NCBI GenBank assembly: GCA_050015075.1
Contig: JBEKCB010000003.1
Coordinates: forward strand, 64,001 to 128,000
Direction of reading: 5' to 3'
Source: Candidatus Brocadiia bacterium
GTDB taxonomy: Bacteria > Planctomycetota > Brocadiia > CAIUPP01
Length of the DNA: 64,000 nucleotides
Shown here piece by piece: positions 1 to 64,000 of this stretch. A program made the translations under genes and the position numbers. The notes under the pieces were generated by a model. The model was not told the origin of the DNA, searched no databases, and worked only from the letters and a program-made list of their open reading frames with translations. The first letter of the stretch is position 1, and each line of letters begins with the position of its first letter.

Positions 1-192
1 CGCAACGAGACCGTCACGATCCTCCACCGCGGCCGGCGGAAGGGCATCCTGTATCCCGCAGGAAACGCGGAGCGGAAGAAACTTCGCATCGCCGAGAGCG
101 CAGCCTTCGGCATGTGGAAGAACCGCAAGGACCTGAAGGACGTTTACGCGGCCGTACGCCGGGTCAGGAAAGGGCGCGTCCATGATCTTTGA
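1..192 (+). CDS. Phd/YefM-like antitoxin (5' truncated by window edge)
   Basis: Frame 1 is open from base 1 (RNETVTILHRGRRKGIL...AFGMWKNRKDLKDV...RKGRVHDL*) with TGA at 190-192, overlapping the PIN gene start. Confidence 0.7.
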   Translation, partial: RNETVTILHRGRRKGILYPAGNAERKKLRIAESAAFGMWKNRKDLKDVYAAVRRVRKGRVHDL

Positions 193-559
193 CACGGACG
201 TGCTCATCTGGGTGTTCCGAGGGAACCCCAGGTCCGCCGCGCTCGTGGAGGAGACGGAGGAACGATTCCTGTCCGTCGTCAGTTACCTGGAGCTTCTCCA
301 GGGCGCGCGCGACAAAGTCGAGGTGCGGGCGATCAAGGCATTCCTGGCGGATGCCGGCTTCCAGATGACGCCGCTCTCCGAGAACATCGGCCATCGGGCC
401 TCGATCTACATGGAGGAGTTCGGCCTCAAGACGGGCATGAAGCTGGGCGATGCGCTGCTGGCGGCCACAGCCGTGGAAAACCACTTGACGCTCTGCACCG
501 CCAACCGCCGGCACTACCGGCCCATCTCCGAACTGGAATTGATGATTTTTCAGCCGTGA
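182..559 (+). CDS. vapC: PIN-domain (VapC-type) toxin
   Basis: MIFDTDVLI, ELLQG, DALLAATA and TANRRHY PIN motifs; 125 aa. Confidence 0.9.
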   Translation: MIFDTDVLIWVFRGNPRSAALVEETEERFLSVVSYLELLQGARDKVEVRAIKAFLADAGFQMTPLSENIGHRASIYMEEFGLKTGMKLGDALLAATAVENHLTLCTANRRHYRPISELELMIFQP

Positions 560-591
560 GACGCTCGGACTGCCTCGCGCCGCAAAGAACG

Positions 592-1863
592 TCACTCCGT
601 GATCTTCATCCGGGCGCCGCAGCGGGTCATCAGGTCCACGAAGCTCGGGAAGGTGATGCTGACGGCCTCGGCGGTGTCCACCTCGACGGGCTTTTCCGAC
701 GCAAGCCCCGCGATGGCGCAGGCCATGACGACGCGATGGTCGGCGTGACCGGGCGCTTTTCCGCCGCGCAGTCCCACGCCGTGGACCACCAGCCCATCCG
801 GCAGTTCCTCCGCCTTTCCGCCGAGCGCGTTGACGACCTCGCGCATGACGCGGATGCGGTCAGTCTCCTTGATGCGCGCCTGCGGGACGTTGAGCAGCTT
901 CGTCGTCCCTTTGGCGAAGCAGGCGGTGATCGCAAGCGCCGGCAGCGCGTCGGGCGTGGCGTTGAGGTCCAGCTCGACGCCCTTCAAGCCGCGGCCGCAA
1001 ATCCGGACGGCGCCGGGCAGCGCCTGCGTCTCCGCACCCATCTTGCGGAGCATGTTCACCACCTCCTTGTCGCCCTGGGCGTCGTCCATGTCCAGGCCGC
1101 GCAGAGTGATCTCCGACCCGGTGAGCGCGGCGGCGCAGAGGAAGAAAGTCGCCGAGGAGAAGTCGCCCTGGATGCGCCCCTCGAACGCGGAGTATTCCTG
1201 CCCGCCGGGGATGGTGAACTCGCGCAGGTTCCGGTGCGTAACCTGCACGTTGAGTTTGCGCAGCCAGTCGAGCGTCATGAGGACATACGGCTCCTCGTTG
1301 AGCTGCGTCGCGACGATCGTCGAATCCAGCCGGGCGAGCGGCGCGGCGATGAGCAGGCTCGTGAGGTACTGCGAAGTGGGGCACGCGAGGCTGGCCTGCC
1401 CGCCCTGCAGCGGGCCGTGGACGAGGATCGGCGCGCAGCCGTTGCTAAGCATACTCTCGACGCGCGCGCCAAGCGCGTTCAGGGCCGCGATCAGGTTCTG
1501 CGCGGTGCGGCGGCGGGTCTGGTGGTCGCCGGTGAGCACGTTCCACCCGTCCACCAGCGCGGCCATCCCGAGCGCGATGTAGAGCGTGGTGCCGGAGTTC
1601 TGGACGTCAATGACGTTTTCGGCGACGCGAAGCCGTCCGGCGGCGCCTTGGACGGTCCAGGTTTCTCCATCGGCGTGGATTTCCGCGCCGAGCGCGCGAC
1701 AGGCGCCCACGCAGGAGCGCGTGTCGGCGGAATCGAGCGGATTGGAGATAACGCTTTTCCCGCGGGCGAGCGTCGCCAGGGTCAGCGCGCGGATCGTGTG
1801 CGACTTGGAGGCCGGGACGGCGACTTCGCCGGAGAGGACGGATTTTTCAGCAGAGAGGATCAC
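592..1863 (-). CDS. aroA: 3-phosphoshikimate 1-carboxyvinyltransferase (EPSP synthase)
   Basis: PASKSH, NSGTT, SQY, KETDRI and DHRVVMA motifs. Confidence 0.95.
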   Translation of the reverse strand: MILSAEKSVLSGEVAVPASKSHTIRALTLATLARGKSVISNPLDSADTRSCVGACRALGAEIHADGETWTVQGAAGRLRVAENVIDVQNSGTTLYIALGMAALVDGWNVLTGDHQTRRRTAQNLIAALNALGARVESMLSNGCAPILVHGPLQGGQASLACPTSQYLTSLLIAAPLARLDSTIVATQLNEEPYVLMTLDWLRKLNVQVTHRNLREFTIPGGQEYSAFEGRIQGDFSSATFFLCAAALTGSEITLRGLDMDDAQGDKEVVNMLRKMGAETQALPGAVRICGRGLKGVELDLNATPDALPALAITACFAKGTTKLLNVPQARIKETDRIRVMREVVNALGGKAEELPDGLVVHGVGLRGGKAPGHADHRVVMACAIAGLASEKPVEVDTAEAVSITFPSFVDLMTRCGARMKITE

Positions 1864-1866
1864 GGT

Positions 1867-2316
1867 TCAGCCTCGCTTGACCAGCCGGTTCAGGGCGGAT
1901 TCAACCTGGCGCACGTCCACGTCGGTGTCCTTGCAGGGGCCGTGAGGCCAGGAATTCAGGATGCCGATCACGCGTTTCGGGAACGCGGCGCGGATTCCCT
2001 CGGAGAGTTCCTTGCTGCACGCGATCGCGAGGATGACGCGGACCTCCGGCGCTCGGGCGCGTTCGAGCGCTTCGCGTCCGCCGGAGGCGACGTGCACCCG
2101 CACGCCGATGCGTTCCGCCAAGGCGCGCAGGTCCTTCATCTTGCATCGGCCGCAGCCCTTGCAGTTGCGGATCGCCTCTCGCACCGGCTCCTTGCAGGCC
2201 TGGTGCTGAAGGCAGTGGGGCAGCAGAACCAGCACGTTCTCCGGCGGATACCGCCGCGAGGAGGTGCGGTTGCGAAGGCGATTGATCCAGATGACGGCAT
2301 TCTGCAGCGCGGGCAT
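1867..2316 (-). CDS. DUF116-family Cys-rich protein
   Basis: LLPHCLQ, CKGCGRC, AIAC..EL..G and GPCKDT patterns. Confidence 0.8.
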   Translation of the reverse strand: MPALQNAVIWINRLRNRTSSRRYPPENVLVLLPHCLQHQACKEPVREAIRNCKGCGRCKMKDLRALAERIGVRVHVASGGREALERARAPEVRVILAIACSKELSEGIRAAFPKRVIGILNSWPHGPCKDTDVDVRQVESALNRLVKRG

Positions 2317-2405
2317 GAGACCTGCTCCGGTTCAGGAATTTAAATAAGTTACCAGCTTTTCGGGAAGATTCCAAGAGTGCCGCGCGCGGCGCGCCGTCTG
2401 CCCGG

Positions 2406-5400
2406 CTACTTCGCCGTCGTTCCGGCCGCCTGAGGCGGGATGACCGGCTCCGCCGCGCCGAAGACGTAGGCGCAGAAATCATCCCAGGAGAACCGCAGGT
2501 CCTCCTCGGCGCTTGAGGGGCTGCCGTGCACCAGTTTCTCGAGGCTTTCGATGAGCCCGGAAGCCTGGCCCGTGAAGTTCGCCTCGCCGGTAGCCGCGTG
2601 CAGGTCGCGCAGCAGGCCGATCGAGCGGAGATCCTGCGCCGGGGCGGCTTTCAGCCTTGCGCCGAGGTCGTGCAGATACGCGGCTACGCGCGCGTCGCCG
2701 GTGGCGCGCAGATAGTCGCGCAATCCCGGAATCCACTGGCCGGTCTCCTGGGGATCCTCGGGCATGCGGAACAGGTAATCGGCACACTCGCCCGCGCGCT
2801 CGACCAGCACGGGGTCGTACCTCAGCGAAAGGAGTTCCACGAGGTTGTCCAGATACGCCATACCGTCGGCGCCGCAGGTGGCGGGCCCGTAGCTCTTCGC
2901 CGCCTCCGCCCAGAGGAGCGCGGCGTCGCGGGCGACGAGGTCGCCGCTGAGGTAGTATGCCAGCAGCGGCCCGAGAAGGCGCGCGTGGCGGTCGCTGACG
3001 CAGCAGGTGCTCTGCCAGTGCACGGGAGTCTTGTAATCCCCGAAGGCGCCGGCGATCTTGCGCCGGCGCGGATCGGCCAGCGCGGCGAGCGACGGCGTGG
3101 AATCATTGCACAGGTCCGTCGCGAGCACGTGCCGGAGGTTCCTCTGGGCGGCGATGAAGATGTCCGGCCGGCCGGTCTGCAGATAAAGCAGCCAGAGCGC
3201 GCCGGGCAGGTCTTCGCTGGCGCCCATCCAGTAGTTGCGCAGGCCCCAGCGTTGCTCCTCCGGCAGCCAATGGCGGCGCACGTCCATGAAGTTGAAGTCG
3301 CCGTCGGCGGGCGAGCGGTTCTCCATGGCGAGCAGGCGCGTGAGCATCGTGGCGGCGCGCTCGGTGCGCGACGGAGACAACATTTCCTGCAGCACGCCCG
3401 ACACGGCCAGGCTTTGGGCGTCCTGCACGGCGCAGGGGCACAGCTCGAAGGCGCGGGCGATCCCGCTGACCTCAAGCGGGTCCAGCGGACCCTTCACGAA
3501 CGTGTAGAGCATGTCGTAGGTCAACGCGATGCCGGCGGGATCGGAAACATCCATATTGCGGACCGCGTCGAAATCAAAAAGCCCGTTGCGGTCTTTCAAG
3601 CCGGAGGCGTAGGCGGCCGGCACACTCAGGTCCAGCAGGCACCCCGTCGTGGCGAAGCCGAGCTCGCCGACCGTCCTGCGGTCCACGTCCACCTTCAGGC
3701 CGCGCAGTCTTTCGTCTCCGTGGGGCGGCCAGAAATGGACGATGACGCGGCTTTCCGGCGTCACCTCGATTTCCTTCGGGTGGAGTTCGTCCATATCGCG
3801 CAGGTCCAAGGCGAAGCCGCGGTCCGGCGCGACTCCGGCGGCCCAGTTCTGCGCGTGGGCCGGATGGAGGTCCACCGTCGGCGGCTGCGTGAGGTTCCGA
3901 AGGAGAATGGTGTCCGGCGTGAGCTTCTGCAGATAGACCGCGCCGGTCTCCCGGATGGACTTGCGGAAAATCTCCGGGGTTCCGAAGACGGCATCGAAGC
4001 CGGTGTGGAAGTCCATGCGCTCCGTGATGCCGATGTCGCTCGGCTGACTGTGCCAGGTGCGCTCATTGAAGATGAAACTGCACTGCACGCGAAGAAACGG
4101 CTGTCCCAGGTACGCCGTAATGCGCAGCGAGCAGCGCCCGACGTCCTTCGTCCCGGGCCGGTCGGCGGCCAGGAGCCGGCCTTCCACGCGCAGCACCAGG
4201 CGCAGCTCGTTGTACTCTTCCAGTTCCACCCGTACCTTCGGATCATTGGCCAGGCGGTACACGGTGCCGTACGAATCCACCAGGTACGGGCCGGAGCCGC
4301 CGACCTCGGAGTTCAGAATCTGCCCGTTCGAGCCATAGTGGCCGTTGCCCGTCACGTCCACCCAGGTGTTTTCGATGCCGGAGAAGTGCTTATAGTTGAC
4401 GTTGAAGTACAGCGCGCCGGTGTTCACCCACCAGGCGTCGCCCGTGTCCGTGACCCAGGCGTCGGCGACCGCGTCGGAGCGCATGCCTTCGATGCTCCGG
4501 GTGAAGCCCCTGATGGCCGCGGTGGTCACCTCCGGCCCGTACTCGAGCGTGTAACGCTCGCCGCCCTTGCGCGCGATGTTGGCGCGGAAATCCAGCCCCA
4601 GCCAGCGGATGCTGCCGTCGGTCGGCCAGCGGGCGCGCACCTGCGCGCAACAGGGGACTTCATCGCCGTCCGGTCCGAGCAACCGGACGTTGCCCGGCGA
4701 ATAGATCGCTCCCATGGGAAGCGCCACGCCCGCGGTCATGGGCCATGAAGCGGCGGCTTTTGCTTTGACCGGAAGAGGCTGGACGAGGACGTTGAGCTTG
4801 CCGGCCCGTCGCGGATTCGCCGGAGCCGCAGGCTTCTTCACGGCGGCTTCCGCGCGTTCCAGGACTGTCCCTTCCTTGTCCAGCAGGTCCGCATGGAGCG
4901 CGAAATCGCCCGGCGGGAGACCGGCGACGTTCAGGACGAGGCTGACGCGCTCTCCACGGACGGGGAAGACCGCCGGAGTCGGGACGAATTTTTCCTGCGC
5001 CTCGTCGTTCGCCTCCAGGCGGACCCGCAGGTTGGTTTTGGCCAGGTCCGTGGAGCCCGGCTCGATGCGCACGACGGCGCGGAGCGTCTTATCGGGCGCG
5101 CCGACGGCCGCGTCCAGCACATAGAGCGTCAGGCGCGGAGCGACGACCTTCTGGTCGTACGCGGCGCGCTCCCCGAAAAATAACGTGCCCCAGACGGCGG
5201 GATTCGCGCGGTTGCCCATCGTGCTCGCCCAGGAGCAGCGCTCGCCGGTGACGGCGATATCGCGGCAGAAATTGACCCTCCACGACGCGCCCCGCGGCAG
5301 CTCCTTCACGCCGAGGCTCGCGAGCGGAATCGCCAGTTCGGCGTTCCAGCCTTCCGCCGTGCGCGAAGTCTGCACATCCCAGTCCGGCGACCATTGGACG

Positions 5401-5918
5401 CCCTCGCGCAGGCTCTTCTGGTATCGCGAGCCGTTCGGATCCACCGCAAAAAGGAAGAAATCATTCTCCCGCGCCGGGATCGAGATCCACACCTGCACGT
5501 TCTCCTCGCTCCAGACGCCTTTCAGCGGCTGCTTGAGCAGCGGCACTTGCGCGATGGCTGGCTCATGGCAGTCGAAAGCGATGTAAAGGTTCTTCTCGTC
5601 GCGGCAGACGCGCACACTGGTCGCGCGCGAGGGAATTCCGTCGGGCATGTCGGACTCGATGGCCTCCGCCGCGCAGCGGGTCCAGCACTCGTCGGTCAAC
5701 GTCCCGTCCACTGTCGGCGGCTTCACGATCGGGGCGACGGCGACTCGATGCTGCGCAGTCGGGATATGGGAGAATTTACGGTCGAGGACGAACAGCGAGG
5801 CGGTTTGCGCCGGAGCAACGGGAATGTGCAGGATCGCGGACACGGCCAGCGCAGCGCAGATCAGGATGGGCGTGCTGCTGCGCCCCATGCGCGCACGCTT
5901 GGTTTCCCCCACCCGCAT
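2406..5918 (-). CDS. Large secreted carbohydrate-active protein: CBM9-like domain plus PcRGLX/YetA-like (rhamnogalacturonan lyase-like) region
   Basis: Signal peptide; PTVDGTLTDECW/WNAELAIPLASLG (CBM9-like); PMTAGVALPMG...ARWPTDGSIRWL N-terminal module; GGAGGAG RBS before ATG 5918. Confidence 0.65.
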   Translation of the reverse strand: MRVGETKRARMGRSSTPILICAALAVSAILHIPVAPAQTASLFVLDRKFSHIPTAQHRVAVAPIVKPPTVDGTLTDECWTRCAAEAIESDMPDGIPSRATSVRVCRDEKNLYIAFDCHEPAIAQVPLLKQPLKGVWSEENVQVWISIPARENDFFLFAVDPNGSRYQKSLREGVQWSPDWDVQTSRTAEGWNAELAIPLASLGVKELPRGASWRVNFCRDIAVTGERCSWASTMGNRANPAVWGTLFFGERAAYDQKVVAPRLTLYVLDAAVGAPDKTLRAVVRIEPGSTDLAKTNLRVRLEANDEAQEKFVPTPAVFPVRGERVSLVLNVAGLPPGDFALHADLLDKEGTVLERAEAAVKKPAAPANPRRAGKLNVLVQPLPVKAKAAASWPMTAGVALPMGAIYSPGNVRLLGPDGDEVPCCAQVRARWPTDGSIRWLGLDFRANIARKGGERYTLEYGPEVTTAAIRGFTRSIEGMRSDAVADAWVTDTGDAWWVNTGALYFNVNYKHFSGIENTWVDVTGNGHYGSNGQILNSEVGGSGPYLVDSYGTVYRLANDPKVRVELEEYNELRLVLRVEGRLLAADRPGTKDVGRCSLRITAYLGQPFLRVQCSFIFNERTWHSQPSDIGITERMDFHTGFDAVFGTPEIFRKSIRETGAVYLQKLTPDTILLRNLTQPPTVDLHPAHAQNWAAGVAPDRGFALDLRDMDELHPKEIEVTPESRVIVHFWPPHGDERLRGLKVDVDRRTVGELGFATTGCLLDLSVPAAYASGLKDRNGLFDFDAVRNMDVSDPAGIALTYDMLYTFVKGPLDPLEVSGIARAFELCPCAVQDAQSLAVSGVLQEMLSPSRTERAATMLTRLLAMENRSPADGDFNFMDVRRHWLPEEQRWGLRNYWMGASEDLPGALWLLYLQTGRPDIFIAAQRNLRHVLATDLCNDSTPSLAALADPRRRKIAGAFGDYKTPVHWQSTCCVSDRHARLLGPLLAYYLSGDLVARDAALLWAEAAKSYGPATCGADGMAYLDNLVELLSLRYDPVLVERAGECADYLFRMPEDPQETGQWIPGLRDYLRATGDARVAAYLHDLGARLKAAPAQDLRSIGLLRDLHAATGEANFTGQASGLIESLEKLVHGSPSSAEEDLRFSWDDFCAYVFGAAEPVIPPQAAGTTAK

Positions 5919-6029
5919 GGCCGGTCGCTCCTCCTGCAAGCACATCAACTAATACAGCTTGCGACGGCCGGTGTCAAGCATTTTATCGCGTCGCCATACG
6001 GCCCAGTTCCGCAGGCGCGCGGCGGACCG

Positions 6030-7334
6030 TCAGGGATTCTCGGCGGGAAGGGTTTGCGGAACGCGCCGGATGACGCCGCCCATTTTCCGGATGGCGCCGA
6101 AGTGCCTCGGGGCGATCCGCACGGACATCCGCACCACCTCTTCGCCGTAATGGCGCGAAAGCACCTCCGCGTGCTCGGCGAGGAACGCCTGCAGCTTGCC
6201 CGCGCCTGGCGGCATCGTCAGGGCGACCTGGACCGCGTTCCGATCGAGGATGGCGCGGATGCGCACGCAGAGAGCCTCGATGCCCGCTCCGGTGGCCGCG
6301 GAGATCATCACCGCGCCGTCGAATCGGCGCCGCAGCACCGGCAGGTGGGCCTCTTCCTCGATCAGGTCCACCTTGTTGCCGACGCAGAGGATCGCATGGT
6401 CTGCGCAGCCGATCTGGCGCAGCACGTCCATTACCGCATCCATCTGCTGTTCCGCCTGGGGCGAGCTGACATCCACCACGTGCAGCAGCAGGTCGGCCTG
6501 GCGCGCCTCCTCGAGCGTGGCATGGAACGAGGCGACCAGTTGGTGCGGCAGGTGGCGGATGAAGCCGACGGTGTCGCTCAGCAGGATCTTGCGGCCCTCG
6601 CCGAGGTCGCACGCGCGGGTGCGCGTGTCGAGCGTGGAGAAAAGTTTGTCGTCGGCGAGGACGCCGGCGCCGGTGAGGGCGTTCATCAGGGTGGACTTGC
6701 CGGCGTTCGTGTAGCCGACGAGGCAGGCGGTGATCTCGTCGTTGCGCGAGGCCGCCTCGAGCGCGCGCCGCCGGCCGGTGTGCTCGATGCGGCGCTTCAG
6801 GTCCTCGATGCGCCGGCGGACCAGGCGGCGGTCGGTCTCGATCTGGCGCTCGCCGGGCCCGCGCATGCCGATGCCGCCCTCGACGCGTTCGAGATGCGTC
6901 CACATGCGCCGCAGCCGCGGGAAGGCGTACTCGAGCTGCGCCAGTTCCACCTGGTCGCACGCCTCGGCGGTGCGCGCGCCGCGCGCGAAGATATCGAGGA
7001 TCAGCTCCGTGCGGTCAATGACCTTCCGGTCGGTGATCTCTTCCAGGTTGCGGACCTGGGCCGCGCTGAGGTCCACGTCCATGATGACGACGTCGACGTT
7101 CTGGACGCGGCAGAGTTCGGCCAGCTCCTCGACCTTGCCCTTGCCGAGGTACGTGGCGCCGTCGGGCAGGCGGCGATGCTGGACCATTTCGGCGACGATG
7201 ACCGCGTGGGCCGTCGCGGCGAGGCGGCGTATTTCTTCGAGCGATTCCCGCGCGACCGTGGCGCTCTCGGTCGAAGCGCCCACCAGCACGGCCCGCTCGG
7301 CCGCCACGGCCAGTTCGGTGCGTTTCAGTTCCAC
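6030..7334 (-). CDS. hflX: GTPase HflX
   Basis: GPGERQIETDRR, GYTNAGKSTL, LSDTVGFI and NKVD motifs. Confidence 0.95.
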   Translation of the reverse strand: MELKRTELAVAAERAVLVGASTESATVARESLEEIRRLAATAHAVIVAEMVQHRRLPDGATYLGKGKVEELAELCRVQNVDVVIMDVDLSAAQVRNLEEITDRKVIDRTELILDIFARGARTAEACDQVELAQLEYAFPRLRRMWTHLERVEGGIGMRGPGERQIETDRRLVRRRIEDLKRRIEHTGRRRALEAASRNDEITACLVGYTNAGKSTLMNALTGAGVLADDKLFSTLDTRTRACDLGEGRKILLSDTVGFIRHLPHQLVASFHATLEEARQADLLLHVVDVSSPQAEQQMDAVMDVLRQIGCADHAILCVGNKVDLIEEEAHLPVLRRRFDGAVMISAATGAGIEALCVRIRAILDRNAVQVALTMPPGAGKLQAFLAEHAEVLSRHYGEEVVRMSVRIAPRHFGAIRKMGGVIRRVPQTLPAENP

Positions 7335-7448
7335 GTCGCTTGCGGGCGAACCTCCATGTCTTGCTTCAACGCGTTGTGGCGCTGCGTCTTACGACGACAT
7401 GACGACGCGTCCCCTCGGCGCCGTCTTTCCGCTGCGCTTGCACATTTC

Positions 7449-7478
7449 ACTATAACAAGCGCAGGCTCCGCGCGTCAA
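7449..7478 (-). promoter_or_regulatory. Putative sigma70 promoter of hflX
   Basis: TTGACG-N18-TATAGT with TG extension on the minus strand. Confidence 0.5.
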
Positions 7479-7496
7479 CCGCCTGAAGCCGGACAC

Positions 7497-8981
7497 TCAC
7501 GACTGTGGCTTCACTTCCCACCCGCCGCCGAGCGCCTTGTAGAGGGAGATCAGGTCCGTGGCGATGGCCAGGTTGCTCTGCGCGAGCGCGTCCTGAGAGG
7601 ACAGCAGCGCCTGTTCCGCCACGATCACGTTGAGAAAATCGGTCAGCCCCTGCTTGTAAAGTTGCGTGGCCAGGTCCACCGACTTGGTGTTGGCTTTGAC
7701 GGCCTGGTCGAGCAACTGACGATGCTGCTGCTCCAGCGCAAACGCCACCAGCGAGTTTTCCACATCCTGCAGCGCACCCAACACGGCCTTCTGGTAAGCC
7801 AGGAACGCCTGTTCCTGCAGGGCCTTCTGCACCTCGACGTTCGCCTCGATGCGGCCGGCGGTGAAGATCGGCCACGTGACCGATGGCCCCAGCGACCAGA
7901 GCGAGTTGCCGGAGCGGAGCAGCGAGCGGGCCCGGTCGCTTTCGTAGCCGAACGCGCCGGTCAGCGAGAACTGCGGGTACCACGCGGAGACGGCGACGCC
8001 GATCTGCGCGGTGGCGGCGTGGACCAACTCCTCGCTCTGGCGGACGTCCGGCCGGCGCTCGAGCAGGGCCGAGGGCAGCCCGACGGGCACTTGCGCCGGC
8101 GCCTGCGGGATCGGCCCGGGCACGGAGAGTTCCTCCTTGAGCGCCGCCGGCGGCCGCGCGAGGAGCACGCTCAATGCGTAGATGGTCTGCCGCTCGCTGG
8201 TCTCCAGGGGCGGAATCGTCGCCTCGGTGGTGGCCACGAGCGCGTCGGCATTGGCCACGTCGAGGTTGGTGGCCAGCCCGCCCTGGAACTTCTGGTGGGT
8301 CAACTCGGCGGTGTTCTTTTGCGCCTTGAGATTGTCGTTGGCGATCTGGATGCGCTGCTGGAAGGCGCGCAGGTCCGCGTAGTCGGTCGCCACCTCCGCG
8401 ATCACAGTGATCTGCACGTCGCGCAGGTTCCAGACGGCGGCGTCAATGTTGGCGTCGGCGGACTCGATATTGCGGCGGACGCCGCCGAAAATATCCAGTT
8501 CCCACGTGGCGTCGAGGCCGGCCTGGAACAAGTCCCCCGCGCGGCCGGTGCCGCCGGCGCCGCGGCCGGTGGCGCTGCGCGTGTACGATCCGGTGCCGTT
8601 CACCGTCGGCCAGAAGGCCGACGCCGTCACGTTGCGCGTCGCCCGCGCCTGCCACAGCGCCGCTACGGCCGTGCGCAGGTCCAGGTTCGCCTTGAGCGCG
8701 TCACCCACCAGTTGAGTCAGCTTCGGATCTTTCAGGACGGCCCACCATTCGATGAGCTGGGGCGTCTCGGTCGTCGCGATGCTCGTCTGGGCGGGCGCGG
8801 CCACGGTGGTGCCGTCCCAGCCGGCGGGGAGTTCCGTCTCCGTCTTCGTCGGGTGAAAGTCCGGCCCGACCGTGCAGCCGGCGATGAGCAGCGCCGGCGC
8901 GCCGAGGAGGCCCGCGGAGAGCCAGGTGCAGCGGCGCAGTTTGTGCAGAATTCGCGCGGCCATGATTCCCATAACTTCCAT
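7497..8981 (-). CDS. Outer-membrane efflux lipoprotein (NodT/OprM family)
   Basis: Lipobox LIAGC, WELDIFG, LLERRPDV and LYKALGGGW motifs; start codon uncertain (8981/8972/8963). Confidence 0.9.
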   Translation of the reverse strand: MEVMGIMAARILHKLRRCTWLSAGLLGAPALLIAGCTVGPDFHPTKTETELPAGWDGTTVAAPAQTSIATTETPQLIEWWAVLKDPKLTQLVGDALKANLDLRTAVAALWQARATRNVTASAFWPTVNGTGSYTRSATGRGAGGTGRAGDLFQAGLDATWELDIFGGVRRNIESADANIDAAVWNLRDVQITVIAEVATDYADLRAFQQRIQIANDNLKAQKNTAELTHQKFQGGLATNLDVANADALVATTEATIPPLETSERQTIYALSVLLARPPAALKEELSVPGPIPQAPAQVPVGLPSALLERRPDVRQSEELVHAATAQIGVAVSAWYPQFSLTGAFGYESDRARSLLRSGNSLWSLGPSVTWPIFTAGRIEANVEVQKALQEQAFLAYQKAVLGALQDVENSLVAFALEQQHRQLLDQAVKANTKSVDLATQLYKQGLTDFLNVIVAEQALLSSQDALAQSNLAIATDLISLYKALGGGWEVKPQS

Positions 8982-9000
8982 TCCTCTCAGTCCAGGTTGC

Positions 9001-10377
9001 TCACTCGTAGCGCAGCGCGTCAATCGGATCGAGGCGCGAGGCTCTCCACGCCGGGTAGAACCCGAAGGAGACGCCGACGCTGACGGACACGAAAACCGCC
9101 GCGATGATTGCGGCGACGGAGAGTTCGGTCGGCCAGTGCAGGAGCTTGGTCACCATGTACGAACTGCCCAATCCCATCCCGATGCCGACCAGGCCGCCGC
9201 TGAAGCACAGGAGGATCGCCTCGGTGAGGAACTGCCAGAGGATATCGCGCGGGCGGGCGCCGACGGCCATGCGCAGGCCGATCTCGCGGGTTCGCTCGGT
9301 GACGGAGACCAGCATGATATTCATGATCCCCACGCCGCCCACGACGAGCGAAATCAGCGCCACGCACAACAGCAGCGTGCCCATCAGCGTGGTCGTGGAG
9401 CTCAGTGCCTTGGTGATCTCGGTCATGTCGCGGATTCGGAAATCGTCCGGGTCGTCCATCTTGACGCGGTGCCGCTCGCGCAGGAGGCCGGTGATCTGGC
9501 TGATCGCCTGCGGTATGGCGTCCGAGCTCTGGGCCGCGACCAGGATCTGGCTCAGATTGATGAAGCGCACGGACAGGGGCGTGTCGGCGGCCTCCGAGGC
9601 CGAGGGCGCCGGGTACAGCGCGTCGGTCTCCACGCCGGCCGAGGTCGGGTAGATCTGGTCGAGCGTGCTGGTGGTGGTGATCGTGGTCGTCACGGTCGGG
9701 GCGTGGCTGGCGTTCGCGCCGGTCACGCGGAACTTGATCGAGGTCCAGGGCGCCAGCAGGATGTCGTCCTGGTCCCAGCCCATCATGTTGGCGCCCTTTT
9801 TCGAGAGGACGCCGACGACTTTGAACAAGACCGGTCCCACGCGGATCTCTTTGCCCACGGGCGACTGGTCCTGGAAGAGTTCGTGCACGAGCGTCTGCCC
9901 GACCAGGCAGACCTCGGCGGCGTTGCGGACGTCGGCGTCAGTGAAGCATTCGCCCTCGGACAGGTGCGACCAGTTGCGCACTTGGAGGAATTCGGGCGTA
10001 GTGCCGTACATCTGCTGCGGCTGCCAGTTCTGGTTGCCGTAAATGATCTGCGCGCCGGCCCAGACGATCGGCGCGGCGACGGTGATCGCGGGACACTCGC
10101 GGGCGATGGCATCGCAGTCGCCGGGCGTGAGGTTCATCGAGCTGCCGGCGCCCTGCCGGATGCCGGCGACGTTGGGCTGGCCGGGCATAACCAGCAGCGT
10201 GTTGGCGCCCATGTTCTCGATGATCTTCTTCATGGAGCTCGAGGAGCCCTTGCCGATCTCGACCATCGTGATCACCGCGGCGATGCCGATGACGATGCCG
10301 AGCGTCGTCAGCGCCGCGCGCATGATATTGCGGCTCAGGGCCTTGGTGGCCGTCCGGAAGGTATGTTGATGCCTCAT
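9001..10377 (-). CDS. MacB-type ABC transporter permease
   Basis: LTTLGIVIGIAAV, GGVGIMNIMLVSVTERTREIG and PIDALRYE motifs. Confidence 0.93.
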   Translation of the reverse strand: MRHQHTFRTATKALSRNIMRAALTTLGIVIGIAAVITMVEIGKGSSSSMKKIIENMGANTLLVMPGQPNVAGIRQGAGSSMNLTPGDCDAIARECPAITVAAPIVWAGAQIIYGNQNWQPQQMYGTTPEFLQVRNWSHLSEGECFTDADVRNAAEVCLVGQTLVHELFQDQSPVGKEIRVGPVLFKVVGVLSKKGANMMGWDQDDILLAPWTSIKFRVTGANASHAPTVTTTITTTSTLDQIYPTSAGVETDALYPAPSASEAADTPLSVRFINLSQILVAAQSSDAIPQAISQITGLLRERHRVKMDDPDDFRIRDMTEITKALSSTTTLMGTLLLCVALISLVVGGVGIMNIMLVSVTERTREIGLRMAVGARPRDILWQFLTEAILLCFSGGLVGIGMGLGSSYMVTKLLHWPTELSVAAIIAAVFVSVSVGVSFGFYPAWRASRLDPIDALRYE

Positions 10378-11120
10378 GTCGGAACTCCTTTTTCCGTCTC
10401 AGCGCCGTCGCCGGCGGCGGCCGACGCGGCGGAAGCGATCCCGTCGCTGCCGATGACGCCGTCGCGGATACGAATGATGCGCTTCGCGTGCGCCGCCACG
10501 CCCGGGTCGTGCGTGACCAGCAGGATCGTAATGCCCTGGTCGCGGTTCAGCTCTTCGAACATGCGCAGGATCTCCACGCTGCTCTTGGAGTCCAGGTTGC
10601 CGGTCGGCTCGTCGGCGAGGAGGAACTGCGGGCGGTTGATCAGCGACCGCGCGATGGCCACGCGCTGCTGTTGCCCGCCGGAGAGCTGCGAGGGTTCATG
10701 GTCCATGCGGTCGCCGAGGCCCACGCGTTTGAGCATCTCCGCCGCGCGCTCGCGCCGCTCGTGTTCCGTGCCGGTGTCGGCCGAGTAGCCGATCGGCATC
10801 ATCACGTTCTCCAGCGCGCTGGTTCGCGAGAGCAGGTTGAAAGTCTGGAAGACGAAGCCGATCATGCGGTTGCGCAAGTCCGCGCGCTCGTTGGCGGAGG
10901 CCCCGGAGATCTCGTTGCCGTCCAGCCAGTAGTTGCCGGAGGTCGGGTGGTCCAGGCAGCCGATGATGTTCATCAAGGTACTCTTCCCCGAGCCGCTGAC
11001 GCCCATGAGGGCGACCAGCTCGCCGCGCTCGATGGACAGCGAAATCCCCTTCAGCACCGGCAGGTCAATCTCGCCGAGGTGATAGGTCTTGTAGACGTCC
11101 TTGAGTCTGAGCAATTCCAT
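10374..11120 (-). CDS. ABC transporter ATP-binding protein (LolD/MacB type)
   Basis: GVSGSGKST, LSGGQQQRVAIAR and LADEPTGNLD motifs. Confidence 0.95.
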   Translation of the reverse strand: MELLRLKDVYKTYHLGEIDLPVLKGISLSIERGELVALMGVSGSGKSTLMNIIGCLDHPTSGNYWLDGNEISGASANERADLRNRMIGFVFQTFNLLSRTSALENVMMPIGYSADTGTEHERRERAAEMLKRVGLGDRMDHEPSQLSGGQQQRVAIARSLINRPQFLLADEPTGNLDSKSSVEILRMFEELNRDQGITILLVTHDPGVAAHAKRIIRIRDGVIGSDGIASAASAAAGDGAETEKGVPT

Positions 11121-11170
11121 GCTGCGATCCTTTGCTGGACGCTCCAGCCGGCTTGCGACGGCCCGCGAGA

Positions 11171-12553
11171 CTACCTCTTGCGCGCCGGCAACTGCGGCGT
11201 GAACGGGTTGGTGTTTGCGTTCGTGGCCTGCTGGACGGCCCCCGGCGTGATGTCGCCGGTGATGACCTCGAGGCCTTCATCGATCCCGTCGCCGGTGACC
11301 TCTGTGTTGAGGCCGTCGGTCATGCCCACCTTCACCGAGATCGACTTCACGTACGCGCCGTCAACCACCCAGACCCTCGCGCGCGTCCGGCGCGTGCCGG
11401 ACGCCTTGGCCTGCTGGCCGCTGTCGGCGCCGTCCTTCGACGTCTGCGCCTGCGCGTCGCCGCTGGAGGCGTCCGTCTGGCCCTTGCCGCCAGTGGCGCC
11501 GCGGGCGAACGGGCCCCGCTGCGCGGGCGTCGGCGTCCAGCGCAACGCGGCGTTGGGAACCAACAGGATTTTATCCTTCCGGCCCGTCTCGAACCACGCG
11601 TTGGCGGTGAGATAAGGCAGCAGCTTGCCGTTGCTGTTGTCGGTGGTGACCTCAACGGTATAAGTCACCACGTTCGAGGTCATCGTGGCGTTAAGCCGCA
11701 CCCGGTTCACGGTCCCGTCGAAGGTCTGGTTCGGGAAGGCGTCCACCGTGAACTTGACCGGCTGATTCTCGTAGATGCCGCCGACGTCCGCCTCGTTCAC
11801 CGCCGCCCAGATCTCCAGTTTCGTGAGGTCCTTGGCGATCAGGAACAGGCTCGGCGAACTTAAGCTGGAGACCACCGTCTCGCCGATATTGACGCGCCGG
11901 TCAATGATGGTGCCTTTGACCGGCGAGGTGATCGTGCAGTAGGCCAGGTTGGTCTTGCATTGGTCCACGGCGGCCTTGTCCTGAGCCACGACGGCTTCGG
12001 CCACCTTGATATTGGCGACGTCCTCTTCCACGTTGGCCTTCGCCGTTTCGAAGGTGGCCTTATACTGGTCGTAAGTCGTATCGGCGAGCGCCCCGGTCTT
12101 GGTGTTCCAGAGGGTCTGCGCCCGGTTCCAATCGTTCGTGGCCTGTTCGAGCACCGCCTTCTTCATCTCCAGGTCCGCCTGCGCTTTCGGCACGGCCGCC
12201 TCGGCCTGCTCCAGAATCGCCTGCGCCGAGTCCAGGGCGGCTTGATAGATCTGAGGGTCTATCCTCGCCAGGACCGTGTCCTCCGACACCACCGAATCGT
12301 AGTCCACCGGCTTGCCGTTCACGTCCGTGCCGAAGGAGCGGATGACGCCGGCGACCTGCGCGCCGACGTCCACGACCTCGATCGGCTCGATCGTCCCGGT
12401 CGCCGAGACCGTGGAGACAATGTCGCCGCGCGTGACCGCCGCGAGCCTGAATTTCGCGGTGGTTTCGGCCTCGCGATGGGCATACCAGTACACTCCGGCT
12501 CCAATGCCGCCCAGCACGATTACGACCAGGACGATTATGATCGCGTTTCGCAT
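11171..12553 (-). CDS. MacA-like periplasmic adaptor (membrane fusion protein)
   Basis: N-terminal TM segment, VDVGAQVAG, ITSPVKGTII, coiled-coil hairpin. Confidence 0.92.
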   Translation of the reverse strand: MRNAIIIVLVVIVLGGIGAGVYWYAHREAETTAKFRLAAVTRGDIVSTVSATGTIEPIEVVDVGAQVAGVIRSFGTDVNGKPVDYDSVVSEDTVLARIDPQIYQAALDSAQAILEQAEAAVPKAQADLEMKKAVLEQATNDWNRAQTLWNTKTGALADTTYDQYKATFETAKANVEEDVANIKVAEAVVAQDKAAVDQCKTNLAYCTITSPVKGTIIDRRVNIGETVVSSLSSPSLFLIAKDLTKLEIWAAVNEADVGGIYENQPVKFTVDAFPNQTFDGTVNRVRLNATMTSNVVTYTVEVTTDNSNGKLLPYLTANAWFETGRKDKILLVPNAALRWTPTPAQRGPFARGATGGKGQTDASSGDAQAQTSKDGADSGQQAKASGTRRTRARVWVVDGAYVKSISVKVGMTDGLNTEVTGDGIDEGLEVITGDITPGAVQQATNANTNPFTPQLPARKR

Positions 12554-12561
12554 GGTTTCAC

Positions 12562-13074
12562 CTATCGCTCCAAAGTTTGGGCGCTTTGCAGGCGGCGCGC
12601 GCCGCCGGCGTCGGCGTTATAGGCCTTCAGGTGGTCATCCAGTTGATCCAGCAGCCGGGCGAGCGTGGCCTGTTGCCGCAGGGTCAGGCCTCGCATGAGC
12701 GCCTGGATCTCCCCGGCGTGCACGGCGAGCACGCGCTCGATCACCGCGCGGCCTTCGTCCGTCAGCCGGACGCGCCGCACGCGCAAATCCTCCTCCTCCT
12801 TGCTCCGCGCGACCAGGCCTTCGCGCTCGAGACGGTCCACCACGCCGGTGACGCTGGGCGGCTGGATAAAGAGCCGCTCGCCCAGGTCGCGCAGCCGCAT
12901 CCCGCCTGCGGCGCCTTCCTGCTCGGACCGGTGCAGCACGATCAGCACCGCCCACTGCGGCCGGCTGATGCCGAAACGGGCGAAATACGGCTCCATCGCC
13001 TTCTTCAGCGACCCGAAGGCGCGCAGCAGGGACCGATGGGCATGCTCGGCGGGCAGCATTTTTATCGCACCCAT
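12562..13074 (-). CDS. MarR-family transcriptional regulator
   Basis: QWAVL, SVTGVVDRLEREGLV and DLRVRRVRLTDEG winged-helix pattern. Confidence 0.9.
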   Translation of the reverse strand: MGAIKMLPAEHAHRSLLRAFGSLKKAMEPYFARFGISRPQWAVLIVLHRSEQEGAAGGMRLRDLGERLFIQPPSVTGVVDRLEREGLVARSKEEEDLRVRRVRLTDEGRAVIERVLAVHAGEIQALMRGLTLRQQATLARLLDQLDDHLKAYNADAGGARRLQSAQTLER

Positions 13075-13111
13075 GGCAACTCCATCCTCTGGTTTGGCAC
13101 TGCTGACCGGA

Positions 13112-13162
13112 TAGTTCGTTTGCTAACTAACCAATATTACACCTTCCGCCGCGCCCTGTCAA
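13112..13162 (-). promoter_or_regulatory. Sigma70 promoter and putative MarR operator of the efflux operon
   Basis: TTGACA(13162-13157)-N17-TAATAT(13139-13134); inverted repeat TAGTT-N8-AACTA at 13112-13129 near the predicted transcription start. Confidence 0.7.
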
Positions 13163-13194
13163 GTCAATGCGGTAAGGAGTCTGCCGCCGGGCGG

Positions 13195-14649
13195 TTACAC
13201 GTGGAACACTTTCCCGGAATCGGGCGGTTCGTGGAGGTATCGGTCCAGCAGCGCCAGCGTGCCCTCGAGGCCGCCGGCCAGGTCCACGTCCAGCGCGTTG
13301 ACCCGGTCGGCGTTGTGGTCGAGCCAGCTCCGCACGATCTGCAATTCCTCGCGCTCCGGCTCGGCCACCGGCTGGCCCGCCGGCTTTTTCGGCCCGAAGA
13401 AGAATTCCGCGAGCAGCGGTCGGAGGCGCTCGCGCGCCTCGGCGCGCGGGAGCTTCACCCGGCGCATCGCGCGGTTGCCGTCGAGCAGAAAGATCTCCAC
13501 CTCGCCGGCATCCGGCGCGGGCAGCATCAGCAGGACTCGGCGCGCGGGTCCTTTCGACGCTTCGGGGCGGTCATGCACGTCGAACTGGATATTGATCGCC
13601 GGCTGGAGCGCGCGGAGCGCGCGCTGTTCCGCAAGCCGCGCGGCGAGCTCGGAGCCGGTTTCCTCGATCTCGACGCGCGAGAGCGCCTCGAGGATGCGCT
13701 CGGTCTTCTCGTCGCGCTCGATCCGCGGGCGAAAGTAGCTCTGCACGCGCGCGCGGAGGTTCGAAGCCTTCCCGACGTAGATCGCCGTGCCGTTCGCGTC
13801 GCGCATGATGTAGATGCCCGGAGACTCCGGCAGGCCGGCGATGAAGCCGTGGTCGAACTCGAAGCGGGAGAAGTCCGCCTCAATCTTCTTCGGGTGCTGC
13901 AGCTCCGTCCAGCCCTCCGGCTCGCCGAGGCCGAAGCTCTCCTTGCGGGCCAGCATGGCCGAAAGCATCTCCGCCGTCGCGCGGGCCGTGGCGGCGGCGC
14001 CGGCGACCTCGCGCGCCGGCAGGCCCAGCCGCGCGGCGAGCGCCTCGCGCGAATCCGTCTTCAGCCCCGGCGCACGTTTCCCCAGCCGCTCGAGCGACAG
14101 CGGCTGCGGCGTCTCGTCCGGCTCCGCGATCGCGCGCGCCACGGCGGACTGGAATCCGCCGATGCGGTACGCGACCACGACGGACCCGCGAGCGAAGTCG
14201 GCGGCCTGCAGCACGGCCGCCGTCAGCGGCGGCCCTGCGAGGACCGCCTTCTTGATCTGCGGCGGAAGAATCAGGTCCGGCGGCCACGGGTCGTCCGGCC
14301 GAATGGCCGAACTGACCGTCTGTCCCGCGCGGCCGGCCGCGTCCACACGCAACGCGGCCCAGGCGATGAAGTAATGCCGCGCGCCGGCGGCGACTTCCGT
14401 CGCCTCGATGACCGTGTAGTCCGAACCGGCGGCCGTGGCCGGCCCGGAGCGGTTCACGCGCCACCTTCCATCGGGGCCGAGGACCAGGCGCGGGTCGCCG
14501 GAGAGCACGTTGCCGATCAGCCGCGCGCAGAGCTGCGGCGGCGCCGACATGGGTGAGAGAAAGACGGTCGCCAGTTCCTGAGCATCAACGCCGTCCGGCC
14601 CCCGGGCGGCGACGTAAGCGGCGATCTTGTCCACGATGGAGCGGTTCAC
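13195..14649 (-). CDS. Degenerate DnaQ-like exonuclease domain fused to a GIY-YIG (UvrC/Cho-like) nuclease
   Basis: LPESPGIYIM...IYVGKASNLRARVQSYF; GTG start overlaps the rluA stop (GTGA). Confidence 0.75.
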   Translation of the reverse strand: MNRSIVDKIAAYVAARGPDGVDAQELATVFLSPMSAPPQLCARLIGNVLSGDPRLVLGPDGRWRVNRSGPATAAGSDYTVIEATEVAAGARHYFIAWAALRVDAAGRAGQTVSSAIRPDDPWPPDLILPPQIKKAVLAGPPLTAAVLQAADFARGSVVVAYRIGGFQSAVARAIAEPDETPQPLSLERLGKRAPGLKTDSREALAARLGLPAREVAGAAATARATAEMLSAMLARKESFGLGEPEGWTELQHPKKIEADFSRFEFDHGFIAGLPESPGIYIMRDANGTAIYVGKASNLRARVQSYFRPRIERDEKTERILEALSRVEIEETGSELAARLAEQRALRALQPAINIQFDVHDRPEASKGPARRVLLMLPAPDAGEVEIFLLDGNRAMRRVKLPRAEARERLRPLLAEFFFGPKKPAGQPVAEPEREELQIVRSWLDHNADRVNALDVDLAGGLEGTLALLDRYLHEPPDSGKVFHV

Positions 14650-15758
14650 GTTGCGCGCAAAGCCTCCAACAGGCACTGCAGGTCCGGCGGCAGCGGCGCC
14701 TCAATCGTCACCGGGCTGCCGGTGACCGGGTGGTTGAACCGGATCCGATGGGCGTGGAGCGCCTGCCGGCTCAGCAGCAGGCGGTCCTCCTCGCCCGGCG
14801 CGAGCGGCCCGAGGTCCGAGCGGCGCAGCTCGGCGCGCAGGCCGTAGCGCTTGTCGCAGACGACCGGGTGGCCGATGGCCTGCAGGTGCACGCGGATTTG
14901 GTGCATGCGGCCGGTGAACAGGCGGCAGCGCAGGCAGGTGAAGCCGCGGAACCGCTCGAGCACCTGGTAGCCGGTGCGGCTGGTCTGGCCGCCGGGATGC
15001 ACGGTGACTTGCGCCTGGTCGTGCGGCGTGTCCGGCCGCCGCCCGATGGGCAGGTCAATCACCCCGGAATCCTGCTCCACCGCGCCCTCGGCGATCGTGA
15101 AATACTCCTTGACGACCTGCGTCCGCTCGAAGACCAGCGGCGAGGCGCGCTCATGGCGGCGCATCTTGTACGCGATGAGCACGCCGCTCGTCTCGCGGTC
15201 TATGCGGTGCGCCAGCCGCGGGATGATGTCCTTCTTCGGGTCGTGCAGGTCGCGGTAACGCAGGTGGAGCGCGTTGATGAGCGTGTCGTAGCGGTGGCGG
15301 CCGGCGGGATGGACGACGAGGTGCGGCGGCTTGTTGAGGATGATGAGCAGGTCGTCCTCGTAGAGGATCTCCAGCGGGATCTCGGCGATGCGGTACGCGG
15401 CCTCCGGCGGCGGCGGGAGCGGCAGGCGGATTTCCTCGCCGAGCTTGACGCGGTACGAGCAATCGAGGCGGATTCCGCCGGCGGTGACCTCGCGCTCGGC
15501 GATCAATTCCTGCACCTTCGTCCTCGAGCGCCAGTGCAGGCGCATCTTCAGGAACTGGTCGAGGCGCATGCGGGCCTGGTCGGGATAGACGTGGAAGATC
15601 TCCGCCTCCTGCGGCACGATCAGCTTGTCGGGCGTCTTGCGGGCGACGCGGCGCGGCCCCTTGCGACGCTTCGACGAATGCGCGGGGCCGACCTGAGCCG
15701 CGTCGAGCGGGCGGCGCTTCGGTTCCACGGAGGCATTGTCGCGCGCGGACTTTTCCAT
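14646..15758 (-). CDS. RluA/RluD-family pseudouridine synthase
   Basis: S4-like domain, NKPPHLVVHP, HRIDRETSG, TGRMHQIRVH and RQALHA motifs. Confidence 0.93.
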   Translation of the reverse strand: MEKSARDNASVEPKRRPLDAAQVGPAHSSKRRKGPRRVARKTPDKLIVPQEAEIFHVYPDQARMRLDQFLKMRLHWRSRTKVQELIAEREVTAGGIRLDCSYRVKLGEEIRLPLPPPPEAAYRIAEIPLEILYEDDLLIILNKPPHLVVHPAGRHRYDTLINALHLRYRDLHDPKKDIIPRLAHRIDRETSGVLIAYKMRRHERASPLVFERTQVVKEYFTIAEGAVEQDSGVIDLPIGRRPDTPHDQAQVTVHPGGQTSRTGYQVLERFRGFTCLRCRLFTGRMHQIRVHLQAIGHPVVCDKRYGLRAELRRSDLGPLAPGEEDRLLLSRQALHAHRIRFNHPVTGSPVTIEAPLPPDLQCLLEALRAT

Positions 15759-15950
15759 GAGGACGGAGCATACCGGCGCGCGGCGCCAGCGTCAAGATGA
15801 CTCAAGAAAACGCCGGAAACGCCGATGATCCTACAGGAGCCGCCGAGCCCGCGCCCGGAGGGCGGGAATATTGACACTTGCCGGCGACCGTGCTACGTTG
15901 AACCCGGCATTCGAGATGCCGGGAAGCGACGCCGGTGAAAGACGGAGGAG

Positions 15951-17231
15951 ATGATGACCGGGGAGCAACATCGCGATCCGCCCTGTGCTGAAAGTTACGC
16001 GCTCGAGAGAATCCTCAAGGAAGTCAGCGACATCGTCAGCCTGCTCGAAGACGCCGAGAAGGTGATGAACGAGCTGGTCCGGCTGACGACGCGCCTCCTG
16101 AAGGTGGGCAATTGCTCGCTGGTGCTGGTGGAGCCGGGGACGGACGTGCTGCGCATTCACGCCTCATATGGGATGGACCCGGAAATCCAGCGGACGTGGC
16201 GCGCGCGCATCGGTGAGGGCATCACCGGCTGGGTCGCGCAGACCGGCAAGCCGCTGCTGATCGAGAACGTCGAGACGCACCCGCTCTTCCAGCGCAAGAG
16301 CCGCCGGCGGTACAGCACCAAGTCGCTGCTCTCGGTGCCGCTGATTTACCAGAAGCGCGTGCTCGGCGTGCTGAACGTCAACAACCGGAACGACGCCGGC
16401 ATCTTCACGCAATCGGACGAGCTGCTCCTCTCGACGCTGGCGAACTTCATCGTGATCGCGATCCAGAAGTCCTGGATGCGCGCGAAGATCCTCCAAGGCG
16501 AGCGGCACGAGGCGGACCTGCGCGTAGCGCGCGAGATCCAGGAGCAGGTCCTGCCCGCGCAACTGCCGAGCCGCGAACGCTGGGAATTTTCGGCGCGGAA
16601 TCTCCCCGCGCGGTGGATCGCCGGCGACTTCTTCGACGCGATCCCCGTCGCGGACGACCGGACCTGCGTGGTGATCGGCGATGTCTGCGGCAAAGGCGTA
16701 CCCGCCGCGCTGTACATGGCCCGCGTCATGGCGTACTGCCGCGTGGTCAGCCAGGTGCGCCGCACCGCCGGCGGCATCCTCGCGTTCGTCAACGACCTGC
16801 TCGCCTCGGAGTGGACCGATCTCACATTCGTGACCGCGCTGGCGTGCGTCTTCGACAACCGCAGCGGCCGGATCACCTTCTGCTCGGCCGGCCATCCGAT
16901 GCCGTACCGGGTGCGCGAATCCACCGGCGAGGTCAGCGTCGTCGAGGCCGGCCATGGGCTGCCGCTGGGCGTCGAGAGCGGCTCGTCCTTCGAGGACGTG
17001 GGCATCGAGGCGCAGCCCGGCGACGCGTTCGTCCTCTACACCGACGGCATCACCGAGGCAAAGAATACCGACGGCGAGATCTTCCACGAAAAACGCCTCC
17101 AGGACGTGTTGCGGGGCCACCGCGGCCGGCCGGAGACTCTGACCCAGAGCATCTTGACGGCCGTGCAGACTTTCACCGGCCGCGAGCCGCAGTCCGATGA
17201 TTTGACGCTCGTCACGATCAAACACACGTGA
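15951..17231 (+). CDS. GAF + SpoIIE/PP2C phosphatase (RsbU-like)
   Basis: GAF domain (GEGITGWVA, LLSVPL); GDFFD, GDVCGKG, YTDGITEA and SDDLT motifs. Confidence 0.92.
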   Translation: MMTGEQHRDPPCAESYALERILKEVSDIVSLLEDAEKVMNELVRLTTRLLKVGNCSLVLVEPGTDVLRIHASYGMDPEIQRTWRARIGEGITGWVAQTGKPLLIENVETHPLFQRKSRRRYSTKSLLSVPLIYQKRVLGVLNVNNRNDAGIFTQSDELLLSTLANFIVIAIQKSWMRAKILQGERHEADLRVAREIQEQVLPAQLPSRERWEFSARNLPARWIAGDFFDAIPVADDRTCVVIGDVCGKGVPAALYMARVMAYCRVVSQVRRTAGGILAFVNDLLASEWTDLTFVTALACVFDNRSGRITFCSAGHPMPYRVRESTGEVSVVEAGHGLPLGVESGSSFEDVGIEAQPGDAFVLYTDGITEAKNTDGEIFHEKRLQDVLRGHRGRPETLTQSILTAVQTFTGREPQSDDLTLVTIKHT

Positions 17232-17238
17232 ACGCCGG

Positions 17239-17904
17239 ATGCCGACCGCGCATGGGCGAATGAGAGGCGGGGTGGACTTGGCCGGAGCGGCGCGCGCCAC
17301 CGCGCGCTGCGCGGGGATCCTCTGTCTTCTGGCCGGCCTGGCCGGCTGCGGCGGCGCCTCGCAGGTCCAGGTAGACCGCCAGATTGAGCTGCCGGCGCAA
17401 CCCGCGCAATGGGTGGTCGCGGTCTTTCCGCTGGACGAGTCGGGCACGAAAAAGACGACCGAGGAGTACACCATCTACGGGCGCACGGGCGCGCAGGGCA
17501 GCGGGGCGATGCTCGCGCGCTCCATTTCGCGGGCGGTCGGCGCGAGCGGCCGGTTCCGCAGCATTGATGAAACGGCGATCCGTAACCTGATGCTGGATGA
17601 GAAGCTCACCTCGGCGGAATTCTCCGCCTTGGACGATGAGCGCGCCGGCGAACTGGGGCGCAAGCTCGGCGCAAACCTGGTCGTGCGCGGCAAGGTCGCC
17701 GCGTTCGAGCGGTCCTGGCTCCTCTTCATGCCCAAGACGACGGTGCGCCTGGAATTGCGCGGCCTCGACCCGGCCACAGGCGAGACGCTCTGGAGCGCCA
17801 CCGTCGGCGTCTCTTCCACGTCGCGCTCCCAGGCGACCTGGATTTCCACCCTCTCCGCCGACGCCCTCAGCGCCATCACCGAAGGGATCGGCGCGCCTCG
17901 GTAA
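17239..17904 (+). CDS. Lipoprotein, CsgG/TolB-N-like fold
   Basis: Lipobox LAGC; VAVFPL...LGRKLGANLVVRGKV...D..TGETLW pattern; start uncertain. Confidence 0.6.
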   Translation: MPTAHGRMRGGVDLAGAARATARCAGILCLLAGLAGCGGASQVQVDRQIELPAQPAQWVVAVFPLDESGTKKTTEEYTIYGRTGAQGSGAMLARSISRAVGASGRFRSIDETAIRNLMLDEKLTSAEFSALDDERAGELGRKLGANLVVRGKVAAFERSWLLFMPKTTVRLELRGLDPATGETLWSATVGVSSTSRSQATWISTLSADALSAITEGIGAPR

Positions 17905-17930
17905 GCCGGCCGGCGCCCCTCATTTTTTTC

Positions 17931-17959
17931 TTGACACGCGCCCCCGGCCGTCCTATTAT
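17931..17959 (+). promoter_or_regulatory. Sigma70 promoter of spoVG
   Basis: TTGACA-N17-TATTAT. Confidence 0.65.
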
Positions 17960-18054
17960 TGACTCAAGAGCCGCAGGCGGGGAAAAAGGGCAGAACTGCC
18001 GCCGGCGGGCGGGCGAACGACATCCGAGGGCTTGGCGATCAGGAGGGGAGCCCG

Positions 18055-18543
18055 ATGGAGATCACGGACGTTCGAATCCGGCTCATCGAGGATAAAACGG
18101 AACGTCTCCGCGCCTTCTGCACCATGACGCTCGACCGGGAGTTCGTCGTACGCGACATCAAGATCATTGACGGGGCGAAAGGCTTGTTTGTCGCGATGCC
18201 CAGCCGCAAGCTGGCGGACCACTGCTTGAAGTGCCACAGCAAAAACCACCTGCGCGCGAAGTTCTGCAACGAGTGCGGAGCCCGGCTGCCGGGAAAGCGC
18301 GCGCCGGACCCGGCCGAGGCGAGCGGCAAACTCCACGTGGACGTCGCCCACCCGATCAACAGCGAGTGCCGCGCGCGGTTTCAGAAGGTGCTCCTCGACG
18401 CGTTTCACACCGAGGTGGAAAAGGCGAAGACCCCAGGTTACGTCCCGCCGGACCTGCATGAGCCGGAAGAGGAAGCCCATCATCCGAAGCCGGGTCCCGG
18501 GCAGCCGCCCGCCGCCGAAGTCAGCGTCGAGCCGCAGACTTAG
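18055..18543 (+). CDS. spoVG: SpoVG-family protein with zinc-ribbon insertion
   Basis: MEITDVRI, GLFVAMPSRK and DVAHPIN motifs; CxxC...CxxC insert; AGGAGG RBS. Confidence 0.88.
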   Translation: MEITDVRIRLIEDKTERLRAFCTMTLDREFVVRDIKIIDGAKGLFVAMPSRKLADHCLKCHSKNHLRAKFCNECGARLPGKRAPDPAEASGKLHVDVAHPINSECRARFQKVLLDAFHTEVEKAKTPGYVPPDLHEPEEEAHHPKPGPGQPPAAEVSVEPQT

Positions 18544-19061
18544 AACTCGTCCTTGCCCGTCAGCTCCTTCTCCATCTCGTCGGCCGCTTCCACCGTCAGC
18601 CGCAGCGCGCTGATGAACGATTCGTCGCTGCTGTCCGCCGGGATCTTCGTGACGAACATTGCGTAGTAGCCGTCCTTATCCTTCTGCATCACCCACGCGC
18701 CGAGCTTCTTGTCATTGTTGTCCGACAGCAGCCGGTCGGCCACCTCCGCGGTGAACGGCGCGGCGGACCGGTACGCCGGCGACAGGATTTCTCGAATTTC
18801 CAGGTTCATGTACCGATAGGTCGCCGAGCTGATGATCACGACCTGGCTGCGGCCGTTCTTGAAGGTGAAGGTCACTTTGAAGTTGCCGGACCGGGTGAGT
18901 TCGTACCCAATCTTGCGCGCCTCGAGTATCTGCTTGATGCGCGGGTCCGGCGCGCTCTTCTGGTCCGGCGGCGCGGTCGTCTCCGGCGCAGGCGCCGTCT
19001 GCGCGTTCGCCGCCTGCCAGAGGAACGCCAGCCCCGCGAGCGTCAGGATAAGCTTTCGCAT
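18540..19061 (-). CDS. Secreted hypothetical protein (YbjN/T3SS-chaperone-like fold)
   Basis: Signal peptide ending AANA; GRSQVVII, LGAW and ADEMEKELTGKDEF patterns. Confidence 0.6.
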   Translation of the reverse strand: MRKLILTLAGLAFLWQAANAQTAPAPETTAPPDQKSAPDPRIKQILEARKIGYELTRSGNFKVTFTFKNGRSQVVIISSATYRYMNLEIREILSPAYRSAAPFTAEVADRLLSDNNDKKLGAWVMQKDKDGYYAMFVTKIPADSSDESFISALRLTVEAADEMEKELTGKDEF

Positions 19062-19249
19062 CGTTTTCCTCCCGGGCGAACCGGGGTCCGGGTCGCCCAC
19101 CGTTCATCGTCCTTGCGCGATCGCATCCGCAAAATCGCAGTTTCCAGGTGAAAAGTCAAGGTGGAAAAATCCCGCGGCATGAAGTAACATCTCGCCGGTC
19201 GGATGTAATCCAAAAAGACGGCCGAGGCCGAATTATCGGAGAAACGATC

Positions 19250-20728
19250 ATGTCCAATGCCAAGCAGTTCCTGGCGGTTGATCTGGGCGCCGAGAGCGGC
19301 CGCGTGATGCGCGGATCGCTCGCCGGCGGGCGGCTGCAGATCGCGGAAGCGCACCGTTTCGCCAACGGCCCGCTGCAACAGGGCGAGTCGCTCCGGTGGG
19401 ACTTCGCGAAGATCCTGGCGGGCGTCAAGCGCGGCATCGCGCTCGGCGTGGAGCAGAGCGGAAAGGAGATCGCGGGAATCTCCGTGGACAGTTGGGGCGT
19501 GGATTTCGGCCTGCTCGACGCGCGCGGCGAACTCGTGGAGAACCCGTATCACTACCGCGACGCCCAGACCGAAGGGATGCTCGAGGAGGCGTTCCGGCGC
19601 GTGCCGAAACGCGAAGTGTACGCGCGGACGGGCATCGAGATCCGGCGGATCAACTCGCTCTTCCAGCTCCTGGCCATGCGCCTGCGCAAGGACCCGGCGC
19701 TCGCGCGGGCGCGCCGGCTGATGTTCATGGCCGACCTCGTGGCGCACGCGCTCTGCGACGAAATCTTCGCGGAGTACACGCTGGCGAGCACCTCGCAGAT
19801 GGCGGACATGCACACGGGCGAGTGGTCGGCGGAGCTGCTCGCGCGGCTCGACCTCCCGGCGGAGCTTCTGCCGCAGATCGTCAAACCAGGCACGGTCGTC
19901 GGCCGGCTGACCGCCGCGGTCGCCGCCGAGTGCGACTGCGGGCGCGTGCCGGTCATCGCCTCCGGCTCACACGACACCGGCTGCGCGGTGGCCGCCGTGC
20001 CGGCCGAAGGAGAAGGCTGGGCCTATCTCTCCAGCGGCACGTGGTCGCTGGCCGGCGTCGAGCTGAAACAGGCCGTGATCACCGACGCGAGTTTCGCGGA
20101 CAATATCACCAACGAGGGCGGCGTGGAAGGCACAATCCGTTTCCTCACGAGCCTGGCCGGCCTGTGGCTGGTGCAGGAGTGCCGGCGCCAGTGGCAGCGC
20201 GAGGGAAGCGATTTTTCGTACGCGAAGCTGACGGAGATGGCGCGCGCGGCGCGGCCGTTCGCGGCGCGGATCGAGCCGAACGACGACTGTTTCACCGCGG
20301 CCGGAGACATGCCGGCGCGGATTAACCGTTATCTGGAGCAGACCGGCCAGCCGCCGCTGTCGGACAAGGGCGAGATCGTCCGCAGCATTCTCGAGTCGCT
20401 GGCTTTCACGTACCGGCGGACGCTCGACAAGGTCGAGGCGATGACCGGCCGGCCCAGCCGCGTGCTGCACATCGTGGGCGGCGGCGCGCAGAATGTGCTG
20501 CTCAACCAGTTCGCCGCCGACGCGACGGGGCGCGAGGTGATCGCCGGCCCGATCGAGGCGACCTCAATCGGCAATATGCTGATGCAGGCGAAGGCCGTCG
20601 GCGCGATCGGCTCGCTGGCGGAACTCCGCACCGTCGTGCGCGACTCGTTCCCGACGCAGCGCTACGTCCCCGGCCAGGTCGAGGCGTGGGAAAGCGAGCG
20701 CCAATCCAGAGCAGTGTCCGGGAAGTAA
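19250..20728 (+). CDS. rhaB: Rhamnulokinase (FGGY family)
   Basis: LAVDLGAESGR, DSWGVDF, SHDTGCAV, YLSSGTWSL, TNEGG and GPIEATSIGN motifs. Confidence 0.85.
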   Translation: MSNAKQFLAVDLGAESGRVMRGSLAGGRLQIAEAHRFANGPLQQGESLRWDFAKILAGVKRGIALGVEQSGKEIAGISVDSWGVDFGLLDARGELVENPYHYRDAQTEGMLEEAFRRVPKREVYARTGIEIRRINSLFQLLAMRLRKDPALARARRLMFMADLVAHALCDEIFAEYTLASTSQMADMHTGEWSAELLARLDLPAELLPQIVKPGTVVGRLTAAVAAECDCGRVPVIASGSHDTGCAVAAVPAEGEGWAYLSSGTWSLAGVELKQAVITDASFADNITNEGGVEGTIRFLTSLAGLWLVQECRRQWQREGSDFSYAKLTEMARAARPFAARIEPNDDCFTAAGDMPARINRYLEQTGQPPLSDKGEIVRSILESLAFTYRRTLDKVEAMTGRPSRVLHIVGGGAQNVLLNQFAADATGREVIAGPIEATSIGNMLMQAKAVGAIGSLAELRTVVRDSFPTQRYVPGQVEAWESERQSRAVSGK

Positions 20729-20783
20729 TATACATAAGTCCAGCCTGCGTCATGTCGCGCGCAGTACTCTGCGCGCTCTGGCT

Positions 20784-20840
20784 GCTCGTAGTGTGCCCGT
20801 AAGGGCATACTAAATAGCGCCTTACGGCGCCACTACAAGC
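20784..20840 (+). repeat. Cloverleaf/REP-like palindromic element, copy 1
   Basis: GCTCGTAGTG-TGCCC GTAA GGGCA-TACTAAATA-GCGCC TTAC GGCGC-CACTACAAGC. Confidence 0.85.
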
Positions 20841-20881
20841 CGCTTATGAGATTCCTCTTTCCGGGACGCCGGTCTCGATAA

Positions 20882-21580
20882 TCAGCGCCCTTTTATCCGC
20901 AGCCGCGCGGCCAGGGCCAGGCTTTCCCCCATCGCCCGCAGGTTGAACTTGCTCCGGCCCTTCTCGCGGTCCTGGAAAAGGATCGGGATTTCCTTGATCC
21001 GGAACCCGCGGCAGCGGTACAGAATTTCCGTGACGATGCCGGGGCCGGGTGAAGTCAGCGTCTCCAGGTGAATGCTCTCCAGCACGCTCCGGCGGAAGCA
21101 GCGATAGCCGGAAGTCGGGTCCCGGACGCCTTTCAGGCCGAGCATCGTGCGCAGGTAAAAGGCGGCGCCGGCGGTGATGAGCCTTCGGCCAAAGCCGCGG
21201 TCGCGCGCCCCGCCGCCGGGGACCGAGCGCGAGCCGATGACGACATCCCACTCGCGCGAGGCCGCCAGGAACTCGGGCAGATAGAACGGGTCGTGCGAGA
21301 GGTCCGCGTCCATCTCGAGGATCGGGTCGAATCCCTGGGCCACGCAGTAACGGAATCCCTCGGCGCCGGCATAGCCGCGGCCGCGCTGCGTGCGCCGATG
21401 GATCACGCGGACTCGGTCCGAGGCGCGGGCGAGTTCGTCGGCGAGCCGGCCGGTGCCGTCGGGCGACTCATCGTCCACGATGACGACGGTCATCTCCGGC
21501 GCCGCGCGCAGGACGGCCTCGGTGATCTTGCGGAGGTTCTCCGCCTCGTTGTAAGTGGGCAGCATCACCGCCGGCTTCAT
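20882..21580 (-). CDS. Polyprenol monophosphomannose synthase-like GT2
   Basis: PTYNEAEN, VDDESPDGTG, EMDADLSH and DPTSGYRCF motifs; ATGA overlap with upstream gene. Confidence 0.9.
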   Translation of the reverse strand: MKPAVMLPTYNEAENLRKITEAVLRAAPEMTVVIVDDESPDGTGRLADELARASDRVRVIHRRTQRGRGYAGAEGFRYCVAQGFDPILEMDADLSHDPFYLPEFLAASREWDVVIGSRSVPGGGARDRGFGRRLITAGAAFYLRTMLGLKGVRDPTSGYRCFRRSVLESIHLETLTSPGPGIVTEILYRCRGFRIKEIPILFQDREKGRSKFNLRAMGESLALAARLRIKGR

Positions 21581-23646
21581 GGCCCTCGCCGCCTTTCGGT
21601 CAACTTCTGTTCCAGGGCGCGGACGCGCTCTTCGCCGTGGGGCAGGTCCGGTTCCAACTGGAGCGCCTGGCGCGCCGACGCGAGCGCGCTTTCGATGTCC
21701 CCTTTCTCCCCGTAGATTATCGAGAGGTTCCAGAGGATTTTCCAGTCGCCGGGCGAAAGTTCCTGCGCCTGCAGCCCGTGGCTGAGCGCGGCGTCCGTCT
21801 GGCCGGCTTGCAGGTAAAGCGCGCTCAGCGCCAGGTGCGCGTCGGGAATGTGCTGGCGGAGACCGAGCGCGATGGCTTTCTCGAGCAGAGGTATCGCCTC
21901 GGCCTGCCGGCCGCGCGCGATGAGGCACCGGCCGAGGCTGTATGCCGCCAGGGCGCAATTCGGGTCTTCCTGCAGCTTAGCGCGGTAGTCCTGTTCGGCG
22001 CTCGCCAGAAGTGAAGGCGATTCCAGGACGGCGAAGTCGAAATCGTCCGGCCGGACCGAGTAGATGTGTTCGCGGCCGAGGAAGGCCGCGCGGTCCGGAG
22101 TTCGCTGGACGTAAATCGCCGAGCGATCGTCCCAGTCCACGAGCGCCCACTCCGGCGAACGGTGGAGCGCGTCCAGGAGCCGCGCTTCGGTGGGACTATG
22201 CGTCGGCATAACGCAGATCTCCACCGAGTAACCCGCGAGGACCCGCGGCCAGTCCGGTTCGGCGTGGGCGACGGCGGCATAAGTGCGCAACAGCGCCGCC
22301 CCATAAACATCCACGCGCCCGTCAATGAACACGCGGTTCTGCGGGTACCGCGCGAACAGGAGATAGTTGCCGTCCTGGTAGGAGTTGAAAAGGTTCCCGT
22401 CCAGTCGGCGCTCGGCGAGATATCGTGCGGCGCCTTCGGGAAACATACTGTGGTCAATGCCGATGCCTGCGCGCTTCAGGCGGAAGCCGCCCAGCGCCGC
22501 GATCGCCAGCGCGACGCAGACCAGGGCGACGGCCGCGGGCTTGATGAATGGGAATAATGGGAGAGATGGGAGGAATGGGCACGGCCATTTACGCTTCGTT
22601 CGTCCCCATTCTTCCCATCGCTCCCATATTTCCCATTTCGCCCATTTTTCCCAAAGCGCGCTGAACTGGCCGGCCGCGATGGGCGCAATGGCGATCATCG
22701 CCAGGGCCGTGTGGCGCTTGGCTCTCAGGGCGAGCGCGCCGAAGGCGAGCACGATCAGCGCATCGGTCAGCCGCGCCCGGCGCGGCGCCGCCAGGATCGC
22801 CAGCAGGAAAATCCCCGCGCCGACGAGCCGGATGTCCAGCCAGTACGCCAGGTCCGGGCGCTGCCACTCGGCGATGACGGCGCTCAGTTCCGGCGAGCTC
22901 GTTAGTTTCAGCGGCACCTCCCAGATGCGAAAGCCATATGGATTGACCAGCGTCGCGGCCGCTGCCAGCCCCAGCGCCGCCCAAAGCCGCAGCACGGCCG
23001 GTTTCGGCAGAGCCGAGGCCGCGCCGAAGAGCCGCAGCGCGGTCTCGCCGGCGCAGATCAGTCCCAGCCACGCCAGCCCGGCGGGCCAGGCGCCGTGCAT
23101 GTTGACCCACGGCGCCATCAGGATCGCCGGCAGCACGAAGTACGCGCCGCGCCCCGAGCGGACCTTCTCCACCGCGAGCAGCCAGCCGGCGAAGAAAATC
23201 CAGGTGAACGCCTCGGGCCGCGAGAAGAATCGAGGCGAGACCGCGCAGAGCGCCAGCGCCGTCGCGAGGGCCGCCGCCGGCCACCCGGCGCGCGGCTGGA
23301 TGCGGATCGCCGCCATCAGCAGCAGCGCCAGGAGCGCCGCCGCCGCAGCCTGGAACAGCACCAGCCCCGCGCCGCCGCCGGCCTGGTAAACCCCGTAGAT
23401 GGAGAGCTGCGCCAGCCACTCGTACTGGATCCACGGCTTTCCCTGCGCTGTGCAACTGAAGACATCCACCGTGGCCGGCCCGCCGTTCTGTACCACGAAC
23501 CAGCCGGACTTGATGTGATGCCAAACGTCGGGGCTGCGCACCGGCTTGAGCGCCATCGCGAACGCGCAGAGCGCCACGACGACGATGAGGGCGATCCGTG
23601 TGGAAGCGGGCGGGCGGTCGCTCAATGAGCCATGGTCAATCGGCAC
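21577..23646 (-). CDS. Multi-TM GT-C-like membrane protein with C-terminal TPRs
   Basis: DVWHHIKSG, YEWLAQ, RPEAF, WVNMHG, NPYG and VFIDGRVDVYG motifs; TPR tail; GTG start with GAGGA RBS. Confidence 0.75.
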   Translation of the reverse strand: MPIDHGSLSDRPPASTRIALIVVVALCAFAMALKPVRSPDVWHHIKSGWFVVQNGGPATVDVFSCTAQGKPWIQYEWLAQLSIYGVYQAGGGAGLVLFQAAAAALLALLLMAAIRIQPRAGWPAAALATALALCAVSPRFFSRPEAFTWIFFAGWLLAVEKVRSGRGAYFVLPAILMAPWVNMHGAWPAGLAWLGLICAGETALRLFGAASALPKPAVLRLWAALGLAAAATLVNPYGFRIWEVPLKLTSSPELSAVIAEWQRPDLAYWLDIRLVGAGIFLLAILAAPRRARLTDALIVLAFGALALRAKRHTALAMIAIAPIAAGQFSALWEKWAKWEIWERWEEWGRTKRKWPCPFLPSLPLFPFIKPAAVALVCVALAIAALGGFRLKRAGIGIDHSMFPEGAARYLAERRLDGNLFNSYQDGNYLLFARYPQNRVFIDGRVDVYGAALLRTYAAVAHAEPDWPRVLAGYSVEICVMPTHSPTEARLLDALHRSPEWALVDWDDRSAIYVQRTPDRAAFLGREHIYSVRPDDFDFAVLESPSLLASAEQDYRAKLQEDPNCALAAYSLGRCLIARGRQAEAIPLLEKAIALGLRQHIPDAHLALSALYLQAGQTDAALSHGLQAQELSPGDWKILWNLSIIYGEKGDIESALASARQALQLEPDLPHGEERVRALEQKLTERRRGP
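22546..22653. repeat. 9-nt-period palindromic repeat inserted in frame within a CDS
   Basis: (ATGGGANNN)x4, a spacer, then (CCCATNNNN)x5. Confidence 0.8.
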
Positions 23647-23824
23647 GGATCGGTCCTCGGTGCAACCCGGCGAAAGTGCGCGGGCCTTCGCAAGGTTCGC
23701 TCGCGGGAGTATAGGAAAACCGGCCGTCGGCGCGCAAGGGGCCGCGCCTTCGCGGCGGATTTGACTTGACGCAGCGAGCGCCTTATGATGGATTCGACCC
23801 GGAATAATTGGAGGAGGACGACGG

Positions 23825-24022
23825 ATGGCGGACAAACCGAAAGAGGAAGAGGGCGGCAAGCATGAGTGCCCGTTCTGCGCGTTCTGGGCCGCGGCCAAAG
23901 ACTCGGAGGCGGCCGGGCATGCGCGCGGGATCGAGCGCGAATCGCTGCTCCTGGTGCGGAGCCTGCTGACGAGCTGCATCTCCGCGCTGGAAGGCCGGCA
24001 GAGCGGAAAATCGGGAAGCTGA
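23825..24022 (+). CDS. Small hypothetical protein with CPFC motif
   Basis: Strong GGAGGAGG RBS; 65 aa. Confidence 0.55.
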   Translation: MADKPKEEEGGKHECPFCAFWAAAKDSEAAGHARGIERESLLLVRSLLTSCISALEGRQSGKSGS

Positions 24023-24073
24023 CTCCGCGGCCCAGAGCAAGGTCGAAGAGGCCCGCGCCTCCCGGTTGTCGCG

Positions 24074-24265
24074 TCACGCTTTCTGGCGCTTGAAGAAGTA
24101 GTGCACCTTGTGCTGCGTCTCCTGGCGGCCGACCACGGTCGCCGTCTCCGTGACGACGAAGGCGTTGATGAGTTCGAACCCGTGCGCTCCGAGTTCGTTG
24201 AGCTGGGCTTCGGTCAGGAGTTCGTGGTACGGTTTCACCGCCGCCTTGTATTCCCAGGCTGCCAT
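24074..24265 (-). CDS. Small DUF4177-like protein
   Basis: MAAWEYK...LNELGAHGFEL...YFFKR; AAGGAGG RBS. This is the true 3' tip of the 876-aa shadow ORF. Confidence 0.75.
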   Translation of the reverse strand: MAAWEYKAAVKPYHELLTEAQLNELGAHGFELINAFVVTETATVVGRQETQHKVHYFFKRQKA

Positions 24266-24304
24266 AGCGCCTCCTTTTCTGTAGCTGCATTCTCGACTGA
24301 TCGA

Positions 24305-24378
24305 AGTATAGTGGCGATTTTCAGCCGTGTCAATGAGCGGCCGTTGTGTTTGACGAGTCCCGGCCGCGAAGGTATATT
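24305..24378. promoter_or_regulatory. Divergent sigma70 promoter pair
   Basis: Minus strand TTGACA-N17-TATACT (24333-24305); plus strand TTGACG-N17-TATATT (24350-24378). Confidence 0.65.
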
Positions 24379-24424
24379 CCCCTCTTGCGGCCGGACGGAC
24401 TCGCGTTAAAGGAGACGAGCGGAC

Positions 24425-25423
24425 ATGAAACGCGGTTTTTCCATGATGTTGCTCCTGGCGGCGACCGTGAGCGCCTGGAGCCTGTCGCCCGCGTTCGCGG
24501 ACGAGCCTGTCGCCGCCGCGCCGGCGGTCACCGCATCGCCGGCGGCCACAGTCGAGCCGGCGCGCACGGTTGCGCCGGGGCACGAGCCGGGCATGGCCGA
24601 CATCGCGCCCGAGATCGTGGCCACCGTCAACGGCAAGCCGATCAGCCGCGACCAGCTTGCGGCCCTTTGCATTCATTTCGAGGGCAAGGCAGGGCTCGAG
24701 ACGCTCATCCAGTACGAGTTGATCCGGCAGGAGGCGGCGAAAGAGGGCGTAACGGTCACTCCGGAAGAGGTCGCGGCCCACACCCGGAAAGCGGCGGAAG
24801 ATCGGCTCGACGCGCGCGCCCGGATGAACGGGGCGAAGGACTTCGCGGACTGGGCGGCGAAGAACGGTCTGAAGCCGGAGGATGTCGCGCGCCGCGTGCA
24901 CGACGAGGCGGACTGGCTGCGGCCGTTCGCCGAGCCGGAACTGCTCGCGAAAAAGATACTGCTCAAGTCGGTCAAGGTGACCGACGCCGACGTGCGCGCG
25001 GAGTTCGACCGCCGCTACGGGCCCAAGGCCAGAGTCCTGCAGATCGTGGTCCGCTCGGAGGCCGATGCGGAGGATGTGATCAAGAAGCTGAGTCTCGGGG
25101 CCGATTTCGCCGAGATGGCGCGCGACGTGTCGGTGGACAACGTCTCCCGGCGCAAGGGCGGCGAGATCCCGCCGATCGGCCCCGGATCGCCGCTCGGCGA
25201 CGCGGCCTTCAAGCTCAAGCCCGGCCAGTTCAGCGACCCGGTCAAGACGCCCGACGGCTTCCACGTCATCAAGCTGCTGGAAATGATGCCGGCCGTGGAC
25301 AAACGTCTTGAGGACGTGAAGGGGGATATCCAGGAAAGCCTGACCGCGCTCCAGTTGAGCGAGCGGCGCGAGAAATGGCTTGACGGGCTCTTCGACACGG
25401 CCGCGATCAAGCGGAATCTGTGA
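24425..25423 (+). CDS. Parvulin-type peptidyl-prolyl isomerase (PrsA/SurA-like)
   Basis: Signal peptide, VATVNGKPI, GADFAEMARDVS and PVKTPDGFHVIKL motifs. Confidence 0.88.
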   Translation: MKRGFSMMLLLAATVSAWSLSPAFADEPVAAAPAVTASPAATVEPARTVAPGHEPGMADIAPEIVATVNGKPISRDQLAALCIHFEGKAGLETLIQYELIRQEAAKEGVTVTPEEVAAHTRKAAEDRLDARARMNGAKDFADWAAKNGLKPEDVARRVHDEADWLRPFAEPELLAKKILLKSVKVTDADVRAEFDRRYGPKARVLQIVVRSEADAEDVIKKLSLGADFAEMARDVSVDNVSRRKGGEIPPIGPGSPLGDAAFKLKPGQFSDPVKTPDGFHVIKLLEMMPAVDKRLEDVKGDIQESLTALQLSERREKWLDGLFDTAAIKRNL

Positions 25424-25462
25424 TCCGGCGCAAGGAAAACCGGGCGTCCAGCCGAGGGTGAC

Positions 25463-26653
25463 ATGAGAGTGAACGTCGCCGCGCGCGTGAAAGAGCTGCC
25501 GGTCTATCTCTTCGGCAAGCTCAACGCGCTCAAGTACGAGAAGCGGCGCAAGGGGCTCGACATCATTGACCTGGGCATGGGCAATCCGCTCGACCCGACG
25601 CCCAAGGCGATCGTGGACAAGCTCTGCCAGGCCGTCCAGGACCCGCGCAACCATCGCTACTCGACGGCGACGGGCATCTTCAGCCTCAAGCGCGAGGTTG
25701 GGCTGCTCTACGAGCGCCGCTACGGCGTGAAGATTGACCCCGCCAACGAGATCATCTGCACGATCGGGTCGAAGGAGGCGTTCTCGCACCTGTGCCTGGC
25801 GCTGCTCGGGCCGGGCGACACGGCCATCGTGCCGCAGCCGGCGTTCCCGATCCACTCGTACGCGATCCGCCTCGCCGGGGCCTCCGTCCTGCAAATCGGC
25901 CTGCACAGCGAGGAGCAGATGCTGCGCGACGTGGACGGCCTCATGCGCTCGCTGCGGCCGAAGCCCAAGCTGCTGGTGCTCAACTTCCCGCATAACCCGA
26001 CGACGGTCTCCGTCTCGCTGGAGTTTTTCGAGGACATGGCGCGGCTCGCCCGCAGGCACCGGCTGTTCGTGGTCAGCGACCTGGCGTACGGCGCCACGGC
26101 GTTCGACGGCTACCGGCCGCCGAGTTTCCTCCAGGCGAAGTACGGCAAGGACGTGGCCGTCGAGCTGACGACGATGTCGAAGGAATTCAATATGGCCGGC
26201 TGGCGCGTCGGCTACTGCGTGGGCAACCGCGACGCGGTCGAGGCGCTCGGGCGCGTGAAGGCGTATTACGATTACGGGCTGTTCCAGCCGCTGCAGATCG
26301 CCTCGATCATCGCGCTGCGGCACTGCATCCCCGACGGCGCGGAGCAGGCGCTGGTGTACCAGCAGCGGCGCGACGTGCTCTGCGAGGGCCTCGAGCGCGC
26401 CGGGTGGGACATCACGAAGCCGAAGGCCACGATGTTCGTCTGGGCGCCGATCCCGGAGCCGTATCGCCGCAGAGGCTCGGTCCGGTTCGCGTACGACCTG
26501 ATGGACAAGGCGCTGGTCGCCGTGGCGCCCGGCGCCGGTTTCGGCGAGGCGGGCGAAGGCTATCTGCGATTGGCGGTGGTTGAGAACGAAAAGCGCCTGC
26601 GCCAGGCCGTGGCGCAGATCCGCCGCGCGTTCCCCGCGGCGAATCGCTCGTAG
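25463..26653 (+). CDS. Class I/II PLP aminotransferase (AlaC/LL-DAP-type)
   Basis: DLGMGNP, GSKEA, NFPHNPT, DLAY and SKEFNMAGWRVG motifs. Confidence 0.92.
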   Translation: MRVNVAARVKELPVYLFGKLNALKYEKRRKGLDIIDLGMGNPLDPTPKAIVDKLCQAVQDPRNHRYSTATGIFSLKREVGLLYERRYGVKIDPANEIICTIGSKEAFSHLCLALLGPGDTAIVPQPAFPIHSYAIRLAGASVLQIGLHSEEQMLRDVDGLMRSLRPKPKLLVLNFPHNPTTVSVSLEFFEDMARLARRHRLFVVSDLAYGATAFDGYRPPSFLQAKYGKDVAVELTTMSKEFNMAGWRVGYCVGNRDAVEALGRVKAYYDYGLFQPLQIASIIALRHCIPDGAEQALVYQQRRDVLCEGLERAGWDITKPKATMFVWAPIPEPYRRRGSVRFAYDLMDKALVAVAPGAGFGEAGEGYLRLAVVENEKRLRQAVAQIRRAFPAANRS

Positions 26654-26702
26654 TGTGCCCGTAAGGGCATACGAAGTAGCGCCTGACGGCGCCACTGCGA
26701 GC
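26646..26702 (+). repeat. Cloverleaf/REP-like palindromic element, copy 2
   Basis: GCTCGTAGTG-TGCCC GTAA GGGCA-TAC GAA GTA-GCGCC TGAC GGCGC-CACTGCGAGC; supplies the TAG stop of the aminotransferase. Confidence 0.85.
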
Positions 26703-26811
26703 AACGCACTCGTACAGGCCGGACCCGGACGAAAAATGCGATTACCCGCCTAAGCGGGCAAGCGATTACGAGCAAGATTACGATTACGATGGCGATGAAC
26801 GGAAAGGAACC

Positions 26812-27354
26812 ATGGCCCGAGAAACGCTCACGCCGGAGAGGATGAAGCCGGTCGCCGAGGCGCTGCTGTTCGCGAGCGACGAGCCGGTGCCCGCGGCGCG
26901 CCTGGCGCAGCTCCTCGGCAAGGGCGCGGACGCGAAGACGGTGCGGAAGCTGGTGGACGAGCTCAACGCCGAGTACGCCGGCCAAGGCCGCGCGTTCGAA
27001 GTCGTCGAGATCGCCGGCGGCTTCCAGTTGCTCACGCGGCCGGAGTTCAAGGACTGGGTCGCCGAGCTGCACCGGCACCGGCGGCAGGACAAGCTGACGC
27101 CGTCGGCGGTGGAGACGCTGGCCATCGTGGCGTACAAGCAGCCGATCCAGCGCGCGACGGTGGACGACATCCGCGGCGTGCAGACCGGTCCGCTGCTGCG
27201 CAGCCTGCTCGAACGCGGCCTCATCAAGGTCGTCGGCCGCCAGAACGTGCCCGGCCGCCCGATCCTCTACGGGACGTCCCGGATTTTCCTGCAGCACTTC
27301 GGGCTCAAGTCGCTCAAGGATCTGCCCCGTGTCGCGGAGCTGGCGCCGCCGTAA
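26812..27354 (+). CDS. scpB: SMC-Scp complex subunit ScpB
   Basis: EALLFAS, AGGFQLLTRPE, ETLAIVAYKQP and FGLKSLKDLP motifs. Confidence 0.95.
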   Translation: MARETLTPERMKPVAEALLFASDEPVPAARLAQLLGKGADAKTVRKLVDELNAEYAGQGRAFEVVEIAGGFQLLTRPEFKDWVAELHRHRRQDKLTPSAVETLAIVAYKQPIQRATVDDIRGVQTGPLLRSLLERGLIKVVGRQNVPGRPILYGTSRIFLQHFGLKSLKDLPRVAELAPP

Positions 27355-27363
27355 TAAAACGGG

Positions 27364-27446
27364 GAAGAAGTATAAATGATGAGTGATAAACGGGAGCGCT
27401 TGCGCGCCCCTCTTGCACTTCATCATTCATCACTCCTGCCTCTTCG
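27364..27446. repeat. Intergenic palindrome built from approximately 7-nt units
   Basis: ATGATGAGTGATAAA ... TTCATCATTCATCAC arms around a GC-rich core. Confidence 0.55.
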
Positions 27447-27459
27447 TTCAAAGGATCCC

Positions 27460-28614
27460 ATGCTGATCGTCGCCGACCAGAATATCGTTTTCGTGCAGGA
27501 GGCGTTCCGGGCGCTGGGCGAGGTGCGGCTGATGCGCGGGCGGGAGATGACACCGGCCGCCGTCCGCGACGCCACGCTGCTGCTCGTGCGCTCGGTCACG
27601 CCGGTCAACCGAGCGCTGCTCGAAGGGAGCGCCGTGCGGTTCGTCGCGACGGCGACGATCGGGTTTGACCACGTGGACACGGAGTACCTGCGCGAGGCTG
27701 ATGTGGCTTTCGCCGCCGCACCGGGGTCGAACGCGAACTCGGTCTCGGAGTACATCACCGCGGCGCTGCTGGTCCTGGCGCGGCGGCAGGGCAAGCCGCT
27801 CGAGGGCCGGACGATCGGCATTGTGGGCGCGGGCAACGTCGGCTCGCGCGTCGCCGCGAAGGTCCGCGCGCTGGGGATGCGCGAGCGGCTGAACGATCCG
27901 CCGCTCCGGCGCTCCACGGGCGATGCGAAGTACCGGCCGCTCGACGAGCTGATGGACTGCGATTTCATCACGCTGCACGTGCCGCTGGAGAAGAGCGGAC
28001 CGGACCCGACCTGGCACCTGGCGGGCGCGGATTTTCTGGCGCGGATGCGGCCCGGGACCGTGCTGCTGAACAGCTCGCGCGGGGCGGTGGCGGACAACGG
28101 CGCGCTGCTCCAGGCGCTGCACGCGGGCCGGCCCGGCGCGGCGGTGCTGGATGTCTGGGAAGGCGAGCCGCGCATCCGGCCGCCGCTCCTGGCGGAGGCG
28201 GCGCTGGCGACGCCGCACGTGGCCGGATACTCGTTCGACGGCAAGGTCAACGGGACGGAGATGATCTACCGCGCGGCGTGCGCGTTCCTGGGGCGAAAAC
28301 CGGACTGGGCTCCCGCGAGCTGCATGCCGCCGCCGCTGATCCCCGAGATCGAGCTTCGGCCGCGCCCGGCCGAACCGGAGGAAGCGCTTCGCGAGGCGGT
28401 GCTGAGGGTCTGCCCGGTCGAGCGCGACGATGCAGCGCTGCGCCGGCTCGGCGGGCTGCCGCCGGCGGACCAGGGGCCTTATTTCGATCGGCTGAGGGCG
28501 GAGTATCCGGTCCGGCGCGAGTTCCAGAATACGGCCGTGCGGCTGCGGGGCACTGACTCGGCGGCGAGCGCGCTCGCCGACAAGCTCAAGGGGATCGGGT
28601 TCAACGTCGCCTGA
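27460..28614 (+). CDS. pdxB: 4-phosphoerythronate dehydrogenase
   Basis: MLIVADQNI, LLVRSVTPVN, TATIGFDHVD, DVWEGEP, TPHVAGYSFDGK and YPVRREF motifs. Confidence 0.92.
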   Translation: MLIVADQNIVFVQEAFRALGEVRLMRGREMTPAAVRDATLLLVRSVTPVNRALLEGSAVRFVATATIGFDHVDTEYLREADVAFAAAPGSNANSVSEYITAALLVLARRQGKPLEGRTIGIVGAGNVGSRVAAKVRALGMRERLNDPPLRRSTGDAKYRPLDELMDCDFITLHVPLEKSGPDPTWHLAGADFLARMRPGTVLLNSSRGAVADNGALLQALHAGRPGAAVLDVWEGEPRIRPPLLAEAALATPHVAGYSFDGKVNGTEMIYRAACAFLGRKPDWAPASCMPPPLIPEIELRPRPAEPEEALREAVLRVCPVERDDAALRRLGGLPPADQGPYFDRLRAEYPVRREFQNTAVRLRGTDSAASALADKLKGIGFNVA

Positions 28615-28622
28615 CGGCCCGA

Positions 28623-28779
28623 GTGTCGTATCCCGCAAATAACGTACATAAGTTCAGGCTATGTCATGCTGAGCGTAGCGAAGCATCTCACACTACAAAC
28701 TGTTGCCAAAGCTCAGCGTATGAGATTCTTCGCTTCGCTCAGAATGACCGCGCATTAACTTATTACTGGGACACCACAC
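28623..28779 (+). mobile_element. MITE-like palindromic element, copy A
   Basis: Imperfect terminal IRs (GTGTCGTATCCCGCAAATAA / TTATTACTGGGACACCACAC) around an inner stem GTCATGCTGAGCGTAGCGAAGCATCTC...GAGATTCTTCGCTTCGCTCAGAATGAC; homologous to 38637-38797. Confidence 0.7.
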
Positions 28780-28791
28780 CAGGGCGCGCGG

Positions 28792-29811
28792 TCACTGCAA
28801 TTGCACGGTCCGGCTGTCCACGCCGTCCCACAGGTACGAGTCAATGTCCGGGTCCCACTGGACGCCGCCGGTGCTGTTCGGGCAGAAGATGTTGTCGGCC
28901 GGGTCGTGGCTGACGTTGACGGTATCGGTCCACTTCACGTGCCCGTCGAGGTACATCACATTCTGGCCGTTGTTGTGGTTGGGCCTGGGAGGCTGCGCGG
29001 TTGCGACGGGCTTGCCGGGCGTCTTCCCTGCTCCCTCCTGCTTGAATGCCTGCACGCCCTCAAAGCGCCACCAGTTGGCTGGGGAGGACTGGGCGCCGAG
29101 CCACCACGGTGGTGCAGGGTAGGCCGGCGACTGGCCGCCGGGCAGGAACCAGGTCTGCCCGTCGGCGTCGGCGGCCATGGCCTGGTCCACGCTGAGGTTG
29201 CGCGGCTGGGTCAACTCGTCATACAGGTAGCTGCATTTGTTCGCGGTGCTGACTTCGTTGCCGGTGTACGCCGCCGGGTCCACGGTGCTGATGAGTTGAC
29301 CGCCTGCATTGTACGAGGCGAACCCGAAGCAGGTATGCAGCGCGCTCCCATAATACTGCCAGGCGATCTGCGGGGTGTCGGTGGTCGAAGGGCAGGCGAA
29401 GACTTTGACGTCGGGGCAGTACGTCGGATACAGGCTGGCGAGCGAGGGCATCGGCTGGAACGTGCCGTCCAGGCTCTGGCCGCCCGTGGTGCTGACCATT
29501 CCTCCCGGGCCGCCGTCGTTAGTCCACCACGGGCCTCCGTTCGATGGACTGATAGTCCACGGGGCTCCATTCAACGTGCCTCCGGTCGGACTGGTGGCCT
29601 GCTGCATGAAGGCGGGGAAGTAATCGCCGTTGGGCTCCTGATACGAGATGCAGGCCTTGCCGATCTGCGCCAGGTTGTTGGAGCAACTCTTCCGGCGGGT
29701 CTGTTCTCGACCGGCCATGAGGGCCGGCAGAAGGATTCCGACGAGGATGCCGATGATGGCCATGACGATCAGGAGTTCGATGAGCGTGAAGGTCGAGGAT
29801 CGCCGCTTCAT
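28792..29811 (-). CDS. Prepilin-type N-terminal cleavage / DUF1559 protein with H-X9-DG motif
   Basis: [32 protein letters not shown] and [16 protein letters not shown] motifs. Confidence 0.88.
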
Positions 29812-29905
29812 GTTTTCTCTCCTCCGTCCGGCGCCGGCTGTCGCCCACCTCATCAGCGTATCAACTTCCGCGGCGCGGCGCCAGCGAAAAGCGCGCGATG
29901 CGGCC

Positions 29906-29946
29906 GGAAAACACGAGAGGCGATCCCGAACGGGGATCGCCTCTCG
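29906..29946 (-). terminator. Rho-independent terminator between the two pilin-like genes
   Basis: CGAGAGGCGATCCC-loop-GGGATCGCCTCTCG followed by TGTTTT on the minus strand. Confidence 0.75.
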
Positions 29947-29971
29947 GCACGATTCGCGTACGAGCGAAACG

Positions 29972-31003
29972 TTACTGGCCCGGCCAAGAGCTGTCGCCTA
30001 GAGTACCGTCCCACAGGTACGAATCTGTGTCGGCGCCCCATGCAGCGGTAGAGATACCCCAAGTACTCGCAAACCAACTTCCCTGCGGATTGTAAATGTT
30101 ATCCACGGGGTCGCGGCTGGCGTAGTTGGTGTTGCTCCACTTCACGTGGCCGTCGAAGTACATCACGTTCTCGCCGTCGGTGTGGTTGGAAATCGTCGGA
30201 CGCTGCCACCCGTACGGGATGCCGGAACCTGCTCCGAAGGCCCAGTTCGAGCCAGTCAGTCCCGGAGCGTAGTACGGCGGATGCTTACCGGTTGCGGTGA
30301 GCCAGGAATAACCGTCGGCATCGGACGCGATAGCCTGTCCCGGACCGATAACACGGAAGTTGGTCAGCTCATCGTAGAAGTAACTGCACTTGACGTTGGT
30401 GCTGACTTCGTTGCCGGTGAAAATCGCCGGATCGACGGTGTACGGATCACCACTAGGTCCCGGTATGAGCGCCTTCGAGATCGTCCCTGTCTCACCCTGG
30501 TCGGGCGAGAAACCGAAGCACGTGTGCTTGGCTCCGTTGTAATACCGGCAAGCGATCTGCGGCTTATCAGGCGTAGACGGGCACCCGAAGACCTTCACGT
30601 TGTCAATGTACGCAGGATACAGGCATGCCAGTGAGGGCATCGGCTGGAAACTGCCGTCGCTGCCTTGGGCGCCACTGTTCGTGGAGCCGCCCGGCGTCCA
30701 CAGAGAGTTCGCAGCCCACGTAATGGCGTTCGGATACCAATACGCGCTCTGGAAACCATCGTTCTGTGCGTACGGCGGATCACCGTAAAATGCCTGTTCA
30801 AACGCGGGGAAGAAGTCGCCGTTAGGCTCCTGGTACGTAACGCAAGCCTTAACGATCTGTGAAAGGTTGCTATCGCAGGACTTGCGGCGGCTCTCCTCTC
30901 GAGCTCTGGTCAATGCCGGCAGAAGCAGCCCGGCGAGAATTGCGATAATAGCGATGACGACCAGCATCTCGATCAACGTGAAGGAAGATATCCACTTTCT
31001 CAT
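29972..31003 (-). CDS. Prepilin-type N-terminal cleavage / DUF1559 protein with H-X9-DG motif (paralog)
   Basis: [24 protein letters not shown] and [16 protein letters not shown] motifs; AAGGAGGTG RBS. Confidence 0.88.
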
Positions 31004-31074
31004 GTGTTTTCACCTCCTTTCCATTTTTGTCCCAAAGAATCCCCTGCCAAACTCACCATACCCCAAGCGAATGT

Positions 31075-31102
31075 ATTATAGCCACGGGTGCGGCCAAGTC
31101 AA
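31075..31102 (-). promoter_or_regulatory. Strong sigma70 promoter of the pilin-like gene
   Basis: TTGACT-N16-TATAAT with an AT-rich tract upstream. Confidence 0.65.
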
Positions 31103-31177
31103 TAGGAAATTTACAAGAATTTAAGGTATTTCTTTCATCCGCCGCCCGCGCTGCGCGTAAGGCTGCGGCCACGGCCT

Positions 31178-32593
31178 TTACTGTGTGTAGCCGAGGCTTT
31201 TCAGGCGCCTGATGAGGTCCGCATCCGGCTCCTTCGATTTCGTCGCCTTGACCTCGGCGATCGGGGCCGGGCCCTCCGTCAAGGCTCGGAGCGCAGTCTC
31301 CGGACAGTCTTTCTTCAGGTCCGCATCGGCGATGACCTTCTCGCGGCCGCCGGCCACTTCTTCCAGTTGGGCGCCGTCGAGCGTTCCCTTCATCGAGCCC
31401 AGAAGTTTACGATTGTCCCAGCGAACCGCTCTCAAGTAAAACCCGTTGTACGCCAGCTCGCTGTAGATCAGGCGATCGGGGATCGGCTGATCGCTCAGAA
31501 TCACCGGCGACAGATCAATCCCTTGAATCTGCGACGGGCCTGCCAGATGGAGAAGCCCCAGCGCCGTCGGCATCAAGTCAACGTGGCTCACGTTTCCGGC
31601 CACGCGCTTGCCGGCGGGGATCACGCCCGGCAGCCGCATGATCAGCGGCACATGAAGCGCCTCTTCGTACAGGCTGTTGCCATGGGCGAACCGCCCATGC
31701 TCAAGAAATGCCTCGCCATGATCGGACAACACGATCACCAGCGTCTTCTCGGAAAGCCGCAAGTCCTGAAGAAGTTGAAGGACCTTGCCGACATGCTCGT
31801 CCGTGAAGGCGATTCCCCCGTCGTAGAGGGCCACCAGATGCGCCAGGTCCATGACCGAGATATGCGCAATCTTGTCGGCCGGCCAGGAGGCGATGGTCTG
31901 GCCGTTCTCTTTGCCCTTGTAGCCGGGGTCGAATTTCTCGTTGAACGGCGCGGGCGCAATATAGTCGCCGTGGCAGTCAAAATAGTGCAGGAAGAGGAAG
32001 AAGTTCTCTCGGGAATGCTTCTTGAGCCATTGCGTGGCCAGGTTCGTGATCAAGGGATTCGTGGGAGTACTGGCGACAATGCCCTTGCCCGACCACGACG
32101 CGCTGGCCGTGAAGTCGTCATAGTATTGGAAACCGTGGTTGAATCCGAAGCGATGATCCAACACGGGCCCCGTGACAAAAGCCGCTGTCAGATATCCGCT
32201 TTGGGCCAGGCACTGCGCCAGCGTCGGAACGCCTTCGCCCAATTGATCCCCGATGGCCTGCACGCCGTGGACGCTGGGATAAAGCGAGGTCAACATGCTC
32301 ATGTGCGACGGGGGTGTCCAGGACGCCGCCGCGGTCAGATTCTCAAAAAGGACCCCTTCTTTGGCCAGTTGGTCGAGATGGGGCGAGGTGTCGCGGTTAT
32401 AGCCATAGCAGGTGAGGTGATCGGCGCGGCAGGTGTCTATCGAGATGACCAGCAGATTGTATTTCATCGCCGGCGGCGGCGCAGCGGCGCGCCGACAGTC
32501 CAGGCAGAAGAAGGAAATCAACACCAGGCCGCGCAAAAACCAGCGGACGAGGCGCGAGCCAGGCCTGGAAGATGCCGATTCCGCGTGCGACAT
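31178..32593 (-). CDS. Sulfatase-like (alkaline phosphatase superfamily) protein, paralog 3
   Basis: NLLVISIDTCRADHL, WTPPSH, SDHGE and HVDLMPT motifs; C-terminal LKSLGY. Confidence 0.88.
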   Translation of the reverse strand: MSHAESASSRPGSRLVRWFLRGLVLISFFCLDCRRAAAPPPAMKYNLLVISIDTCRADHLTCYGYNRDTSPHLDQLAKEGVLFENLTAAASWTPPSHMSMLTSLYPSVHGVQAIGDQLGEGVPTLAQCLAQSGYLTAAFVTGPVLDHRFGFNHGFQYYDDFTASASWSGKGIVASTPTNPLITNLATQWLKKHSRENFFLFLHYFDCHGDYIAPAPFNEKFDPGYKGKENGQTIASWPADKIAHISVMDLAHLVALYDGGIAFTDEHVGKVLQLLQDLRLSEKTLVIVLSDHGEAFLEHGRFAHGNSLYEEALHVPLIMRLPGVIPAGKRVAGNVSHVDLMPTALGLLHLAGPSQIQGIDLSPVILSDQPIPDRLIYSELAYNGFYLRAVRWDNRKLLGSMKGTLDGAQLEEVAGGREKVIADADLKKDCPETALRALTEGPAPIAEVKATKSKEPDADLIRRLKSLGYTQ

Positions 32594-32704
32594 CGAAAAG
32601 CCCTCAGATACTTGAGATGGACCGAGGCTGCCTGCGCGTTGAACAAGCCACGCCGCCATGCTGCGATACGCCAGCGGGCGCGCACAAAATCCGTTTTCGG
32701 GCCT

Positions 32705-34108
32705 TCACTGTGTGTAGCCGAGGCTTTTCAGGCGGCGGATCAGGTCCGCATCCGGCTCCTTCGATTTCTCCGCCTTCGCCTCGGAGATCGAGGCCGGGCC
32801 CGCAGTCAAGCCTCGGAGCATGGCCTCCGGACAGTCTTTCTTCAGGTCCGCGCCGGCGATCACCTTTTCGCGGCCGCCGGCCAGTTCTTCCAGTTGGGCG
32901 CCGTCGAGCGTTCCCTTCATCGAGCCCAGAAGCTTGCGATCGCCCCAGCGAACGGCCCGCAAGTTAAACCCGCTGTACGCCAGCTCGCTGTAGATCAGGC
33001 GCTCGGGAACCGGCTGGTCGCTCAAAACCATCGGCGAAAGATCAATCCCTTGCATCTGCGCGGGGCCTGCCTGCTGGAGAAGCCCCAGCGCCGTCGGCAT
33101 CAAGTCAACGTGGCTGACGTTTCCGGCCACGCGCTTGCCGGCCGGGATCACGCCCGGCAGTCGCATGATCAGCGGCACATGAAGCGCCTCTTCGTACAGG
33201 CTGTTGCCGTGGAGGAGCTTGCCGTGCTCGAGAAATGCCTCGCCATGATCGGACAATACGATCACCAGCGTCTTCTCGGAAAGCCGCAAGTCCTGAAGAA
33301 GCTGAAGGACCTTCCCGACGTGCTCGTCCGTATAGGCGATTCCCCCGTCGTAGAGAGCCACGATATGCGCCAGGTCCATGACCGAAAGATGCGCTGCCAT
33401 TTCGGCCGGCCACATGCCGATGTAGCGGCCGTTCTGCTTGCCCTTGTAGTCGGGGTCGAATTTCTTGTCGAAGGGCGCGGGCGCGATATAGTCGTTGTGG
33501 CAGTCCCAATAGTGGAGGAAGAGGAAGAAGTTCTCCCGGGAATGCTTCTTGAGCCACTGCGTGGCCAGGTTCGTGATCAAGGGATTTGTGGGGACGTTGC
33601 GGAACCCGCCCGGCTCCGACAAGCTGACCGTGAAGTCGTCGTAAGATCGGAAGCCGCGGTTGAATCCGAACCAGTGATTCAACGAGGGCCCCGAGACGAA
33701 GGCCGCTGTCGCATATCCGCTTTTGGCCAGGCACTGCGCCAGCGTCGGAACGCCTTCGGCCAATGCGTTGTTGCCCGCCTGCACCCCGTGGACGCTGGGA
33801 TACAGCGAGGTGAACATGCTCATGTGCGACGGCACCGTCCAGGACGCCGCCGCGGTCAGGTCCTCAAAAAGGACGCCTTCCTTCGCCAGTTGATCGAGAT
33901 GGGGTGAGGTACCCCGGTTATAGCCGTAGCAGGTCAGGTGATCGGCGCGGCAGGTATCTATCGAGATGACGAGAAGATTGTATTTGATCGGCGGCGAGGC
34001 GGCGCGCCGGCAGTCCAGGCAGAAAAAGGCAATCAGCACCAGGCCGCGCAGAAAACAGCGGAGGCAACTCGAGCTGAGCCCGGGAGATGTCGGTTTTGCA
34101 TGCAGCAT
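32705..34108 (-). CDS. Sulfatase-like protein, paralog 2
   Basis: Same motifs, with WTVPSH. Confidence 0.88.
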   Translation of the reverse strand: MLHAKPTSPGLSSSCLRCFLRGLVLIAFFCLDCRRAASPPIKYNLLVISIDTCRADHLTCYGYNRGTSPHLDQLAKEGVLFEDLTAAASWTVPSHMSMFTSLYPSVHGVQAGNNALAEGVPTLAQCLAKSGYATAAFVSGPSLNHWFGFNRGFRSYDDFTVSLSEPGGFRNVPTNPLITNLATQWLKKHSRENFFLFLHYWDCHNDYIAPAPFDKKFDPDYKGKQNGRYIGMWPAEMAAHLSVMDLAHIVALYDGGIAYTDEHVGKVLQLLQDLRLSEKTLVIVLSDHGEAFLEHGKLLHGNSLYEEALHVPLIMRLPGVIPAGKRVAGNVSHVDLMPTALGLLQQAGPAQMQGIDLSPMVLSDQPVPERLIYSELAYSGFNLRAVRWGDRKLLGSMKGTLDGAQLEELAGGREKVIAGADLKKDCPEAMLRGLTAGPASISEAKAEKSKEPDADLIRRLKSLGYTQ

Positions 34109-34220
34109 CGAAAAGTTCTCAGATACTTGCGATTGACGGAGGCTGCCGGCCCGTTGAGCAGGCCGCGCTTTCATGCTGCGATGAACCTGTGGGTACGCAA
34201 AGAATCCATTTTCCCGGCCT

Positions 34221-35621
34221 TCACAGCGTGTAGCCGAGGCTCTTCAGTTGCTTGATCAGGTCCGCATCCGGTTCAATCGCTTTCCCCGCCTTAACCTCGG
34301 GGATTGAGGGCGGCCCCTCCGTCAAGGCTCGGAGGGCGGCCTCCGGACAGTCTTTCTTCAGGTCCGCGCCGGCGATGACCTTCTCGCGGCCGCCGGCCAC
34401 TTCTTCCAGTTGGGCGCCGTCGAGCGTTCCCTTCATCGAGCCCAGAAGCTTGCGATTGCCCCAGCGAACCGCCTTCAAGTTAAGCCCCGACAGCTCGCTG
34501 TAGATCAGGCGCTCGGCGACCGGCTGATCGCTCAGAATCGCCGGCGACAGATCAATCCCTTGAATCTGCGACGGGCATGCCAGATGGAGAAGCCCCAGCG
34601 CCGTCGGCATCAAGTCAACGTGGCTGACGTTTCCGGCCACGCGCTTGCCGGCCGGAATCACACCGGGCAGCCGCATGATGAGCGGCACATGAATCAGCTC
34701 CTCGTAGAGGCTGTTGCCGTGGGTCAACAGGCCGTGCTCAAGAAATCCCTCGCCATGATCGGACAATACGATCACCAGCGTTTTCTCGGAAAGCCCCAGG
34801 TCCTGAAGAAGCTGAAGGACCTTGCCGACGTGCTCGTCCGTGTAGGCGATTCCTCCGTCGTAGAGAGCCACCAGATGCGCCAGGTCCATGATCGAGATAT
34901 GCGCCGTCATGTCGGCCTGGCGCCACCCGATGCCGCGGCCGTTCTCTTTCCCCTTGTAGCCGGGGTCGAATTTCCTGTCGAAGGGCGCCGGCGCAATGTA
35001 GTCGTAATGGCAGTCCCAATAATGCAGGAAGAGGAAGAAATTCTCCCGGGAATGCTTCCGGAGCCATTGCGTGGCCAGGTTCGTGATCCCGGGATTCGTG
35101 GCGACATCGCCGGCCCCGGTCCTGTGCAACGCACTGACCGTGAAGTCGTCATAAGATTGAAAGCCGCGGTTGAATCCGAAGTCGTGATTCAATGCGGGCC
35201 CCGTGACAAAAGCCGCTGTCACATATCCGCTTTGGGCCAGGCACTGCGCCAGCGTCGGAACGCCTTCGGCCAGCCTGGCGACGGCCGGCACCCCGTGGAC
35301 GCTGGCATAAAGCGAGGTGAACATGCTCATGTGCGACGGGATTGTCCAGGACGTCGCCGCGGTCAGGTTCTCAAACAGCACCCCTTCCTTGGCCAGTTGG
35401 TCGAGGTGGGGCGAGGTATCGCGGTTGTAGCCGTAGCAGGTCAGGTGATCGGCGCGACACGTATCTATCGAGATGACCAGCAGGTTATATTTGATCGCCG
35501 GCTGCAGCTCCGCCGCGCCGGCGGTCGAGGCGGAAAGCAGAGAGATCAAAATCAGGCAGAGGGGAAAGCAGTTCACGCGCCGCGAGCCAGGCTTGGAAAA
35601 TGCCGGTTTTGCATGCAGCAT
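34221..35621 (-). CDS. Sulfatase-like protein, paralog 1
   Basis: Same motifs, with WTIPSH; signal peptide. Confidence 0.88.
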   Translation of the reverse strand: MLHAKPAFSKPGSRRVNCFPLCLILISLLSASTAGAAELQPAIKYNLLVISIDTCRADHLTCYGYNRDTSPHLDQLAKEGVLFENLTAATSWTIPSHMSMFTSLYASVHGVPAVARLAEGVPTLAQCLAQSGYVTAAFVTGPALNHDFGFNRGFQSYDDFTVSALHRTGAGDVATNPGITNLATQWLRKHSRENFFLFLHYWDCHYDYIAPAPFDRKFDPGYKGKENGRGIGWRQADMTAHISIMDLAHLVALYDGGIAYTDEHVGKVLQLLQDLGLSEKTLVIVLSDHGEGFLEHGLLTHGNSLYEELIHVPLIMRLPGVIPAGKRVAGNVSHVDLMPTALGLLHLACPSQIQGIDLSPAILSDQPVAERLIYSELSGLNLKAVRWGNRKLLGSMKGTLDGAQLEEVAGGREKVIAGADLKKDCPEAALRALTEGPPSIPEVKAGKAIEPDADLIKQLKSLGYTL

Positions 35622-35748
35622 CGAATAATTCTCGGATACTTAAGATTGACGGAGGCTGCCCGCGACAGGCGCTCCAGGGACAAGCCGGCGCCGCCAACGA
35701 AGCTACTTTAGCACAAGGGGCCGGCAACCGCAATAGGCCGGCGCGACC

Positions 35749-35805
35749 GCTCGTAGCGTGCCCGTAAGGGCATACGAAACAGCGCCTGACGGCGCCGCTG
35801 CAAGC
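35749..35805 (+). repeat. Cloverleaf/REP-like palindromic element, copy 3
   Basis: GCTCGTAGCG-TGCCC GTAA GGGCA-TACGAAACA-GCGCC TGAC GGCGC-CGCTGCAAGC. Confidence 0.85.
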
Positions 35806-35836
35806 AATCGGCGATTGCGAGGTCTTGAAGCCTGTC

Positions 35837-37522
35837 CTAAGTCGCGCCGAAGCAGACCAGCGTCAAATCGTCGCTCTGGTGGGCGCTGCCGACGAAGGCG
35901 TGGACGTCCCGAAGGATGTTCTCCATCCACTGCGCGGCGGAAGCGGCCGGCAGCGCCGCGACGGACTTGAGCCGGCCGCTGCCGTAGCTGTCCTGCTGCG
36001 CGTTCATCGCCTCGGTGATCCCGTCGGAGTAAAAGCAGACGAAGTCCCCCGGCTCGATCCGGAAACTCTCCGCCTCGAACTCCGCGCCCGGCATGACGCC
36101 GACGGGGAAGTTGGTGCAGGTCTGAATCTCGGAGACCCGGCCGGTGGAACCTTTCCGCAGGAGCGGCGGCGGATGGCCGGCGTTCACCATCTGAAGGGTC
36201 CGGCTGCGCGGATCGAGGAGGGCGAAAACGAGCGTGATGAACGAGCTTTCGGCCTCCATCGCCGCCAGGCGGTCGTTGACGAGGGCGACCACGCGGCGCG
36301 GCTCGTCCGAGGCCAGCGCGAACTCGCGGACCGTGCTGCTCATCCGCGCCATCATCAGCGCGGCGGGAATGCCTTTCCCGGCAACGTCGCCGACGACGAT
36401 CGCCAGCGAGCCGCCCTCGAGCGGGATGAAGTCGTAGAAGTCGCCGCCGACCTCCAGCGCCGCTTTGTACGAACAGCAGAACTGCATGCCGGCGACCTCC
36501 GGCAAACGCCTCGGCAGGAACGATTCCTGCACCTGCCGCGCGAACTGCAGGTCGCGCTCGGTGCGCTCCTGGAGGAGCAGCCTGTGGTGCAGCCGCGCGT
36601 TCGCGATGGCGAAGGCGGTCTGGCTGGTGATCCCGGCGAGCAGTTCCAGGTCGTCCCGCGTGAACTGCCGGTCCTGCCGGGTGGTGTCCAGGTGGATGAT
36701 GCCGAGCGCCTCGTCGTTGACGACGATCGGCGCGCACATCATCGAGCGGATCCGGAAATTCATCACGCTCAGCGCCATGGCGAAGCGCTGGTCGCCCATC
36801 GCGTCGGCGCTGAGGAGCGCCACGCGGTCGCCCATCGCTTTCTGGACGATGGAGCGGCTGAGGGTGATCGCCTCGGGCTGCTCGCGTCCGCGCTGCCGTG
36901 CCGCTCGCGGGACCAGCTCGTCGGACTCGTCGGCCTTCAGCATGATGAAGCCGCGGTCGGCCTGCGGAAAGACGCCGAAGAGGCGGTCCATGATTTCGTT
37001 GAGCAGTTTGTCCATGTCGAGCTGGGTCTGGACGGCGTTGCTGATTTCGAGCACGGCGCGGAGCCGCTGCCGGGCCTTGATGAGCGCGTCGGGCGCGGTG
37101 ATCCGCTGGGCCATGGCGGCTTCCATCGAAACCGCCTTCACCTCGAGCGTCTCCAGCGCCGGCGGCGCCGCGGCCGACGGCTCGTCTACGATCGTGACCC
37201 CGCTCTGGCGCGACGGCTCGGATTCCGAGGCGAATCGGAAAACGTTATCGGCCAGCTCGATCCGGTCGCCGTTCTTCAGCGGAATGGGCGCCGCGATGGT
37301 CTTTCCGTTCACGGCCGTCCCGTTGCCGCTGCCGAGGTCCTCGATGAAGTAGCTGCCGCCGACGAGGGAAATTCGCGCATGGCGCCGGCTGATGGCCAGG
37401 TCGTCCAGGCGCAGATCGGCCTCGATGGACCGCCCCAGCACCATGGCCTCGCGCAGCGGGAATGTCTGCCCCTTGAACGGCCCTTCGATGGCGATCAGCT
37501 TCGACAATTTTGTAATTTCCAA
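35837..37522 (-). CDS. FHA + GAF + SpoIIE/PP2C phosphatase
   Basis: FHA motifs (LGRS, ISRRHA, DLGSGNGT); GAF domain; GGDFYD, GDVAGKG, SDGITEA and SDDLT motifs. Confidence 0.92.
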   Translation of the reverse strand: MEITKLSKLIAIEGPFKGQTFPLREAMVLGRSIEADLRLDDLAISRRHARISLVGGSYFIEDLGSGNGTAVNGKTIAAPIPLKNGDRIELADNVFRFASESEPSRQSGVTIVDEPSAAAPPALETLEVKAVSMEAAMAQRITAPDALIKARQRLRAVLEISNAVQTQLDMDKLLNEIMDRLFGVFPQADRGFIMLKADESDELVPRAARQRGREQPEAITLSRSIVQKAMGDRVALLSADAMGDQRFAMALSVMNFRIRSMMCAPIVVNDEALGIIHLDTTRQDRQFTRDDLELLAGITSQTAFAIANARLHHRLLLQERTERDLQFARQVQESFLPRRLPEVAGMQFCCSYKAALEVGGDFYDFIPLEGGSLAIVVGDVAGKGIPAALMMARMSSTVREFALASDEPRRVVALVNDRLAAMEAESSFITLVFALLDPRSRTLQMVNAGHPPPLLRKGSTGRVSEIQTCTNFPVGVMPGAEFEAESFRIEPGDFVCFYSDGITEAMNAQQDSYGSGRLKSVAALPAASAAQWMENILRDVHAFVGSAHQSDDLTLVCFGAT

Positions 37523-37717
37523 AATCAGCAGCTTGTCCGCCGTTGCCCTGAGCGCAGCCGAAGGGGCGAAGGCGGATCGGCAATTCGATCAGCATATCTT
37601 GTCGGCAACCTTGTTTCAACGATTTTCGAGCCGGGGCGGTTCCGCGTTTGACCGGCTTGCCGCCGCAAGGCTAGAATCCGCGCTGAGCTGAATGCGGCGT
37701 TTGCGGAGAAAGCGGAG

Positions 37718-38590
37718 ATGATGAAGAGCTGCCTCCTGTGCAGTCTGTTCGTCCTGGTTCTGGCCGCTCCGAACGCGGCGCAGGCGCAGCATCTCTGGTG
37801 GGCCTCCGAAGACCCCGGAAAGCCGCAGGAGAAGAGGACCCTGCTTTACGGCGAAATCGAGGTGCTCGCCAGCGGGCCGGGCATCTACTTCTGCGGGGTC
37901 AACTGGTCCGGCGGCTATTGCGGGATCCAGGAGCACGCCGAGAAGAAACGGAATACGATCTTCTCGGAGTGGGATCCGTCGCCGACCTTGCATCCGAGCG
38001 TCGTCCATGCCGATGCGCGCGCCGTCTGCAAGCGCTTCGGCGGCGAGGGCACCGGCGAGCATACGGACCTGGATTACCCGTGGCAAGAGGGCCGGCCGTA
38101 CCGGTTCGCCGTCGCCAAGCAGCCCGACGCGTCCGGCGACAATACGCTGATCACCTTCTATTTCTTCGACGCGCCGCTCAACAAGTGGGTGCTCCAGGCG
38201 ACGCTTTCCACCCCGAACGGCGGCAAGGATTCCGTGCGCTATTTCAACCGGCCGAACCTGAATTCCTTCCTGGAGAACTTCGCCGGCCAGCAGCCCGAAA
38301 TCCCGAAACTCTGTCTCTATCGGCTCTGGGCCGGGTCCGCGCCGGAGAACCTGGTCTGTCTGCGCAAGGCCAAAGGCGACGGACCCTGGGGCGTTCTGAA
38401 CGACAGCTTCTACCTGGCCCAGGGCAAAGATCAGGCCGCACTGGACGCGCTCGTCGCCAAACAGCCGAAGTCCAGGGACAGCCGGATCGGCCTGATCAAA
38501 GGCGCGAAGGCGCCGCTGGCCGTTCCCGACCGGAAATTGCCGGCGGAGATCATCGCCGAGCTGAAGGCGCTTCCGAAGCCGAGCCCGTAA
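37718..38590 (+). CDS. Secreted DUF3472-like protein
   Basis: Signal peptide; YFCGVNWSGGYCGIQE, IFSEWD, FGGEGTG and SFLENF motifs. Confidence 0.7.
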   Translation: MMKSCLLCSLFVLVLAAPNAAQAQHLWWASEDPGKPQEKRTLLYGEIEVLASGPGIYFCGVNWSGGYCGIQEHAEKKRNTIFSEWDPSPTLHPSVVHADARAVCKRFGGEGTGEHTDLDYPWQEGRPYRFAVAKQPDASGDNTLITFYFFDAPLNKWVLQATLSTPNGGKDSVRYFNRPNLNSFLENFAGQQPEIPKLCLYRLWAGSAPENLVCLRKAKGDGPWGVLNDSFYLAQGKDQAALDALVAKQPKSRDSRIGLIKGAKAPLAVPDRKLPAEIIAELKALPKPSP

Positions 38591-38636
38591 GCTGAGCGGA
38601 AAACTCAGCCGTAAAGATGATAGAATCAGGGAGCCA

Positions 38637-38797
38637 GTCTGGCGTCCGGGAAACAAGTTGCATAATGTGCGGTCATTCCGAGCGAAGCGAGGAATCTCAT
38701 ACGCAGCGCGCCTGCAACGGTTTGTGGTATGAGACCCTTCACTGCGCTCAGGGCGACGCGGTCTGAAGTTATGCGCGTTATTCCTGGAACACGATGC
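38637..38797 (-). mobile_element. MITE-like palindromic element, copy B (inverted relative to copy A)
   Basis: Reverse complement aligns end to end with 28623-28779. Confidence 0.7.
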
Positions 38798-38824
38798 TGA
38801 AATGAACACGGCACTTGGGGAAAG

Positions 38825-39949
38825 ATGAAGACCATGAAACCGCTTCTGCGTGGAAGTTTCGCATTCGCGCTGGCCGCGCTGCTGGGCGCCAGTTGCGCGG
38901 GTCAGCCGGCCGGCGAAGGCGCGGCGTCTTCGGCGGCGACCGCCGTGTCCTCCCCGGCGACGACGGCGTCTTTACCGCCGACGATGGCGCCGCCACGGCC
39001 GGGCGTCGTGCTGCTGTACGAGCCGAAGACGCTCGACGAGACCGTCGCGGTCGTGAAGCTCGTCCGCGACGACATGGAGATTCGTCCCATCATCGAGCAG
39101 GCCGGCGAGGAAGCCGGCCAGGCGATCCGGGCGTTCCAGGCGGCGGCGCTCGGCGTCAACGCGCCTGGAGGCCGGCGGGGCGCGCCGGCATCCAAGGAGA
39201 CGCTGGAGAAGCTCCGCAAGGCGGCCCGCGAAAAAGTGACTCGGTACCAGGGCCTGATCCAGCAGCAGCGCGACGCCTACGAGGCGTTCCTCCAGAAGTA
39301 TCCCGACGACTGGTTCCAGCGCCACCGCTACGCCTCGTTCCTGGCCGATTTCCATCTCGCCGACGAGGCCGCCGCCGAGTGGCGGCGCGTCATCGAGCAG
39401 GCGCCCACGTTCCCTTATGCCTACAATAACCTCGGCACGCTCTACAACCACATGGGCCGCGATCTCGAGGCGATCCTGCTCTACCGCAAGGCGATTGAGC
39501 TGTATCCGGACGACGCCGATTTCCACCTGAACCTGGCGGTGAACTACTCGACCCATCGCTCCGAGGCTTCCAAGGAGTTCGGCTGGACCCTGCCGGTGGT
39601 CTTCCACGAGTGCATCCTCTCCTATCAGCGCGCGCGCGCCCTGAGGCCGCAGGACCCGGAGATCGCCTACGATCTCGCGAGCCAGTACGTCCTGGCGAAG
39701 TACTTCGGCGTCAAGGACACCGGCGACGAGGCGATCGAGGCGTGGAAGTATTACCTCACGCTCGACCTGACGCCCACGCAGCGCGGCGTCGCCGAGCGCA
39801 ACATGGCCACGCTCTACCTCAAGCAGAAAAACGACCCCGCCGCCGCGCAGAAGTTGCTCGAGGAGGCGCTGACGCTGCTGCCCGACGATGCCACCTGCAA
39901 GATGCTCCTCAAACAGGCCGCGGCCGCGCAGGCGAAACCGACACCGTGA
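38825..39949 (+). CDS. TPR-repeat lipoprotein
   Basis: Lipobox-like LGASC; AYNNLGTLY and other TPR units. Confidence 0.75.
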   Translation: MKTMKPLLRGSFAFALAALLGASCAGQPAGEGAASSAATAVSSPATTASLPPTMAPPRPGVVLLYEPKTLDETVAVVKLVRDDMEIRPIIEQAGEEAGQAIRAFQAAALGVNAPGGRRGAPASKETLEKLRKAAREKVTRYQGLIQQQRDAYEAFLQKYPDDWFQRHRYASFLADFHLADEAAAEWRRVIEQAPTFPYAYNNLGTLYNHMGRDLEAILLYRKAIELYPDDADFHLNLAVNYSTHRSEASKEFGWTLPVVFHECILSYQRARALRPQDPEIAYDLASQYVLAKYFGVKDTGDEAIEAWKYYLTLDLTPTQRGVAERNMATLYLKQKNDPAAAQKLLEEALTLLPDDATCKMLLKQAAAAQAKPTP

Positions 39950-39960
39950 CATCAAAATTA

Positions 39961-40153
39961 TTGACCGCGAAAACGCGAAAACGGCAACGGAAAAGATACT
40001 TGAAACCACAGAGCGATAGCGCGAGCGGGCGAGCGCTGCTTATCGCCACAGATAACCACAGATACGAAGTTTCTTAACTCTGTAAATCTGTGTTCATCTG
40101 TGTCCATCTGTAGTTTAAATTCGTCTTTCGCGTTTTCGCGCTTTCGCGGTCAA
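39961..40153. repeat. Nested intergenic inverted repeats
   Basis: Outer arms 39961-39983 and 40131-40153 match at 22/23 positions; inner CACAGAT/ATCTGTG units with 10-nt period. Confidence 0.8.
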
Positions 40154-40183
40154 GCGGTCGTTCCGTTGTGGAATGGAGCCGGC

Positions 40184-41641
40184 GTGAAGTCAGACCAGCG
40201 GTCGGAATCGGAAGTCATGGCGGCGCTCCGCGACGCGGGGCAAGGGCACGTGCTGCGCTGGTGGGACGAGCTGGACCCGGCCGGGCGCGCGCGGCTGATG
40301 GAGCAGTTGCGCTCGGTGGAACTCGACGGGCTCCGCGCGCTGATCGCCGACGTCCGCGCGGGCCGGATCAACGCGCCGCCGGCGGGCCGGCCCGAGCTGC
40401 CCGATTACGTCCGGCTGCCGTCCACGCCGGAGGAAAAGAGCGCGCGCGAGAACGCCCGCGCGGCGGGCGAGCGGCTGTTCCGGGCCGGCAAGGTCGCCGC
40501 CGTCATGGTCGCCGGCGGCCAGGGCACGCGGCTGGGGCTCGATGCGCCGAAAGGAACTTTTCCCATCGGCCCCGTGTCCGGCCGTTCGCTCTTCCAGATC
40601 CACGCCGAGCGCATCCTGGCCACGCGCCGGCGCTGCGGCGGCCCGTTGCCGTGGTACATCATGACCAGCGACGCCACCGACCAGCCGACGAAGGACTATT
40701 TCGAAAAGCATGCCTGGTTCGGCCTGCCGCGCGAGGACGTGCGGTTCTTCCGGCAGCGCATGATCCCCGCGCTCGACCGGAACTTCCGCCTGGTCCTCGT
40801 CGCGAAGGACCGGATTCTCCTCAGCCCGAACGGCCACGGCGGCACGCTGACCGCCCTGGCCGAGAGCGGCATGCTCGACGACATGGAGCGGCGCGGCGTC
40901 GAGGAGATCAGCTATTTTCACGTGGACAACGGCCTGGCGCCGGCGGCGGACCCGGTCTTCGTCGGCAGCCATTCGCTCGCCGGAGCCGAGATGTCGTGCA
41001 AGGCGCTGTGGAAGCGCGAGCCGGAAGAGCCGCTCGGCGCGTTCGTCCGCGTCGGCGCCGCCGGGGACGCTCGCGCGCCGGAGCCGCGGCTCGTCGTCCG
41101 CGAATACAGCGATCTCACCCCCGAGCAGAAGCACCAGCGGACCGCCGGCGGGCGGCTTCTCTACGGCCTCGGCAGCATCGGGATGCACGTTCTCCGCGTG
41201 GACTTCGTCCGGAGCGAGACGCAGCCCGGCTTCAGCCTGCCGTTCCACCTGGCGGAGAAAAGTTCGCCGTTCCTCGACGAATCCGGCGCGCTCGTGCAGC
41301 CGAAGGACAAGAACGTTTTCAAGTTCGAGATGTTCATCTTCGACGCGTTGCGCGACGCGCGCCGCATCGTGGTGCTCGAAGTCCGCCGCGAGGAGGAGTT
41401 CTCGCCGCTCAAGAACGCGAAGGGAGTGGATTCGCCCGAGACGGCCCGGCGCGACATGAGCGCGCTCTACGCCGGCTGGCTGGAGCAGGCCGGCGTGCGC
41501 GTCCCGCGCGACGAGCACGGCGCGCCGAAACACCCGATCGAGATCAGCCCGCTCTTCGCGCTCGACGCCGCCGAGCTGGCCGGGAAAATCCCCAGGGACC
41601 TGAACGTCGCCGCGCCGGTCCTGCTCGCGCCGCAGGGTTGA
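40184..41641 (+). CDS. UDP-N-acetylhexosamine pyrophosphorylase (UDPGP family, eukaryote-like UAP)
   Basis: AGGQGTRLG..PKG, WYIMTS, SPNGHGG, VDN, KFEMFIFD and EFSPLKN motifs; GTG start with GGAG RBS. Confidence 0.9.
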   Translation: MKSDQRSESEVMAALRDAGQGHVLRWWDELDPAGRARLMEQLRSVELDGLRALIADVRAGRINAPPAGRPELPDYVRLPSTPEEKSARENARAAGERLFRAGKVAAVMVAGGQGTRLGLDAPKGTFPIGPVSGRSLFQIHAERILATRRRCGGPLPWYIMTSDATDQPTKDYFEKHAWFGLPREDVRFFRQRMIPALDRNFRLVLVAKDRILLSPNGHGGTLTALAESGMLDDMERRGVEEISYFHVDNGLAPAADPVFVGSHSLAGAEMSCKALWKREPEEPLGAFVRVGAAGDARAPEPRLVVREYSDLTPEQKHQRTAGGRLLYGLGSIGMHVLRVDFVRSETQPGFSLPFHLAEKSSPFLDESGALVQPKDKNVFKFEMFIFDALRDARRIVVLEVRREEEFSPLKNAKGVDSPETARRDMSALYAGWLEQAGVRVPRDEHGAPKHPIEISPLFALDAAELAGKIPRDLNVAAPVLLAPQG

Positions 41642-41715
41642 GCGGAGCGGCGGCTTGACAAAGACGGCTGATTTCTGATTTACGCGCAGGCAGCCCGTTC
41701 ATCGAGGTATTGCGA

Positions 41716-42672
41716 ATGTCCTCGCCGGACCTGACGATCGCGATCATCCATCATCGTCTCCGCGGCTATCCGCAGGAGTGCATCGAGTCTCTCGGCCCGC
41801 TTCCGGCCGGGACGGAGCTGCTGCTGGTTCAGACCGAATCGGCCGCGCCGGCGCGCGCGCAGGCGCGGGTGATTTCCGTCCGGCCCGATTCCTCGCTCGC
41901 GGCGGCGAAGAACCTCGCCGTGGCCGAGGCGCGCGGCGAATACCTGCTGCTCGCCGCGGCGGAGACGGTGGCCTGCCCGGGGACGGTGGAACGGCTCCGT
42001 AAATTCCTGGGAGAAGCCGGGGCGCCCGTGGTCGCCTCCGCGCGATTGCTCCAGGAGAACGGCATGCCGCGGCGGACCGGGTTCGCGCTGCCCTCGATCG
42101 GGCGCGAATTGAACTTCTTCGACTGGCTCTGGCGGCAGCGGCGTTTCGCCGCCCGCTCTCGCAAGCCGCCGGTCGCCGGCCCGGTCCGGCGCGTGCGGGC
42201 GCTCCACGCCACGTTCCTCATGGCGCGGCGCGAGACGTTCCGGTCCGTCGGCGAGTTCTCGGAAGGGTACCGGTTCGCTTTTGAGGACCTGGAATGGTCC
42301 TGGCGCGCGGAGAAAAAAGGCGTCGCGCTTTGCGTTTGCCCGAAGGCGCCGGCCTACAAGCTGCCGCCGCAACTGAAGGGCGAGCTTTCGCCGGAGATCA
42401 GCGTGGCCCTGGAAGCCTCGCAGGCGCGCTGCGTTCGCGCCACGCGCGGGGCGGCGTATGCGCGGGCGTTCCGCGCGACGCGCGCGGCGAAAGCGCTCGG
42501 CCTCTGGCTCGGCGCGGCCGGCCTCAGCGGGCTCTTCTGCGGCGCCTCGGAAACCCTGGAGAACCAGGCGGCCGTCCATCGCGCGGTCTGGAAAATGGGG
42601 CCGGATGCAGCGCCGGACCCGGATCTCCCGGCGGATGTCGAGTCGTGCGTGAGATGGGAGACGTTCGTGTAG
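41716..42672 (+). CDS. GT2-like glycosyltransferase, degenerate
   Basis: LTIAII, AAAKNLAV, ARGEYLLL and FEDLEWSWR GT2 pattern; DxD motif absent. Confidence 0.65.
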   Translation: MSSPDLTIAIIHHRLRGYPQECIESLGPLPAGTELLLVQTESAAPARAQARVISVRPDSSLAAAKNLAVAEARGEYLLLAAAETVACPGTVERLRKFLGEAGAPVVASARLLQENGMPRRTGFALPSIGRELNFFDWLWRQRRFAARSRKPPVAGPVRRVRALHATFLMARRETFRSVGEFSEGYRFAFEDLEWSWRAEKKGVALCVCPKAPAYKLPPQLKGELSPEISVALEASQARCVRATRGAAYARAFRATRAAKALGLWLGAAGLSGLFCGASETLENQAAVHRAVWKMGPDAAPDPDLPADVESCVRWETFV

Positions 42673-42688
42673 CCGCTTTCGCGCGCGG

Positions 42689-42718
42689 TTGACATGGCCA
42701 AAACCGTTTTGCTAATAT
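42689..42718 (+). promoter_or_regulatory. Putative sigma70 promoter
   Basis: TTGACA-N18-TAATAT with TG extension. Confidence 0.55.
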
Positions 42719-42805
42719 CCGTTCGCCGCACCGGATCGCTACATCACAGAGCGTCATCGCAGACTCCGCGAAGCCCCGTCTGATGTGTGCACAGGGAGAT
42801 GAACC

Positions 42806-44173
42806 GTGGACGCCGAGCCGCTGTTTCTGCGAGGCAAGGAAGCGGTTGAGCGCGGAGACTACGATTACGCCATAGCGCTCTTCCGCGACGTGCTGAAGAT
42901 GGATCCGACGCATCGCAACAGCCGCATTGCGCTGCGCGGCTGCGAAATGAAGAAGTTCGACGCGGTCGGCGGCATCAAGGCCAAGGTCGTCGGGACCCTC
43001 AAAGGCATCGTCCCGCTGGCGAAAATGACGGTCTTCCGGTGGAAGCCGGAGAAGGTCGTGGATGCCGCCGAGGCCTACCTGGTCAACGAGCCGACGAGCG
43101 TCCACGTGCTCGTGGCGCTCGCCAACGCGCTGGAGAAGCTGGAGCATCTCGAAGCGGCCGCCGACACGCTCGAGTTCGCCCGCCTGCGCCATCCGAACCA
43201 CGTCGGCGTGCTCTACCGCTTGGGCGAAGTGCTCGCCGCGCTGGGCCAGTACGACAGATCGGTCCGCTGCTACCAGGCGATTCTGGGCCTCCGGCCGAAC
43301 GACCGCGAGGCCGCGGCGCGCGTCCGGTCGGTCTCGGCGGAATCGCACCTGAAGCGGTCGCACCTGGAGGAATCGCAAACCTTCCGCGAGCAGTTGCGCG
43401 ACGAAACGACGACCAAGACGCTGGCGCAGGCCGATCGCATGGTCCGCACCGACGAGGACCGCGACCAGGACGTCACGCAGGCCAAGAAGGCGGTGGAGGA
43501 GAACCCGGCCGACGCCGATGCGCTCATGCGGCTCGCCGACGTGCTCGCCCGGAGCGAGCGACTGGTGGAGGCGGAAGCCGCCTACCGCAAGTCGTTCGAG
43601 ATCAGCAAGAAGTGGGCGGCGCGCGAGAAACTCGGCGACACGCACATGCGGCTGCTCGAGCAGGCCGAGCAGCAGGCGAAGAAAGTGGCCGAGGAAAGCG
43701 GCCGCGATCCGGCCGCCGTGGCGCGCGCACACGAGGCCACCCACCGGCGGCTGGAGTTCGCGATCAAGGAATTCGAGATCCGCCGGAAGCAGCACCCGAC
43801 GGAGGCGCGGCTGGCGTGGCAGCTCGGGCAGTACTATTTCGAGCTCGGCGGCGAGGCCAACATTCAGCAGGCGACTCAGCAGTTCCAGTACGCGGTGAGC
43901 AGCGTGCCGCTCAAGGCGCGGGCGCAGTTGATGCTCGGCCGCTGCTTCGCGCTCAATCCGAAGACGCTCGACATGGCGAAGGAGCAGTTCATCAAGGCGT
44001 ACGAGGCCATGGACGACGATCAGAGCGACATGGCCAAATCGCTGCTCTACGAGCTGGGGGCGTCGTGCGAGAAGATGGGCAGCAAGCCCGACGCGCTCGC
44101 CTGGTACAAGAAGATTTTCGCAGTGGACGCCGGTTATCGGGACGTGGCGAAGAAGATCCAGCTCCTCGGTTAG
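42806..44173 (+). CDS. TPR-repeat protein
   Basis: Multiple TPR helices; C-terminal D.GYRDV motif. Confidence 0.8.
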   Translation: MDAEPLFLRGKEAVERGDYDYAIALFRDVLKMDPTHRNSRIALRGCEMKKFDAVGGIKAKVVGTLKGIVPLAKMTVFRWKPEKVVDAAEAYLVNEPTSVHVLVALANALEKLEHLEAAADTLEFARLRHPNHVGVLYRLGEVLAALGQYDRSVRCYQAILGLRPNDREAAARVRSVSAESHLKRSHLEESQTFREQLRDETTTKTLAQADRMVRTDEDRDQDVTQAKKAVEENPADADALMRLADVLARSERLVEAEAAYRKSFEISKKWAAREKLGDTHMRLLEQAEQQAKKVAEESGRDPAAVARAHEATHRRLEFAIKEFEIRRKQHPTEARLAWQLGQYYFELGGEANIQQATQQFQYAVSSVPLKARAQLMLGRCFALNPKTLDMAKEQFIKAYEAMDDDQSDMAKSLLYELGASCEKMGSKPDALAWYKKIFAVDAGYRDVAKKIQLLG

Positions 44174-44188
44174 AAAGGAAGAGCCGCA

Positions 44189-44461
44189 TTGGCACACGGC
44201 AAATCCGCAAAGAAACGCATTCGGCAGAACGCCGCGCGCCGGTTGCACAACCGGCAGGCGAAGTCCGCGCTCCGCACCACCGTCAAGAAATTGACCGTGG
44301 CCGTCGGCGCCGGTGACGCCGCCGCCGCAACCGCCGCTTACCACGGCGTCCAGAAAAAACTGGACCAGGCCGTGGCGAAGGGCATCGTGCGCAAGGGCAC
44401 CGCGGACCGCGTGAAGTCGCGCCTCGCCGCGAGACTGGCGGCGAAAGCCCCGAAGAAGTGA
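44189..44461 (+). CDS. rpsT: 30S ribosomal protein S20
   Basis: MAHGKSAKKRIRQN...KSALRT...KG..R.KSRL; TTG start with AAAGGA RBS. Confidence 0.95.
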   Translation: MAHGKSAKKRIRQNAARRLHNRQAKSALRTTVKKLTVAVGAGDAAAATAAYHGVQKKLDQAVAKGIVRKGTADRVKSRLAARLAAKAPKK

Positions 44462-44508
44462 CCGCCGGGCGCGCCGCCCGCCCTCTGCGTTCTTCGTGAT
44501 GAGAGAGT

Positions 44509-44997
44509 ATGGCGCGGGCATATATCGGCCTCGGCTCGAACCTCGGCGACCGCGAAGGATGCCTGCGCGCCGCGCTCCAGGCCCTTCGCGATGCGGGCGT
44601 CGTCATCCTCCGCACGAGCCGCTTCGTCGAAACACTTCCCGTCGGCAAGACGGACCAGCCGGATTTTCTCAACGCCGCGGCCGAACTCCGCACGGACCTT
44701 TCCGCGCGGGAACTCCTCGACCTGCTCCTGCGGATCGAAAGCTCGCTCGGAAGAGTCCGCGCGGAACGCTGGGGGCCGCGAACGCTCGACCTCGACCTGC
44801 TCCTTTACGACGGCGAGGTCATCCGGGAAACCGGCCTTGAAGTCCCTCACCCGCGCATGCACGAGCGCCGCTTCGTCCTCGAACCGCTCGCCGAGATCGC
44901 GCCCGACGCCCGGCACCCGGCGCTCGGGAAGTCGGTCGCTCAGTTGCTGCGCGACCTCGATTTTGACACTCCGAATCCCGGACGCTATAGTCCCTGA
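44509..44997 (+). CDS. folK: 2-amino-4-hydroxy-6-hydroxymethyldihydropteridine diphosphokinase
   Basis: YIGLGSNLGDR, WGPRTLDLDLL and PHPRMHERRFVL motifs. Confidence 0.95.
   Translation: MARAYIGLGSNLGDREGCLRAALQALRDAGVVILRTSRFVETLPVGKTDQPDFLNAAAELRTDLSARELLDLLLRIESSLGRVRAERWGPRTLDLDLLLYDGEVIRETGLEVPHPRMHERRFVLEPLAEIAPDARHPALGKSVAQLLRDLDFDTPNPGRYSP
44963..44991 (+). promoter_or_regulatory. Sigma70 promoter inside the 3' end of folK
   Basis: TTGACA-N17-TATAGT just upstream of the next CDS. Confidence 0.6.
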
Positions 44998-45039
44998 CAC
45001 AGGCCCGTTTCCGGCGCAATGAGTCCAGGAGGCTTCGTC

Positions 45040-45621
45040 ATGGAACGGCCGCGCACGCCGCGCAAAGAGTACATGCCGCTGAAGCGCCCGCAGATGAAGA
45101 TCGTCCTGCTCGTCGGCTGCGTGCTGTTCATGACCTGCATTCTCGTCAGCATCCTGCAGACGTACTTCTTCCTCAGCGGCCTGCATCAGGGCGCCGTGCT
45201 CCAGGGCGAGATGTCCAGCGAAGTGTGGCTCATCACCAGCGGCGTGGCGCTGGTCACGCTGTGCGTAATGGCGCCGGTGTTCATGTTCATCGCGGTCTGG
45301 GTTTCGTACCGGATCCTGGGCCCGGTCCGGCGCGTGGCGCGCGAGATGGAGAGCGTCGGCGAAGGCCGGGTCGGCGGCGGATTGGCGTTCCGAGCCGGGG
45401 ACGACCTGACCTTTCTGGCCACTGCGTTCGGCGCGATGAAAGAGGGCCTGGCCCGCCGCATCGCCGCGTGCCAGGAGGCCGGAAACGAGATGGACCAGGC
45501 CGTGCAGCGCGTCGAGTTCGCGGCCTCCACAGGCGCCGGCCGCGAACTGGCTCCCGCCGTCGCGCAACTGAGGCAGGCAGCCGCCGCATTGCAGGCAAGG
45601 CTCAATCAGTTCAAGGTTTAG
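45040..45621 (+). CDS. Two-TM membrane protein with HAMP-like domain and coiled coil
   Basis: Two TM segments; SYRILGPVRRV...FRAGDDL pattern; AGGAGG RBS before ATG 45040. Confidence 0.7.
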   Translation: MERPRTPRKEYMPLKRPQMKIVLLVGCVLFMTCILVSILQTYFFLSGLHQGAVLQGEMSSEVWLITSGVALVTLCVMAPVFMFIAVWVSYRILGPVRRVAREMESVGEGRVGGGLAFRAGDDLTFLATAFGAMKEGLARRIAACQEAGNEMDQAVQRVEFAASTGAGRELAPAVAQLRQAAAALQARLNQFKV

Positions 45622-45624
45622 CGG

Positions 45625-45714
45625 GACGATGGACCAGAGACGATAGACGATGGACGATGGCCGGAGGGAACAATCGTCTATCGTCCATGGTCTATCGTCG
45701 TTCGTCTATCGTCC
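45625..45714. repeat. 7-nt-period palindrome between convergent genes
   Basis: GACGATG/GACGATA units facing TATCGTC units; overlaps the last codons of the GT39-like gene. Confidence 0.75.
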
Positions 45715-47266
45715 TCCGCTCGTAAATCAAGCAAACCGGCGTCCCGCCGGGCCACAGCGTGTTGGCCCAGGCCGGCTGAGGCGGCGAGTTGATGAACGCC
45801 CGCTCCGCGTCGGTCAGCCAGTATCCTCGGCGCGGCACAACGACCAGGTAATCCCAGTCGCGGTCGCCGAAGTCCCCCATGCGGATGTCTCGCCGCGCCT
45901 CGCCGAGCCCTTGATAGAACTGCCAGATGTAATCGGGCACCGCGACGAAGGCCACCTTGCCGTCGGGCGGCACCTCTTTGTTCAGGTAGTCCAGCGCCTT
46001 GGAGTCGAACGTATCGTCCCAGTACGTCGTCTCGAACCCGAGCTTCGCCGCGCCCCACGGCCCGCCGGCGAGTTCGCCGTAGTAGCAGAGCTGGTACGGA
46101 TGAAACGCCACGACCGGCAGCAGCAGCCAGGCCGCCAGGACCGCGGCGCAGGCCGCCCCGGCCCATCTTCGGCCGCGGCCGAGAGAATCCCACGCCGCGA
46201 CCGCGCCCGCCGCCGCCAGCGCCGCCAGGAACGGATACGCCGGGAGCATCAGGCGGATGCCGTCGTACTTCGGGACTCCCGGCAGCGCGAGCAGGCAGAC
46301 CGGGAACAGGAATCCCCAGACCACCAGCGCCTCGTGCGCCGACTCGCTCCATTTCGCGCGGAGCGTTCGGACATATCGCCACGCGCCTGCGGTCAGTGCG
46401 ACGAGGACCGGCAGCGGCGTCGTCGCGAGCAGCATCACGAACGGATAGTGCCACGGCGCGACCCGGTCGCGGTACGCCGTCCCGAGGTAATAGACCGGGA
46501 TGATCATCCGCTGCGCCTTGTCGGCGAGGTACGCGTGCAGGGCGGCGGCCGGGTGATACCACATCACCGGCCAGCCGATGAGGAAGATCAGCGGGCCGCA
46601 GAGCGCCATGGCCGCGATGTTGCGCAGCGCCTTCCGCCCGTGGAACAGCAAGCCCCACGGCAGCAGGAGGACCGGCAGGAAAACCGCGTTGATCTTCGTC
46701 AGCAGCGCCAGGCCGAAGAGCGCGCCGCACGCGACGCTCCATCCGCGCCGCTCGATCCCGCGCTCGAACGCGATGACCGTCAGCAGCCAGAGGAGCAGCG
46801 TGGCCATCTCGATGTTCGCGAAGTGCCCGTGCGCGAAGAGGCGCGGCATCAGGACGAAAACCGCCGCCGCGACGAGTCCCTCGCGCTCGCCGCGCTTCGA
46901 GGCGATCCAGAGGAAGATCGCCGCCGCCGCGACGCCGAACAGCAGCGCCGCGCCGATCCGCGCCGCGGTCAGGAGGTCCACCGCTCCGCCGAAGAGCCTC
47001 ATGTTCAGCGCGATCCACAGGCTTCCCAGCGGCGGATGGTCCTCATAGCCCCAATGCTCGCGGATGACCGGCCAAGTGAAGTTGCGGGCGGAAAGGCCCT
47101 GGAACCACTCCGTGTAATTCAGCGCGCGGCCGATGTAGAGCGGCTCGTCCATGGTCAGGCCGGGGCCGCGCGCCGTCAGCGCAATCGCGGCGGCGACCGC
47201 CAGGAAGATCGCCGCCGCCCGCCACGCGCGGCGACCGGCCTTTTCCGTCAAGGGGCGCGCGGTCAT
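45692..47266 (-). CDS. GT39/ArnT-like (PMT family) glycosyltransferase
   Basis: TMDEPLY, DHPPL, LALLTK, KYDGIR and FETTYW motifs; many TM segments. Confidence 0.8.
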   Translation of the reverse strand: MTARPLTEKAGRRAWRAAAIFLAVAAAIALTARGPGLTMDEPLYIGRALNYTEWFQGLSARNFTWPVIREHWGYEDHPPLGSLWIALNMRLFGGAVDLLTAARIGAALLFGVAAAAIFLWIASKRGEREGLVAAAVFVLMPRLFAHGHFANIEMATLLLWLLTVIAFERGIERRGWSVACGALFGLALLTKINAVFLPVLLLPWGLLFHGRKALRNIAAMALCGPLIFLIGWPVMWYHPAAALHAYLADKAQRMIIPVYYLGTAYRDRVAPWHYPFVMLLATTPLPVLVALTAGAWRYVRTLRAKWSESAHEALVVWGFLFPVCLLALPGVPKYDGIRLMLPAYPFLAALAAAGAVAAWDSLGRGRRWAGAACAAVLAAWLLLPVVAFHPYQLCYYGELAGGPWGAAKLGFETTYWDDTFDSKALDYLNKEVPPDGKVAFVAVPDYIWQFYQGLGEARRDIRMGDFGDRDWDYLVVVPRRGYWLTDAERAFINSPPQPAWANTLWPGGTPVCLIYERRTIDERR

Positions 47267-47343
47267 CTCGTCGAGTGTCCCTGAAATGACATGCCTGAGC
47301 CCATCCCGCGTCATGTCGCGCGCAGTACGCTGCGCGCTATGGT

Positions 47344-47408
47344 GCTTGTAGTGTGCCCTCAGGGCATACGACGTAGACGACGTAGCGCCTGACGGCGCCA
47401 CTACAAGC
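47344..47408 (+). repeat. Cloverleaf/REP-like palindromic element, copy 4
   Basis: GCTTGTAGTG-TGCCC TCA GGGCA-TACGACGTAGACGACGTA-GCGCC TGAC GGCGC-CACTACAAGC. Confidence 0.85.
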
Positions 47409-47428
47409 TAAGCCGCTCCGCGCGGGCC

Positions 47429-48370
47429 TCAGCCGGCTTCGGGCTCGCGCTCGTGGAGCTTGACGAGGTCCGCGAGGAGTTCCTTCATGTTCGGGTAGCG
47501 GCGCTCCGGCGACTTCGCCATGCAACGCAGGATGATCGGTTCGAGGCCTTCGGGCAGGTCGCGCGCGACCTCGGTCGGCCGGGGCGGCGGATCATGCACG
47601 TGCTTTTGCATCAACTCCGACGCCCGGCGCGCGGCGTGGGCGGGATCGCGCGGGCCGCGCCCCACCGAAAAAGGCAGGCTGCCGGTGAAGATCTCGAACA
47701 GGACCACGCCGAAGGAGTAGATGTCCGCCGCCGGCGCGAGGCGGCGGCCTTCGCACTGTTCAGGCGACATGGTGGTCAGCGTGCCGCTCTTTTCCTCGAA
47801 GGCGATCCCGGCGGGCGCGGTGAAGCCCAGGTCAATCAGCTTCGTCCGGCCGTCCTTGGAGAAGAGGATGTTATCCGAGCAGACGTCCCGGTGAACCAGC
47901 CCGTGCTCGTGGATGATCGCCAGCGCGGAGCCGGCGGCTTGGAGGATCTCCAGCCGATTCCTGCGCAGCCGCGGATCGGCGCAGCCGAGCATGTGCTTGA
48001 GGTTGGCGCCGTCCACGAACTCCTGGACGAGGTACTGGCAGCGCGCCGGATCGTTGCATTCCCATCCGTAGGTGAAGGTCCGCACGATGGGGAAACTCGG
48101 GTCGAAGATCGTCGTGGGCGGAGTCAGCAGGACGCCGACCTCGCCCTCGCAGGGCACGCCGTAGCGTTTCTGCATGCGGCGCGACGTGCGGTCGTATCCG
48201 GGCTTGTAGAGCTTGAGCGCGTACAGGGCCGGGTCCGGCGGCCGGCGCGCCTGGTACACGCAGGCCTTTTCGCCGTCATGCACCGGCCGGATGGGATGGA
48301 ACTCGCGGAAATGCCGCTTTTCCGCGCGCCGCGCCCAGCCGAACCATTCCCGCCAGAATGATTTCGCCAT
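47429..48370 (-). CDS. Hanks-type Ser/Thr protein kinase
   Basis: YALK, HRDVCSDN, LIDLG, MSPEQ and DIYSFG motifs. Confidence 0.88.
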   Translation of the reverse strand: MAKSFWREWFGWARRAEKRHFREFHPIRPVHDGEKACVYQARRPPDPALYALKLYKPGYDRTSRRMQKRYGVPCEGEVGVLLTPPTTIFDPSFPIVRTFTYGWECNDPARCQYLVQEFVDGANLKHMLGCADPRLRRNRLEILQAAGSALAIIHEHGLVHRDVCSDNILFSKDGRTKLIDLGFTAPAGIAFEEKSGTLTTMSPEQCEGRRLAPAADIYSFGVVLFEIFTGSLPFSVGRGPRDPAHAARRASELMQKHVHDPPPRPTEVARDLPEGLEPIILRCMAKSPERRYPNMKELLADLVKLHEREPEAG

Positions 48371-48530
48371 GCGTTTCGCTGCTCTAAATCGTACTCGTCC
48401 TCGTCGTCGTCCTCGTCCTCGAACTGTCCTTTGTATAAGGCCAAGACGGCTTGAATGATAGGGTCGCGTGGCCGAAAATGCAAACCGGCGACACGATCTC
48501 CTGATTGTACGCTGACAATTGAATTGCTGT

Positions 48531-48559
48531 TTGACAAGTGGGACTCTGACGGCCAGAAT
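48531..48559 (+). promoter_or_regulatory. Putative sigma70 promoter of the candidate selenoprotein operon
   Basis: TTGACA-N17-CAGAAT. Confidence 0.5.
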
Positions 48560-48605
48560 ACGGTGCCTATTGCCGGCGTCCGTTGCCTTGAGGGAGGAGC
48601 GGAAG

Positions 48606-49388
48606 ATGGCTCTCGGAAGAAATTACGTGCTGGCCATCGTCGCGGTCGCAGGCATTCTGGCGCTCGCGCTGATTGGGGCGGGCGTGCTCGACGTGACGCA
48701 GAAGACCGGCTATGTCAGGATCAACGTCTCCGACAAGAGCGCGGTCTGGCTGGAATTTAAAGGCGCGGAACTGCGCGCCGCTGCGAGCGCGGAGGGGCTG
48801 AAGACCGCAGAGCCGGTCGCGCTGCGCGTGCTGGCCAATCAAGTGGCACAGTCTTCGGAGTTCTCGCTCCCGATCCCGTCCGATCAGCTTCCCAAAGGGA
48901 TCAGCGCCGTCAAGGGGACCTTCACACGGTTTGGGAACAGAGTCCAGGGCCAGTTGGGAATCTGCCGGACGGACGAGCAGAAGTACATCTGGCAATGCGA
49001 CGTCCGGATCGCGTCTTCGACCGGCAATACCGCGGTCGCGGCGAGGACGATGCAGTTGCCCAGCCTGGACAAGATCGCACTGACCGTCAGCGCCACGCCC
49101 TCGAACGGGAAGTTGGGCGTCGGCGTGCGGCTCACGGCGGGCATCAACCAGTTGAGCGGCGTGCGCAAGTATGGAAAGCCCGTGCTGGTGCAGGTCAGCG
49201 TGACGGACGCCTCCGGCAATGAGGTGAGCGCGAGGAAGGGGCCGTTGACCGATTTCGGGTTCTCCTGAGGCGGCGGCGCCTGCTACTCCGTGGGAGTAGA
49301 GAAAGGGACGTATACGTGCGCCGCGACGATGGACGTCGGGCCGTTCGGGTCGGCTGTGAAGGGCGAGACGAAGGTCGTCGTGCCGTAA
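48606..49388 (+). CDS. Candidate selenoprotein: membrane-anchored beta-rich protein, TGA 49266-49268 read as Sec (U-x4-C)
   Basis: GGAGGAG RBS; N-terminal TM segment; frame continues past the TGA as GGGACYSVGVEKGTYTCAATMDVGPFGSAVKGETKVVVP to TAA 49386-49388; SECIS-like hairpin follows the TGA. Confidence 0.72.
49283..49299 (+). promoter_or_regulatory. Putative bacterial SECIS element
   Basis: CTACTCC-GTG-GGAGTAG perfect 7-bp stem with a G-initiated loop, 21 nt after the in-frame TGA. Confidence 0.65.
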
Positions 49389-49433
49389 CAAGGAATTGCC
49401 GGCAAAAGCGTTCTTCCTGGGTGGGCGGAAGAG

Positions 49434-50003
49434 GTGACAGGCGAGCCGATCAGCGAGGCGAGCGCGGGTTGGAGCCGGCGCAACGTGGCCGGCGTCGCGA
49501 TCGCGTTGATCGGGTTCGGGCTGGTCGTATTCGCCGTTGCCTGGTTCATAAACCTGGCCTTGCAGGTATTGCCGGTCCTGCTCCCCGGACTCGAGCAGAA
49601 TTCCAATAAACCTCTGCTCCTGATGCTGTGCGGGAATGCCTTTTTCAGGCTGTTCCTGGGGCTCTGGCTGATCGCGCATCACAGGAAAATCTCCACCCGC
49701 CTTTTCCGCGCCGCGGCGGGCGCGCCGGTGGCCGAGCGGCGGGCCGCGCTGGCTTTCGGGATCAAGGCCTACGCCGTTTACATGGCCGCGTCCGCCGCGA
49801 GCTGGCTGGTCCTTGCAGCGTCAAACGGAATTGGGCAGGCTCTCAGGCTGGCCGGCAGCCGCGATCGGGCGATGCTGTGGTATATGGTGCCGTCTTGCCT
49901 GATGTACCTGGCCGAAATCGTGGCCTGCCTTTACTTTCTGAAGCGCCCCGGATGGCTCGTCTCATTTGCGTATCCGGAAGGAGAACCCGATGAAGATGCG
50001 TGA
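49434..50003 (+). CDS. Four-TM hypothetical membrane protein
   Basis: Hydrophobic helices with an internal two-fold repeat; GTG start. Confidence 0.7.
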   Translation: MTGEPISEASAGWSRRNVAGVAIALIGFGLVVFAVAWFINLALQVLPVLLPGLEQNSNKPLLLMLCGNAFFRLFLGLWLIAHHRKISTRLFRAAAGAPVAERRAALAFGIKAYAVYMAASAASWLVLAASNGIGQALRLAGSRDRAMLWYMVPSCLMYLAEIVACLYFLKRPGWLVSFAYPEGEPDEDA

Positions 50004-50469
50004 CGCCGCCGAAGTGACGTTGAGCATCCTGGGCGTGTCCAGAATCGTTCAGGCCACGATCGAAACGCCGGGCCTGGCCTATGCTTTGTATCTTCGTTTC
50101 GGGTACACGGGGCAACCGGCGTCGTTCACAACAACGCTAATACTGCTGCGCAATTTCGGAGGCTTCGCTGCAAACCTGGTCGTCGGCATTCTTCTCGCGC
50201 TGCTGGCGGGCCGGCTCGCAGACTGGTTGGTGCGGCGCAGCGTTTCGCTGGCCGGAACTGATGTGGACTTGCGGATCGTATCGCCGGAGGGATTCCGATT
50301 CTGCCTCAAGCTCGTCGGAATCTCCCTGCTTATCACGGGCGTGACGACGCTGGTGCAATGGGACTGGCCGCGCGTCATCGCCGGCGCGCTGACGCTGGCG
50401 CCGGCGGTTTACCTGATCCGAGGCGGCGGCTGGCTCACCCGGTTCGCCTGGGGCAAAGCCGGAGCATAA
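49990..50469 (+). CDS. Four-TM hypothetical membrane protein (related to the upstream gene)
   Basis: AAGGAG RBS; overlaps the upstream stop; C-terminus YLIRGGGWLTRFAW resembles YFLKRPGWLVSFAY. Confidence 0.7.
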   Translation: MKMRDAAEVTLSILGVSRIVQATIETPGLAYALYLRFGYTGQPASFTTTLILLRNFGGFAANLVVGILLALLAGRLADWLVRRSVSLAGTDVDLRIVSPEGFRFCLKLVGISLLITGVTTLVQWDWPRVIAGALTLAPAVYLIRGGGWLTRFAWGKAGA

Positions 50470-50495
50470 CCGCTTCTCACGCGGCGAATCCCGGC

Positions 50496-51812
50496 CTAAA
50501 TCTGCGCCTGGAGCTTTTTGCCGCGCAGGATGTGGTGGTAGTGGACGCTGAAGCGGTGGGCTTCGTCGCGGACGTATTGCAGCACGCGCAGCGCCGGCGA
50601 CCGGCCGGCGAGGCGCAGCTCGGCCGGCGGCTCGCCGTGGTAGACGATCTCCTCGCGCTTGGCGATGGAGAGGACGCACAGCGGCCGCGCCTGGACCGCT
50701 TTGAGCGCCTGCAGCGCGGCGTGCAGGTGGCCCTTGCCGCCGTCAATGAGCAGCACGTCGGGGAGCGGCGTCTCCTCTTCCTTGAGCCGGCGGAAGCGCC
50801 GCTCGACGACCTCGGCGATCATCGCGTAATCGTCAATGCCGACCACCGTGCGGATGTGGAAGCGGCGATAGCCGCTCTTGAACGGGCGGCCGTCCACGAA
50901 GGTGACGACGGAGCCGACCGCGTCCTCTCCGCTGAGGTTGGAGATGTCCACGCCGTCAATCGTGCGCGGCAGATGCGGCAGCTTGAGGAGTTCCTGCAGT
51001 TCCTCGATCCCCTCGCGCGGGTTCACGGTGGGCGGAGCGGTGGCTTCGGGGAAGAAGTCCGTCTCGCCGCGTTTCGCGAGCGATTCGAGCGCGCGGATCT
51101 GATCGCGCAGCCGCGCGGCCTTTTCATATTCGAGCGCCTGCGAGGCGCGGCGCATCTCCTCGTCGAGCGCCCTGAGCACGCGCTGCCGTTTTCCCTCGAG
51201 GAACCGCTGGAAGTGCCCGATCTGCGCGAGGTAGTCCTCGCGCGAGACGAGGTCGGCGCACGGCCCGGTGCAGCGCTCGATGTAATAGAGCAGGCAGGGC
51301 CGGTTGAAGCGGCGCTTCGGGTCGTCGGCGCGGATGTCGAGCGTGCAGGTGCGGAAGCGGAACGCGCGCTGGAGCAATTGCACCGCCTGCCGCAGCCCGC
51401 GCGCCTCGGTGAACGGGCCGTAGAACTTGTTCCGCGGGTTGTCGCGCTGGCGCGTGACGTAGACGCCGGGGAAATCCTCCGAGCGCGTGATTTCCAGGTA
51501 CGGGTAAAGCTTGCTGTCGCGGAGGTTCTCGTTGTACTTGGGCTGGACGTCCTTGATCAGGCGCGCCTCCATGAGGAGCGCGTCCACTTCGGATTCGGCC
51601 TCGAGGTACTCCACGTCGGCGATCTGCGGGACCATGGTGGAGAGCTTGGCGCGGGTGTCGCCGGAGGCCTGGCGGAAGTAACTGCCGACGCGGTCGCGCA
51701 GGGAGTTCGCCTTGCCGATGTAGATCACTACGCCGCGCGCATCCTTCATCAGGTAAACGCCCGGCGTGTCGGGAAGTTCGCCGACTTTCTTCTTCAGGGC
51801 CGCGTTCGGCAT
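50496..51812 (-). CDS. uvrC: Excinuclease ABC subunit C (short form without HhH tail)
   Basis: GIY-YIG, UVR (YEKAARLRD), DISN, LLIDGGKG and VRDEAHRF motifs. Confidence 0.9.
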   Translation of the reverse strand: MPNAALKKKVGELPDTPGVYLMKDARGVVIYIGKANSLRDRVGSYFRQASGDTRAKLSTMVPQIADVEYLEAESEVDALLMEARLIKDVQPKYNENLRDSKLYPYLEITRSEDFPGVYVTRQRDNPRNKFYGPFTEARGLRQAVQLLQRAFRFRTCTLDIRADDPKRRFNRPCLLYYIERCTGPCADLVSREDYLAQIGHFQRFLEGKRQRVLRALDEEMRRASQALEYEKAARLRDQIRALESLAKRGETDFFPEATAPPTVNPREGIEELQELLKLPHLPRTIDGVDISNLSGEDAVGSVVTFVDGRPFKSGYRRFHIRTVVGIDDYAMIAEVVERRFRRLKEEETPLPDVLLIDGGKGHLHAALQALKAVQARPLCVLSIAKREEIVYHGEPPAELRLAGRSPALRVLQYVRDEAHRFSVHYHHILRGKKLQAQI

Positions 51813-51822
51813 TCGGCAGTGC

Positions 51823-52293
51823 TTATCCGGGCATCACGAATTTCTGGCTCGGGTGGCGCACGCTCAGGACCGGGCACGCGGCCTTGCGGACGACCTTTTC
51901 CGCCACGGAGCCGAAGAGCGCGTGCTTGAGGCCGGTGCGGCCGTGCGTGCCGAGGACGATCATGTCGGCCTTCACTTGGCTGGCGCAGTTGAGGATCTCG
52001 ACGAACGGCACGCCCTTGCGCAGGATATATTCGGCGGGCAATTTGCCGCGGAGTTCGGGCGGAAGGACATCGTCGAGCGCCTGCTTGGCCTGTTTTTCGA
52101 TGTTCACCATCAACTGCGTCAGCGGCGGCGCCTGGAGCATGTCGAAGTAGAGCGCGCTGGAGATTTCCTCGATGACGTGGAGCAGGACCAGCTTCGCCTG
52201 GAATTCCTGCGCGAAGGAGATGGCGTACGTCATCGCGTGCTTGGACGATTCGGAGAAGTCCGTCGGGTGAAGGATCGTCTTGATCGCCTGCAT
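51823..52293 (-). CDS. Universal stress protein
   Basis: ILHPTDFSE, IVLGTHGRTG and GSVAEKVVRKAACPVL motifs. Confidence 0.95.
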   Translation of the reverse strand: MQAIKTILHPTDFSESSKHAMTYAISFAQEFQAKLVLLHVIEEISSALYFDMLQAPPLTQLMVNIEKQAKQALDDVLPPELRGKLPAEYILRKGVPFVEILNCASQVKADMIVLGTHGRTGLKHALFGSVAEKVVRKAACPVLSVRHPSQKFVMPG

Positions 52294-52409
52294 GCTTTGC
52301 CCTCCTTTTCCAAGAACCTTACGAAGCGTGCCGAACGCGGCGATAGGCGCTCACTCCTTTGTCGCGCAGCGCTGTTCGTCCCGCGGCGCTGCGAATTCTC
52401 GCACGGCCG

Positions 52410-53192
52410 CTACTTTTCAGCGGGCTTCGGCTCGGCGGCCTGCTCCGGCGGACGCCGCGTGGCTTCCACGCCGCGGATCACAACGTTCGTGAGGTCGCCC
52501 GGCGCAACGTCTTTCGGAAACTCCAGTTCGAACACCTCCGGATTGACCGGCGCGTCGGTTTTCACATCGGTGTAGCGCGTTCTGAGGAAAACGCGCCCTT
52601 GCGCGTCCTCCAGCTCGACCTTGCGCGCGATGCCGTCTTTCGGGTTGATCCAGAAGCGGACCTTCGCCGGATCGGGAAGGACCATCGGCACGTTGAAGGG
52701 CAGCGAGAGGCGCCCTTCGGACAGCGCCAGTTCGAAGCCCCCGGCCGGCGCGCCGTCGAGGTCCTCGGCCGGCAGGGCTCTTTTGTCCTTCGCGTCCTTG
52801 AGCATATCGCGGTACACGCTCGGGTCATAGGTCTTGGCCGGCGAGTAATCCGCCCAGGGCAGTTCCTTGCGGATGCGGTCGAGGTCCACGATATGGGCGG
52901 TGGTCGTGTCGCCCACTTTTTCGATCTGCCGGACGAGCCGGCCGTCTCCGGCGATGGATATTCGCACGTCGGCCTGCATCCCCTTCAGGCGCTTGACCCC
53001 TTCAACGCGGAACCGGTCCGGCTGCAGGAAGCAGGCGCGGTAATCTCCGGTCGCGCTGTCGCTGCCGAGCAGGTACTCCTGCTGGATGCGCATCGTCATC
53101 CCGCGCGGCGCATCGTCAGCCAGCGCCGGAGATAACCGCGCCGCCGCGAGAAGGAGACCGGCTGCAAGGATGGCCGCCACGGACTTCTTCAT
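52410..53192 (-). CDS. LolA-like periplasmic protein
   Basis: Signal peptide; PDRFRVE, FWINPKDG and YTDVKTDAPVNPEVFEL patterns. Confidence 0.6.
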   Translation of the reverse strand: MKKSVAAILAAGLLLAAARLSPALADDAPRGMTMRIQQEYLLGSDSATGDYRACFLQPDRFRVEGVKRLKGMQADVRISIAGDGRLVRQIEKVGDTTTAHIVDLDRIRKELPWADYSPAKTYDPSVYRDMLKDAKDKRALPAEDLDGAPAGGFELALSEGRLSLPFNVPMVLPDPAKVRFWINPKDGIARKVELEDAQGRVFLRTRYTDVKTDAPVNPEVFELEFPKDVAPGDLTNVVIRGVEATRRPPEQAAEPKPAEK

Positions 53193-53408
53193 GCCTTCGC
53201 GACTCCCGGAAAACAGTCCCGCCTGTGACGAATGTATCCTAGCGCGTCCGCGGGCGGCATTCAAGAGAAAAGTCCGCCTCTTGTGGCCGGCCATGATGCT
53301 GGAATGAAGTCCCCGCCGCCTGAGCACAATAACAGGGCGCGGGCGCAAGTTCAACCGAATTCCGGCGCCCTTGCCGGGCGTGACGGTTCACGGTACAATC
53401 GTCCAGCT

Positions 53409-55274
53409 ATGAGCGATGGAGCAGCCGCCAGTATCGAAAGTCCTCTCGCGCAGCGGCGGCGGAGAATCTGGACCGCGACGGACTGCGCGATGCTCCTCCT
53501 TGCCGCAGTGATCGTCTACAGCGACAGCTTCCACGGCCCGTTCATCTTCGACGACCGGCCGGCCATTGACCAGATCAGCGCGAAGGAGCCGTGGTCGGTC
53601 TGGCACACGCTGATTGAGCCGAGGCCGGTCATCCGGGCAACCCTGGCGCTCAACTATTTCATCGGCGGCTACCACGAGACCGGCTACCACGTCGGCAACC
53701 TGTGCATCCACATCCTCGCCGCGCTCGCGCTCTTCGGCGTCATCCGCCGGACGCTGACGCTTCCCTCGCTCGGCGGCCGGTTCGACGAGAAGGCCGCCGC
53801 GTCGCTGGCGTTCGGCACGGCGCTTCTCTGGGCGGTCCATCCGCTTCAAACCCAGGCGGTGACGTACATCATTCAGCGGATGGAATCGCTGATGGGGCTG
53901 TTCTATCTCGTGACGCTATATTGTTTTATACGAGCCGAGTCGTCGCCGAAGCCGCGCGCGTGGCATGCGGCCGCCGCGGCCGCCTGCGCGTTGGGAATGG
54001 GCTGCAAGGAAGTCATGGTCTCGGCGCCGCTGGTGGTGCTGCTCTACGACCGGTGCTTCGTCGCCGGCTCCTTCCGCGATACGCTGCGGCGGCGATGGGG
54101 CTTCTATCTCGCGCTGGCGGCGACGTGGATCATCCTCGCGCGCTCCGTTATCGAGGGGGTTAGCCCGCATGCGATCTCGGCCGGGTTCCAGCTCAAGGAG
54201 GTCACGCCGTTCGAGTATGCGCGGAGCGAGCCGGGCGTGATCCTCCACTATCTCGCGCTGGCGTTCTGGCCGGCGAGCCTGTGCCTGGACTACGCATGGC
54301 CGGTGGCGAACGGGTTTGCGGAAATCGCGCCGGGCGCGCTCGTCGTCGGAGCGCTGCTGGCGGCCACGATCTGGGCGCTCGTGCGGAAACCGAAATGGGG
54401 ATTCGTCGGGGCGTGGTTCTTCCTGATCCTCGCGCCGACTTCGAGCATCATGCCGATCAAAGACCTGGCGTTCGAACACCGGATGTACCTGCCGCTGGCG
54501 GCGGTGGTGGTCGTCATCATCCTCGCGGCTTACCTCGCCTGGGAGCGCTGGGCCGGCGCCGGCGAGCGGCGCCGTCTGCAGGGCCAGTTCCTGGCGGCGA
54601 TTCTGATCCTTTCCGCCGCGGTCGCGCTGGGATATACGACGCTTCAGCGCAACAAGGACTACGCGACGGTGATGGCGATCTGGAGCGACACGGCCAGCAA
54701 GGCGCCGCGCAACGCACGGGCTTTGAACAATCTGGGATGGCAGTTGCGCGAGGTGGGCGATTATGAAGGCGCGCTCGATTGCCTCAACCGGGCCATCGCG
54801 CTGCGACCGAGATACGCCGACGCCTATAATAACCGCGCCTACACTTACGCGTCCATGAAGTGGTTCGACAAAGCCCTCGATGATTGCAACATGGCCATCG
54901 AATGCAGGCGCGATTTCGCTACGCCGTATAACAATCGCGGGAACCTCTACGAGCAACTCGGGGAACTCGATAAGGCGATCGAGGACTTCAACCATGCCAT
55001 ACGGCTAAAGCCTGATTATCACCAGGCTTACAACAACCGCGGCCTGGTGCGGCTCAAGCTCGGCCAGTATCAGGATGCGCTCAAGGATTTCAACAAGTCC
55101 GTCGAGACCGTGCCGGACGATCCGATTCCTTACAGGGGCCGCGCGGCCGTATATTACCGCCTGCAGGAGTACGCGAAGGCGCTCGCCGACCTGGAGACAT
55201 GCGAGAGATTGCACGACCACGTGGATCCCGCTTTCCGAAAGGCCGTCATGCAGGCGGCCGGTCGGTCGGATTAG
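53409..55274 (+). CDS. TMTC-like GT-C membrane protein with TPR tail (putative O-mannosyltransferase)
   Basis: FIFDD, YHVGN, HPLQTQAV, KE and EHRMYLP motifs; TPR repeats. Confidence 0.8.
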   Translation: MSDGAAASIESPLAQRRRRIWTATDCAMLLLAAVIVYSDSFHGPFIFDDRPAIDQISAKEPWSVWHTLIEPRPVIRATLALNYFIGGYHETGYHVGNLCIHILAALALFGVIRRTLTLPSLGGRFDEKAAASLAFGTALLWAVHPLQTQAVTYIIQRMESLMGLFYLVTLYCFIRAESSPKPRAWHAAAAAACALGMGCKEVMVSAPLVVLLYDRCFVAGSFRDTLRRRWGFYLALAATWIILARSVIEGVSPHAISAGFQLKEVTPFEYARSEPGVILHYLALAFWPASLCLDYAWPVANGFAEIAPGALVVGALLAATIWALVRKPKWGFVGAWFFLILAPTSSIMPIKDLAFEHRMYLPLAAVVVVIILAAYLAWERWAGAGERRRLQGQFLAAILILSAAVALGYTTLQRNKDYATVMAIWSDTASKAPRNARALNNLGWQLREVGDYEGALDCLNRAIALRPRYADAYNNRAYTYASMKWFDKALDDCNMAIECRRDFATPYNNRGNLYEQLGELDKAIEDFNHAIRLKPDYHQAYNNRGLVRLKLGQYQDALKDFNKSVETVPDDPIPYRGRAAVYYRLQEYAKALADLETCERLHDHVDPAFRKAVMQAAGRSD

Positions 55275-55297
55275 AACGAGGTGGCGCGCGACATAAT

Positions 55298-57193
55298 ATG
55301 GAACCAGAATTGGCATCCGGCGATTCCAACGCGCGGCGGCTGCTTCTCCTGGCGGCGGCCATCGCGGCGATCGCGTTCGCGGCCTACCTTCCCGCCCTGT
55401 GCGGCGGGTTCGCCTGGGACGACAGCGTCCAGGTCACGGACAACCCGCTCATCAAGGACCCGCACGGACTTCGCCGGCTCTGGTTCGGGGCGGAAGCGAT
55501 GGACTATTTCCCGCTCACGCTCGCCACGCACTGGCTGGAATGGCGGCTCTGGGGATTGCACGCCGCCGGCTACCACGCCGTCAACGTGCTGCTCCATGCG
55601 ATCAGCGCGGTGCTGGTCTGGCGGGTGCTGCGGCGGCTCAAAGTTCCCGGCGCATGGCTGGCCGGCGCGCTCTTCGCGGTCCATCCGGTGGCCGCCGACT
55701 CGGTGGCCTGGATCGCGGAGCGCAAGAACACGCTCTCCATGGCGCTCTATCTGGCGTCGCTCCTGGTGTATCTCACGTGGGAAGACAACTTGAAGCGACG
55801 GTGGTATGGCGCGGCCGTGCTCTTCTATCTCCTCGCTTTGCTCGCGAAGACCTCTGTCGTGATCCTGCCGTTCGTCCTGCTGCTGTGCGCGTGGCGGCGG
55901 CGCGGCCGCATTTCCCGGCGGGACATCGCGCGCAGCGTGCCGTTCTTCGCGCTCGCGGTGGCGCTGGGACTGGTGACCATCTGGTTCCAGCGGCACAACG
56001 CAATCCACGGCATGACCGTCCGCTCCGAAGGCGCGGCCTCGCGCCGCGCCGCCGTGGGATGGGTCGCATGGTTCTACCTGTACAAACTCCTGCTTCCGGC
56101 GGGCCTCTGCGCGATCTATCCGAGGTGGAAGGTGGACGGCGCCAGCGCCGCGGCATACGTGCCGTTGGCCCTTCTGGCGGGTGGACTGATCTGGCTCTGG
56201 ATGCGCCGGAAGAGTTCCGGCCGGGCGCCGCTCTTCGCGGCGGCGTACTTCCTCATCGCGCTGCTGCCGGTCCTCGGGATCGTGAACATGCTCTTCATGG
56301 GGCTTTCGCTGGTCGCGGACCATTTCCAGTACCTGGCCATGATCGGCGTCATCGCGTTCGCGGCGGCCGTCCTGGCGCGGGCGGCGGCCGCGGGCGGCTG
56401 GGCCGGGCGCGCCGGCGTCGCGGCTTCCGTCGGATGCGTCGTCGTCCTGGGCATCCTGACCTGGAACCGCGCCGGGCTGTACGGCGACGAGGAACGTCTC
56501 TGGCAGGACAACCTCGCCAAGAACCCTTCGGCGGTCGTCTATAATGCGCTCGGAGTCGCCCGCTCCTATGCCGGCCGGCACGAGCAGGCGCTGGAGAGCT
56601 TCGACACGGCGATCCGATTGAAGCCGGAGCTGGCCGAGGCTTTTGTCAACCGCGCCGCCGCTCTCGACGCGCTCGGCCGGATGGAGGAAGCCGTTCGCGA
56701 TTACGACCAGGCACTGAAATTGCGGCCGAAGGACGCCGCGACCTATAACGGCCGCGGCAACACGCTGGCGCGCATGAACCGCGCGGAGGATGCCCTGAAG
56801 GATTATGACGCGGCGATTGTCCTGCGCCCGCGATACGGCCTGGCCTATTACAACCGCGGGAACATCCACTTCAACGCCGGCCGCCTGGACCTGGCGCTGA
56901 GCGATTACGACCAGGCGATTGAACTCATGCCCGAGTACGCCCACGCCTGGAACAACCGCGCCACGGTCCTTGCGCAACTCGGCCGCGGCGCCGATGCGCT
57001 GCGGGATTTCAGCCAGTCCCTCGCGCTGGACCCGACCAACGCCGGCGCCTGGCGCAACCGCGCGTTACTGTATGCCGACAGAAAAGAATACGCCAAAGCG
57101 CTGGCGGACGTTAGAATGTTCGAGAAACTCGGCGGCCGTCCCGATCCCGATTTCGTCAAGAGCCTCACCGAAGCGGCGGGACGAGCGCCATAA
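55298..57193 (+). CDS. TMTC-like GT-C membrane protein with TPR tail
   Basis: FAWDD, YHAVNVLLH, HPVAADSVAWIAERKN and VADHFQY motifs; TPR repeats. Confidence 0.8.
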   Translation: MEPELASGDSNARRLLLLAAAIAAIAFAAYLPALCGGFAWDDSVQVTDNPLIKDPHGLRRLWFGAEAMDYFPLTLATHWLEWRLWGLHAAGYHAVNVLLHAISAVLVWRVLRRLKVPGAWLAGALFAVHPVAADSVAWIAERKNTLSMALYLASLLVYLTWEDNLKRRWYGAAVLFYLLALLAKTSVVILPFVLLLCAWRRRGRISRRDIARSVPFFALAVALGLVTIWFQRHNAIHGMTVRSEGAASRRAAVGWVAWFYLYKLLLPAGLCAIYPRWKVDGASAAAYVPLALLAGGLIWLWMRRKSSGRAPLFAAAYFLIALLPVLGIVNMLFMGLSLVADHFQYLAMIGVIAFAAAVLARAAAAGGWAGRAGVAASVGCVVVLGILTWNRAGLYGDEERLWQDNLAKNPSAVVYNALGVARSYAGRHEQALESFDTAIRLKPELAEAFVNRAAALDALGRMEEAVRDYDQALKLRPKDAATYNGRGNTLARMNRAEDALKDYDAAIVLRPRYGLAYYNRGNIHFNAGRLDLALSDYDQAIELMPEYAHAWNNRATVLAQLGRGADALRDFSQSLALDPTNAGAWRNRALLYADRKEYAKALADVRMFEKLGGRPDPDFVKSLTEAAGRAP

Positions 57194-57239
57194 TAGAGTG
57201 TCAGCGGAACCAAAAGAACAAAGACAACGACAACGGTTG

Positions 57240-57827
57240 GAACCGCCGATGAACGCAGATGAACGCCGATAAGAGAGGAACAAAGTATCATGAGCACCCT
57301 CTTGACGGTCGCGGAAATGGACAAGTTGAGTGAGCGGATCATCGGCTGCGCTTACGCTGTGAGTAATGGACTGGGCGCGGGTTTTCTGGAGAAAGTTTAC
57401 GAAAACGCCCTTGCCCATGAGCTGCGCAAGGCCGGACTTCGAGCGGAGCAACAGTGTCCCTTGCGCGTTGAGTATGACGGTGTCGTCGTCGGAGAATACG
57501 CCGCCGACCTTCTCGTCGAGGGCTGCATCGTGATTGAACTGAAAGCCGTCAAAGCGCTCGACGACGTCCATCTGGCGCAATGTCTCAACTATCTGAAAGC
57601 GACCGGCCTGTCGCTTTGCCTCTTGATCAACTTCGGAAAACCCAGCGCTGACGTCAGGCGCGTGGTGAACCGATTCTGAAGGAACAACGGAACGACCGTC
57701 ACAGCCGGCGGACGCGGATGAACAACGAAAAGAGGTGAACGAAGACAACGAAAACGGGTGGAACCGCCGATGAACGCAGATACGGATTCCTCTCTTATCG
57801 GCGTTCATCTGCGTTCATCGGCGGTTC
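57240..57827. mobile_element. GxxExxY gene cassette flanked by perfect 41-bp inverted repeats
   Basis: 57240-57280 is the exact reverse complement of 57787-57827; additional direct repeat 57221-57260 / 57742-57781. Confidence 0.65.
57290..57679 (+). CDS. GxxExxY protein (PD-(D/E)xK nuclease-like)
   Basis: LGAGFLEKVYENAL, ADLLVE, IELKAV, AQCLNYLKAT and LLINFG motifs. Confidence 0.92.
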   Translation: MSTLLTVAEMDKLSERIIGCAYAVSNGLGAGFLEKVYENALAHELRKAGLRAEQQCPLRVEYDGVVVGEYAADLLVEGCIVIELKAVKALDDVHLAQCLNYLKATGLSLCLLINFGKPSADVRRVVNRF

Positions 57828-57980
57828 AGACTCCGCTGTGATCCTTTTTATGAATTGACTTTTGGTCCTGTCGGCGTTCATCGGCGGCGTGGATGCGTTG
57901 TGGGGGCTGCGTCATCACCCACGACCATCCGGATGTGTCGGGAAACTTTACCGGACCTTCATGGGTGCCGGAGAAACGCG

Positions 57981-58793
57981 ATGACCAATCCGTGGCAGAT
58001 CATGACGCAGCAGGACGGCCAGGCGATGGATGACCGCAAGGAGAAGGGGCCGGTGCGGTTCCAGGTGGCGCTGAAGCGAGAGTTGATCTGGCGCTCGATC
58101 CGGCCGCATCTGCCCAAGGACCGCTCGGTCGCAGTTCTCGACCTGGGCGGTGGGACGGGCGTTTGGGCGATCCGCCTGGCTCAGGAGGGGCATCGCGTCC
58201 TTCTGACGGACATATCGCCGGGGTTGCTGACGCGGGCGCGGGAGAAGATTGCTGCGGCCGACTTGGCGCATCTGGTGCAGATTGAGGAAGCGGATATCTG
58301 CGATTTGAGCCGATATGCCGAAGCGGCCTTTCCGCTGGTCCTGGCGCTGGGCGATCCGCTCTCCTACTGCGACGACTCCGCCAAGGCGCTGCGCGAGGTC
58401 AGGCGCGTGACGGCCTCCGGAGGCGTCCTTGTCGGTGAGGTGGAGAACCGCTACCGCACGGCCTTGAGCCGGCGCCGCGCGGCGACTTGGGCCGACGCGA
58501 AACGGATTATCGGCCAGGGAATCGCGCATTGGCCCGAACCGGAGAACCCCGCCGCAATCCGCGAGTTCTCGCCATCAGAGCTTGAAGCGCTGCTGAAGAA
58601 ATCCGGCTGGCAACCGGAGCACTTGTATCCTTCAGACCTGCTCGCCTCGCTCGTGGCGGAACCTATCCTTCAGGAAGCCTTGCGCTCGCCGGAATATTTT
58701 ACCCAGGCATTGGCCCTTGAGGAATGCCTGCGCTCCGATGCGGCTCTGCTCGGCAGTGGAATGGAAATTCAGTTCGTGGCGGTGAAACGATGA
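57981..58793 (+). CDS. Class I SAM-dependent methyltransferase
   Basis: VLDLGGGTG, TDISPG and GDPLSY motifs; start uncertain (57981/58002/58026). Confidence 0.85.
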   Translation: MTNPWQIMTQQDGQAMDDRKEKGPVRFQVALKRELIWRSIRPHLPKDRSVAVLDLGGGTGVWAIRLAQEGHRVLLTDISPGLLTRAREKIAAADLAHLVQIEEADICDLSRYAEAAFPLVLALGDPLSYCDDSAKALREVRRVTASGGVLVGEVENRYRTALSRRRAATWADAKRIIGQGIAHWPEPENPAAIREFSPSELEALLKKSGWQPEHLYPSDLLASLVAEPILQEALRSPEYFTQALALEECLRSDAALLGSGMEIQFVAVKR

Positions 58794-60538
58794 ATACCAA
58801 CATCCGTCGCGCTCAGCCTGCCGACGCCGGGCGCGCGACGCGGCGGCGGTTCCGTTTGGCGGTGGCGATCGTCGCCGTCACGCTCCTCGCTTACCTGCCT
58901 GTGATGCTGCGCGGCGGGTTCTTCTGGGACGACGACAGCTTCCTCTATGCCAACAAGCTCATCCGCGCGCCTGACGGGCTTCGGCGGCTGTGGTTCACTA
59001 AGGAGCCGACGGATTACTTTCCGCTCACCTCCAGCGTGCTCTGGGTGGAATGGCGGGTCTGGGGGAATGATCCTCGCGGTTACCACGTCGTCAATGTGCT
59101 GCTGCACGCCGCGGCGGCGGTGCTGGCCTGGCGCGTGCTGGTGCGGCTGCGCGTGCCCGGCGCGTGGCTCGCGGGGCTTCTCTTCGCGGTTCACCCGGCG
59201 GCGGCCGCCTCGGTGGCGTGGATCACGGAGCTGAAGAATACCCTGCCGATGGCGCTGTATCTCATGTCGCTCCTCGCCTGGCTGCGGTTTGATGACGGCG
59301 GTTTTCACCACGACGAGACGACGAGCACGACGTACGGCACTCCGCACTATTTACTTTCTCTCGGGCTTTTCCTCCTGGCGCTGCTGGCGAAAACCTCGGT
59401 GGTGATGCTGCCGGCGGTGCTGCTTCTCTGCGCGTGGTGGCGGCGGGGGAGGATTTCGCTGAGGGATTTGGCGCGGAGCCTTCCGTTCTTCGCGCTCTCG
59501 CTGGCGCTGGGGTGCGTGACGGTCTGGTTCCAGCTCCACAAGGCCATCGCGGTCGGGGAAATCGTCCGGCCCGAGGGCTTCTTCTCGCGCGTCGCGGCCG
59601 CTGGATGGATCGCGTGGTTCTATCTCTGCAAGGTCCTGCTGCCGGCGGGGCTGTGCGTGATTTATCCGCGCTGGGACGTCAGCGGATCAAGCGTTCTCGC
59701 GTTCCTGCCGCTCGCGCTGCTCATCGCCGGGCTCGCCTGGCTCTGGACGCGCCGAAAAAGCTGGGGTCGGGCGCCGCTGTTCGCGGCGGCGTATTTCCTC
59801 GTCTCGCTGCTGCCGGTGCTGGGGTTCGTGGACACATCGTTCATGGAGAACTCGCTCGTCGCGGACCATCTTCAATACGTGGCGATGATCGGCGTCATCG
59901 CGTTCGCCGCCGGCATGCTGGCGCGGCTCGCCGGAGCGAAAGGCGCTGGTGCTCCCATGGGCCTGCTTGCTGCGGCCGGGTGCGTGCTGGTGCTCGGCAG
60001 CCTGACCTGGACGCGCGCGGCGCTTTACGGCGACGCCCGCAATATGTGGCGCGACAACGTGACGAAAAATCCCTCGGCGTGGCTGGCATGGAACAACCTC
60101 GGCTGGACCTGCCACTCGGCGGGCGATGACGAGGAGGCGGTGGAGGATTTCAGCCGCGCGATCGCGCTGAAGCCGAATTTCGCGCAGGCGCTGAGCAACC
60201 GCGGCGGCGTGTACGCGATCCTGGGGAAACTCGATCTGGCGATGGACGACTGCAATCGGGCCGTTGCGCTGCTCCCGAAAGTGGCCCGAGTCCGAATCAA
60301 CCGCGGGAATATTTTCTTCCAGACCCATCGTCTCAGCGAGGCGATCGCGGACTATGACGAGGCGATCCGGCTCAACCCGAACTTCGCCGATGCGTACGCG
60401 AACCGGGCGCGAGCCTGGCTGGAATTGAAGGAGTACGACAAGGCCTGGGCGGACGTGAAGATGTTCCGCAGCCTGGGCGGCGCGACGGATCCGGATTTCG
60501 TTCCATCGCTGATCGAGGCCAGCGGGCGCAGCGAGTAG
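58790..60538 (+). CDS. TMTC-like GT-C membrane protein with TPR tail
   Basis: Close paralog of 55298-57193; ATGA overlap with the methyltransferase gene. Confidence 0.8.
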   Translation: MNTNIRRAQPADAGRATRRRFRLAVAIVAVTLLAYLPVMLRGGFFWDDDSFLYANKLIRAPDGLRRLWFTKEPTDYFPLTSSVLWVEWRVWGNDPRGYHVVNVLLHAAAAVLAWRVLVRLRVPGAWLAGLLFAVHPAAAASVAWITELKNTLPMALYLMSLLAWLRFDDGGFHHDETTSTTYGTPHYLLSLGLFLLALLAKTSVVMLPAVLLLCAWWRRGRISLRDLARSLPFFALSLALGCVTVWFQLHKAIAVGEIVRPEGFFSRVAAAGWIAWFYLCKVLLPAGLCVIYPRWDVSGSSVLAFLPLALLIAGLAWLWTRRKSWGRAPLFAAAYFLVSLLPVLGFVDTSFMENSLVADHLQYVAMIGVIAFAAGMLARLAGAKGAGAPMGLLAAAGCVLVLGSLTWTRAALYGDARNMWRDNVTKNPSAWLAWNNLGWTCHSAGDDEEAVEDFSRAIALKPNFAQALSNRGGVYAILGKLDLAMDDCNRAVALLPKVARVRINRGNIFFQTHRLSEAIADYDEAIRLNPNFADAYANRARAWLELKEYDKAWADVKMFRSLGGATDPDFVPSLIEASGRSE

Positions 60539-60626
60539 GCGGGTTTCCGGCAGGTCGGAGCGGGGACGCGACGGCACGCCGCGCGCATTGCAAACGTTGA
60601 CTGCTGAACCAGTTAGAAACCCCTGC

Positions 60627-60654
60627 TTGACTTCGGCCGCGGAATGGCGATAAT
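60627..60654 (+). promoter_or_regulatory. Putative sigma70 promoter
   Basis: TTGACT-N16-GATAAT. Confidence 0.45.
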
Positions 60655-60691
60655 GAGGATATCGTAAACTTTATCGCCGATTTTACCGCCG

Positions 60692-62428
60692 ATGCAGCTC
60701 GACAGGAATCTTCGGATGAACACCGACATCGGGGGCAAAGAGAAAGTCTGTCCCCGCACCGGGCATTTCCGGCGGGCGCTCACGTTCGGCGCAATGGCCC
60801 TGGCCTGCGCGTTGCTCGCCGGCTGCACGGGTGAGTACTACCGCAAGTCGGCCGATAACGAGGTGTACAAAATCCTCACGCAGAAACGGAAGAGGGCGCT
60901 CAACGAGGAAACGCCGTTCACGATCCAGCAGCCGTTCGGGGACCCGCTGGCGGGCCTGCCGCAACGGCGGCAGTTCCTGATCCCGCCGAGGGCGGGAGAT
61001 CCGGCATGGTCGGACCCGGCGAACCTGCTGACGATCATCTCGCTCCGCAAAGCGGTCGAGATCGGCATCCAGAACAGCCGCGCCTACCAGAGCCAGAAGG
61101 AAACGCTGTACCTGGCCGCGCTGGCTCTGACGCTCGAGCGGCATCTCTGGTCTCCGGCGTTCACCCAGATGATGTCGGGCAACGTGGCCTCGGCCAACGG
61201 CGAGGAATCGTGGGTCGGCAACAACCAGTTCGGCGCCACGCAACTGCTGGCGACCGGCGCCGACCTGACGTTGAACCTGAGCACGGCGTTCTTCCGGTTC
61301 ATCAGCGGCAACAGCCCGACGCCCCTGGCGCAGTCCGCGCTGACGGGCACGCTGATCCAGCCGCTGTGGCAGGGCGCCGGACAGCAGATCGCGCAGGCGA
61401 ACCTGACGCTGGCGGAGCGCAGCGTGATCTATGCGGTGCGCACCTTCGCGCGGTATCACCGCACGTTCGTCGTCTCGATCGCCACGAGCTACTACTCGGT
61501 GCTCGAGCAGCGCCAGGTGGTGCGCAACGAGTGGAACAACTACCAGACGCTGATCGAGGAGCGCCAGGAGACCGAGATGCTCGCGCAGGCCGGGCGGCTG
61601 CCGGAGTTCCAGGTGGACCAGGCGCGGCAGGATGAGCTGAGCGCGCACGATAGCTGGAACCAGGCCGACGAGCAGTACAAGCTGCTGCTCGACCAGTTGA
61701 AGCTGAGCCTCTCGCTGCCGACGGACGCGCCGGTGGATGTGGATGACGCGGAACTCGCCTCGTTGTCCGAGCGAGGGATCATCCACCCGAACATCTCCGC
61801 CGAGGCGGCCGTGCGCCAGGCGCTGGCGCTCCGGCTCGACCTGATGAACGCGCAGGACGCGGTGGCCGACGCCGCGCTCGAGGTCAAGGTCGCGAACAAC
61901 GGCCTCGCGCCGGTGGTGAACCTGGTGTTCCAGGGCGCGGCCCCCAGCGCCCAGGCGCGCATGGGCCAGTTCAATTTCATGCAGGGGGCTTACAGCGCAG
62001 GGTTCAACGTGGGCCTGCCGCTGGATGAGACGTCGGGACGGAACACGCTGCGCAGCAGCCTCATCTCGCTGGACCAGGCCGAGCGGTCCGCCGCGGACCT
62101 GGCCGACAATATCAAGCTGCAGGTGCGCAGCGACTGGGTCACGATGCAGGAGGCGAAGCAGAGCTACGAGATCCAGCGCAAAAGCGTGGAGCTGGCCGAG
62201 CGGCGCGTGGAGAGCACGATGCTGCTGCTGCAGGCGGGGCGCGCCATCACGCGCGACCTGCTCGATGCGCAGACGTCGTGGCACGACGCGCAGAACGCGC
62301 TGGTGACGGCGCTGGTCAATCACACCAACGCCCGGCTCGCGCTCTGGAGAGACATCGAAACGCTTTCCGTGAACACGGAGGGCGGTCTCGAGGAAAAAGC
62401 CGTTCATGGACAATCCGCCAATGAATAA
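60692..62428 (+). CDS. TolC-family outer-membrane protein (lipoprotein)
   Basis: Lipobox LLAGC; OEP helical repeats; start uncertain. Confidence 0.85.
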   Translation: MQLDRNLRMNTDIGGKEKVCPRTGHFRRALTFGAMALACALLAGCTGEYYRKSADNEVYKILTQKRKRALNEETPFTIQQPFGDPLAGLPQRRQFLIPPRAGDPAWSDPANLLTIISLRKAVEIGIQNSRAYQSQKETLYLAALALTLERHLWSPAFTQMMSGNVASANGEESWVGNNQFGATQLLATGADLTLNLSTAFFRFISGNSPTPLAQSALTGTLIQPLWQGAGQQIAQANLTLAERSVIYAVRTFARYHRTFVVSIATSYYSVLEQRQVVRNEWNNYQTLIEERQETEMLAQAGRLPEFQVDQARQDELSAHDSWNQADEQYKLLLDQLKLSLSLPTDAPVDVDDAELASLSERGIIHPNISAEAAVRQALALRLDLMNAQDAVADAALEVKVANNGLAPVVNLVFQGAAPSAQARMGQFNFMQGAYSAGFNVGLPLDETSGRNTLRSSLISLDQAERSAADLADNIKLQVRSDWVTMQEAKQSYEIQRKSVELAERRVESTMLLLQAGRAITRDLLDAQTSWHDAQNALVTALVNHTNARLALWRDIETLSVNTEGGLEEKAVHGQSANE

Positions 62429-64000
62429 TGAAACGCTCCCGGCGTCGCCGGCGCTGAGCCAGGCCGCCGGGGCGGCGGTGAAACGCCGGATGCGCTCCGG
62501 GCGCACGCGGCTCTGGATCGGCGGCGCTGCGCTCGCCGCCGCCATCGCCCTTCCGTCCGCGCTGTTCTTGTGCCGGCCCGCGCGCTCCACCACGCGTACG
62601 GCGGCCGCGCCGGACGCCTCCTTCACGGTGCGGAAGATGGACCTCGTCATCCGCACCGTCCTGGACGGCGGCACGCTCGTTTCGCCCGGCTCGCTGGAAA
62701 TCAGGTCCAAGGTCGAAGGGCAGGCGACGATCCTCAGCGTCGTCCCCGAAGGCAGCGTGATCACGCCGGAGGACGTGCAGAACGAGAAGGTGATCATGGA
62801 GCTCGATTCCTCCGCGTTGCGCGAGAAGGCCAACCAGCAGGAGATCGCCGTCGAAGGCTGCTCCGCCGCGTTCACGCAGGCGCGCGACTCGTACGAGATC
62901 CAGAAGAATTTCAACAATAATAATATCAAGGTGGCGGAACTGAAGGCGAAATTCGCGCTGATGGACCTCGAGAAATACCTGGGCACGACGTTGACGCCGC
63001 GAGTGCTCGAGGGCGAAATCACCCCCGCGGCCTTCCACGAGGTCAGCGTCGGGAGCGAAGTGCCCGCCGACGCCCCGAAGCCGCCGGAAGCGAACGGCGC
63101 GCCGAAGCACGGCTGGTCCAGGCTCCAGGACGCGATCCTGCTCATGGTCAGAGTGGTCAACGGCCAGGAGCCGGTCCTGAGTCTCCGTACGCCGAAGGAC
63201 CGGCCGAAGGGACCCGCCCTCAAACTGGAAACGTTGCACCTGGGCGGCACCGCCCGGCAGGACTGGCGCAAGTTCCAAACCGCCATCGAACTGGCCAGCG
63301 AGGACCTTTCCCGCGCGGCCACCACCTACCAATGGAGCAAGCGGCTCGGCCCCAAGGAACTCGGCGGCGCGGGCTACGTCCCGGGGACCGAAGTCCAGGC
63401 CGACTACCTGGCGCTCAAGCGCTGCGAACTCCAGCTCGAGCAGACCAAGCTCGACCTGGACATCTTCCTGCGGTACGAACTGCCGAAGCAGACCGAGCTG
63501 CTCCTTTCGGCTTATCAGCAGACGTGCGAGGACCTCGAGCTCGAACACGCCCGGGTCCGCGCCGACCTGGATAAGGCCGAGGCGCAGGTCAAAGCGGCCG
63601 AGGCCGCTTACCGCCGGGAGAAAGTCCGCCTCGACAAGCTCAACGAACAGATTGCGGACTGCCTGATCTACGCCACGCGCCCCGGTATCGTGGCCTACGC
63701 GCAGCCGCAGCCGAGCGCCGCTCCCACTCCTGCTGCCACGGCCGCTGCCGCCGCCACTACCACTGCCGCTACCGCTCCCGCCGCAACGAGCGCGGACAAG
63801 ATCGCGGAAGGCGCCACCGTGCACGAGCGGCAGGCGCTCCTGACCATCCTCAACGACAGCCCGTTGGCCGTCAACGTCAAGGTCCACAAAGCGTCGGTCA
63901 ACAGGATCCAGCGCGGGCAGACGGCGCGGATTGTCCTCAACGGCGTGCCGAAGCGCGAATGCTCGGGCCGGGTGCAGAAGGTGCTGGTCGTGGCCGACAC
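62406..64000 (+). CDS. Long HlyD/MFP-type periplasmic adaptor (3' truncated by window edge)
   Basis: Frame open from ATG 62406 to the window end: TM segment, EIRSKVEGQATILSVVPEGS, coiled coils, IYATRPGIVAY, IAEGATVHERQ. Confidence 0.8.
   Translation, partial: MDNPPMNNETLPASPALSQAAGAAVKRRMRSGRTRLWIGGAALAAAIALPSALFLCRPARSTTRTAAAPDASFTVRKMDLVIRTVLDGGTLVSPGSLEIRSKVEGQATILSVVPEGSVITPEDVQNEKVIMELDSSALREKANQQEIAVEGCSAAFTQARDSYEIQKNFNNNNIKVAELKAKFALMDLEKYLGTTLTPRVLEGEITPAAFHEVSVGSEVPADAPKPPEANGAPKHGWSRLQDAILLMVRVVNGQEPVLSLRTPKDRPKGPALKLETLHLGGTARQDWRKFQTAIELASEDLSRAATTYQWSKRLGPKELGGAGYVPGTEVQADYLALKRCELQLEQTKLDLDIFLRYELPKQTELLLSAYQQTCEDLELEHARVRADLDKAEAQVKAAEAAYRREKVRLDKLNEQIADCLIYATRPGIVAYAQPQPSAAPTPAATAAAAATTTAATAPAATSADKIAEGATVHERQALLTILNDSPLAVNVKVHKASVNRIQRGQTARIVLNGVPKRECSGRVQKVLVVAD

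Follow-up and report, generated by a model that had tools for sequence, protein, structure and literature searches.

The gene at positions 48606-49388 of the window (the whole 64,000-nt stretch of DNA from a Candidatus Brocadiia bacterium that was analysed) is very likely a single gene for a 260-residue selenoprotein, in which the UGA at codon 221 is decoded as selenocysteine (Sec, or U). We put the probability of this reading at roughly 0.88, a figure that excludes function, and there is no experimental evidence of selenium incorporation. Comparison shows that this UGA is conserved and translated, and that the 39-codon tail behind it belongs to the protein. The gene is not the isolated oddity pictured in an earlier note, which was made from the sequence alone, but one member of a large family of exported selenoproteins in bacteria, apparently not described before.

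Organisation of the gene

The frame opens at ATG 48606 and runs for 220 codons, ending in ...GPLTDFGFS, before TGA 49266-49268, after which 39 sense codons (GGGACYSVGVEKGTYTCAATMDVGPFGSAVKGETKVVVP) lead to TAA 49386-49388. This TAA is separated by 45 nt from the GTG start of the next ORF at 49434. Upon read-through, the segment across the UGA is ...DFGFS-U-GGGACYSVGVEK, and the product, 260 residues long, contains U221 and C226. The TGA, the 39-codon extension, the TAA and the 45-nt gap, all described in the earlier note, were confirmed from the sequence. The features are as follows.

48531-48559, + strand: promoter-like site TTGACA, 17-nt spacer, CAGAAT (consensus scan, a pattern match only)
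48592-48599, + strand: ribosome-binding site GGGAGGAG, 6 nt upstream of the ATG (read from the sequence)
48606-49388, + strand: complete coding sequence of the very likely selenoprotein, 260 residues plus TAA, codon 221 being UGA for Sec (sequence, homolog comparison, AlphaFold)
48621-48683, + strand: predicted hydrophobic helix near the N-terminus (residues 6-26), either a signal anchor or a signal peptide (AlphaFold model)
48708-49055, + strand: predicted beta-sandwich domain 1, approximately residues 35-150, with conserved ELRAA, LPIPADQLP and W129 (alignment, AlphaFold)
49059-49385, + strand: predicted beta-sandwich domain 2, approximately residues 152-260, Ig/MG2-like, its last three strands encoded after the UGA (AlphaFold, Foldseek, profile matches)
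49266-49268, + strand: UGA codon 221, very likely read as selenocysteine (aligned TGA in homologs, Cys in a few)
49281-49283, + strand: TGC, encoding Cys226, the conserved residue that pairs with U221 (invariant in an 11-sequence alignment, nearly invariant in a broader one)
49283-49299, + strand: SECIS-like hairpin CUACUCC-GUG-GGAGUAG, starting 14 nt past the UGA (minimum-energy fold, pairing across 33 sequences, rare codons)
49386-49388, + strand: true stop TAA (sequence; relatives have TAA, TAG or TGA as their stop at the corresponding position)

Conservation of the UGA and of the tail

The strongest evidence comes from relatives. TGA stands at the aligned codon in 34 of 34 distinct relatives whose DNA was inspected, which belong to the Planctomycetota and the Armatimonadota, and in these 34 it is followed by a conserved tail of 37-39 residues. 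Six-frame matches, found in four of 61 related genomes, contain exactly one TGA in 11 of 11 cases, with an alignment that reaches residue 254-260, while all 21 Armatimonadota matches at E <=1.4e-11 (in 12 of 301 sampled genomes) have one TGA each. At 16 metagenome loci, TGA is present in every family copy that extends beyond residue 220, and at five Armatimonadota loci it is present in seven of seven family copies. Two weak Planctomycetota matches, in G205 (E 2.7e-4) and G121 (E 1e-3), were dropped as they are without the family motif.

The tail evolves as protein. Pooled over 29 sequences, its pN/pS is 0.458, against 0.747 for the 60 codons upstream of the UGA, its variation being mostly synonymous, and both frame and end point are preserved over ~27-86% protein identity and two phyla. 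Moreover, thirteen stop-free full-length homologs align through the tail. The site around U221 is the most conserved block of the family, with F217, G218, F219, S220, U221, G223, C226, S228, V229 and V231 invariant in 11 sequences.

An open extension would not have sufficed. Among 1379 frames from the whole genome that have at least 200 codons, GC3 >0.8 and a terminal TGA, 577 (42%) continue for at least 39 further in-frame codons, and the 39-codon extension alone is therefore not significant. TGA is also the commonest ordinary stop in this genome (668 of 1160 long frames).

A sequencing error, which the earlier note had named among the findings that would refute its reading, is not borne out. 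Contigs of three other peat metagenome runs (X6, X8 and X10) cross TGA 49266-49268, with no differing letter in X6 record 12 and X8 record 16, and X10 records 6 and 8 likewise span it (26 less-supported variant rows were left out of this comparison). Since these runs cross the TGA and every relative has it, it is not an assembly error. RNA library X24 yielded a single 168-nt contig on 48989-49156, possibly DNA carry-over, which does not cover the UGA.

A SECIS-like hairpin

In SECIS elements of the fdhF type, the hairpin loop starts with G-U some 20 nt past the UGA. Across relatives of our gene, the UGA is followed, after 10-14 nt, by a hairpin whose loop begins with G-U, and in the 48606-49388 gene this hairpin is the predicted minimum-energy fold. 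Over 33 sequences, 93.6% of the cells are paired, and there is one compensatory change (C-G to U-A), found in both L059 copies. Codon choice in the 3' arm is in keeping with this. The Gly/Arg codon is NGA in 26 of 26 sequences, and Val is encoded by GTA in 18 sequences and by GTG in seven, in a genome in which GGA makes up 9.7% of Gly codons, GTA 1.7% of Val codons, and AGA and CGA 1.4% and 4.4% of Arg codons.

The evidence for the hairpin has limits. Its folding energy, compared with shuffles, is unremarkable for a GC-rich RNA (z -0.18 for an 81-nt stretch and -0.18 to -1.97 for six 45-nt stretches, in one of which the hairpin is not the minimum-energy fold), no two-sided compensation was found in the Brocadiia clade, and no Rfam family matches the hairpin region. 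Its conservation is partly protein-driven, because the hairpin overlaps the conserved residues CYSVGV. There is no T-run after it, and no terminator-like site was found in 49268-49434.

Selenocysteine machinery and genomic neighbourhood

The genome encodes the complete set of selenocysteine genes, whose presence the earlier note had proposed to check. The proteins SelA, SelB and SelD score 533, 340 and 365 bits, all over curated cut-offs, and tRNA-Sec (selC) scores 60.9 bits with Rfam and is called tRNA-SeC, anticodon tca, by ARAGORN. All four genes lie on contig C13, where four paralogs of our gene sit at 5096-8827 between a selD-CMD fusion and the tRNA-Sec gene. The 48606-49388 copy is a dispersed paralog of this four-copy array; it lies outside the selenium island, and the genes around it are uvrC and those for a Ser/Thr kinase and two membrane proteins without annotation. 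More widely, tRNA-Sec was found in 13 of 23 scanned loci, and in nine of those a family copy precedes it by 49-183 nt. The Armatimonadota locus L057 shares the order selD, family gene, selC, B12-binding protein and URO-D.

As a side observation, the membrane proteins encoded at 49434-50003 and 49966-50469 show a marginal mutual likeness (E 0.035) and have no Pfam matches. Neither resembles the membrane domain that is fused to some family members, such as L060:3080-4066 (BLASTP E >=6.7).

A large family with an unusual fold

A profile search returned 289 protein clusters at 50% identity, so the family comprises at least 289 clusters. In databases, 132 of the best 150 end exactly at the UGA position and two have Cys there. 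Only four homologs with Cys at the Sec position were found: P0035 (FGFK-C-DGPC) and P0134, both known at the protein level with the underlying DNA uninspected, and L032 and L033 (FEYS-C-GGVC). The family motif is FGF[STG]-U-GGP-C, in which the usual spacing is U-x3-C (UGGPC). The U-x4-C motif described in the earlier note thus holds for this protein, as a minority form. The partner Cys is invariant where the UGA occurs and lost where the UGA is lost. Some distant full-length homologs have W, R, S, E or G at position 221. Trp, Arg or Gly there was to have counted against the selenoprotein reading but, as the partner Cys is absent too, we interpret these proteins as a derived subgroup without the redox pair rather than as a sign of Trp or Arg decoding.

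No known family was recognised. The only Pfam hit of the protein is He_PIG at E 0.51, with no family model matched, and a scan of NCBIfam release 20 gave only tube_lmo2291 at E 0.1, with no selenoprotein model above cut-off. No U-x3-4-C family and no comparable Planctomycetota or Armatimonadota selenoprotein was found in the selenoprotein literature that was searched (PMC13188914, PMC12013277, PMC5029168, PMC13326102), which does not cover the deep-Sep/BSepDB Table S2 lists.

The AlphaFold model (pLDDT 92.3, pTM 0.82) is all-beta, with two tandem Ig/macroglobulin-like sandwiches. The tail is predicted to form strands 227-230, 234-243 and 250-259, which complete the second sandwich, and the U-x3-4-C pair (here FGFS-U-GGGA-C) is in an exposed loop. 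It does not show a thioredoxin fold with a two-residue Sec-Cys spacer, the spacer here being three or four residues in a tandem sandwich. The whole model has no Foldseek match in the PDB at E <=0.001, and structure comparison revealed no likeness to a known redox or selenium-binding protein. The N-termini of paralogs and distant members are signal-peptide or lipobox-like.

Taken with the results above, the 260-residue selenoprotein of the earlier note is supported by the TGA in homologs, the constraint on the tail and the Sec machinery. Three further points fared well: (i) homologs with TGA or Cys at position 221 and similarity beyond it exist, albeit with Cys in a few only, (ii) the tail completes a second beta-sandwich in the predicted structure, as had been proposed and (iii) the claim that the protein matches no recognised family held against Pfam and NCBIfam.

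In the mechanism that we propose, SelB with Sec-tRNA(Sec) would bind the hairpin at 49283-49299 just past the UGA and insert selenocysteine, and translation would continue past the UGA to the TAA. The N-terminal hydrophobic segment would route the protein via the Sec translocon and the protein would stay anchored, the exported product of paralogs being lipid-linked or cleaved instead. Outside the cytoplasm, the protein would fold into its two tandem beta-sandwiches, and U221 and C226, in a loop of the MG2-like domain 2, could form a reversible selenenylsulfide.

Alternative readings of the UGA

One objection is that the TGA is an ordinary stop, that the protein has 220 residues and that the conservation downstream reflects an RNA element (an attenuator or a terminator) or chance. 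In its favour, TGA is the commonest stop in the genome and 42% of comparable frames extend as far, all gene callers end the protein at FGFS, and a stable hairpin lies downstream of the TGA. We nevertheless regard this as very unlikely. Protein-level constraint is stronger on the tail than on the body, the frame and end point of the tail are held across two phyla, full-length homologs with Cys or another residue align across the tail, it gives three strands of a confidently modelled sandwich, and the hairpin has neither a T-run nor a terminator-like site behind it.

That a near-cognate tRNA for Trp, Cys or Arg reads the UGA, or that some other local recoding occurs without Sec, is just as hard to sustain: low-level UGA read-through does occur in bacteria and W, R or S is aligned in some distant homologs, but selABCD is complete in the genome, in two phyla family genes adjoin selD and tRNA-Sec, the hairpin with its G-U loop is conserved and lies at SECIS distance, the partner Cys is kept with the UGA and lost without it, and inefficient read-through would not hold the TGA fixed in 34 of 34 sequences.

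Possible functions

Given a selenoprotein, the function that we place first, without granting it even odds, is that the U221/C226 pair captures or reduces extracytoplasmic selenium compounds for the adjacent selenium-utilisation genes. This is inferred only from the neighbourhood and from the Sec/Cys pair.

A possible alternative is a general extracytoplasmic redox role unrelated to selenium acquisition, in which the protein would be a periplasmic thiol/selenol oxidoreductase (disulfide or peroxide reduction, envelope protein repair). Redox enzymes that work through a Sec/Cys pair make up the majority of bacterial selenoproteins (PMC13188914, PMC12013277), the pair is in an exposed loop and the 48606-49388 copy is not in the selenium island. 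Against this, the fold is Ig/MG2-like and not thioredoxin-like, and Cys nearly never replaces Sec (two Cys versus 132 truncated in the best 150 clusters), which is unusual for generic redox families. A more specific role also seems needed because of the tight selD/selC linkage in two phyla.

Less likely still is the binding of a soft metal or metalloid (Hg, Cu, As or Cd) by the selenolate-thiolate pair, in a periplasmic chaperone or sensor. It has been argued that Sec/Cys motifs can indicate metal binding (Haft and Gwadz, bioRxiv 10.1101/2022.07.06.499078), and beta-sandwich periplasmic metal chaperones exist, copper-loaded FetP appearing low in the fold list at E 1.2e-2. No metal-resistance or metal-transport genes were found in the neighbourhoods examined, however, and the U and C are without accompanying conserved His or Met ligands. 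Some role other than these three is also unlikely.

Returning to selenium capture, a bolder reading, which we put forward as a mere possibility, is that this Sec-obligate exported MG2/Ig-fold family serves a selenium-scavenging island as its extracytoplasmic arm. This island would consist of the selD-CMD fusion, the family gene(s), tRNA-Sec, Mlp/corrinoid methyl-selenide demethylases, a NapH-like membrane ferredoxin, selA and selB. At the cell surface or within the periplasm, selenium species from the environment would be captured by U221 and C226 in Se-Se or Se-S adducts, and selenide would then be passed on for uptake.

Relation to known systems

With fdhF-type genes of E. coli, our gene shares the in-frame UGA, the hairpin within the coding sequence and the dependence on selA, selB, selC and selD, but it encodes an unrelated, exported all-beta protein, and its hairpin is a short one of 7-8 bp without an Rfam match. 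With the MG2 domain (PF01835) of alpha-2-macroglobulin, it shares the beta-sandwich of domain 2, both being envelope proteins. The family profile gives weak matches (E 1.9e-7 to 9e-4 per genome) to Armatimonadota open frames of ~1,460-1,700 aa, and in the sole such frame examined (L073) the match falls within a Pfam MG2 domain. Foldseek finds a macroglobulin-like fold at TM 0.5-0.6, with the C5 MG4 domain at TM 0.59. Pfam MG2 itself does not match our protein at E up to 1, and the Pfam scan found no thioester (TED), bait-region or A2M domains in its 260 residues, which form two sandwiches only. The U-GGP-C loop that follows the FG(F) strand in the family is absent from the macroglobulin sequences compared.

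Thioredoxin-fold selenoproteins with UxxC, CxxU or UGC motifs (DsbA-like, TlpA-like; PMC13188914) likewise have an extracytoplasmic Sec with a nearby Cys and a possible selenenylsulfide, whereas here the fold is Ig/MG-like, the spacing is U-x3-4-C and Cys homologs are nearly absent. The UxxU metal-binding selenoprotein NF041115 (PMC13188914) is also exported, from Planctomycetota and truncated by annotation pipelines, but it has an HMA fold, another motif and two Sec, and our protein has no NCBIfam sequence match to it. Finally, the Type I Mlp methyltransferase clusters linked to methyl-selenide salvage (PMC10418091) share selD, selC, selA, selB and URO-D-family Mlp-like genes with the island of the paralog array, to which the Armatimonadota island adds a B12-binding protein and an HGD-D/BcrAD_BadFG pair. 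In comparison with these clusters, the selenoprotein family is an extra component with an export signal, which is not mentioned in the relevant passages of PMC10418091.

Implications

Selenoproteins are systematically mis-annotated, and here public protein sets cut a family of at least 289 clusters short at one and the same residue. According to the authors of deep-Sep, methods that lean on Cys homologs may miss families without them (PMC12013277), and this family was possibly overlooked because it is almost exclusively Sec-containing, with few Cys homologs. If our reading is correct, both the tandem Ig/MG2-like sandwich, as a fold, and FGF[STG]-U-GGP-C, as a motif, are new to the selenoproteome. 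Were the bolder reading true, these proteins would be a bacterial counterpart of a selenium-carrier protein, for selenium-poor peat, and the linkage to selD and tRNA-Sec in two phyla makes the family a testable candidate for extracytoplasmic selenium handling in uncultured peat bacteria.

The gene and its reading frame

The gene at 48606-49388 is very likely a real selenoprotein gene (probability about 0.9), a conclusion reached by comparison with relatives in Planctomycetota and Armatimonadota. Its surroundings are as follows, the first four features being read directly from the sequence.

Upstream of ATG 48606, + strand: ribosome-binding site GGGAGGAG
From ATG 48606, + strand: coding frame of 220 codons ending ...GPLTDFGFS
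49266-49268, + strand: in-frame TGA (U221 of a 260-residue read-through protein, partner C226)
After the TGA, + strand: 39 sense codons, then TAA 49386-49388
Upstream of this copy: promoter-like site (pattern match)
47429-48370, - strand: Ser/Thr protein kinase gene, upstream and divergent
49434-50003 and 49966-50469: overlapping genes for two multi-pass membrane proteins, directly downstream

The earlier note's description of a 220-codon frame, a TGA, 39 more codons to a TAA and a 45-nt gap held on re-reading, the next ORF starting at GTG 49434. The two downstream membrane proteins have no Pfam match and only marginal similarity to each other (E 0.035); neither matches the membrane domain found fused in other family members.

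The obvious objection is that the TGA is an ordinary stop followed by a frame that is open by chance. In this GC-rich genome, at least 39 further open codons follow the TGA in 577 of 1379 long high-GC3 TGA-ended frames (42%), and TGA is the commonest ordinary stop (668 of 1160 long frames). The extension alone is thus unremarkable, and the case for a selenoprotein therefore rests on comparison with relatives. A sequencing error, which would have refuted the selenoprotein reading, is excluded, since the same TGA is crossed by contigs from three additional peat metagenome runs, two of these contigs being identical to this sequence (the tail variants seen are 49310 ACG to ACT, synonymous, and 49356 GTG to CTG, Val to Leu).

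Conservation of the UGA

Searched in six frames with the read-through protein, 61 related genomes yielded 11 matches, spread over four genomes; all of these matches contain a single in-frame TGA, and their alignments run to residue 254-260. In the alignment of these 11, invariant residues gather at the UGA (F217, G218, F219, S220, U221, G223, C226, S228, V229 and V231). So as not to select for TGA, metagenome contigs were scanned with an alignment covering just the first 220 residues; 16 of 18 loci extend past residue 220, and in these each family copy carries TGA at the site and then a conserved 37-39-residue tail. The sole exception is one copy at locus L053, whose tail ends after 6 codons, likely through a frameshift.

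The family is also present in Armatimonadota. The GDLxKFGFT subgroup, used to scan GTDB species genomes, identified five loci in MAGs of this phylum (some from its class Candidatus Hebobacteria), where all seven copies read FGFT-TGA-GGPCYSV.... Of 301 sampled Armatimonadota genomes searched by profile, 12 contain between them 21 matches at E<=1.4e-11, every one with a single TGA. Among 401 sampled Planctomycetota genomes the family is otherwise rare, with strong matches in the source genome only; two others (G275 and G130) have a C-terminal-domain match without a stop. In all, TGA occupies the site in 34 of 34 distinct sequences read (26 + 1 + 7, the last being the Armatimonadota copies).

The tail as protein, and its absence from databases

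What follows the UGA is very likely protein, as judged from homologs and from pooled pN/pS in 29 sequences, which is 0.458 in the tail versus 0.747 in the 60 codons preceding the UGA. The Ser codon just before the UGA varies (TCC, TCA, AGT or AGC). Of 26 copies from the Brocadiia clade, 18 use AGT (e.g. L025:2158-2160), a codon that makes up only 3.4% of Ser codons in the genome, and this preference could reflect a codon-context effect on selenocysteine (Sec) insertion.

Among 1.84 billion representative proteins searched by profile, 289 clusters were found at E<=1e-3 (218 at E<=1e-10). End points were broken down for the best 150, and in 132 of these the databases cut the protein at the residue before the UGA (120 with the exact terminus [FLY][GAS][FY][STGA], 12 with close variants); 13 are full length without a stop and five are fragments or frameshifted. 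One metagenomic cluster of 479 aa (P0038) carries the whole two-sandwich unit twice in tandem; it is counted among the 120, although its first copy is full length, with S..R replacing U..C, while the second terminates at FGFT, presumably cut at a TGA.

Cys takes the Sec position in full-length clusters P0035 (FGFK-C-DGPC-YTLRVAKGTY) and P0134, and in the 483-residue proteins of G275 and G130, whose last domain reads FEYS-C-GGV-C. Cluster P0075 retains the second Cys alone, and the remaining full-length clusters have neither residue (pairs such as W..R, R..R, S..R, E..E and G..I). Sec and its partner Cys are thus retained or lost together, and Cys substitutes for Sec only rarely. The earlier note proposed looking for homologs with TGA or Cys at position 221 and similarity beyond it, and these exist; it took Trp, Arg or Gly there as refutation, and such full-length homologs do exist, having lost the partner residue too.

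A hairpin after the UGA

A hairpin, CUACUCC-GUG-GGAGUAG (49283-49299, + strand), starts 14 nt after the UGA. In genes with the commoner U-x3-C spacing (it is U-x4-C here), the stem has 8 bp and starts 10 nt after the UGA. The hairpin is the predicted minimum-energy fold in five of six representative sequences, and pairing is found in 93.6% of cells across 33 sequences, versus 23-67% with the partner slid by 1-3 columns. Rare codons maintain its 3' arm: all 26 sequences use GGA, AGA or CGA at the Gly/Arg position (9.7% of Gly, 1.4% and 4.4% of Arg in the genome), and the Val codon in these 26 is GTA in 18, GTG in seven and never GTC (GTA is 1.7% and GTC 51.5% of genomic Val). Both copies at Armatimonadota locus L059 show a C-G to U-A compensation. 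No two-sided changes occur within the Brocadiia clade, folding energy does not differ significantly from shuffles (z -0.18 to -1.97), and Rfam has no match to the region. The geometry resembles that of the E. coli fdhF SECIS.

Fold and export

An AlphaFold model built with an 80-sequence alignment (pLDDT 92.3, pTM 0.82) predicts a helix (6-26) followed by two beta-sandwiches, strands 227-230, 234-243 and 250-259 of the second coming from the tail. The earlier suggestion that the extension completes an Ig-like sandwich begun upstream thus held in the model. U221 to C226 lie in a loop of lower confidence (block mean 78). Foldseek with the whole model finds only generic tandem FN3/Ig proteins (best E 1.2e-3), and domain 2 alone matches Ig-like domains of GH2 glucuronidases (E 3.5e-4, TM 0.50) as well as MG4 in complement C5 (TM 0.59). 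Seventeen weak stop-free matches to the family profile also occur in Armatimonadota genomes, 14 lying in open frames of ~1,460-1,700 aa; in the one frame inspected (L073), an alpha-2-macroglobulin gene, the match falls within Pfam MG2. MG2 of such Armatimonadota proteins (L073:1687-6000, in genome G575) is the closest relative of domain 2 that sequence comparison detects. The scaffold therefore counts as Ig/MG2-like and not as a known redox fold.

Family N-termini are signal peptides or lipobox-like. In some members, a polytopic membrane domain of ~330 residues is fused ahead of the family sequence; it has no Pfam match and belongs to no known family (L060:3080-4813; clusters P0105, P0155, P0174 and P0175).

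Sec machinery and a selenium island

The earlier note called for a check of selA, selB, selC and selD, and all four lie on a single contig, C13, in the assembly (93.6% complete) whose contig C3 contains the window (64001-128000). Profile scores are 533 bits for selA, 340 for selB and 365 for selD, and tRNA-Sec scores 60.9 bits against Rfam RF01852 (ARAGORN: tRNA-SeC, anticodon tca). The island comprises a sensor kinase, a SelD-CMD/AhpD-like fusion, four family copies, tRNA-Sec, two URO-D-family genes, a Fer4_5 membrane polyferredoxin, selA, a small lipoprotein and selB. The four copies, all among the 11 six-frame matches, are tandem paralogs (C13:5096-8827) between selD (3410-5038) and tRNA-Sec (8999-9092); the window copy is a dispersed paralog away from this array.

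This linkage recurs: tRNA-Sec is found in 13 of 23 loci scanned, and in nine of those it follows a family copy after 49-183 nt. In Armatimonadota locus L057 the genes run selD-CMD, family gene, tRNA-Sec, B12-binding protein, URO-D, and near the family genes of L058, L059 and L060 there is in each case a homologous gene pair (HGD-D and BcrAD_BadFG by Pfam in L060), then selD. Two features of these neighbourhoods deserve mention in their own right: in loci of both Planctomycetota and Armatimonadota, a carboxymuconolactone-decarboxylase (AhpD-like) domain bearing a CxxC-type motif is fused to the C-terminus of SelD, and URO-D-family (Mlp/MtaA-like), B12-binding, HGD-D with BcrAD_BadFG and Fer4_5 polyferredoxin genes sit beside the Sec machinery.

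SelD-CMD fusions: C13:3410-5038 (source genome G000, locus L062); L057:4260-5894; L059:4323-5939; L060:9381-11012
Genes beside the Sec machinery: C13:9873-13115 (L062); L057:7048-8666; L060:6948-8954 and 11234-12139

Such genes form the kind of cluster (Mlp, corrinoid and double-cubane) that has been tied to methyl-selenide salvage and often accompanies selABCD (PMC10418091); an association of SelD with double-cubane proteins is noted in section 24 of Haft and Gwadz.

An apparently undescribed family

The earlier claim that the protein belongs to no recognised selenoprotein family held for Pfam, NCBIfam and the literature searched. Neither Pfam nor NCBIfam (release 20, June 2026) has a model for it; a term look-up in the prokaryotic selenoprotein family table of a 2026 review (PMC13188914) found no UxxxC/UxxxxC, Planctomycetota or Armatimonadota; and look-ups in the deep-Sep, BSepDB and ISME J 2016 papers, supplementary lists excluded, did not turn up the family. 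What emerges is a large family for which no description was found in these sources, unusual in fold, exported, almost wholly Sec-dependent and linked to selD and selC. Its function is inference only: gene neighbourhood and the cited clusters suggest, without showing, that it handles selenium outside the cytoplasm.
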